DNA of 64,000 nucleotides from Hemiscyllium ocellatum (Eukaryota). A model generated the notes under the pieces. That model searched no databases, had not been told where the DNA came from, and was given only the letters and a program-made list of their open reading frames with translations. Both the position numbers and the translations under genes were made by a program. This document shows positions 1-64,000 of the stretch, piece after piece (positions within the stretch are counted from its first letter, which is position 1; each line of letters starts with the position of its first letter). The stretch is from assembly GCF_020745735.1 (NCBI RefSeq), contig NC_083433.1, forward strand, positions 11,357,363 to 11,421,362, read 5' to 3'.

Positions 1-19
1 CATTATGGCCTGATTTCCA

Positions 20-265
20 GTTGATAGCACTCAGGCCTCTGCGTTCAAGACCTACTCCAGGGCCTGAACACACAATGAAAACTGATGTATCAGCACAGTG
101 CTGAGCCTGTGCTGCACCAGCAGTGGTGCCATTTCCCAGAGGAGACACTAAAGCAAGATGGCTTTGTGGTGGATGTAGAAGATTCTATGCCACTGTTCTG
201 AGGAAGAGCAGGGAAATTGTTCTTGGTATCTGAGCAATATTTATCCATAATCCACTTCATAGAAA
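20..265 (+). mobile_element. Deu-SINE (SacSINE1-like) relic; similar relics near 3800-3990 and 4790-5070
   Basis: gtgctgcac...gtgccatt core and gaagagcagggaaatt...caatatttatcc motif. Confidence 0.55.
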
Positions 266-1404
266 GTGATTACCAAATGGACATATGAATTCGGAGCAGG
301 AATAGGCCATTTGAGCCTGCCCTGCCATTCAGTAAGATCCAAATGCTCCACATATGTCTCTAATCTACCTACCAAAATGCATAACCTCACACTTCACATT
401 ATATTCACCAGGATGCCACCTGCTATGGAACATTTAGGTTATGAGGATAGATTGGACAGGTTCATGTTGTTTGTGTTGGAGCAGAGAAGACTGAGAGAAA
501 ATCTGATGGAGGTGTACAAGATTATGATGGGACAGATAAGGAGCAGCTGTTCCCCTTAGTTAAAGGGTCAGTCATGAAGGGACACAAGTTCAAGATGAGG
601 GGCAGGAGGTTAAGGATGGATATGAGGGAAACAGTCGCTCAGTATTTAGCACTGCTGCCTCACAGTCACAAGAGACCTGGGTTCAATTCCAACCTTGGGT
701 GACTGGCTGTGGGGACTTTACATGCTCTCTTCATGTCTGTGTGGGTTTCTCTGGGTGCTTTGGTTTCCTCCTGCAGTCCAAAGATATGCAGGTTAGATGG
801 ATTGGCCAAGCTAAGTTGCCCTGTTGTGTTCATGTAGATGGGTTAACTGTGGTAAATACAGGGTTATGAGAATAGGGTGGGATACTCTTTGGAGGGTCAG
901 TCCCGACTTGAATGATGTCAGTCTGCACTGTAGTGATTCTACATTCTTACCTACCCCTGGTAATCTTTCAAACACTTGCTTATTAAGAATCCATCGACAT
1001 GTGCCTTAGAAAGGTTCAAAAGACTCTGCTTACAATCCCTTTTGAGGCAGAGAATTCCAAAAACTCTCAATTCTCATCTCCCCCATCTTTAATGGGTGAC
1101 CGCTTATTTTTAAGCAGAGAGACACCAAGCTCTGGAACATGGCGAAAGGCTGTTGACCTGAAGAGTTAACTCTATCTTCTTTCTCCACAGATGCTGCCTG
1201 ACCTACTGAGAATTTCCAGCATTTTCTGTTTTCATTTCAGATTTCCCAGCATCAGTAATACTTCGGTAAATAGGCCATGGTCTACTTTGCATCTGTCATT
1301 GCAGTGGTGCCTGGCCTATACCTGGATGGTATGATGTGAGAGCTGGGCAGTAGAGGAATGAGTTTGCCTGGCTTGATTTAACTTTTCACATTCACTTCTC
1401 TTAA

Positions 1405-1569
<165 letters not shown>

Positions 1570-2641
1570 TAAGATCTACCTATGTTAGTATGAAATGGTG
1601 TGGATAATGCAAAAATGCAAGCTGTCTACAATGTAAAGTGTGACACAAAAAGGTTTACAAAGTATACAGTGATGTTTGGGTTTAGATGACTGGTTGAACA
1701 CAGCTATAAGAGGTGTCTGGGCTTCTCTACAGGAGAGGCAATCAAATAGCCTCAAGAAAGGAGGGTTTCTTCAACCCTCCGAGTACCAATCTGCCGAGTA
1801 CCTGTGTGTCTTGAAAATTGCATTGTACATTTTGCCCACTTGAGGTTACCACATGTACGTAAACCAGCCGAGGGAATTGAAGAAGAAGTGAAGGACAAAT
1901 ATAAGAGTGTTTATGATTAACAGCGTGCACAATTTTAATTCTAAATGTCTCTAGCTGAACAGGTTTCAGTCCTAAGGATGTCACAACACAATTTCCATTT
2001 TGGTTGCTTTACTATTGGTTTGACTTCTGAATTCACATTGTACACAATCCCCACTGTTACCAGGGCTGACAGGCTTAAATGAGGAAGGTATTTAATTCCC
2101 ATCCCCTCAATGGTGAATTTGGTGGAGGAAAGTACTCCAGCTGTTCGTTCACTGACATAGTTCACCGCACCTTCCCATCTCCATTGTGCTGGGGTCTGTG
2201 ACAGCAAGGCCCATGAGTAGCCACCCTGACCACCATCAATGAAGATCTTGAGTGAGCAATGAATGCCCACTTAGGGGCATCATCCTACCATTGCTAGCAT
2301 TAACTCAGAAACTGGCAGGGCATTCGCCATGTGGGGAACACAATGAGAAAATCTGAACAGGCCTGACTGAGGGAGTTGGCATCGAGAAGGGTGCATCTGC
2401 TGAGAATCTGCCTTTGCTGCCGACGCCTTTCTGCCCACTCCCTGTGACTCCCGTGCTGCAATTCTGCCAATCCAGCTCTCACTCACCAGTGGTCTAGGTT
2501 CCACTGGCAATCCTCAGCCTTGGGGCCTGGGGTATCATTGGCAGCAGCCACCACCTCCCCGGTGATGGTGCCATTCGTTGGAGCTACTGGTGTTTGCCTG
2601 GCAACTCATGGCAGCCATGGTGTAGAGGTGCCGGTAATGGA

Positions 2642-3080
2642 CAGGTTATAGTCCAACAGGTTTATTTGGAAGTACCAGCTTTCAGAGCGCTGCTCCTTTG
2701 TCAGGTAGCTAGTGAGGCAGGATCATAGGACACAGAGTTTATAGTAAAAGATCAAAGTGTCATACAACTAATGTGAAATATTGAACAAATCTAGATTACT
2801 GTTAACTCTTTAATCTCTTAGAATGGGGATGCAGGTTTCAAGTGATTAATATGTAAATCCCAGAACCTCTTTCAAGTCACAGTCCTGAGACAACTTAACG
2901 TTTTATATAAAAAAAAGGTGACATCTCAGCTCAGACAATGCATTAAAGGTGTGAGGTTAGAGTTCTGTCTGTATCCCATCCGTGAGTCAGACTGGTTCTA
3001 AGTAAGAATTAATAAAACGTCACATGGACTGACTGCCTACAGTTTGAACAAAATAGAATGTATCTGCAAATACAAATCTG
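2642..3080 (-). mobile_element. PLE terminal fragment (family 2) with decayed hammerhead at about 2672-2706
   Basis: Shares caggttatagtccaacaggtttatttggaag with the 19509 element; minus strand reads CTGACAA-A-GGAGCAGCGCTCT-GAAAGCTG. Confidence 0.65.
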
Positions 3081-3202
3081 GTGAGACCTTCATCCCACCT
3101 TCCTCCAACCCTCAGGGTCTTTGATCCCGTGAAAGGCTGGTTAAGAGCAGACTGGCACTTCAGCTGGTAAGCCTTTCTAAAAAAAGGGGAGACAGTTCTC
3201 TT

Positions 3203-3397
3203 ACCAACTAACAACTGTAAGAACCACGGATGCTGTAAATCAGAAACAAAAACAGAAAATGCTGGAGAAATCAGAGTTAACATTTTGAGTCGGGTTCTGA
3301 GGAAGGGTCACTGGACCCGAAACGTTAACTGATTTCTCTTCACAGATACTGCCAGACCTGCTGAGCCTTCCCAGCATCTTCTGTTTTTGTTGCTAAC
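3203..3397. mobile_element. Fold-back PLE-terminus mini-element (family 3) in a Pax intron
   Basis: TSD acagttctctt at 3192-3202 and 3398-3408; partially inverted arms; contains a hammerhead. Confidence 0.75.
3294..3329 (+). ncRNA. Minimal hammerhead ribozyme motif, intact core, sense to Pax pre-mRNA
   Basis: GTT-CTGAGGA-A-GGGTC-ACTG-GACCC-GAAAC-GTT-AAC. Confidence 0.8.
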
Positions 3398-4513
3398 ACA
3401 GTTCTCTTGCTGGTTTGCCATCCTGAGTGGACACGTAGCAATTGTATACTGGGTCTTGATGCTCTCAGGATGGGAAGTCCTATTGTAAGGAGTTGAGCTT
3501 AACACTTCTGTTACTATGTCAGTGAACTAACAGCTGTAATGCCAGAGTGGTCTGTGTAGCAGCAGCACTCTGGAATGCCAGTGGCCTTTAAGTGGAGCTC
3601 TGGCAACATCTATGACCATGAGGAAAGTGAGGTTCTTTATTCTTTCTATTGAACATTTCTTCCCAGGGACACCTTATCACAAGATCACCAGCTATAAAAG
3701 AGCTGAAGCTCAACAGTCTAGAGCTGGCTGTTGAATTCTGCCTTAATCATTTGCCAGCCTTGGTTTACTGGAGCATACCTGTTTCTAAGTCAGGTGTCTA
3801 TGGGTTCCAGCTCCACTCTGGAGATTTGAGGGTATAATTGAAGCTGATGAAGCTGTGAAAAACCGGGGAGGGCTGCAGTGTTGGAGATGCCAACTTTCAG
3901 ATGAAATGTTCATCTAATCTGTGCTGTCAGTCAGATGTAAAAACATTTCATAGCACTGCTCACTGACGAGCAGGTCAGATCTCCTCACCCAAAATTGTTT
4001 TACATTCTCTTCAATATTGCATTCATGTGGAGAAGGTGGGACTTGAACCTAGACCTTTTGGCTCAGAGTCAGTGACATTACCATTACACTAGGAGAACAC
4101 ATGGTCCAAAGATGGACCAGCATTATTCAAGTCAGATGATCTGATCATTAACTCATTGATGTTTGTGGAGTCTTGCTGTGCACAAATTTCCTTCCACACA
4201 CTCTGTGTAGTAGCAGTGAATGCAATTCAAAAATACTTCCTTCCCCGCAAAGTGTTTTGTGACGCCCTCAATATAAATGCAATGCTTTCTTGATTTGGAT
4301 TGACTGATTTGCTGCACTGTTCCTGATAACTGTTCCCTTATTAAGAGGCCAATTGTATTCAATTTCCTACTGTTCGCAACATATCATTTCTCAAATGACT
4401 TTTGCATTTGAATGTTGTGGCATTTTGCATTATTATTATCCTTTAAAACCCTTGAGGCTTGCCAACCTAACTTTGCGGGATGTTTGTTTTTATTTTGTCT
4501 TTCTCACCTCAAG

Positions 4514-4664
4514 GTATGGTTTTCAAATCGACGTGCCAAGTGGAGGAGAGAAGAGAAACTCCGCAATCAGAGGAGGCAGGCGTGCAGTGGTCCGAGTCAC
4601 GTCCCCATCAACAGCAGCTTCTCGCCTACTCTGTATCAATCAATCCCACAGCCTGCTACGTCAG
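4514..4664 (+). CDS. pax10: Pax6-family exon (homeodomain helix 3 and start of PST domain), equivalent to PAX6 exon 10
   Basis: aag|GTATGG...TCAG|gtcagt, 151 bp; [50 protein letters not shown]. Confidence 0.95.
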
Positions 4665-5486
4665 GTCAGTATCCCACAACTGGTCACTCTATTAGCCCAT
4701 ACTGAATGCTCCCGTATAACACTGAACATTTTGCCTGACCCCTCCTTTTGACACCTCTATTTTTGCCTCATCTTTAAATGAAATCTTAAGCTGAGACCCT
4801 CTCAACTCACGTGGATGTAGTAGGTCCCAAGGTACTCCGTTGAGAAGGAACGAGGGGCGCTCTCCTCAGTGGCCTAGCCAAATATTTCCCCACCCACTAA
4901 AAGCAGCTGATCTGCATCTTACGGTATTGTTATTTGTGGGATCTTACTGTTCACAACATTGGTTACTATGTTTCCTACATTAAAATGGTGATTACACTTC
5001 AAAAATTACTTAATTTGTTGTAAAAGTGCTTTGAGATATTTTGAGCTTGGGGAGGATGCTATGTAAATTCAAATGATTTCGCTTTCGCTCTCCAATGTGC
5101 TCTCGTCTTCTGCTTGGGTTCAGATGCACACAATGGGTACTATGAGATTGTACTCTGTCTTCACCTGTCCCAATCACGTCCCTATGAACTCTTGACCCTC
5201 GCATTATTGTTTCCTCTGGACCACTGCTTCCTTTATCTCTCTGTGCCATTGCCCCACTGCTGTTGGCTTGGCCTTGAATTTGAGCTCGGATACTGACATT
5301 CTAGCCTTGTTCTGTGAATCAGGATTGGTTCAGTTCCTGTACAGGCTGAGCTTACTTAAGAGGCCCTCCTTCTCAACCTCTCCCCTAAGGTGTGGAGACC
5401 ATCAGGTTAAACCACCACCAGCCATATCTCTCTTCCAAGAGAACAGCCCTTCAGGACCATGATAATGTCACTTTTATCATTAGGCT

Positions 5487-5797
5487 AGATTAGATTATCG
5501 ACAGTGTGGAAACAGCCCCTTCAGCCCAACAAGTCCACACCGACCCTCCAAAGAGTAACCCACCCAGACCCATTTCCCTCTGACTAATGCACCTAACACT
5601 ATGGGCAATTTAGCATGGCCAGTTCACCTGCCCTGCATTTCTTTGGACTGTGGGAGGAAACCAGAGCACCCGGAGGACACCCTTGCAGACACGGGGAGAA
5701 TGTGTAAACTTCACACAGACAGTCACCCAAGGCTGGGATCGAACCTGGGTCCCTGGCGCTGTGAGGCAGCAATGCTAGCCACTGAGCCAGTGTGCCA
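5487..5797 (-). mobile_element. HE1-type V-SINE
   Basis: Reverse complement of the same head, V-domain and tail. Confidence 0.85.
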
Positions 5798-6077
5798 CTC
5801 ATTATACTTCATTGGCATGTGGGCACTGCTGCAAGGGCATCTTTTATTGCCCAGCCTTAATAGACCTTAATTGACCTTGAGCTGATTCATTTTCCAGATA
5901 CATTGCTATGAGTCTGGAGTTACGTGTAAGGATTGTAGATTTCTTTTCCTTTCGAACACTAGTGAACCAGATGGCTGTTTACAATAAGTGGTGATAGTTT
6001 TATTACTGAAACCAGCTTCCAGCTTTATAAATTGAGCTTAAGTTCCAACAGCTGCCCTGGTAGAATTTAAAACCACA

Positions 6078-6376
6078 TGGGCAGCGTTGTGGCTCAGTGG
6101 TTAGCACTGCTGCCTCACAGCACCAGGGAACAGCATTCGATTCCAGCCTCAGGCGACTGTGTGGAGTTTGCACATTCTCCCTGTGTCTCTGTGGGTTTCC
6201 TCTGGGTGCTCCAGTTTCCTCCCACAGTCCAAAAATGTGAGGTTAGGTGAATTGCCCATTGTATTAGGTGCATTAGTCAGAGGAAATGGGTCTGGATGGG
6301 TTACTCTTTGGCGGGTCGGTTTGGACTTGTTGGGCCATAGGGCCTGTTTCCACACTGTAGGGAATCTAATCTAATC
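6078..6376 (+). mobile_element. HE1-type V-SINE
   Basis: Head, V-domain and TAATC tail. Confidence 0.85.
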
Positions 6377-6576
6377 AACAGACCATTAGGCTGCATCTCC
6401 AGATGACCAATGGAATGAAATTGCCACAATAACACCGTCATCTCATAATTGGCTATAGACCATATTATGGATAAATGGTTTTAGGAACTGTTGCCCTAAA
6501 CTTCCAAACAAAGATGGAATAAACTGGAAAAAGTTTATCAAAACCGTCTTAAACTGCTTGCGGGTAATTCTGGTTA

Positions 6577-6737
6577 GAGACAAAAAAAACTGCAGATGCT
6601 GGAATTCAAGCTAGAAAAACAGGGGACTGGAAGAGAACAGCAAATCAGGCAGCATCAGAAGATGGCGAAGTCAACTTTTTGGGTGTAACCCTTCTTCAGT
6701 CCTGGCTTGCTGTGTTTTTCCAGCCTCCTGCTTGTCT
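6577..6737. mobile_element. Fold-back PLE-terminus mini-element (family 4) with decayed hammerhead
   Basis: Minus strand CTGAAGA-A-GGGT-TAC-ACCC-AAAAAGTT; TSD ggtaat(t/c)ctgg at 6563-6573 and 6738-6748. Confidence 0.6.
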
Positions 6738-7035
6738 GGTAATCCTGGCAACCATGACCAAATATAGAAGCATAAGCAGTGGTGGACAATAGCCTATTTG
6801 ACCTTGGGGGTGTGGGAGCATCACAGACAACACATACTTTGTCTATGCCCAACGTACAAATGTGTGCAACCTTCTACAGCATGGCACAGGAATCCAAGGT
6901 GACTCTTTCCCTCCATAGTCCAGGACTGGTGATGCCATTTGTGCCACAACAATTCCTGTCCAGGCTGAAACGAGCTCGATCAGTTTAAGAAGTGAGATAT
7001 CGTTGACATTGTTGTGTTCCATTTTCTCTCTTCAG

Positions 7036-7133
7036 GACCAATCCTGGGCAGAAACGAGACCTCGCTTGCAAACAGTTACAGTGCGCTTCCACCCATGCCA
7101 GCTTTTGCCATGGCAAATAACCTCCCTTTGCAG
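7036..7133 (+). CDS. pax10: Pax6-family PST exon, equivalent to PAX6 exon 11
   Basis: ttctctcttcag|GA...CAG|gtatgg, 98 bp; (G)[32 protein letters not shown]; frame compatible with flanking exons. Confidence 0.93.
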
Positions 7134-8489
7134 GTATGGTCACCAAAGACGGGAATGGGTTGGCAATGGTTTGACCCACTGATTTCTCCATGTTGCAGGC
7201 GGTGCCAATAGGTGACAATGGTGGCTCACAAGTGAAAGTGATGGAGCCCCTTTCTCAATGTAATGTATAATCTTGACCAGCGTCTGAGTACAATACGGAG
7301 ATTGCTTCATTATCAGGAATTTGGTTCCATGAGTGAAATTTTAAATATTTAATTATGCCTGTGGTTCAAGTAAGATATAAAAAATATTATTTGACCCACT
7401 TTAGGTTGTGTAGGTAGTTCTACTGGTAGCCTACCTTAAAGAATACTACCAAAAACAAACATTGTTACTATTTATCGTGCTATTTATGTGACTTTGCTGC
7501 ATGTAGAACTCAGGCAGTGGTGCCTTGGTTCCACTCTCGGGAATGTTGAACACAGACAAAGGCCACATCTTGGAAAGTCAAACACATGGAGATACTGCAA
7601 GTCAGATGGTTGAACGGATAAGGATGTCACACTTTGGAAGTCTGGGCATGGTGAGCGAGAGTGGCCTTGCCGAGATGTTGCAAATCAAGTTTAGGTAAAT
7701 TACGTTAAAGTGAATCTGACTGCACTTAATGAGCTCTCGCCAACATACCAATTTTACAATCAACCAACTTTAAGTGGAATGACTCTTGAGTGAAAACCTG
7801 CAGTACTTACATTAAAGAAGAAAAGGAATCCTGCACATATTTATGATAACTTTATTCCTTGTTGCTTTTTGTCAAACCATCTTGCCAGTTTAGTTTAGGG
7901 TAGTTAAAATTTACTATGGCTGTTCTATGTTCTGTGACAATTGCAAACCTAATTCTCCCTAAAATTCTTTTTCACCTTTAGATGGTTTGCAGTGTTTCCC
8001 TTATCTCTTCATTCAGTTCATTTGGTTTTTGTTTTAGTCTTTGGTTAGTTTGCTGTTTTTTTCTATTGACATATAGTTTGGCAGATCAACTACACACTCC
8101 CCCTCCTTGTCTATCCTTTCTGATGAAAAGCTGCAATAATTATCATAAACCTTAGTTAGTCCTTTACTTTTAGCTTTTTCAATTATTCCTTCTGTGCCTA
8201 ATTCATTACTCCTTGCCTTGAGCTCCTCAATTTTATTTTCATGCTATGTACATGTAGTTTAATTTGTCTTCAATAGTCCCTTTTATTATTATAATAGTTT
8301 AATGACTTGTCATGTCAGCTTTGTTTTGTTGCTTTCCTTGGTTTATCTGTTGCTGTCATCAATTATTCTGTTATCTTCTGGCTACTGTTATTTTTGCCAT
8401 ATTTGTCCCCCATATTTGCTCTCATCTGGTTCAGATGCAGCCTTGCACAGCAATACAGGTTCTTCCTGCTCCATTACTAGGGCTCTTGA

Positions 8490-9650
8490 TTTGGATATGG
8501 ACTTTAGTAAGGCGTTTGATAAGGTTTCCCACAGTAGGCTATTGCAGAAAGTACGGAAGCATAAGATTGAGTGTGATTTGGATCAGAAATTGACTAGCTG
8601 AAAGAAGATGGTGGTTGATGGGAAATGTTCATCCTGGAGTTCAGTTACTAGTGGTGTACCACAAGGATCTGTTTTGGGGCCACTGCTGTTTGTCATTTTT
8701 ATAAATGATCTAGATGAGGGCGTAGAAGGATGGGTTAATAAATTTGCAGGTGACACTTAAGGTAGGTGGAGTTGTGGATAGTGCCGAAAGATGTTGCAGG
8801 TTACAGAACGACATGGATAAGCTGCAGAGCTGGTCTGAGAAGTGGCAAATGGAGATTAAAGTGGAAAAGTGTGAGGTGCTTCACTTTAGAAGGATCAACA
8901 GGAATACAGAGTACTGGGCTAATGGTAAGATTCTTGGTAGTGTAGGTGAGCAGAGCGATCTCAGTGTCCATATGCATTGATCCTTGAAAGTTCCCACCCA
9001 GGTTGATAGGGTTGTTAAGAAGGCATACAGTGTGTTAGTTTTTATTGGTAGAGGGATTGAGTTTCGGAGCCATGAGGTCATGCTGCAGCTGTACAAAACT
9101 CTGGTGCGGCTGCACTTGGAGTATTGTACAGTCCTGGTTACCACATTATAAGAAGGATGTGGAAGCTTTGGCAAGGGCTCAGAGGAGGTGTACTAGAATG
9201 TTGCCTGGTATGGAGGGAAGGTCTGATGAGGAAAGGCTGAGGGACTTGAAACTGTTTTTGTTAGAGAGAAAAAGGTTGGGAGTTGACTTTAAATAGAGAC
9301 ATATAATATAATCAGAGGATTAGATAGGGTGGACAGGGAGAGCCTTTTTCATTGGATAGTAATGGCTGGCACGAGGGGACATAGCTTCAAATTGAGGGAT
9401 GATAGATGTAGGACAGATGTCAGAGGTAGTTTCTTTACTCAGGGAGTAGTGGGGGGTGTGGAACGCCCTGCTTGCAGCAGTAGCAGATTCGTCAACTTTA
9501 AGGGCATCTAAATGATCATTGGATAAACATATGAATGAAAATGGAAAAATATGGGTTATATGGGCTTCAAATTGGTTTCATTAGTCAGCACAACATTGAT
9601 GGTCGAAGGGCCTGTACTGTGCTGTAATGTTCTCTGTTCCATGTTCTATG
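8490..9650 (+). mobile_element. CR1 LINE 3' fragment (RT, decayed)
   Basis: [26 protein letters not shown], (TTCTATG)-like tail. Confidence 0.9.
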
Positions 9651-10119
9651 TTGACCCATGAAATGGAACCCTTTGTTCTCACACACCAGTCTTTCAGCCA
9701 AGCATTCACCTCCTTGAGTTAATTATTCCTTTGTCAATTAGCACATGGTTTGGGATAACAATAATGAGACCTGATTGTTGAATTTAGTTCCTGACTTCTG
9801 ATATTCCCTAAGCAGGACTTTCTTCCTTTGTTTTTCAACTTTGGTCCTAATGTGAATCACATTAACTGGCTTTCCCCCCCTCATCTTCCCTCTCCCTTGC
9901 CCTCCAGCTTCTTTGAGATATCATTTAACTAGAAACAGTAGATAGAGCACAACACTGGAATCTTGGGAAATTAAGGGGTAGTTTCCTCCCAGACGTTGAT
10001 GGAAGTCTGGAACTCCCAGCCTGAAAGAATGATAGGGGCCAAAACACTCCTCACTGTTAAAGAAAGTACTTAGATATGGACTTGAAAGGCAACAGATCGA
10101 GAGCTGCAAAGTGATTAAT

Positions 10120-11160
10120 TTGACAGCAAAGAATGACCACAAAATCAAAAAAGAGGAAAATGAATGAAAGTATGACAGAGAGCTAACCAAGCACAAAACA
10201 GATGGTAAGAATTTCTGTAAATATTTGAAGAGGAAAAGAGTTAACACAGTAAGGATTAGTCCTATAGAATGAAAGATGGGAAAGTCAATAATGGAAATTA
10301 AAAATTGCCAGACAGGTTGAACAGGTATTTTGCATCAGTCTTCAGCACAAAGGATACAAATAACATTCCAGAAGGAATGGGAAATTGGAAAGTGGAAGAG
10401 AACGAGGAACATAAGAAAACCACAGTCATCAGAGAAGTGGGATGAAGTACATTTATGAAGTGCTTCGTTGGCTGACACATGCATGGGTCTGGATGGACTT
10501 GATCTTAGAGTCTTAACAGAAGTGGCTCATGAGGTAGTTGATGCATTAGTTCCAATTTTCCAAAACACTCAATTCAGGAATGGCTCAATTAAATTGGGAG
10601 ATAGTGAATATAATTATTTTCTTCAGCAGGTAGAAGATAGAAAGCAAAAAGCTTTTGGAGTACTAGGCACAGTGCTGGCCACCCTGCTATAGGAAGGATA
10701 TTATTAAATTGCTGGAGGGTTTGAAGTATAAAGAGAGGATGGAAACGATTGGACCTTTTCACTGGAGCTCAGAAGGTTGAGGGGTGGCCATATTGAGGTT
10801 TATAAAATCATGAGAGGTATGGATAAGGTGACTAGCAAAGGTCTTTTCCCCAGGGTAGGGGAGTTCAAAACTAGGGGGCATATTTTTAAAGTGAGAGGAA
10901 AAAGATTTAAAAGGGATCTAAGGAGCACAGACAGTGGTTCATATGTGGAATGAACTGCCAAAGGAAGTGATAGATGTAGGTACAGTTGCAACATTTAAAA
11001 GACATTTGGATAGGTACATGGATAGGAAAGGTTTAGAGGAATATAGTCCAAACGCAGACAGGTGGGATAAGTTCAGTTTGGGAAACACGGTTGGCATGGA
11101 TGAGTTGGACCAAAATGTCTGTTTCTGTGATGTATGGCTCCATGAGTCTGTGACTCCATA
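10120..11160 (+). mobile_element. CR1 LINE fragments
   Basis: WNELPKEV...FKRHLDRYM C-terminal motif. Confidence 0.75.
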
Positions 11161-12579
11161 AAGTAGGATCCTATGTTTTCCTGTGTACTCGCCACTGACT
11201 TGAAAAGCAACTTATGGCTGACTGAAATGGTTTGGGAAATCTTGAGGATATCATTGACCGTTATAATAATTGGAAGACATAAAGCTGTATATATTGATCA
11301 GGATGTGCCTGTGTCCTGTGTGATAATCAAGTCATTGTATCCTTTCTAGTCCTCAAGACATGACACCATGTTGTATGAGGACCATGTTTCTTTCTCTTTC
11401 TTGGGGAATCTTTGCATCTCCTGTCTTGTGGTGCAGTAGGTAATGTTCCTGCCTCTGAACCAGGGCTTCAGTTTTGGGTCCCACTCCAGACTTGATGGCC
11501 AAGGAAGGTGTGTTCATTACACGGCCAAAGAGCTTGAGTATCAACTTATAAATCCACCTGACTCACACTGATGGCAGGTGGTAAGAACGGGAGACTTCCT
11601 ATGTCAGCCATACAATAGAAAGAATGTTGGAGCCTCTACCTTAATTATCTATAGCCCCAGACTACAGCAGGTATGGAGAACCCAGATTCCCTAAATGAAC
11701 AGCAACATACCATCTCTCCTGGAGAAACAATGCAGATAAGTGAAAATGACCACTTACTTGCTTTCACTGGGGAAATCAGATGACGGTCTGGTGTTCAATT
11801 AGATGATTGGCAGATTCCTGGGTGGTGGTGGCTGACATGAGTCAAACCTAGGGGCATCTGTGAAGGAGGTTCCACTGTTTTGAGATGAGACCAAAATCCT
11901 GTCTCTCTCTCTCTCTCTAGTCCTGTCACATTCTTATGTAAGTGAGTACATTTCACAAACTATTTCCTGTTCTTTTCTTTTCCCTCCTTCTCACTTTCAT
12001 TCATTCTTTCTACAATCATTCTGTCGAAGGTTTTCATTCCTAGAAGGCTTTTCAAGCTTGAGTTTGGTTACCTTGCATTTCCTAGCTCACCCGGTCTGGT
12101 CTCTTACACTTTTTAACCTTGCTATCCTGTTGTATTAGCAGCCTCATCTTGCACTTTCCTTTCTCATTGTAAAACAAAATCAGCTGTCTGACAGATTCTC
12201 CGCAAATCACAAATTCTGGATTTGATTTTGGGAGATGGAGGTGCAGTGGGAGTTGGGGGGTTTGTGGTAACGGTAGTAGTGGGAACAGAAAGTCGAACCA
12301 TTGGGACTGTCAGTTTCAGGTCACGGCTGCTGTTGGTTTTCCATGTAAATCCCAGCCGTCCTACTTCACCTAACTCTACCCTTCCATTCCTTTAATCTTT
12401 GTGAATGTATATAGTTTTCCACAACTGAGTGCAATTTACCTCAACCACTCTGCAACAGTTCATTTTGGATCTGTAAGAGTTTATCTCTAGCCAAAGATGA
12501 GATCCTTCTTACTGGTAACGCAACAAGCTCCAAAACATCTCTGCTCCTCCAAACCTGATGATTCCACTGTAAACGGAAA

Positions 12580-13410
12580 GATGATGAGCAGAGAGATCTG
12601 GGAGTGCAGGTCCATTGTACCCTGAAGGTTGCTGCATAGGTGGATAGACTGGTTAAGATGGCATATGGTATGCTTGCCTTCATCAGACGGGAGATTGAGT
12701 ATAAGAGCTGGCAGAGCTGAAAATGTGTTGCTGGAAAAGCGCAGCAGGTCAGGCAGCATCCAAGGAACAGGAGATTCGACGTTTCGGGCATAAGCCCTTC
12801 TCCTATAAGAGCTGGCAGGTCATGTTAAAATTGTACAAGATTTTGGTTCAGCCACATTTAGAATACTGTGTACAGTTCTGGTCGTCACATTACCAAATGA
12901 ATGTGGACGCTTTGGAGAGGGTGCAGAGAAGGCTTACAAGGATGTTGCCTGGTATGGAAGGTGCTAGCAATGAAGAGAGGTTGAGTAGGTTAGGATGGTT
13001 TTCATTAGAAACAAGGAGATTGAGGGGGGACCTGATTGAGGTCTGCAAAACCATGAAGGGTATAGACAAGGTAGATAGAGATAAGCTTTTTCCCAGGGTG
13101 AGGGATTCAATAACGAGAGGTCACACGTCCAAGGTGAGAGGTCAAAGGTTTAAGGAGGATACATGTGCAAAATACTTTACAAAGAGGGTGGTATGTGCCT
13201 GGAATACGTATCCAGCAGAGGTAGTAGAGGCAGGCACGGTAGATTCATTTAAGGTGCATCTGGACAGATGCAGGAGTAGGTGGAGATCAGAGGGATATAC
13301 AGATGCTTAGGAATTGGGTGATAGGTTTAGACAGTGGATATGGATTGGCTCAGGCTTGGAGGGCCGAAGGGCCTGTTCCTGGGCTGTAAATTTTCTTTGT
13401 TCTTTGTTCC
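12580..13410 (+). mobile_element. CR1 LINE 3' fragment
   Basis: PHLEYCVQFWS...LERVQRR...LRGDLIEV. Confidence 0.9.
12715..12803 (-). mobile_element. 89-bp PLE-terminus insertion (family 1) inside a CR1
   Basis: Perfect 15-bp TSD tataagagctggcag at 12700-12714 and 12804-12818; carries the 3' half of the hammerhead. Confidence 0.85.
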
Positions 13411-14381
13411 ACCTTTGATGGCCACATCCTCAGCTGACAAAGTTTTAAGCTTTGCAGTTCCTTCCCTTAACCTTTTTGCCTCTTTGTTTCTTCAATGCTC
13501 CTTAACACCAACCACTTTGAACAAGAATTTGGTCATGTCCTTAACATCTCATATTGCCTTATGTGGCTTGGTGTCAAGTTTTGTCTCACACCATTCCTGT
13601 GTAGTGACTTGGGTCATTTTACTGTGTCAGATCATTACACAGAGGTGTGAAGCGATTCTTTTTGCTCGGAAGAACGCCAGAGGGACAATATAAACTAAAG
13701 TTACTATTCTAAAAGGGGTGCGGGAGCAGAGGGACCTTGGTCTATGTGTTCATAAGTCAATGGCAGGAGCAGTTAATAAAGCACAATGGTTATGCCAAAT
13801 GTGTTTAGAACATTGGTTTGGCCTCAGCTGGAATATTGTGTCCAATTCTCGGCACTGCACTTTAGAAAAGATGTGAAGATGTTAGACAGGATGCAGCAAA
13901 TATTCATGGGAAAGGTTTCAGGGCTGAGGAACTTCAGTTATGTGGATGGGTTGGGCAAGTTAAGACTATTCTCCTTGGTGGAGTGAAGGTTAAGAAGAGA
14001 TTTATTTGATGGAACTGTTCAAAATCATGAAGACTTGGGGGGGGAGGGGAAACATCCTCACGGGTGGTCTGGTCAAGAACCAGAGCACACAGGTTTAAGA
14101 TAATTGACAAAAGCTGCACCAAGAGAAAACCTTTTAATGCAATGACTGTTAGGATCTGAAACGTGCTGCCTGAGAATGTGATGGAGGCAGGTTCAATTCA
14201 GGAGCAAATTGGATTATTATCTGTAAAGGAAGAATGCTCCTGAGAATAGCGTGAGGGGAATTGTTTGATTGGAGATCCCACACAGCCACAACATGCCTCC
14301 TTCCACACTGTAGCATTTCTGTATACAAGCTGTTGTTGGCTATTTCCAGATGGTAATGTTTGCTATGTTCTGCCTTTTCAG

Positions 14382-14541
14382 CAACCTGTCCAACCAGTTC
14401 CGGGTCAAACCTCCTCGTACTCTTGCATGATTCCAGCCAGCCCAGCTGTCAGCGTGCGGAGCTATGACACATACACTCCTCAACACATGCAGCCTCACAT
14501 GAGTTCACAGCCGCTGGCTTCAACAGGGGCTTCCTCTACAG
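14382..14541 (+). CDS. pax10: Pax6-family PST exon, equivalent to PAX6 exon 12
   Basis: ccttttcag|CAA...ACAG|gtgaga, 160 bp; [53 protein letters not shown]. Confidence 0.93.
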
Positions 14542-15309
14542 GTGAGACCCATGGCTCCAATGCAGAGAACATTTGTAATTGATTCACATTTGACTCAGTT
14601 GTCAAAAGCTGTGCCAGCGTTCAGTTCTGTGCTGCTGGCCCTTCCACCCAAGATGCTGTTTGTATTATGTGTTAACTGAGATGGCAAGTGTCTGTGGGCT
14701 CTTCCAGTTTGCAAGTTATAAAATGTAAAAGCTCTATTCAAGAAAAGAGGGAAAAAGTACACAGGAGTAACAGGCCAGTAATTCTGGCATCAGCCATTGG
14801 GAAATGCTGAAATCTGTGGTCAAGAAAATCTTATCAATGCACTTAGAAAAGCAGAGAATAATTCAAACTAGTCAACATTGTCTCATGAAAGGGGCATCAT
14901 ACTTGATGAGAGGCTGAGCGAAATTGGATATATATTCTCTGGAGTTTAGAAGGATGAAAGGAAATCTCATAAGACGTTCAGGAATCTCAAAGGGCTTGAC
15001 ACAGAGGGCTCTGAAATGTACCCAAAATAAAAACTGAAAGATTTGTAAATCAGAAACAAAATCAGAAATTGCTGGAAATCCTCTGCAGATCTGTTGAGCG
15101 ACCCTTCACTCGACCTGAAATGTTAACTCGGATTTCTCTCCTCAGAGGCTGCCAGATCTGCTGAGCTTTTCCAGCAATTTCTGCTTCTGTCCAAGCTGTA
15201 TCCTGTGGCTGTGGAATCTAGATCAAAAGGGCACAGTTTCATGATAAAGGACTGTGTTTTAGGATCATGATGAGAAATTTCTTCACTCCAGAGGTTTTGG
15301 AATTTTGGG

Positions 15310-16141
15310 AATTTGGGTTCAATTCCACCCTTGGGTGTCTGTGTGGAGTTTGCTCATTCTCCCCGTGTCCCCCTGGGTTTCTTCCAGGGGCTCCGGTTTC
15401 CTCCCACAGTCCAAAGATGTGAAGGTTAGGTGGATTAGTGATGGGAAATGTAGAGTGATTGGGGTGGGTCTGAGCACGATGCTGTTCAGAGGGTTGGTAT
15501 GGACTTGATGGGCCAAATGGCCTGTTACCACACTGTAGGGATTCTATGAAAAAAGACTTGGCAAAATTGCTACATTGCATCTTGTAAATGGTGCGTACTG
15601 CAGTCAGTGCAACTATTTGGGGCAGCATGGTGGCTCAGTAGTTAGCACTGCTGCCTCACAATTCCTGCCCTTGTGTGACTGTCTATGTAGAGTTTGCACA
15701 TTGATGTGCAGGCCAGGCGAATTGCCCATAGTGTTAGGTGTATTAGATTAGGTTAGATTACTTACAGTGTGGAAATAGGCCCTTCGGCCCAACAAGTCCA
15801 CACCAACCCGCCGAAACGCAACCTACCCATACCCCCACATAGGTAACCCTTACCTAACACTATGGGCAATTTAGCATGGCCAATTCACCTGACCTGCACA
15901 TCTTTGGACTGTGGGAGGAAACCCACACAGACACGGGGAGAACGTGCAAACTCTACACAGTCAGTCGCCTGAGCCGGGAATTGAACCCGGGTCTCAAGCG
16001 CTGTGAGACAGCAGTGCTAACCACTGTGCCGCCCACAAAGTCAGGGGTAAACATAGGATAGGGGAATAGGTCTGGGTGGGTTACTCTTCTGTGAACTTGT
16101 TGGGCTGAAGGGCCTGTTTCCATACTGTAGGGAATCTAATC
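15310..16141. mobile_element. V-SINE cluster: + copy 15310-15550; + copy 15619-16141 with a nested - copy at about 15745-16034
   Basis: Three V-domains; the outer copy resumes after the nested one. Confidence 0.8.
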
Positions 16142-17417
16142 AGTGCTTACAAACCCTTGACCCCCACAGTGAAAAGTCTATTTTGCAGCAAAGAAATTCA
16201 AATTACTCAGCAAACACTGTCTGTTTCAACAATACACCACAGCAAATGGTCTGCAGTTCCAATACGACACTGCAAACAATATAGAATGTCTATTTAAACA
16301 GCTTAAAGAGTGTCTTATTTAAACAACATACCACTGCAAGCAGTAACCAGAAGCTATTTAAACAGTGTTTTACATCAAAACGCCTTCAAAGTCTGTTTGA
16401 AAATTCCCTATAAACTACAGCAAGCAGGCCCTGTGACTGGAACTACAGCAAAATTTCCTGCTAAAAGCAGGATGCATTTTCCAGCAATACTCTTTGCGGT
16501 AAGTAGAGGATAAGCATTTAACACAAGACCGTCTTATCTTCTGGTAAATACAGCAGAGAGGATGATATTCAGGACCCAGTGTCGTAAAGGTGTACAAGTC
16601 TTAGAGGAAGAATATTGAGCCCATTTAAGGGGACCAGCAGGATTCACTATAAATAGGAGGAAATTACTGCAGATCTGGAATCTGACCTGTAAACAAAAAA
16701 TGCTTCATTAGAGTTATCTAGACTCTAAATGTTTGCTCACTTTCCCTCCATGGATTGGTGTGGACTTGATGGGCCAAATGGCCTGTTTCCACAGTGTAGG
16801 GATTCTATGAAAAAAGACTTGGCAAAATTGCTACAATGCATCTTGTAAATGGTGCATACTGCAGTCAGTGTAACTATTTGGGGCAGCATGATGGCTCAGT
16901 AGTTAGCACTGCTGCCTCACAGGGCCAGGGACCTGGGTTCAATTCCTGCCCTTGTGTGACTGTCTGTGTGGAGTTTGCATGTTCTCCCCGAGTCCGTGTC
17001 TCCCACAATCCAAAGGTGTGCAGGCCAGGTGAATTGCCCATAGTGTTAGGTGCATTAGTCAGGGGCAAACATAGGGTAGGGGAATGGGTCTGGGTGGGTT
17101 ACTCTTCTGAGGGAAGCTGCTGCCTGACCCGCTGTGATCTCCAGGAATCACGATAACCTAGGCAGAAGACTGGCTCAAAAACTGTGATTGCTTTCACTGG
17201 ATCAGAGAATGTTTAAGCAGGGGAAGCTAACAGAAATTCTCAAAATCAAGCATTTGAGATGAGAGATAGTAAAAGATGCTATTCGTGGGTCAATGGAATG
17301 GGACTTTCTTCAGGGCTGTCTCTCAAAACCAAAGGGTCAAGTTTGAATGTAATACCCTCACACATGTCAATGTCAGCAGCAATTGCATTTTCCATTCTGT
17401 TATCTTTTTTTCCACAG

Positions 17418-17503
17418 GACTTATTTCCCCTGGAGTGTCGGTTCCAGTTCAGGTTCCTGGAGGTGATCAGGACATGGCCCAGTACTGGCCTAGGCTGCAG
17501 TAA
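17418..17503 (+). CDS. pax10: Pax6-family terminal coding exon
   Basis: tttttttccacag|GA; (G)[27 protein letters not shown], the hallmark PAX6-type C-terminus. Confidence 0.95.
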
Positions 17504-19508
17504 AGAGGGGAACAGGGACAAGGAACAGGAAAGAGTCCACCACATTTGACATGAAGCCAGATTCTGCTTATGATGTCTCGGAGGTGCCAGTGTAACATAA
17601 ATCCACCCTGTTGAATTAAGTAGGGCTCAGTGGGTATATAAGCGATGACTGACAGCCTGTAAAATTGTGCTAACATTTCTGATATTTTTGCTTTTTTTTA
17701 ATAGAAGGGGTATTTGATTACAGCCTGTTGCTATGCATATGGACAATCTTGAATCTTCAATATAAAGCCGTCAGAGTTGTAGTTATGTAAATATAGGGGA
17801 TTCCCATATTATGCCAAGCTGAAAAATATACCGGGAAAGATAGATATTGTTGAAGGAGGGACTATGGTTGAGTTGTTGCTTTCATTAGCATTGGTGAGAA
17901 TTCATTGAAATCCTTAATAACTAATGCCCCCACATCATAAGACAGAGGGAACTGAAGGGTTTGTGTGATTGGACCAATGTCATTAGTCACTCATAAACTT
18001 GATGTTCCAGCACGGTGTTGCTAATCATATTAATTCATCACAGAATGGTAACAGCAAAGAAAGAGGCCATTCAGTCTATCGTCTCTGTGTGCTGGCTCTC
18101 CAAAAGACTGGTGAACTGAGCGCCAGTCTCCCGCCTCCTCTCCTGCACATTCTTCTTTGTCAGTTAACAATCCAATTCCCTCTTGAATATCTCGACTGAA
18201 TCTGTCTACACCACACTATCAGACAGCCCATTCCAGATCCTAACCACTTGCTATGTGAAGCCCTCACGTCACCATCACTTCTTTCACCAATTATCTCAAA
18301 TCTGCATCACCAACTCCTCTCCGTCCACCCAAGCCTACCACCGCTGGGAACAGTTTCTCTCAACGTACTGTGTCCAGACAGGATTTTGAAGATCTCAATC
18401 AAATCTCTTCTCAAATTCTCCAAGGAAAATTGCTCTAATCCTTCTACATAATGGGTGGTCCTCGTGCCTGGATCCATTCTCATGAATCTTTCCTGCACCC
18501 TCATCAATGCCTTCATGTCTTTCTGAAAATGTGGTGTCCAGAACTGGACTTGAGGCTGAATCAGTCTCTCTCACAGGTTTAACATAACCTCCATGTGCTT
18601 TTAGTCCACAGCACACTGAAGAAAGCCAAGGATAGTATACATTTTATTAACTACTCTCTCAGCTGACCATTTTCAATGACATAAGCACATGTACACCCAA
18701 AGTAAGTAACCGTATCAATATTGATGGGCAGGCTGATATTTTGGAATATTCCCCTCTGCAAACCTCATTAAATGTAGAAATTTGTTGACGTTGAATTCCG
18801 TAAATTTTACTAGAGCTTTGGTAAAACCAAAAACAAAGCCGTTTTCAAGAACAACTTGATTTTATAAGAAAGGTTTTACAAATTTTGACTGGCTCACAAG
18901 TCAAAGATATCAGTCAGTATTTGAACCTCTGATCCAGGTACTTTCTCCTGATGTATACTGAATTTATGGTCTTCATGTGGAAACTTTGTAATGGGATGGA
19001 ATCATGCAGCCATTAAGCCCAAGTACTGCACCAGGTCTTTAAAGGTCATTGAGGTTGTGGATGAATGACCTGCAGAACTTTGGTCACATGGAACAGGATG
19101 GCCCATGAATCACTGAAACCTGAAGGGCAGGACTTGCTTCTATTTCTGCCTCTTTTCTGGCACTGTTCTGCCTTAAGATGCTGTAACTCAAAGCATAGTG
19201 TCACTCAATGGACAAGATGCTAGTTTGAATTGTGATAGCAAGGTGATGCAGATCTTTGAGGGAAGAGTTATTCAATAAGTTACACTCCCTCTGCAATTCT
19301 TTTCCCCTTATGCAGTTCCCTTTCTAATGTTACAATTGAATTTGCTTTCATTACCCTTTCAGGCAGTGCACTCAGATCAGAGCAGCATATCATGTCTGTA
19401 TCCCTCCCTCTGGTAATTACTTTCAATGGGGATCCTCTGCTTACCCACCATCCTGCTAGAAGAAACAGCTTCTCCCTGTACATTCTTACCAAAGCTATTT
19501 ATAATCTT

Positions 19509-19748
19509 CAAAGTTAAAAATCACACCACACCAGGTTATAGTCCAACAGGTTTATTTGGAAGCACTAGCTTTTGGAGCGCTGTTCCTTCATCAGGTGGTT
19601 GTGGAGAATATTCTCCACAACTACCTGATGAAGGAGTCGTGCTCCGAAAGCTAGTGCTTCCAAATAAACCTGTTGGACTATAACCTGGTGTGGTGTGATT
19701 TTTAACTTTGTATACCTCAGTCTAACATCGATGTCTCCAAATCATGAC
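19509..19748. mobile_element. Palindromic PLE-terminus mini-element (family 2)
   Basis: Spacer-less inverted repeat 19509-19710 centred on gagaat|attctc, plus 38-nt tail; TSD tataatcttcaa at 19500-19511 and 19749-19760. Confidence 0.85.
19622..19656 (+). ncRNA. Minimal hammerhead ribozyme motif (family 2)
   Basis: TAC-CTGATGA-A-GGAGT-CGT-GCTCC-GAAAG-CTA-GTG; palindromic AGCT stem III; the opposite arm has G12>A. Confidence 0.78.
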
Positions 19749-19910
19749 TATAATCTTCAACACCCTAACCTTCCCTGCTTTAAAGATAATAATCCCAGCT
19801 TCTTTCATGCCTCCACATCACTGAAGTACCATTACAGTGAATCTCCATTGCACCCTGTCTAAGGCCTTGACTTCTTGCTAAACTATGGTGCCTAGCATTA
19901 TGTACCATAG

Positions 19911-20089
19911 GAGAAAGTGAGGACCGCAGATGCTGGAGATCGGAGCTGAAAATGTGTTGCTGGAAAAGCGCAGCAGGTCAGGCAGCATCCAAGGAACAGG
20001 AGATTCGACGTTTCGGGCATAAGCCCTTCTTCATTCCTGAAGTAGGGCTTAGGCCCGAAACGTCGAATCTCCTGTTCCTTGGATGCTGC
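19911..20089. mobile_element. Fold-back PLE-terminus mini-element (family 1)
   Basis: 53-bp arms 19981-20033 and 20038-20090 with TTCC loop; TSD cattat(g/a)taccatag at 19896-19910 and 20090-20104. Confidence 0.85.
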
Positions 20090-21655
20090 CATTATATACC
20101 ATAGTCTAGCTGAAGTCTAATTGGTGGACTGGTAATAGTTAAACATAAGAGCAACATTATACATGTCAAGGACACATCTGGAGCTAGTTCTAGTTTGTTT
20201 CTTCAAATTTGAAATAAATCACCATATGCAGTACGTTATTGCAGAACCCATAAGTCAAAGTGCATTGAGTCATCTTCACTTCATAACTCGACACTATGGA
20301 GCTCCATGCCTCCCCCAGGTCTCCCTCAACCTACCCATTTAGGACATTTGGCAAGCAGCAGAGTGTAAAATGTGATGCTGTGGTGACAGCACAGTGTACC
20401 TATAATCTTTTGTCCACGGTAGGGGAGACATCAGGTGGCTTGATCACCTTTGGGACCTAGTGAGTGTCCAATTAATGGTCACTAATGCACTGTCTCCTAC
20501 TACTACTGAGAGGTGCCCAAGGCAAGTGGCCTTTTTGTTGCCATGGGATGGGAGGGGAAAGATCCTACCTATGCCCGACAGACACCCATGCTAAACCAGG
20601 CCCCCACCCATTCCCCAGACAAACCTGACCACTCTCAACCCCTTTCTGTAGTCTACCAGCCTGACCATGGAAACTGCCTGGACAAAGTTTGGGATTTATT
20701 TAGTCACTGATGTCTCAGTTTATTTCTGACTGAAGTTCACTCTTGGGACCTTGACCCTCCCTTGCAGGATTGAACAAACAGCTTCAGTTTGTACAAAACC
20801 TTGATTAAAGAGATAACCCCACTCAAAAGCACAAAACCGAACACCTTGACAGAAACCAGCCAGTGATTTTCAGAGACTAATCCAATCCCAGTGCACACCG
20901 GATGATTTCAAATTGCCTAAAGTCTGGTCGAATGGTTTTCAATGTTGAATATCCGGTATGTAAAAAGTTTTGAATTCCAAATTGTTGGGTATTTGCCAAT
21001 CATTGAAATAAAATTTCACAATGGAATTACATGTGAAATTAGGGTTAGGTTGCTGCATTCATTGATTTATTGGTTAAAGGACAATTACAAACAAGCCAGA
21101 CATACTATCTCTGGACATACCAGTCTTCCAGCTCATCCTCCAGTTGCAAACTCAGCATTTCAATGTTTCTTTAACTGGTTATATTTTGTGGTATAATTGA
21201 AAGGTTTGGGATAATCTAAACTTTGTGGGACCTGAGGTAAGTTATAATCTGGTATATCTGGCAAACATCCTCAGACTAGACATTTTTTATGTAGTCGATC
21301 AAAAGGTGCGGACATTGTTGGCTAAGTTAGTATTTATTGGACATCTCCAGTTTCCCTTGAGAGAGTGGTGGTGAGCCACTTCCTTGAACCTCCGCAGTTC
21401 ACATACTGCAGGAACACTTGCAGTGTTGTCAGACATGAGGGAAGTTCAGGACTTTGATCTAAAGACAGTGTAGGAATGGTGATGTATTTCCAAGTCAGGA
21501 TGGTGTGTGGCTTAGAATATAACAGCATAAGAGCCAGGCGTAGGAGTAGGCAATTCAGCCCCTCGAGCCTGCTGTCCCATTTGCAGTCATGGCTGATGTC
21601 ATCTCAGCCTCAACTTTACTTTCCTGCCTGTTCTCCATAACTCTTTAACCGTCTC

Positions 21656-21775
21656 ATCAGCATGGCCTAGTGGTCTAAGGCGCCAGACTCAAGGAGCGTT
21701 AATCCTTGCTCTGCATCTGGGCTTGTGAATTCTGGTCCCTTTCTAGGGGCGTGGGTTCAAATCCCACTCCTGACA
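21656..21775 (+). pseudogene. Intron-containing tRNA-Leu(CAA) copy, probably a pseudogene
   Basis: ATCAGCATGGCCTAGTGGTCTAAGGCGCCAGACT-CAA-G, intron 21694-21729 (36 nt), TTCTGG...GTGGGTTCAAATCCCACTCCTGACA; two acceptor-stem mismatches (A1:C72, C6:C67); TTTT at 21784-21787. Confidence 0.88.
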
Positions 21776-21787
21776 TGTCTCCCTTTT

Positions 21788-22100
21788 ACGGTGGCACAGT
21801 GGTTAGCACTGCTGCCTCACAGCGCCAGAGACCTGGGTTCAATTCCCACCTCAGGTGACTGACTGTGTGGAGTTTGCACGTTCTCCCCGTGTCTGCGTGG
21901 GTTTCCTCCGGGTACTCCGGTTTCCTCCCACAGTCCAAAGATGTGCGGGTCAGGTGAATTGGCCATGCTAAATTGCCCGTAGTGTTAGGTAAGGGGTAAA
22001 TGTAGGGGTATGGGTGGGTTGCGCTTCGGCGGGTCGGTGTGGACTTGTTGGGCCGAAGGGCCTGTTTCCACACTGTAAGTAATCTAATCTAATCTAATCA
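21788..22100 (+). mobile_element. HE1-type V-SINE, near full length and young
   Basis: tRNA-like head with A and B boxes, V-domain gtgtggagtttgcacgttctccccgtgtctgcgtgggtttcc, (TAATC)n tail. Confidence 0.9.
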
Positions 22101-22653
22101 CTAATTAAAAATCTGTCTATCTCCTCCTTAAATTCACTCACTAGCCTGGCAGCCATCACGTTCTGTGACAGGGAATTCCACACATTCATGACCCTTTGAG
22201 AGAAGCAATTTCTCCTCATCTCTGTTTAAAAATCTGCTACCCCTTTATTCTAAAATTTCTCATTCTATATGAGGAAACATCCTCTCTTAATCTACATTGG
22301 CAATCCCGTTTAACACATTATATACACAAATGGATCTTGTTATTCTAAACTCTAGAGAGTATAGGCCAAAACTGCTCGATCTCTCTTCATAAAGCAAACC
22401 CCTCATCTCTGGCTTGGAGTGGAAACACATAGTGGGTGGTACCCTCGTCTGCTGCCCTTGTCCTTCCAAGTGTTAGAGGTTGTGTGTTTACCAGGCACTA
22501 TCAGAACAGCCTTGGAGAGGTACTGCATTCCATCTTGTCGATGGTATACACTGCTGCCACTGTGCATTGGTGGTGAAAGGAGTGAATATTGAAGGTTGAA
22601 AATGTGTTGCTGGTTAAAGCACAGCAGGTCAGGCAGTATCCAAGGAATAGGAA

Positions 22654-22689
22654 ATTCGACGTTTCGGGCATAAGCCCTTCATCAGGAAT
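22654..22689 (-). ncRNA. Minimal type I hammerhead ribozyme motif, intact
   Basis: ATTC-CTGATGA-A-GGGC-TTAT-GCCC-GAAAC-GTC-GAAT: stem I ATTC/GAAT, stem II GGGC/GCCC, palindromic ACGT stem III, GUC cleavage triplet. Confidence 0.85.
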
Positions 22690-23666
22690 GAGGAGAGGGT
22701 GCCAGGCAGGCTAAGATAAAAGGTAGGGAGGAGGGACTTGGGGGAGGGGCGATGGAGATGTGATAGGTGGAAGGAGGTCAAGGTGAGGGTGATAGGCCGG
22801 AGTGGGGTGGGGGCGGAGAGGTTAGGAAGAAGATTGCAGGTTAGGAGGGCGGTGCTGAGTTGAGGGAACCGACTGAGACAAGGTGGGGGGAGGGGAAATG
22901 AGGAAACTGGAGAAATCTGAGTTCATCCCTTGTGGTTGGAGGGTTCCCAAGCGGAAGATGAGGCGTTCTTCCTCCAACCGTCGTGTTGTTATGTTTTGCC
23001 GGTGGAGGAGTCCAAGGACCTGCATGTCCTCGGTGGAGTGGGAGGGAGAGTTAAAGTGTTGAGCCATGGGGTGGTTGGGTTGGTTGGTCCGGGCGTCCCT
23101 GAGGTGTTCTCTGAAGTGCTCCGCAAGTAAGCGGCCCGTCTCCCCAATGTAGAGGAGGCCACATCGGGTGCAGCGGATGCAATAGATGATGTGTGTGGAG
23201 GTACAGGTGAACTTGTGGCGGATATGGAAGGATCCCTTGGGGCCTTGGAGGGAAGTGAGGGAGGAGGTGTGGGCGCAAGTTTTACATTTCCTGCGGTTGC
23301 AGGGGAAGGTGCCGGGAGTGGAGGTTGGGTTGGTGGGGGGTGTGACTCCTCCACCGGCAAAACATAACAACACGACGGTTGGAGGAAGAACGCCTCATCT
23401 TCCGCCTGGGAACCCTCCAACCACAAGGGATGAACTCAGATTTCTCCAGTTTCCTCATTTCCCCTCCCCCCACCTTGTCTCAGTCGGTTCCCTCAACTCA
23501 GCACCGCCCTCCTAACCTGCAATCTTCTTCCTAACCTCTCCACCCCCACCCCACTCCGGCCTATCACCCTCACCTTGACCTCCTTCCACCTATCACATCT
23601 CCATCGCCCCTCCCCCAAGTCCCTCCTCCCTACCTTTTATCTTAGCCTGCCTGGCACCCTCTCCTC

Positions 23667-23702
23667 ATTCCTGATGAAGGGCTTATGCCCGAAACGTCAA
23701 AT
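23667..23702 (+). ncRNA. Minimal hammerhead ribozyme motif, mirror copy with a stem I mismatch
   Basis: ATTC-CTGATGA-A-GGGC-TTAT-GCCC-GAAAC-GTC-AAAT (G>A at 23699). Confidence 0.75.
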
Positions 23703-24360
23703 TTCCTATTCCTTGGATGCTGCCTGACCTGCTGTGCTTTAACCAGCAACACATTTTCAACTGTGATCTCCAGCATCTGCAGACCTCATTTTTAACTGAA
23801 TATTGAAGGTACTGAGTGGAATACAGTCAAGTAGGCACTTTGTCCCGGAGGTATTGAGTTTCTTGAGGTTTGTTGGAGTCACAGTCACTCAGGTAAGCCG
23901 TTCTCTCTCTGTTGCCCATAGCGTTATCAAAAGTAGCATGAATTTGAGTCAAAGAATCACAGAAATGTACAGCACAGAAACAGACCTTCGGTCTAACTCA
24001 TCCATGCTGACCAGATATCCTAAATTCATCCAGTCCCATTTGATGACATTTGGCCCATGTCCCTCTAAACCCTTCCTATTCATATGCCCATCCAGATGCC
24101 TTTTAAATGTTGTAATTGCACCAGCCTCCACCTCTTCCTCTGGCAGTTAATTTCATACATACGCCAACCTCTGCGTGGAAAAGTTGCTCCATAGATCCCG
24201 TTTGTTTCTTTCCCCTCTCACCATAAATCTATGCCCTCTAGTTTTGGACTTCCCTACTTTGGCTATTCACCCTATCCATGCCCCTCATGATTTTATAAAC
24301 CTCTGTAAGGTCATTCCTCAGACTCCGCCACTCCAGGGAATAACCCCAAATTAAACTGTT

Positions 24361-24646
24361 TCACAGCGCCAGAGACCTGGGTTCAATTCCCGCCTCAGGT
24401 GACTATCTGTGTGGAGGTTGCACATTCTCCCTGTGTCTGCGTGGGTTTCCTCCAGGTGTTCCGGTTTCCTCCCACAGTCCAAAAATGTGCAGGTTAGGTG
24501 AATTGGCCATGCTAGATTGCCCGTACTGTTTGGTGAAGGGGGAAATGTTGGGGAATGGGTCTGGGTGGGTTGCGCTTCGGTGGGTCGGTGTGGACTTGGT
24601 GGGCCGAAGGGCCTGTTTCCACACTGTCAGTAATCTAATCTAATCT
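24361..24646 (+). mobile_element. HE1-type V-SINE, 5' truncated
   Basis: V-domain and TAATC tail. Confidence 0.85.
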
Positions 24647-26089
24647 AAACAAGACATTTGAAGAATAAAGACAGGTAGTCTTGCTACACCTCTGCAGGCA
24701 CTGGTGAGACAACATCTGGAGAACTGTGTGCAGTTTTGGTTTCCTTGATTAAGGATGGGGGTGGGGCAGTGATATACATGCATTAAATGTAGTTCAGAAC
24801 AGGTTCGCTCGAGCTAATTCCTGGGATGAAGTAGATGTGAGAGGGTGAACGGCCCACTCCTGTTTTTATTTGCATTGGAGAAAGGTTGAGCCTATATTCA
24901 TTGGGATTTCGAAGAATGAGAGGCAACGATTGAGAGATTAAAATGCTATAAGATTCTGAGGGAGTTTTCCAGGGTAGGTACTGAGAGGAGGTGACGGAAA
25001 TATGGGACAAAAACAGAATAAAGGGACACCCAGTTGTGAAAGAGATGAGTTGGGTTTTATTCACCCAAAGGGTCATCAAATTTTGGAATTCTTCATTCCT
25101 GAGAGTTGTGGAGGCTGGGGCATTTGACATATCCAAGGTTCAGATACAGTTCTTTTTAATCAAGAGTTATGGGGGAATATAGAGTGAAAGTCACAGTTTG
25201 ATCAGCCATGATCTTATTGAATGGCAGAGTAGGTTTGAGGGGTTGAATGTCCTACTGCTGTTTTTATTTCTTATGATCTTATGATAACTGAATGCACTGA
25301 GATAAAGATCTCTCAGAAGAGTAAGAGTCACCTGGTTAATTTGCCACTGATTTAGGCTGGCTGACTGGACTAAGTTAGAGGTTACATCGTGGTGCAGTTG
25401 TCTCATAGAATCCCAACAGTGTGGAAACCGGCCATTTGGCCCACCAAGTCCACACCGACCCTCTGAAGAGTACCCCACCCAGACCCATCCCCCTGTATTT
25501 CTCAAGGCTAATACACTTATCCTACACATCATTGATCACTATGGGGCAATTTAGCATCTGTGGACTGTGGGAGGAAGCCAGACCACCTAGAGGAAACCTA
25601 TTCAGACACGGAAAGAATGTGCAAACTCCACACCTGAGGCTGGAATCGAACCCAGGTTCCTGTAACTGTGAGGCAGCAGTGCTAACCACTGAGCCACTGT
25701 ACCACCCTCATGATATGGGAACCAAAACAATGTACAACATTCTAACTGCAGTTGAATCAGTTACCAAAGTAGATTATAACTTCACTAACTAAGAGATGCA
25801 TAATCCTACAAATGAATCCAACTGTTTTATTACCATCTCATGAAACCCCTACAGTGTGAAAGCAGGTAATTCAGCCCACACTGACCCTCTGAAGGGCAAC
25901 TCAACCTCTCTGTAGCTGGTTGACTCTTGGTTGGAAGCTATCTTCACACGGGACAAACCTTCATGTGACTGATTGGGCTGATCTTCAACCCAAGATCCTT
26001 TGGGCTCAGACAGCAGGATATCCCAGTGGGATTGTGGGATCTGGAGAGTAGGATTACATCCTTTCCTCTTCTGCCTCAGCATTAAAATG

Positions 26090-27690
26090 AAAGCAAAACA
26101 CTGCAGATGCTGGAGTTCTGAAATAAAAACAGAACATGGCAGCCTCTGCAGAGAGAGAAAAGCACAGACTTAACCTTTTTAGGCTGAAGTGACTCTTTAG
26201 AAATGAAGAAAGGTGGGAATGTGATGGATTTGGTGCTGCTGAAGATGGGCAGGGTCCGGTAGAATAATAGGGATGGTTAGGGTTAGGAAGCAGGGCAGGG
26301 GAGATTAAACACCAAAGCTATCTTGGAACAATAAGCAAAAGGAATGGTAATGGTTGCAGTAAAGAAGCAAAGCATTGGTCTAAGGTTCGTGGTAACAGCA
26401 AAGTAAATATCAGCTCTGTCTGAAAGCAAACACATGGGAGAAGATAGACTAGCACATGTAGAGAAAGAAATTTCAAAGACGGCAGTGTTCAGTCTCTGAA
26501 TTTGTTGAATTCCCTGTTGAGCCAAGAGGCTGCCAAGTGCCTGATTGGAAGATGAAGTGCTGTCCCTCCACCTTGGATTGTCTTCACTGGGGCCTTGCAT
26601 CAGGTCTAAGACAGAAATGTAAGCATTGGAGCAAGATTTTAAACTGAAATAGGAAGCAATCAGGGTCATGCTTGAGGATGCAGTGGAGGTGTTCTGCAAA
26701 GTGATCACTCAGTCTATGTTTAGATCCCTTCCGATTTGTGATATGAGCAGTGAAAACAGTCAACTAAATTGGAAGAAGTACACACACACTGTGGTTACAT
26801 TGGGAGTTGGATAGCTCAGTTGGTTGAATGCCTGGTTTGTATTGTACACTAATGCTACAGGTTCAATTCCCGAACTGACTGAGGCTACCATGACAGTCCC
26901 AACTTCTCGACCTCACCTGAGGTGTGGTGACCTTCAGGCTAAACCACCATCAGTTGTCTCTCTCTTTCTAATGAGAGAGCAGCCCTATGATCTCTTTTAC
27001 ATCTCGAAAGAGTATTTGGGGCCACGAACGTTGAGGAGAGGAGAGGTACACCTTCTATGATTACATGGGAAGGTGCCAATGCAAGGGGACGAGATATTGG
27101 AGTTGACCTGGGAGTGGACCATGGTGTCGTAAAGGGAACTATCCCATTAGAATGTTGACAGGGAAGGGACTGATGAGTCTGGTTCTAGCATTGTGCTGAA
27201 GGTGATGGCAGATGGCGGAGGATAAACCTTCGAATATGGAGGCTGGTGGGGTGGAAAGTGAGGACAAGAGGGTTCTGAGAGGGAGGGAAAGGGGTAAGAA
27301 CTGCTAGGTAGGAAATAGATCGAGGACCCTGTCAATCACAGTAGAGTCTGTTCTCAGTTGAGGAAAAGGGAATCATGTTGTAAATGAGAAAGTGAGGATT
27401 GCAGAAGCTGGAGATCAGAGTCGAGAGTGTGGTGTTGGAAAAGCACAGCCGGTCAGGCAGCATCTGAGGAGCAGGAAACTCAATGTTTCGGGTATAAGCC
27501 CTTCATCAGGAATGAGAGTTGTGGGCCGGGAGACTGAGAATTGTAAATACCACTGTGTTTGCAGAATTGTCAGAGCAGATGCAATAGATACGGAGAAATT
27601 GGAAGAATGTAGTTCAATATACAAGTTATCACTGCAGTGAAGAATTGGTAGGAAGCTGTTCCCAGTCATTCATGTCATTGATGCCACACT
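26090..27690 (-). mobile_element. Old, decayed Penelope-like element with a nested younger PLE terminus at 27386-27540
   Basis: Degenerate similarity to the 22595 element (ggaagatgaagtgctgt..., gtgaggacaag); nested piece flanked by ttgtaaat at 27378-27385 and 27541-27548. Confidence 0.6.
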
Positions 27691-30600
27691 TCGAAGAGAG
27701 GTTCAAAGTGTTTTTGTAATGATCCCTTTGTAGCGGGGTCGAGGGAATATCCACCGAATTCGGTCAGTGGCTGTTTTGGAAAGCATTGTTTACCAGACAC
27801 GACAGACCAGGTTGCGAAGTGAGGCTTGATGAATCCTCTAGACCAGAACCCCCTGAGAGTGCACTGGTCCAGGGGAGCTGTATCATTTACAATCAGATCC
27901 CAAAGACAGTGAAATTCATTCAGTTTTCCCCTGCAAGTAACAGAATGCTGGATGGAGGGGATGTGAGAAAGTTGATGATTTAATTGTCAGTTTATTAGGT
28001 GTGTTATCATTCTGTTACATCACAGTATCCTTAGAAAGGAATCCATACATTATATAGAGGCACAGAGTTATACAATGTGGAAACAGACCCTTTGGTCCAA
28101 CTTGTACACGCCAATCAGATATCCTAAACCGATCTATCCTGTTTGCCAGCAATCGGCCCATATCCCACTAAACTCTTCCTAATCATGTATCTATCCAGAT
28201 GCCTTTTAAATGTTCTAATTGTACCAGCCTCCACTATTTCCTGTGACAGCTTGTTCAATACATGTACCATCCTCTGTATGAAAAAGATGCCCCTCAGAGT
28301 CCTTTTAAAACTTTCCCCTCTCACCGTAAACCTATGCCCTCTAGTTTTGACTCCCCTTATCCCAGGAAAACGACCTTGACCATTCATCCTATCCATGCCC
28401 CTCATGATTCTATAAAGCTCTATAAGGCCACCCCTCAACCTCAGATGCTCCAGGGAAAAAAATGCCAGCCTATTCAGCCTCACCCTACAGTTCAACCTCT
28501 CCAGCAACATCCTTGTAATCTTTCCTGAATCCTTTAAAGTTTAACATCATTCCTACAAAAGAAAGTTTTAATTCTATAATGATATATTCACTTAACAGGA
28601 ATTACCCACTCAGTCATTTAGGTTCAAATACAGTTAATGTACATAGGAAGTCGTTTTTGTTAATTGAAATTGGTTCACTAGTGAAAATGATCACTTATCA
28701 GACACCCGCAGAAAGGAGGAGAGTAAATAATATTGTGCAATGATGCTGGCTTGGCAACTAAAAATTTGTAAGCAGTAGACTTTGCTCAGGGGCTTGACTA
28801 CTATACCAACACAATTTCTGAACTCTCTTTGAGAGCGTCAGATGCCAACATGAATGAAGCAGACAGTAGATGGGATCTAGGAGGAGCTGGTAATACAGTC
28901 ATTGGGCACCTGTCTATAGTGTGTGAGAATGGTTCAACACAACATCGGGGGTGAATTTGAGTCCCAGTTTTGGTTGATTGTCACATTCAAGTTGCTCTCC
29001 ATGGAATGGAACTTTCCAGAGCTAAGTTTGGAGATTCTTTTTACTGAGGATGGCAAGTTCCAGTTTTCAGCACCAACTCTTGACCCAGACACAGAGTGTC
29101 CATAGTGGAGATGTGGGAAGGTCCAGACCAGATATGATAAAAAAAAAGACAGGTATTCCTCCTGATAAAGGGTCAAGGTCCCAATAAAGGGTTAGGTTCA
29201 CACAGTGTGACCACAAAGGAGCTGTGACAATTCTGCTGAAGGATTGTCAAGTGTCTGGGGCCAGCATTTTGAACAATATGGCCCACATATTGAAACAATG
29301 GAAAGTTCCAGACAGATTCTTTTTCTTCTAGTTGTGATGCATGAAAACATATTTACAGCAAATACACATCAATGTGTTGTCTCTTCTGAATCAATAAATT
29401 GACCGATTTTGTGTTTGATACCAATATATGTCTGTGAATAAATAATATGTGGAAATTAGACAATGGCAGCATTTTACTTCACAAAGTAATAAAATCATTA
29501 TTAAGTAAATGACCTGAATTAGTTCTTTCACCCCTTTTATAAAGACCTCACAAAGTCTTTGGTACATTTATTTTAATTTATTCAAATGCAGTTGATTTGA
29601 TCTTCTTGTCTCTCCTCTAGAAGCTGGTATGTGTGTTCAGTAGATCCTTATTACTGCCCTTAATCATTCCCTTATTGCTGGCAGCTCAGCTGTTGCTCTT
29701 GTTACCTAAAGGAAATGATTGTCAGTAGGCCATTCTGCTCCTTGGGTTTGTTCTGTTCTGTTGTTAGATCATGGTCGATCTCTAACTCAAACCTATTTTC
29801 CAGCATTGATTAATATCAGTCATGATCTATTTGGATAGCAACACAAACTTGAAGGGCCGAATGGACAACTCTTGTTCCAATTACCCATGTTCCTAAATGC
29901 CTTGGTATATTTGTTTAACAATGACCCAATTATTCCATTATCTATGCTTCTAATTTAAAGAGTTTGGCCTGAAATCTCCCTATCAAGGGGGAATCTATCC
30001 TATTGATGGGGAGATTTCAGGGCAAGATCTTAAAATTTGGAAGCAGGCTATAGATAATGGAATAATTGGATCATTAGTCCTTTATTCAATTCCTTCAAAA
30101 CTTTCCAAATTCAAGGAAATGCAAACCAACTTTGTTCAAACTGTTTTCATAATTCACCCCTCATATCCAGTACTATTCTTGCAAATGTGGTCTGAACCCA
30201 TCCAAGGTTGTATGTTTTCTGAGATATGGCATTAAAAACTGAATGTGGTGCTCTTGATGGGGTTGGACCATGGTACTGTACAACTGAAGCAAAGGAACAT
30301 GAGATAACAGGAGTAGGAGGAGACCATTCAGCCCGTTGAGACTGGCCCACTATTTAGTAAGATTGCTAGTATCACTTCAGTGGGCAATTAACTTGGTGTG
30401 GATCTCGAGTCACATGCAGTGGGCCCGATCCAATTGGTGTGTCAACACCATTTCAAGCATTGATTTCCTAAAGCTACTGTTGTGTGCACAGCAAAAAACA
30501 TAATGAGAGGGACGACGGTTACAGAGACGCCAGACTCGGTAAGGATGGCAGGTTTCCTTCCCTAAACAACATTCATGAACCAAATGGGTTTTTATGACTA

Positions 30601-31496
30601 TTGCTGATATTGTCTGTCACTAAGACTAACTTTACATTCCACAATTATTAATGGAATACAAAATTCACCAGCTACCGTGGCGGCATTTGAACCCCACATC
30701 TCTCGAGCACTGGCTAAGTTTCTAATCCAGTGACATTACTGCTCCACCTCCATCTTCCTCCATTCTAATGCCACCACTCTTGTCTTTAGAATTGTTTTTT
30801 GTACCAGTGGCACCAGCTTTCAGTGCATGGATTCCTAAATCACAACTGCTTCACTACCTCATATTTCTTCCACTTACAAGATATTCTGATCCATTTTGCT
30901 AGGATGCAAAGCCGATGTCTTCTTACTTCTCCACACGGAGCCCCATCAGAATTTGACTCCTGACCCCCCCCCCCTCCCCCGCCCCACTGGGAGCTGGATG
31001 GTTGGTTAGTGGAGGAGGTGTGTCAAATAGGGTGCCAGCAGTGCCTGCCATAGCAGTAACCTTCCCCCTTGTTCCTACCAGTACATCACTCACAGTGTGA
31101 CAAGTAGTGAGCCAGTTGGTCTGCCCAATAGGCTAAGTCAGGCCCATGAGTTGTCAACTAATGTCCACTTCTTGGCCTTGTCCTGCTGCCACCATGACAG
31201 AAGAGACCCCCACCTGCAAAGGCTGATGACTTAGTGGACAAGCTTGGGGTTTGTATCCCTGTAGAGTACCCTGTGCCTATCAGAGACGATATCTATCTCT
31301 TCAAGCCTACTCTGCCACTCAATAAGGTCATGACTGGATCTTCTCCCTCAATACCATTTTCCTGTATTATGCTCTTTTCCCATGATGTCTTTAATATATA
31401 CAGGAACATTTGTATAAATGGTAGGGGTGGAAGTAGGTTATTCAGCTCCTTGATCCTACTCCACTACTTATTACGGTTATGGTTCAAAAAATTACA

Positions 31497-31802
31497 CGGT
31501 GCAGCACAGTGGCTCAGTGGCTAGCACTGCTGCCTCACAGCGCCAGGGACCCAGGTTCAAATCCAGCGTTGGGCGACTGTCTATGTGGAGTTTGCACATT
31601 CTCTCCAAGTCTGCATAGGTTTCCTCTGGGTGGTCTGGTTTCCTCCCACAATCCAAAGATGTGTAGGTTAGGTGAATTGGCCATGCTAAATTGCCTATAG
31701 TGTTTGGTGCTTAGTCACAGGAAATGGGTGGGTTACTCTTCAGAGGGTCGGTGTGGACTTGTTGGGCCAAATGGCCTGTTTCCACATTGTAGGGATTCTA
31801 TG
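31497..31802 (+). mobile_element. HE1-type V-SINE
   Basis: Head and V-domain. Confidence 0.85.
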
Positions 31803-31967
31803 ACACCTGGTTACAGTCCAATGAGTTTATTTGAAAACATGGGCTTTCGGAGCTCCTGATGAAGCAGCAGCACTCTGAAAGTGATTGTTTTCAAATAAAC
31901 CTGTTGGACTGTAACCTGATGTGGTGTGATTTTTGACCTTGCCCAACCCAATCCAACACTGGCACAT
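31803..31967. mobile_element. Decayed palindromic PLE mini-element (family 2-like)
   Basis: ggttacagtccaa...tttatttgaaaaca mirrored by tgttttcaaataaacctgttggactgtaacc; CTGATGA-A-GCAGCAGCACTCT-GAAAG. Confidence 0.65.
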
Positions 31968-32276
31968 GGATGATCTGTTTGTGTTTTGAATTCCACTATT
32001 CCTGATAACCTCTAACTCCCTTGTCTCACAGGAATTTATCTATCTCTGCCTTAAAAATATTTAATGATCTCATCTCCAATGCCCTTCAGGGGATGAGTGT
32101 CCCAATGTTGCACAAATCTCTGAGAGAATGGCTTTCTCTGCATCACTGCCCTGAAAGAGACAAATCTTGTTCATAACAGGAAACCACACATAACCGGAAA
32201 CAGCCTTTCCACATCCACCTTGTTAAGACCATTCAGGATCTTATGTGCTTCAATCGTGTCACTGTTCACTTTTTTT

Positions 32277-32610
32277 AGATTAGATTAGATTACTTACAGT
32301 GTGGAAACAAGCCCTTCGGCCCAACAAGTCCACACCGACCCGCCGAAGCGCAACCCACCCGCCGAAGCGCAACCCACCCATTCCCCTACATTTACCCCTT
32401 CACCTAACACTACGGGCAATTTAGCATGGCCAATTCACCTAACCTGCACATTTTTGGATTGTGGGAGGAAACTGGAGCACCCGGAGGAAACCCACGCAGA
32501 CACGGGGAGATTGTGCAAACTCCACACAGAGAGTTGCCTGAGGTGGGAATTTAACCCGGGTCTCTCGCGCTGTGAGGCAACAGTGCCAACCACTGTGCCA
32601 CCATGCCGCC
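32277..32610 (-). mobile_element. HE1-type V-SINE
   Basis: (GATTA)n tail, V-domain, internal 19-bp tandem duplication. Confidence 0.85.
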
Positions 32611-32879
32611 CACAAATACTAGTAGAAATACTAGTAGAAACAAACCCATCCAACTCCTCCTTGTAAAACAACCTGTGCATTCCAAGCATTAATCTAATCC
32701 TTTGAACCATCTCCAACACATTTATGTCCTTCTGTAAGATACTCAATGACTCTGTGTCTCCAAAGCTGCCTCCTAGCCTCAGCCTTCTGAAGGACCAGAC
32801 AACATCTATGAGCTTTCTCCTCTTCACATGGTGGTCTTCATAGACCATACTCAGAAGGCGATGCCAGTCAGGGTCAAAC

Positions 32880-33572
32880 GACTTGGTAGTGTGGATGAGC
32901 AGAGGGATCTTGGTGTCCATGTACAAAGATCTCTGAAAGTTACCACCCAGGTAAGTAGTGCTGTGAAGAAGGCATATGGTGTACTGGGCTTTATTGGTAG
33001 AGGAATTGAGTTCCGGAGTCCTGAGGTCATGGTGCCGTTGTATAAGACTCTGGTGCGGCCTCATCTGGAGTATTGTGTGCAGTTTTGGTCGCCATACTAT
33101 AGGAAGGATGTGGAGGCATTAGAACGAGTGCAAAGGAGGTTTACCAGGATGTTGCCTGGCATGGTAGGAAGATCGTATGAGGAAAGGCTGAGGCACTTAG
33201 GGCTTTTCTCATTGGAGAAAAGAAGGTTTAGGGGAGATTTGATAGAGGTGTACAAGATGATTAGGGGCTTAGATAGGGTTGACAGTGAGAACCTTTTTCC
33301 GCGTATGGAGTCAGCTGTTACTAGGGGACACAGCTTTAAATTAAGGGGTGGTAGGTATAGGACAGATGTTAGGGGTAGATTTTTTACTCAGCGGGTTGTG
33401 AGTTCATGGAATGCCCTGCCAGTAGCAGTGGTGGACTCTCCCTCTTTATGGTCATTTAAGCGGACATTGGAGGTTATTGGGCTAGTGTAGGTTAGGTAGG
33501 CTTCGGTCGGCGCAACATCGAGGGCTGAAGGGCCTGTACTGCGCTGTATTTTTCTATGTTCTATGTTCTATG
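32880..33572 (+). mobile_element. Young CR1 LINE 3' end with uninterrupted ORF2 C-terminus
   Basis: ORF 32828-33490, RDLGVHV...PHLEYCVQFWSP...WNALP; (TTCTATG)n tail. Confidence 0.92.
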
Positions 33573-33722
33573 ACTTGCCAATTATACCCACCAACTTTCA
33601 CATATGAAGGAATGACCCATGAATGTCATGACCCCAAGGACATGGGGACACCTGAGCAACCTGGAGAATGCAAGGTGGAAGGATTTTATGGACCAATAGA
33701 CAGTACACCCCTCTGCCTTCCG

Positions 33723-34030
33723 ATTAGACTTACAGTGTGGAAACAGGCCCTTTGGCCCAACAAGCCCACATCGACCCGCCGAAGCACAACCCACCCATAC
33801 TCCTACATTTACCCCTTACCTAACACTACGGGCAATTTAGCTTGACCAATTCACCTGACCCGCACATCTTTGTGACTGTGGGAGGAAACCGGAGCACCCG
33901 GAGGAAACCCACGCAGACACGGAGAGAACGTGCAAACTCCACACAGTCAGTCGCCTGAGTCGGGAATTGAACCCGGGTCTACAGGCGCTGTGAGGCAGCA
34001 GTGCTAACCACTGTGCCACCGTGCCGCCCA
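33723..34030 (-). mobile_element. HE1-type V-SINE
   Basis: Full-length reverse copy. Confidence 0.85.
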
Positions 34031-34688
34031 CCTGTTTGGCTGTGGAAAGCAACGTTTGAATCACTTTGCCCAAAGAGTTAAAAGACTTGGGAGAGCAACA
34101 CTGTGGATGGATCAGAGCGAAGTGCAGTATATTTTGTGTCATCGCTTGCGGGCCTGCCTTTCACAGCCACAGAAAAGGTCGTTTGTTAAAAATAAAAGTA
34201 AGAGAGAAAGGGAAAAAAAACCTCCTAGTTGTGTTGAGGAGGTGGTGGGGGGGAGGTGGTGGAGAGAGAATCAGCAGCGGTCGGAACCGAGGTTGAGGCG
34301 AAGAGAATTGAAACATGCACCACGGGCGGTGCAGAGGGAACTGAGCTGTCATAAACTGTAAGGCTCAAACACATCGGTTCGGAGCAGCCTGCTGTGAGGG
34401 TGGGGGAGGGGAGAGGAAGAGACTCAAGAAGAAGCAGCAGATAGTTTACCTACACTATGTTAGGGCACACGTACAGACACTGAGCCTCGCCTAAAGCTGC
34501 TTTGATCTTCCCTTGATTCGCTCGCAGATTGCAGTTACCCGTTCTTCAAACTGGAAAAATAAACTGGGCAAGGCCAAGGTAATAGTGTAATAACTTGCAT
34601 TTATGTGGCGTCCTTCATGCGTTGAGAACGTGCCCAAAGAGCTTCACAGCCATTGAGGCACTTCTGAAAGGCAGTTCTTGATGTAGGG

Positions 34689-35076
34689 TGTTATGGACCA
34701 GGTCAGGTCCCCTGAAAATGTTTCGAGGAGGTAGCCCAGACCCTAACTTTGCTTTAAGCAATCATGAAGTGGATATTCCAGGAGAGAATAGTCAAACCGT
34801 TTAGTTTCAAACAAAACAGAAGTTATTTACAAGGTTACCGAATGAAACACAAACAAAAGAGAACAGAATACAGAAAAACTTAAGCTATCCAAAAACCCAA
34901 CAGATTTTACCAATTTAATGATGCTGTTCCAAATACTTCCAAATATCTGTTAGCTATAATCAAATTGGCCCTAAAACCCATCCAAGCCAGATTTTTTGGA
35001 ATCGCTTCTGTTACAATGTCTCTGAAAAGAAAACCAAGGACAACGATAACCTTGTTAAAAAAGCAGCATCATCACA
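34689..35076. mobile_element. Probable solo LTR
   Basis: TGTTATG...CATCACA termini, flanks aggg/agga, interrupts another repeat that resumes afterwards. Confidence 0.5.
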
Positions 35077-35669
35077 AGGAAAATGTAGCAGCCAATTTGT
35101 GAACAGCATGATCCCACAAATGGTAATGACCAGATAACCTGTTTACTTAGTATTGATTGAAGGGTACAAATTGGCTTGGTCACCAGGACAAGCCTGTGCT
35201 CTTCTTCAAAGTAATTTATGGAATCCTTCAAGATGAACTTTGATTAACAAAGGGTCCAGACTTAATACCTAATCTTCACACCTCTACACCTCACATTCCT
35301 CTTTTGAGATTAGATTAGATTCCCTACAGTGGGGAAACAGGTCCTTCGGCCCAACAGGTCCACACCGACCTCCAAAGAATAACCCACCCAATCCCATTTC
35401 CCTCTGGCTAACGCACCTAATAGTATGGCCAATTAATCTGGCCTGCACATCTTTGTGACTTGTGGGAGGAAACCAGAGCAAACCCACACAGACACAGGGA
35501 GAAAGTCCAAACATCACACCGACAGACAGTCATCCAAGGCTGGAATTGAACCTGGGACCATGGTGCTGTGAGGCAGCAGTACTAACCACTGTGCCACCCT
35601 TACAACTGAAAGTCTACTCTTTTCCCCAAACCTTTAGATAGCTTCCTTTTTTGTTCAGAATGAGCAAAG

Positions 35670-36460
35670 AAGTAGTAGATGGAATACCATGTGGGAAAGT
35701 GTGAGGTTTGGTGGGAAGAAGAAGTGTACATTATTTTATAAATGGACAACGGCTTCAAAAATCTGAAGCACAAAGGGACTTCGGAGTCCCAATTCAGAAT
35801 TCTCTTCAGGCTAACAGGCAGGTTCAGTTGGCAGTGAGGAAGGCAAATGCAAGTGTATTTCAGGAGGGCTAGAATACAAGAGCATAGATATACTGATGAG
35901 ACTGTATAAGGGTCTGGTCAGACCACATTTGGAATATTGTGAGCAGTTTCAGGCCTGGTCTCTAAGGAAGGCTGTGCTGGCTTTGAAGGGGGTGAGAGGA
36001 AGTTTACAAGGAATGATCCCAGGGATGAAGAGCTTGTCTTTTGAGGAGCAGTTAAGGACTCTGAGTCTGTACTCAATGGAGTTTAGAAGGGTGAAGGGGG
36101 ATCTGATTGAAACTTATGGAATACTGAGAGGCCTGGATAGAGTGGACGTGGAGAAGATGTTTCCAACAGTAGCAGAGACCAGGACCTGAGGGCGCAACCT
36201 CAGAGTGAAGGGATGACCCTTTAGAACTGAGATGAGGAGAAATTTCTTCAACCAGAAGATGATGAATCTGTGGAACTCATTGCTACAGACGGTTGTGGAG
36301 GTTAAGTCTGGAGTGTATTTAAGACAGCAACAGATCGGTTCTTAATTAGTAAAGAACCAGGGGTTGTGGGGATAAGGTAGGGTAATGGGGTTGAGAAATA
36401 TATCAGCCATGATTGAATGGTGGAACAGACTTGATGGGCTGAATGGACTGTCTTATGGTC
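35670..36460 (+). mobile_element. CR1 LINE 3' fragment
   Basis: LVRPHLEYCEQF...GDLIETY. Confidence 0.85.
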
Positions 36461-36945
36461 TCACTTGGAATAGGAGGGAAGAGGGGATACAGTTCCAAAA
36501 CATTTAATTTCAGAAAATTAAGAGATGGGCTTGGAGCCAGGAAGACTGGTGAAATAGTGAAGGCAGAAGATGTTGAGAGAAAGGCCTAGCTATCTTTGAG
36601 GAGGCTTCACTGTGGGGGTGGTGGGGTGGGGGATGAAGTGATGGGTGACCATGACTTCTGGAGACTCCGTTTTCCATCATGCACACCCCCACCCTGATGT
36701 CCCTTACCAATGCTGAAGGGTATCACCGTTTTGATTTCTGGGGCCTACCTGTCACTGGGAAATCTCCTACCTTCTGAGGGTGACTGAATGTGGAGATGCT
36801 GTCTCCTCCCAGAGGCCTTTGTGATCCCGGTTTCCTACACCAAAATCCTTTCTCACTTTTGCACCAATTTCATCTTTCATGAACAATGCCACTCCCACCG
36901 AATTTTCTGTTATGCCGTTTTTTCCTAATGATTGAAAACCCATGA

Positions 36946-37074
36946 GCCCCTGAAGAAGGGTTCATGCCCGAAACGTCGATTCTCCTGCTCCTTGGATGCT
37001 GCCTGACCTGCTGCGTTTTTCCAGCAACACAGTTTCAGCTCTAACCTCCAACATCTGCAGTCCTTACTTTCTCC
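36946..37074 (+). mobile_element. PLE terminus (family 1) starting at the hammerhead core
   Basis: CTGAAGA-A-GGGT-TCAT-GCCC-GAAAC-GTC at 36950-36977, then ...ctgcagtccttactttctcc. Confidence 0.8.
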
Positions 37075-40000
37075 CCTAACCCTTGGATATACCCAGCCTT
37101 GTTCACCCCACATCCCTCGCTCTTCATTCTCAATCATATTGTACTCGTTTACAACTATTTGTGCTGTTCTCTACCTTATTGCAAATGCTCTATGCATTCA
37201 GATGCAGTGCCTTTAGACTTGTCTTTTTGACAAATTTACACAATTTTGATGTACTCCTGTTCTATTTGATGTTTGCCTTTGTTTCCTCTGCCTTCTACAT
37301 TTTCCCCCATCTTTTCATCCTTTGTTTGCGTTTTTGGTTCTCTCACTCTTGTCTCTCTGCTCAGGTTCCCATTTCCCTGCCACTCTAGTTTAAACCCTTC
37401 CTCATTGTACTAGCAAACACCCCTGCTATATAGATCCTTGTCCTGCTGGGGTGCAACCTGTCCAGCTGCTACAGATCCCACCTTCCCCAGAGTCAGTTCC
37501 AATGATTCCAGAGTCTAAGTCCCTCCCTCCTGCACCATCCCTCAAGCGACACATTCAGTTAGTCTATTCTGCCATTCCTGATCTTCCTGGGATTGGGAGT
37601 GATCCTGAGATTACCACTGTTGAGGTCCTGCCTTTTAAATACTTTCCTAGCTCCGTATATTCTGCCTCTTGTGAACTTTTTTATTACCTAGGTCATTAAT
37701 ACAGACTTCAGCACCAATTCTGGCTGTTCTGTCTCTCCCTTCACAATGTACTGCAGTCACTCAGTGACATATTAGATTCTGTCACCAAAGAGGTCACCAT
37801 CCTGGTGTCACATCCGTGATGAAAGAACTGTTGAACCTACCCCTTCCAATGGAAACCTCTATTATAATTAATCTCTCACTCTACTCCTGTTTCCACACAT
37901 CTGGTTCACATTGCAATACCCTGAGAAATCATCGCCTCAAGCAGTATCCAAAATAGAAAATCTGAGAGATGGCCCAAGGAGATCTTGCCTGATGCTTTAA
38001 TCTGTCTGGAGTCATCTATTCTCTTTCTGCCTATGCACTCTTTACCTGTGGAATGACCACCTAATGCTATCCTCAAATATTCCAGTGTTGCAAAGATTTA
38101 TCCAATAAGAGTTTGTTATTTCACACAGAGTTGTGTTGTGAGCATTGACCTCTGGTGGTGTAGTGAGGAAATGATCTTGATGTCATTGAATTTAAAGAGA
38201 ATCAGTGTCTAAAATCGACTTTGCACCACATCTTGAGTTCACACAAATTCAGTCCTCAATGAGTCCCAACTCTGGTTGAACGAAAGCCTAAACTTGCGTT
38301 CAGAAAAGTTAATCACCTTACCAATAATTTGTTTATGGTGGAGTTGCTTAATGGATATATATTGACCTGGATAACATTCTTCAAAATAGTGTCCTGGAAT
38401 CTTTTGCATCCCACATTGAAGCGTTTAGATGAAGAAGAGGAGACTTGTCTGGATTATAAACACTGGTGTAGACTGGCTGGGCTGAATGGCCTGATCATGA
38501 ACCGGAGCATCCACCCAAGGAAGTTGTCAGCACCCGTGGTTTCACTCTAAGTCTGAAATAGGGTGAATCTAATGATGTAACACAGTCTGTGTCCATACAT
38601 TGCAAAAACATCCAGGTTTGGGAAGATATGTAATAAGCAACGCTCAGACCACGCAAGTCACAAAAGCGAATCCAACTATTTCTCCTTGACATTCAGTTGT
38701 TAAGTATCTCCCCCCACCATTAACATCCTAGTGGCTATCGTTGACCTGAAGCTGCAATAGACTTTATATTCACATAGTGGCTACAAGTGCAGATCAGAGG
38801 CTAGGAGCTGTATAGACAATAACTCACCTCCTGTCCCCCCAAAGCCTGTCCAACATCTACAGGTTACAAACCAGGAATATGATGGAATGGTTCCCACTTG
38901 CATGGATCAGTGCTGCTCCAATAACACAATACCATCCAAGAGACAGCAGCCCATTTGAGTGGCTCCACCTTTACCAGTTGAAACACGGACACCTTGAATC
39001 ACCATTGCACAGTCCCAGGAGAGCGAACCATCCAATAAATGCATACAGTACCTCATGAAGGCTCCTTAGACAGCACCTTCCAAACCCAGGACCTCTACCA
39101 TCTAGAAGAACAAACGCAGCCCAGGAACCCAACATCCTGACTTGGAGATATATTGCTGTTCATCCAGTGTCACTGGGTCAAAAGCTGGAACTTCCTGTCT
39201 TACAGCAAAAAGGGTCTATTTACAAACATGGACTGCTGTGATTCAACCAACACCTCCTCAAAGGGAAATTAGACATGGACAGTGAATGCCCACATGCCAG
39301 TAACAAGTAATGCAAAACAAAAAAAATTAAATCCAGTGAGCCATTTACACAAAGATGGAATTGAGGAAAGGCTCCTGTCTGGAAGGGGCAGGGAGCCCCC
39401 TCTCCACATTGAGGCCTCAGAGCTGAGGCCTTAATTTCATTTTAGACAAAGGTTGCAAGACAGTGTCTCAAGAAGGAAGCCGGCAATGTTCGGTTGCTGC
39501 TGCTTGTAGGATAGGGAACATCCTGTTGACTTTTTCTTTATTTGTTTGTAAGATGTAGGTTTTGCTGGCTGGACCAGCATTTATTGACCATCCTGGATTG
39601 CTCTGGAGATGGTGGTGGTGAGCTGCCTTCTTGAACCTGCTGCAGACCCTGTGCTGTAATTACATGCACAAACCACACTGTTAGGGAGGGATTCCAGGAA
39701 TATTGACCCAGCCACACTGCAGGAAAGGTGATGTGTTGCCAAGGCAGGATCTTCCTTTTAGTTTATAGGAAGCTCCTCAGGACTGAGAATGACATTCTCC
39801 TACTCCAGAGTTGTGTATCTTGAGGTGAATGCACAGTCCATTTGTAGATGTTAGCTTGATGTTTGGTTTGAGTTCAGACTGGTGTGTGACCTGGAGGGGA
39901 ACTTGTTTATGCTGCAACTCTGCTGGTCCAACAGCTTCCAGAGCAAGTCTAGTCTTCAACTGGATGACAAAGCTGCCATTTTGGAAGCCAATTGGTAGAA

Positions 40001-40216
40001 TGGAAGGAAGTCAGTGTCTGGGGAACATCTCTCACACTGTACAGGCTTGTCAGGAAATCTATGTAGCCCTAAAGTTGAGATCAGAACCCAAAATACAATA
40101 CCCTACCTGAGTTGTTAATATTTGAATTTTACTTTAAGTATGAGAATGGTCAGTTTGGTAAGATCGTCAGTACATCAGTACATTCAGTGTAGACCAATGA
40201 TCATTTTAGCCTAACG

Positions 40217-40231
40217 GTTGCTATGGGTAAC
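40217..40231. promoter_or_regulatory. Candidate RFX X-box
   Basis: GTTGCT-ATG-GGTAAC fits GTNRCN-n0-3-RGYAAC, in non-repeat sequence. Confidence 0.45.
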
Positions 40232-40300
40232 GTCTCCTGTGAGTGATGGTGACTTGAAATTCAAAGGCAGGAGATCATTATCTTCTCACAAGTTCATCTA

Positions 40301-40306
40301 TTTATT
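40301..40306 (-). terminator. Candidate poly(A) signal (AATAAA) of the TP53I11-like gene
   Basis: TTTATT on + strand about 1.45 kb past the stop; an alternative sits at 40631-40636. Confidence 0.4.
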
Positions 40307-40669
40307 GAATTCAACCCAGGTACAGAATAGAAGCTCAGAGAGAAATGGACAGTAGTAACTGTTTGCCACCTGGCTTTGCAACAAGATATGAGAGTGCAGC
40401 AAAATGTCACTTTTTATCAGAATCATCACTTACAAGTTAAACTGAAAACCACATTCTCGCAACAAGTGTGGTTACACCTTGTGTGAAGCTCACTACCCCA
40501 TACACATTTATCCCCATCCCAACCCCCAACCCACACAATCTCTATTCAGCCCCTCTCACAGTGATTCAGAATTCTGTGTGTGGGGAGAAATTTTGAGCTT
40601 TGGCTGACGTTCCAATTCTTAGTAGATTTGTTTATTTTGTATGGAAACATTTACACCAAGTTACAAATT

Positions 40670-41310
40670 CATTAATTCCCCCATTTTACGATTCTACCCA
40701 TTTTCTCCCTCAGTTTTCCTCCCCGCCTCCACCCCAGTTACTCCTTTGCCTTGCTCCTTCAGTACCCCATCTTCCCCCCTCTTGATTGCCATTCTCCCTT
40801 TGTTTTCCACCTCCTTAAGTTGCCCACTCTTCAGTTTTCACCCTCCCTTGGTGACTTTCTACCTTAATTTTCACATTTCCTTGATTAACTCTCTCCCTCA
40901 GTTTCCTTTCTCCCTCCCTTAAATCACCTCTCCTTCAGTTTTCCATAATTTCTCCCTTGGTTAATCCTCTCCTTTAATTTTCCCTCTCCCTCCATCAGTT
41001 ACCTCTCTCCCTCTCCTCAGTTACTCCTTTGTCTTACACCTTCAGTTTCTTCCTTTCCTCTCCTCCTCAGTTTCCCCTCTTTCAGATTTCCTAGCCATTC
41101 CCTTCCACTTCAAATACTCCCCTCTCCTTCTCTTTTGGTTTCCCCCTTGGATACCTCTCTCCCTCAGTTTTCCAATCCTCCTATCTCAGTTACATATCTT
41201 CAGTTTTCCTTCCCCCCCCCCTCGCCTTAGTTAGCCCCTTCCACTGTTTACCTCTCCCCTTCCCCCTATTACTCCTTTCTGTTTGCCCTCTCCTCCCTTA
41301 CCTTCCCTTG
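40670..41310. repeat. Pyrimidine-rich low-complexity tract with recurring (c/t)tcagtt motif
   Basis: About 640 bp strongly C/T-rich on the + strand. Confidence 0.85.
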
Positions 41311-41757
41311 GCACCATCTTACGTCAGCCATTTCTTGGAGCGTCTCATTACCACGCCTGAGGAGGTGCAACCACAAGCCAATGCTCTCAAATACAACCTG
41401 TAACTTCCATCAAGTGAATAGACCAACGTTTACAGGTATCAGCATGACCAGCCATCCCATGGTTGACTATCATACCTCAAGGGTTGCCTCTAACCAGAGT
41501 TGGCAACTCTTATGTAGAGCTACTCCTCTGAGGTTGGGATTTGCCTTCACTTCGTGTCTATACTGAGAGTGTATAGCCATGATTACCCACTGGAAAATAT
41601 CTCATTCTTCACCCTAAAAAGTGGTCACCTTAATGGATGCTGTTGGCTGAAGGTGGCACAGGGTTGGGGGCGAGGGTGGGTCAATATGTCCTCTTGATTC
41701 AAATTGTTTCCATTCACACTGAAAGCTGTGTCTGGGCCCCTCCTGCTGATCGATGGG

Positions 41758-41891
41758 CTAGATCTTCTTGGGTTTCCGTCCAACTTGTAAATAATAGAAA
41801 AGTGACATGATCCCAAATAATGCATAACTCAAGAGCAAGAATCCCACATCCTGAGAAAACAAGCCTTGATCCATGGCTGAAAGCAATGTCA
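41758..41891 (-). CDS. tp53i11: TP53I11-like terminal coding exon
   Basis: ccttacag|TG...TAG, 134 bp; (V)TLLSAMDQGLFSQDVGFLLLSYALFGIMSLFYYLQVGRKPKKI*; the six exons sum to 573 bp (190 aa plus stop) in frame. Confidence 0.93.
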
Positions 41892-42935
41892 CTGTAAGGA
41901 AACAGACAGAATTAACAGTCGAAGGACATCCTCAACTTCACATGGGTCCACATTGGATCCGTCACAAGTTCATACTGGACAAACCACATCTCACAGCGAA
42001 AGGTTTGATAGACCGTAATTTTTACTTTTGCAGGTTGATTACCATGGTAGTTAGCCACTGTCCTGAATGTGCTCTTATGAGGCTGCTAGTGTTCTTTCAC
42101 AAAAAAAAAGCAAGTTTACTGCACAAAAGAAGGAAACAAATAACACTATATACCTGTAAGACAACTTGAAAAGATGTTAACATAATCAGCAAAACGATTC
42201 ACCCTTTTCTACCAGTATCCTTCACAGATATTCAATGAGGTATCACTCTTATTTTAACTCTTTAACTTCTTACTTAACTGACATTTCCCAGTTTTGATAG
42301 ATTACAAACTTCTTTCCAGTTCGGACAGCCTGGATTCCCTCTGTTTCCATGCTGTACAGGATAGTCAGGAGATTTCCCTAAGGTCTAACAACCTGGAGAT
42401 TCTGCAAACTAACAATCTGCTCTTCTGCTGGGATGAAACTGTTCCTTTGAACTGAAGCCTGACTCTTCCTAACTACTATTGGGCCCTGACCATTTGTTTA
42501 CCTTTACATCATAAAAACTCAGCATTGTAAACACTTTTTCAATTGATTCCACTTGTATCTGGTTAGGCACTTAAATGAAGTCACATGCTTGCTTGGAAAT
42601 TATGTCATTAGTTCACTGTTCCAAATAACTTTCTGACCTCTTTAAGAAAAAAGTTATCTTCACAAAGCAAAAACCAAAATCTAAATTTCCTCCTCATTAA
42701 AATCCAAATTCCAAATGATAGTTATATACTTTGCACATTTATAATGAAATTAACTCTCCAACCATAGTTAAGACTGCCCCTGAAAACTCAAAGCATTTCA
42801 ACACTTCCTTTTTTGCTTTAATTCTTTATAAACCTTTAGAAGGCTCAATCTGTAATGCCTTAGATGACAGAAGATTCTGAGTTCCTATGCCATTCCAGAG
42901 ACTTGAACACAAAATCCTGGCTGACAGCTCAGTAC

Positions 42936-43518
42936 AGAAAGTGAGGACTACTCGTCACTGGGGAGACAGGACACCAACTCAGAGCGTTTCAGAGAACATC
43001 TCTGGGGCACACATACCAAACAACCCCACTGCTCTGTGGCTGACCACTTTAACTCCCCCTCCCACTCTGCCAAGGACATGCAAGTCCAGGGCCTCCTCCA
43101 CCACCAAACCCAAGCCACCCGATGCTTGGAGGAAGAATGCCTCATCTTCTGCCTTGGGATCCTTCAACCATACGGCATCAACATCAATTTCACTAGTTTC
43201 CAAATCTCCCCTCCCCCACCTCATCCTAGATCCAATTCAGCACTGCCCTCTTGACCTGACCTACCTTCCTTCCCACCTATCCACTCCACCCTCCCCACCA
43301 ACCTATCACAACCACTTCCCACCTGTATCTACCTACCACCTTCTCAGCTATCATCCCAATGCATCTCTGCTTCCCTATCTATCTCTCAGCCCCCTTCACC
43401 CCCACATTCCTGATGAAGGGCTTATGCCCGAAATGTTGACTCTCTCTATGACTCTATGACTCCTGCTCCTCGGATGCTGCTTGACGGGCTGTGCTTTCCC
43501 AGGGCCACATTTTCCGAT
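42936..43518 (+). mobile_element. PLE fragment with GIY-YIG C-terminus, hammerhead and a 14-nt inverted terminus
   Basis: ORF 43036-43254 (HFNSPSHS...LGILQPYGIN); TSD ctcagtac at 42928-42935 and 43519-43526. Confidence 0.85.
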
Positions 43519-44353
43519 CTCAGTACGGAAGGAGTACTGCACTGTTGAGGTGGCTTCTCTCTTAAAGGGTCATAGCCTGGGGCCTTGTCCTGCAGTTATA
43601 TATCGTCTTTCACATCCTCAGGATGGCCCAAAGCACTTTACAGCCAATGAAATAATTTTGAAGTGTGGTCAGTGTTGTTATTGTAGGAAATACAGTATCC
43701 AACAAGCTTCTGTAAGCACCAATGAGACCGCAATGAATTTTAGCAAAGTTGGTTGAGGATTAAATATTGATCCAGGACACTGGGGAGAATTTCCCTGCTG
43801 TCCTTCAGAATGAGTGCCATGAAATCGTTTTGGCAAGTCAGCTGGGGGCCTATGTTAAATGACCCATCCAAAACACAATATGCCACCTCTGACAGAGCAG
43901 CACTCCATCATTAGTGCATGAGGAATGCCAGCTTGGATTTGTTCTGATCAATAATGACTGGGAATTCGTGATGCTGATCTGTGGCCAATGTGACTTTTCC
44001 CTCCTTCTGAGTGAATTACTCTAGCTAGAATCAATGTGTGAAGAAGAGGTTAGTATTTGAATTCACATGGGTGGCACGGTGGCTCAGTGGTAAGTCCTGC
44101 TGCCTCACAGTGCCAGGGACCTGGGTTTGATTCCAGCCTCAGGCAACTGTGTGAAATTTGCATATTCTCCCTGTGTCTGCGTGGGTTTCCTCCCACAGTC
44201 CAAAGATGTGCAGGTTAGGTGGATTGGCCAAGCTAAATTGCCCATAGTTCTCAAGGATATGTAGGATAGGTTCATTAGTTATGGGAAATGTAGAGTAATA
44301 GGGTAAGGGAATGGGTCTGGGTGGGATACTCTTTGGAGGGTTGGTGTGGACTT

Positions 44354-45110
44354 AGAGTCATAGAGATGTACAGCATGGAAACAGACCCTTCGGTTCAACC
44401 CGTCCATGCCGACCAGTTATTCCAACCCAATCTAGTCCCACCTGCCAGCACCCGGCCCATTTCCCTCCAAACCCTTCCTATTCACATACCCATCCAAATG
44501 CCTCTTAAATGTTGCAATTGTACCAGCCTCCACCACCTCCTCTGGCAGCTCATTCCATACACGTACCACCCTCTGCGTAAAAACGTTGCCCCTTAGGTCT
44601 CTTTTATAACTTTCCCCTCTCACCCTAAACCTATGGCCTCAAGTTCTGGACTCCCTGATCCCAGGGAAAAGACTTTGCCTATTTACCCTATCCATGTCCC
44701 TCATAATTTTGTAAACCTCTATAAGGTCACCCCTCAGCCTCTGATGCTCCAGGGAAAACAGCCCCAGCCTGTTCAGCCTCTCCCTATAGCTCAAATCCTC
44801 CAACCCTGGGAAATCTTTGGAAATCTTTTCTGAACCCTTTCAAGTTTTACAACATCTTTCTGATAGGAAGGAGTCCAGAATTGCACGCAATATTCCAACA
44901 GTGGCCTCACCAATGTCCTGTATAGCCACAACATGATCTCCCAACTCCTGTACTCAATATTCTGACCAGTAAAGGAAAGCATACCAAATGCCTTCTTCAC
45001 TATCCTATCCATCTGCGACTCCACTTTCAAAGAGCTACGAACCTGCACTCCAAGGTCTCTTTGTTCAGCAACACTCCCTAGGACCTTACCATTAAGTGTA
45101 TAAGTCCTGC
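44354..45110 (-). mobile_element. CR1 LINE 3' fragment inserted into a V-SINE tail
   Basis: ORFs 44791-45120 and 44432-44623; the SINE tail resumes at about 45111. Confidence 0.88.
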
Positions 45111-45296
45111 TTGTTTCCACACTATGGGGATTCTACATTATGAAGGTAGCTTTTTTTTAAAGAGGTCAGAAAATTAATTGGACCAGTAAAGTAATGATAT
45201 AATTTCCAAGCAAGCATGTGACTTAAATTAAGAGACTCACAAGATACATGTTGATCCAATTGTGTTAATAAGGGGTTAGTATTTGAATTCACATAC

Positions 45297-45398
45297 CTAG
45301 AAACGCCACAACAAAATAGCAGGTCTCTGAAAGAAGGGTCCATCGAATAATCGCCTTCTCAGATGTGTAAAAGGCATTCCATAGGATCAGAGCAATGC
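45297..45398 (-). CDS. tp53i11: TP53I11-like coding exon 5
   Basis: acaaag|GC...CTAG|gtatgt, 102 bp; (S)[33 protein letters not shown]. Confidence 0.94.
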
Positions 45399-46630
45399 CT
45401 TTGTGCAAATTAAAAAGAAACATCTTAGTTAAATTGTAGAAACACCCCAATATGAAGCACGGAGAATGTACCAATACTGAGTCAACCACAATGTATGTAA
45501 TGTCTCCTTTGATGCTTGCTTTAAGCTAGGAGGTGTTGTGGTGCAGTGGGTAGTGTACCCCACTCTGAGCCAGCAGCTTTGCGTTCAAGTTCCACTCTGG
45601 GACTTGACAGCTGAAGGAAGGTGCATTCATAATGCAGGCAAACAGGCTGAGTATCAACCTGCAAATCTTTCGAACGCATGCCAATAGCAAGCCTGGGAAG
45701 GACTCCTTGTCATTTGCCTATGGATGTAAATTTCAAATGATGCTCAGGAAGTTGGAGCTCTGCCATCCCTATCCATAGCTCCATATTACAACATGCATGT
45801 AAAAGCGTCTGTTAAAGCAGCAGCTGTTTAGCTGGGCCAGTTGGCTGGATGTCCATGTGGGTCAGATTGGTGCCAACAGCATGGAGTTGGATTACCATTC
45901 TGGTTCAAATGGGCACAGGATCCAGCTCCTTACCCTGACTGCTGCAAATGTTGTGGAGCTGTGGGTTGAACATGCCCTGGACAAACACTTCTGAGGAAGG
46001 GTCACTGGGCTCGAAATATTACCTCTGCTTTCTCTCTCCACAGATGCTGCCAGACCTGTTGAGTTTCTCCAGCAATTTCTGTTTTTGTTTCAGATTCCCA
46101 GTATCCGTAATTCTTTGCTTTATTTTGTTTTCTTTAGTTGAGAGTTGGTTTATTTGCAGCATGCAGCATTCCATATCTCTCTCTCCTGCCTACTCACACT
46201 GTCCCCCAGCAATGTCTCTTTATACTCGAATTTAGAAATTCAAATAAACTGAATGGGGTCAAATTAACAGGTTATAGCCCCTTGAAGGGGAGACCATAAC
46301 AAAAGGTAAAGTCCCAAAAGAAGCTTATAAAGTTAAAAGTGATTTTGGGATAATTTATAAACTGCAGATGATGTATAACCCATCAGCTGCTAAAGTGCAG
46401 ATAGGCATTTATTGATTCTTAATTCCAAATTTTTTTGATTGAATTCAAATTCTACCATTTGTAATGGCAGGATTCAAACCCAGATCCCCAGAGCATAATC
46501 TCCAGATTAACAGTCCAGTGATAATACCACTAGACCATTGCCTCCCCTGTTGTATCTACAAAAAAAAGTCATTTCATACTTCATCGACTGACTTGGGATC
46601 CATCACTTTAACATTCAATTTGCAACATAC

Positions 46631-46730
46631 TGAGTAATGCACCACTGTGGAGTCGAAGTGATGCAATGCAGGACAACTTATACTCTCCCTGGAACAGCCA
46701 ATCATGTAGCATTCTTGGAAACACCAAAGC
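46631..46730 (-). CDS. tp53i11: TP53I11-like coding exon 4
   Basis: ctctag|GCT...CTCA|gtatgt, 100 bp; ALVFPRMLHDWLFQGEYKLSCIASLRLHSGALL. Confidence 0.9.
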
Positions 46731-48250
46731 CTAGAGCAGGAAGGAAACAGTGCATTAAATCTCAGGCTGTTCAGAGACAGGAATTGCTTCAAGTTCAGAA
46801 TGTCTCCACGCTTCTCCTTATTAAAATAATAAAAATTTTAATCCCCTTTGCTCACTGTTTTATGTCACTCCATTCCCTAAGGTGCAGTCCTCCACTGACT
46901 GTGTTTTACTGCAGAATATCATTGCCTTTATTGCAAGACATGTAATACTGAAACATATTAGATCCTGAGGAGACTTGACTGGGTGGATGTTGAAGGGATG
47001 TTTCCTGTTGTGGGAGAATCTAGAACTAGGGAGTCAGAGTTAACAATAAGGGAGTTCCCAATTAAGACAGAGACAAGGAAACATTATTTTCTCTCAGAGG
47101 ATTAAGAGTCTTTGGAATTCCTTTCCTCAAGAGGCAATAGATGCAGAATCTCTCAATACTTTTTAAAACGGAGGTAGATAGATTCCTGATTATCAAGGAG
47201 ATAAACAATATTGGGAATATGCAGGGTATGTAAATGTTGAGATTGAAATTAGATCAACAATGATCTTATTGAATGGTGGAGCAGACTCAAAGGGCCAGGT
47301 GTCCTACTCTTGTTTCTAGATCATATTTTACTAAAACTTTGCTGTATTTGTTGGTCATGAGATCTATTTGATATAGTTTATAGAGGCTCTGCTTAAAAAG
47401 ACACTGTTCATTGAGTTTATAAACTGTCTGCTATAGTGCAATGTTTTATTAGAGTCATAGAGGTTTACAGCATGGAAACAAGCCCTTTGGCCCAACTTGT
47501 TCCTGCCGCCCAGTTTTCATAATTAATCTAGTCCCATTTGTCTGTGTTTGGTCCATATCCCTCCATACCTGTCCAAATATTTCTTAAATTACAAAATTGT
47601 ATTTGCTCCACCACCATCTCTGACAGCCTGTTCCAAACACTTATCACCCACTGTGAGAAAGAATTGCCCCCCTGGACCCTTTTGTATCTCTTCCCTCTCA
47701 CCTTAAACCAATGCCCTCCAGTTTTAGATTCCCCTGCCATGAGAAAAAGCTGTTGGACTCTGTTTGTTGACTAAATAGATTTTATTTACTATGAAATACT
47801 TTTGATTGTAACTTCTGTTGTTAGATCCACTCCCTTGAAACATTGGTGTCAATATTCATGACAATATCTAACTCCAGGCACTTGGCTCTCCTGAATCTTG
47901 TTGTCCCTGTGTGTTTTCTAGACACTTGTTCTCAGGACTCTGGTGTTGCTATTTGGGTGCTGTCCTTCAGGGGGCATGACAGCTAAGGAATTCAAATTCA
48001 GTAGATTAAATAAATCTGGATTAAAAGGCCAGTGTGGGGAAATGGTGACTAAAAAACTACCAAATTGGTGTTAAAAACCCATCTGGTTTTCAAATTTCCT
48101 TTCAGGAAGGAACTTTACCATCTTTACCTGGTCTGGCCTTCAGACCCTTGGCTATATAATCGGCAGACAAATCAAAGACCCTTCCCACCCCAGTTATAAC
48201 CTTTTACAAACTCTGCTTTCTGGCAGAAGATACAAAAGCATATACACCGT

Positions 48251-48543
48251 GGGTGGCACGGTGGTTAGCACTGCTGTCTCACAGCACCTGAGACCCGGGT
48301 TCAATTCCCGACTCAGGCGACTGACTGAGTGGAGTTTGCACGTTCTCCCTGTGTCTGCGTGGGTTTCCTCCGAGTGCTCCGGTTTCTTCCCACAGTCCAA
48401 AGATGTGTGGGTCAGGTGAATTGGCCACACTAAATTGCCTGTAGTGTTAGGTAAGAGGTAAGTGTAGGGATATGGGTGGGTTGCGCGTCGGTGTGGACTT
48501 GTTGGGCCAAAAGGCCTGTTTCCACACTGTAAGTAATCTAATC
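48251..48543 (+). mobile_element. HE1-type V-SINE (further copies near 636, 25405, 35307, 44068, 49305, 53064, 55535, 56775, 59626, 60718, 63665)
   Basis: Same consensus head, V-domain and tail. Confidence 0.85.
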
Positions 48544-49724
48544 ATACCAACATCCTTTTCCCTGCTGTTATTAGACTTCTGAGTAGTCAACTTAAATTTT
48601 AAATTTATGATGATCTTGCTCTCTGTGCTTTGTCTGCAACTGTAACATTAGATTCCCTACAGTGTGGAAACAGGCCATTTGGCCCCAACAAGTCTACACT
48701 GACCCTCCGAGGAGCAACTCACCCTGACTAGTGCACCTATCACTACGGGCAATTTAGCATGGCCAATTCACTGAACCAAGCTCTGTTCTATTACCCTAAC
48801 GCACTTTGCATGGTATGAGCTGCTTGTGTTGAATGCAAAACAAAACTTTTCACTGAATCAAGGCACACTGGCAATAATGAATTGAATCAGATCAAATAAC
48901 TCTCAAATGTCTTGTGAATTGGCCTGAGTACCAAGAAGATTGTCAACAAGGTGATGAAGGATGGATATGAATACTGGCCTACCCAGCGATCCCCCATCCC
49001 ATGAATAAGCAGAAGAAAAGCCCTTTATTACACACTCACTCTTATTACCATATATTTGTAACCATCTTGTGATATTAATTGTATTATCTTTGAGGATGTT
49101 ACGGTTATTGCCAATGTTTTTCCTCTGTGTCTTTGACTCCCCTGTTTGTGCTCTGCATGAAGCTCACACAGTTACTAATAAATGTCTTTTTGACTGAGTC
49201 ATGTAGATAATTTGAATTGAGCTATATTAAGCCTCAGATCGAATGCTCTGGATATAACTGTAATGTATCAGTATGTCAGTTCTGAAGAACAATCACTGGA
49301 CTTAGAAGCATAGAATCCCTACAACATGGAAGCAGGTTATTTGGCCCATCGAGTCCAAACTGACCCTCCAAACAGCATCCCATCCAGAACCCCAACCTCC
49401 AACCCTATCCCAGTAACCCGGCATTTCCCGTGACCTCTCTACCAACCTGCATATCTTTGGACTGTGAGAGGAAACCGGAGCACATTGAGGAAATCTGCGC
49501 AGACGTGGGGAGAACGTGCAAACTCCACACAGTCGCCTGAGGGTTATAATCGAACCTGGTCTCTGGTGCTGTGAGGTAGCAGTGCTGACCACTGAGTCAC
49601 CGTGCCACCCTTGAAACATTAGCTTTGTTTCTCTCCGCATAGATGCCACCAGACCTGCTGAGTTTCTTTGCAATTTATGTTTTTGTTAGTTTCTGAATAG
49701 TTATCTGCTATCTGAATTGCCTCA

Positions 49725-50385
49725 CCATCAACATCCTAGGGATTACCATTGACGAGAAACTGAACTGAACTGAAGCAGCCACATAAATACAGTAGCTGCA
49801 AGAGGCTGGAGTTTGGATGCAAGTAACTCCCCTTCCTGACTCCTTCATCCACCAAGGCACAGGTCAGCAGGGTGATGGAATACTCCCCAGCTGCCTGGAT
49901 GGGTGCAACTCCAAAAACACTCAAAAAGCTCAGCATCATCTAGGATGAAACACCTAGTTGCCTGGCAGCCCATCCACCTGCTTCAATATTCACACTCTCC
50001 ACCACTGACACATAGTAGCATCGGTGTGTACCATCTACAAGATACATTGCAATAATGCACCAAGGCTTCTTGGACAGTACCTTCCAACCCATGACCTTTA
50101 CTGTCTGGAAGGTCAAGGGCAGCAGATACATGGGACACCGCCCCTTGGAAGCTCCCCGCTGAGTCACTCCCCATCCTGACTTGGAAATATATTGTCGTTC
50201 CTTCAGTGTTGCTGGGTGAAAATCCTGAACCTCCTCCCTAATGGCGTTGTGGGTCAACCTACAGCACATGGATTGCAATAATTCAAGAAGGCAGCTGTCC
50301 ACACCTTCTCGAGGGGAATTAAGGATGAGCCATAAAAGCCGGTCTTGTCAGCAACACCCACATCCCGTGAATGAGGAATAAACAA
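49725..50385 (+). mobile_element. 3' end of a second LINE family (CR1 group; related pieces near 21310, 22420, 38690, 39540, 63280)
   Basis: INILGITIDEKLN and AQVSRVMEYSPAAWMGA motifs; shared 3' UTR. Confidence 0.65.
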
Positions 50386-62695: not shown

Positions 62696-64000
62696 CCTTG
62701 TTTTCCCCCCTCCGCCTCCTTACTCCGGGACACTAGTGTCTCCTGTCACAAACCTAAACCTGAAAAAGCAAAGACAGAGCTCGGGCGTTTTTATCCTGAG
62801 GTGCAGTGGTAACAAAGTGTATTCATTATTTAATATCAAATTGATCTATTATTTATAATATTTAAGCACTAAAACCTGTTCAGGCTTTCAGCCACAACCC
62901 CCTGAAGTCTTGCATTTGCCTTAAAATGTGATACAATTGCTGTATTACAGTTTTATTAACCCACATCGACAAAGCATCCTTCATTACCTGAGACATCGCA
63001 GAGATTCACAGCCAGTCAGCGGCTTTGGAAGTAAAAAATAGAAAATGCTGGAAATACTCAGCAGCTTCTGCAGAGTGAGAAATGGGGTTGTTGTGTCAAA
63101 TTGTTTACCTGGACTAGAGCTGCAAATTTGTTGAACAAGTCACAGATCTGAAACATCAACTTTATTTCTCTCTCTACAGAATGCTGTCAGACCCCCTGAG
63201 CATTTCCATACTTTCTGCTTATATGTTAGACTTCTGGCATCTGCAGCGTTGTATTTCTTTAAGGGTTTTTGAAGGAGTTATTTTTATTTATTGGGTCTGG
63301 GACACGATTTATTACAAATCCCTAGCTGCCTTTGAGAAGGTCCTGCCTTCGAATCACTTCTGTCCACCTGCAGTAGGTTAACACACAATGCCCTTGGGGA
63401 AGGAATTCCAGGAGTTTGACCCAGCGATAGTGAAGGAATGGTGCTGTATTTCCAGGTTAAGACTGTGAGTGTCTTAGAGGGGAATGATTGGGTGGTGGTG
63501 TTCCCATATATCTGCTGCCCTTGTCCTTTTCGGAACTTGTTGTTGGGGGTTTGGAAGGTGCTATCTGAGGAGCCTTGGTCAGATGTCACATGACACCAGG
63601 TTATAGTCCGACAGGTTTATTTGTGGTGCTTGTGACGAAAGCCTCTGATTTCAAATAAAACTGCTCATAGAATCCCTGAGGTTTGGGAACAGGCCATTCG
63701 GCCCAACAAATCCACACTGATCCTTGGAAGAGTAACCCACCCAGACCCATTCCCCTAATTAATGCACCTAACCTATACACCCCTGAACACTACGTGCAAT
63801 TTAGCATGATCAATTCACCTAACCTGCACAGTTTTGGATTGTAAGAGGAAACAGGAGCACCCAGAGGAAACCCACACAGACACGTGCAAACTCTATACAG
63901 ACAGTCACCCGAGGGAAGAATTGAACCCAGGTTCCTGGTGCTCTGAGGTAGCAGTGCTAGCCACTGAGCCACTGTGCCACCCAGGAGTTATGCAACCTCT

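Follow-up and report, generated by a model that had tools for sequence, protein, structure and literature searches.

Introduction

A SINE is thought to gain its head when the reverse transcriptase of a LINE leaves a retroelement RNA for a small Pol III RNA, and the origin of such a head is usually deduced long after the event from family consensus sequences. Bipartite chimeric retrocopies in mammals (U6/L1, 5S/L1, and tRNA/L1) are credited to Buzdin et al. 2002, as cited in PMC5729268. The mammalian tRNA/L1 chimeras consist mostly of antisense tRNA halves (bioRxiv 10.1101/2025.02.02.635956), and for the U6/L1 chimeric RNAs, formation has been traced to ligation by RtcB that precedes retrotransposition (Moldovan et al. 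2019, PMC6789731). For a bird SINE mobilized by CR1, a switch of the CR1 reverse transcriptase from SINE RNA to tRNA has been proposed (Suh et al. 2017, PMC5729268). In sharks, the V-SINE HE1 is listed with the LINE partner HER1 (Ogiwara et al. 1999 and 2002, as given in PMC3747384).

Here, we analyzed a 450-base block in which a copy of a tRNA-Leu gene or transcript and a SINE stand head-to-tail. The block lies within a 64-kb window, by which we mean the whole stretch of DNA that was analyzed, and it is an insertion into an old CR1 element. The features of the locus are as follows.

21500..21650, minus strand: 3′-most end of the host LINE (CR1-type), left of the insertion; aligns to in-window copies that cross the junction
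21651..21655, plus strand: gtctc, pre-tRNA leader or host LINE residues (ambiguous boundary)
21656..21693, plus strand: 5′ exon of tRNA-Leu(CAA) (Rfam, 41.5 bits; ARAGORN), with A1 mismatched with C72
21663-21673, plus strand: A-box-like TGGCCTAGTGG in the 5′ exon
21694..21729, plus strand: 36-nt intron at the canonical 37/38 site (Rfam insertion; ARAGORN intron length)
21730..21775, plus strand: 3′ exon of tRNA-Leu(CAA), with a long variable arm and discriminator A (Rfam, ARAGORN, sequence)
21754-21764, plus strand: B-box-like GGTTCAAATCC in the 3′ exon
21776..21787, plus strand: 3′ trailer tgtctccc plus TTTT (sequence; ARAGORN)
21788..22079, plus strand: SINE head and body, HE1/V-SINE-like, ~7 nt short at the 5′ end
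22080..22100, plus strand: SINE tail (TAATC)4 plus A; same tail in the closest SINE copies
22101..22480, minus strand: host LINE (CR1-type) continued, right of the insertion
22290-22472, minus strand: decayed C-terminal piece of the host ORF2 (BLASTP against the in-window LINE piece 35815-36186, E 1e-8)

Comparison with described chimeric retrocopies and SINEs

The block resembles the mammalian bipartite retrocopies in that a small Pol III RNA lies in sense orientation 5′ of a 5′-truncated retroelement, is joined to it at its oligo-U end, and would have been inserted with it as one unit. However, the enzyme at this locus would be that of a tail-recognizing CR1-type LINE rather than of L1, the 3′ partner is a SINE, and the block has neither a poly(A) nor a long target-site duplication. 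The 5′ partner also differs from that of the mammalian tRNA/L1 chimeras, in which antisense tRNA halves predominate, since here it is a whole sense precursor with intron and trailer.

In proposed mechanism, the block parallels PittSINE of passerine birds (PMC5729268), where the same switch would have put a new tRNA unit on the head of a CR1-tailed SINE. In that case, the switch was deduced from a family consensus, the old head was replaced by the new tRNA head, and the product was amplified. In contrast, the block is a single dead copy that retains the old SINE head and carries an unprocessed tRNA precursor in front of it, with T4 between the two.

With HE1/HER1 of sharks and rays, the SINE part has in common a tRNA-derived head with A and B boxes and a tail that is also found on a LINE of the same genome. 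A very high copy number in an elasmobranch is another point of likeness to HE1, as would be a putative match of the body to the V domain. The normal HE1 element, however, has no copy of a tRNA gene upstream. The U6/L1 chimeras made by RtcB (PMC6789731) likewise have their junction at the oligo-U end of a Pol III RNA and a 5′-shortened partner, but U6 bears a 2′,3′-cyclic phosphate made by USB1, which a nascent pre-tRNA is not known to carry.

The tRNA part retains the marks of an unspliced precursor

The sole tRNA in the window was an RF00005 match at 21656-21775 on the plus strand, with a score of 41.5 bits (Rfam; the gathering score for this family is 29). More permissive Rfam scans of the remaining window outside 21858-21933 gave no further tRNA, 5S, or U6, and a second copy of the tRNA part was absent from the window. 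When introns were allowed, ARAGORN reported a tRNA-Leu(caa) of 84 nt plus a 36-nt intron in the anticodon loop at 21656-21775; in its default mode, it called no tRNA in the window. The covariance alignment (Rfam) described a type II tRNA in which a 39-nt stretch replaces three consensus positions of the anticodon loop. The intron ends are ambiguous by 2 nt, and ARAGORN placed the intron at 21692-21727. A later indel was ruled out as the source of the 36-nt insert, which occupies the canonical intron site in a tRNA family with introns.

After the discriminator A at 21775, the sequence reads tgtctccc and not CCA. The TTTT at 21784-21787, a run of the Pol III terminator type, is the only T4 within the 450-nt block. 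The tRNA part therefore shows three marks of a copy of a gene or primary transcript, namely the intron, the trailer, and the terminator run, and its derivation from an unspliced precursor with the 3′ trailer still attached is supported. We refer to this state as unprocessed because of the intron and the trailer, not because of the leader. A first-pass annotation of this DNA had already described a tRNA-Leu(CAA) that was unspliced, its intron being 36 nt long, that lacked CCA, and that preceded a trailer tgtctccc-TTTT, and this description agrees with the Rfam score, the ARAGORN call, and the sequence.

In the Rfam alignment, acceptor pairs 1-72 and 6-67 are broken or non-standard, and thus the tRNA-Leu(CAA) copy is a pseudogene. 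The A at tRNA position 1 would fit CpG decay of the usual G1 next to the preceding C. In total, the tRNA part has at least two changes in 84 nt. With its mutated acceptor stem, the precursor did not adopt a cloverleaf in minimum free energy folding, and the covariance model was used instead. A scan for bacterial-type promoters and terminators, whose models are not relevant to Pol III, found nothing.

The SINE part is a nearly complete young copy

The SINE at 21788-22100 matches the abundant SINE family of the window over its whole length, and ~25 further copies were found in the 64 kb. Its head contains A and B boxes (TGGCACAGTGG ... GGGTTCAATTCC), which are common to the ~25 copies. Members of the V-SINE superfamily have a conserved central V domain of about 120 bp, and the body of the SINE is putatively of this kind (HE1 type), with the domain expected to include 21858-21933. 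V-like sequence is also known from the human MER6 transposon (PMC6887750).

In full-length copies of the closest subfamily, GGGCGGC precedes ACGGTGGCACAGTGG. The SINE of the block is without those ~7 nt, and CCCTTTT of the trailer stands where the subfamily has its first 7 nt. At the other end, (TAATC)4 at 22080-22099 is the ordinary tail of the subfamily, of which other copies have one to four repeats; in an older SINE subfamily, the tail ends in GGGATTCTATG. The SINE had been annotated as directly following the trailer, missing its first few nt, and ending in (TAATC)n, and it was found to do so in all three respects.

Counted outside 21858-21933, the SINE of the block and the majority sequence of six young copies in the window differ at 4 of 208 sites (1.9%), all of them by transitions. 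No other copy in the window is so little diverged; the rest range from 4.8 to 15.6%. This small distance from the young majority indicates that the insertion of the block is fairly young. The low decay of the tRNA part is similar to that of the SINE part and indicates a like age, and the block as a whole is a young copy with about 2% decay.

The last 50-60 nt of the SINE contain a GTGTGGA...TCCACAC hairpin around GGGCCGAAGGGCCTGT. This tail stretch aligns with LINE 3′ ends at ~13.35 kb (33/42 identical) and ~33.5 kb, each of which lies directly after a C-terminal piece of ORF2. The LINE and SINE 3′ ends have the GTGTGGA...TCCACAC arms, followed by (TAATC)n or a TCTATG-type end, and no poly(A). 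A tail that the SINE has in common with CR1-type LINEs of the window is the standard sign of SINE-LINE tail sharing, and on these alignments the SINE depends on LINEs of this kind.

The host is a CR1-type LINE

The flanks at 21500-21650 and 22101-22480 join as one repeat, and six other copies in the window cross the junction (nhmmer). In the multiple alignment, the insertion point lies inside continuous host sequence. An ancestral tRNA locus was ruled out, given that the host LINE runs on without a break from one side of the block to the other.

Several C-terminal pieces of LINE ORF2 are present in the window, the best preserved of which comprises 237 aa at 32777-33487. A protein word search with this piece matched 7,691 proteins. 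The best matches were bird and turtle reverse transcriptases with 45-58% identity, and the matches from sharks and rays bore the name "RNA-directed DNA polymerase from mobile element jockey". Among the matched proteins, PF00078 occurs in several and PF14529 in one; no Pfam family was found for the C-terminal domain of the LINE. The main LINE of bird and turtle genomes is CR1. The host piece at 22290-22472 is tied to the CR1-type domain only via the in-window copy 35815-36186, and the host copy itself has no endonuclease or reverse transcriptase domain left in the window. On these alignments, the host is the 3′ region of a CR1-type LINE on the minus strand. The six copies that cross the junction and the CR1-type ORF2 domain uphold what the first-pass annotation had claimed, namely an insertion into a minus-strand CR1 3′ end and not an ancestral tRNA locus.

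At the left boundary, the joined host aligns with 5 nt missing precisely at the insertion point; other host copies carry TCCTT, CTCTT, or similar (~5 nt) there. Therefore, gtctc may be host sequence, and the leader measures 0-5 nt. The left-junction region varies in length among the host subfamilies, and the closest copy aligns without those bases. The letters gtctc, which had been annotated as a 5-nt leader, are indeed present at 21651-21655, but their assignment to the leader is not secure. La-bound pre-tRNAs commonly lose the leader before the trailer, and a leader of either 0 or 5 nt is compatible with a precursor.

On the right, the SINE tail abuts a host CTAAT, and these 5 nt are microhomologous to the tail repeat when it is read in a different phase. 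A microhomology of this kind would be predicted if the nicked target strand had annealed to the microsatellite tail as a primer. With its subfamily-typical tail and the CTAAT microhomology, the 3′ junction of the block looks like that of an ordinary SINE insertion. No target-site duplication flanks the block in the host alignment; CR1-type insertions usually leave little or no duplication of the target site.

The two parts were very probably inserted together

The junction between the tRNA and the SINE lies exactly at the end of T4, and no repeat, host fragment, or target-site structure was found between the two parts. Both parts have the same orientation, nothing separates T4 from the SINE, and the host is broken once. 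In addition, both show similarly low decay, and a pre-tRNA copy, being tailless, would bring no CR1-type 3′ end with it. For these reasons, we consider it very probable that an already joined RNA or cDNA was inserted in one step.

Alternatively, the parts could have arrived separately, with the SINE inserted first or last and the pre-tRNA copy added exactly at its 5′ edge, either by retro-insertion or by the capture of a loose cDNA during repair. The missing internal duplication is no bar to such a history, given the little or no target-site duplication left by CR1-type insertions. However, the same nucleotide would need to be hit twice, and a tailless pre-tRNA offers no CR1-type 3′ end for recognition. 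The shared orientation, the zero host or filler bases between tRNA and SINE, and the similarly low decay in both parts also argue against separate arrivals, which we regard as very improbable.

Relatives of the block were sought outside the window as well. A protein word search with the frame that runs across the tRNA, intron, trailer, and SINE head found two SINE-head look-alikes and nothing else, and thus no parent, paralogue, or ortholog by this route. Metagenome contigs scanned for exact matches to the intron core and to the trailer junction yielded none, and exact-protein look-ups of the two flanking ORFs returned no record. Sequencing runs of the source organism contain 0.5-0.75 of the sampled sequence words and those of a second organism ~0.52, a value that both an empty site and a full locus with ~2% divergence would fit.

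Template switching as the favored origin of the join

Three routes to the join, namely template switching, read-through transcription, and RNA ligation, would give an identical product. We consider template switching the most likely of them, with a probability of about 50%, yet it is unproven. Under this mechanism, the block would be a bipartite chimeric retrocopy that was made in one target-primed reverse transcription event, in which the enzyme switched from SINE RNA to a pre-tRNA. The reverse transcriptase of a CR1-type LINE would have primed on the (TAATC)n tail of the SINE RNA, at a nick beside a CTAAT within the old CR1 3′ end, and would have stopped copying the SINE ~7 nt short of its 5′ end. 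It would then have taken up, as its second template, an intron-containing and 3′-untrimmed pre-tRNA-Leu(CAA) that ended in the terminator oligo-U, and would have followed this precursor all or almost all the way to its 5′ end. What resulted is a dead pseudogene.

We favor template switching, and infer a free pre-tRNA as the template, for several reasons. The last T of the terminator, at which a Pol III transcript ends, is also the point of the junction, and the tRNA part combines intron, trailer, and T4 with the lack of CCA. The host LINE continues across the block and nothing lies between the tRNA and the SINE, the 3′ junction is like that of a normal SINE insertion, and T-runs are not favored in the upstream flanks of ~20 other SINE copies. 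LINE 3′ ends match the SINE tail, and the ORF2 domain is CR1-type. The SINE is near its consensus (1.9%), as expected if an active or master-like SINE RNA was copied. Furthermore, a canonical T4 passes little read-through in human assays (PMC3141230), which weighs against the main rival, and Suh et al. 2017 (PMC5729268) proposed such a switch for CR1-mobilized bird SINEs.

Other observations count against template switching. The tRNA/SINE junction has neither a microhomology nor an untemplated base to mark a switch, and the left boundary is uncertain by ~5 nt. By analogy, the best-studied case would also count against it, since U6/L1 is a product of RNA ligation (PMC6789731). The account in the first-pass annotation stood in part: the insertion, the unspliced precursor, and the tail in common with CR1-type LINEs were all found, whereas the switch itself was left with a rival, in that read-through gives the same product. 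The premise from which the annotation had argued, that U6-L1 chimeras are established cases of template switching, is contested by the evidence for RtcB ligation (Moldovan et al. 2019, PMC6789731).

In the read-through route, a SINE would have lain right behind the T4 of a real tRNA-Leu(CAA) gene, and a Pol III co-transcript of both would have been retroposed by means of the SINE tail. The block would then derive from a composite source element and might belong to a small family. This route leads to the same product, and two observations lend it weight: Pol III runs into 3′ flanks widely in human cells (PMC3141230), and the local SINE density is very high, with ~25 copies in 64 kb. However, the 5′ end of the SINE must fall exactly on the last T of the terminator. 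At the SINE density of the window, the chance of this is ~2 in 10,000 per site and strand, and the SINE copies have no T-run preference that would raise it. Moreover, a canonical T4 allows very little passage in human or in vitro assays (PMC3141230), and a SINE so nearly consensus-like (1.9%) means that the source SINE would be very recent. We therefore regard read-through as unlikely, although it is the rival that we take most seriously.

In the ligation route, the 3′ end of pre-tRNA-Leu would have been joined to a 5′-shortened SINE RNA before copying, for example by RtcB, and the joined RNA would have been retroposed by means of the SINE tail. A fresh Pol III transcript has an oligo-U end with a 3′-OH and is bound by La. 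RtcB, however, requires a 2′,3′-cyclic phosphate or a 3′-phosphate, and ligation is disfavored because the fresh transcript offers a 3′-OH instead. Furthermore, a ligase acting at the time of splicing should join the 5′ exon and not the unspliced precursor, and the intron is intact here. On the other side, the tRNA ligase complex naturally acts on intron-containing pre-tRNAs, the 7 nt missing from the SINE would suit a cleaved 5′-OH end, and U6/L1 chimeric RNAs are made by RtcB independently of retrotransposition (PMC6789731). On balance, ligation seems improbable at this locus.

Whichever route joined the two parts, the data establish the anatomy of the block, its single insertion site, the tail in common with CR1-type LINEs, and the precursor state of the tRNA part. 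A further suggestion of the first-pass annotation, that the tRNA gives the SINE a second upstream Pol III promoter, is weakened by the T4 that lies between them (PMC3141230), since most transcripts would stop before the SINE. The acceptor stem is also mutated, and the tRNA part has no second copy in the window. The block illustrates how a SINE head could be added, and it gives no sign of the use or amplification of such a head.

Implications for the origin of SINE heads

We conclude that the block is a clean case of a known copying accident and not a new kind of element. The kinds to which it relates, bipartite chimeric retrocopies and the acquisition of tRNA heads by CR1-mobilized SINEs, are already known. 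What sets the block apart is that the captured RNA is a whole, unspliced, and untrimmed precursor in sense orientation.

Two wider readings can be put forward tentatively, and we doubt them more than we trust them: either the CR1 machinery of this shark recurrently captures unprocessed, La-type pre-tRNA-Leu, or a composite element headed by a whole, intron-containing tRNA-Leu gene is itself being copied. If either were true, the block would be a member of a recurrent class, and SINE heads would be gained from nascent Pol III transcripts. Young as it is, the block still reveals its second template, a nuclear precursor tRNA that was neither spliced nor 3′-trimmed. On this view, copying by a CR1-type LINE, which normally insists on its own 3′ tail, would have taken place close to nascent Pol III transcripts.

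Variation within the SINE family

Copies of the HE1/V-SINE-like SINE account for roughly one-tenth of the window, and they carry at least two types of tail: the younger copies in the window end in GTAATC(TAATC)n and the older ones in GGGATTCTATG. Two 5′ forms also occur there. One has what resembles an internal duplication of 8 nt (GGCACGGT GGCACAGT), and the other starts with GGGTGGCACAGTGG. The V domain of V-SINEs is present in the human MER6 transposon (PMC6887750).

CR1 ORF2 sequences in public protein records

The CR1 ORF2 end used as the protein query was as follows.

32777-33487, plus strand, 237-aa CR1 ORF2 end; matched proteins include records P0015, P0032, P0100 and P0048

Among the matches to this piece were public gene models from Stegostoma (under the name adenylate kinase 2), Grus (enolase superfamily member 1) and Mycteria (vesicle-fusing ATPase), all three of which look as though they have transposon ORFs fused in. 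A reverse transcriptase assigned to "Proteus mirabilis" and encoded on a 1.7-kb contig was 65% identical to the query; this appears to be vertebrate DNA within a bacterial assembly.

Hairpins with microRNA-model matches

The hairpin at 19981-20090 most probably represents a palindromic repeat or MITE rather than a microRNA gene. The mir-3202 model matched it to the same extent on either strand, at about 61.6 bits against a gathering score of 90. Another long hairpin, at 59043-59212 on the minus strand, matched MIR3440 at 45.5 bits, short of the gathering score of 105.

Penelope-like relics beside the host LINE

Two relics lie next to the CR1-type host LINE and are putatively assigned to a Penelope-like element endonuclease.

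22825-23394, minus strand, relic with a sub-threshold Pfam GIY-YIG match (19.3 bits, E 0.0014, cut-off 22.6) and a Cys-rich motif
26587-27146, minus strand, relic with a Cys-rich motif and, additionally, an HFAEH-type stretch

The motif shared by both (TFPCNRRKC and TFPCNHRRC, respectively) is a feature of Penelope-like element endonucleases.
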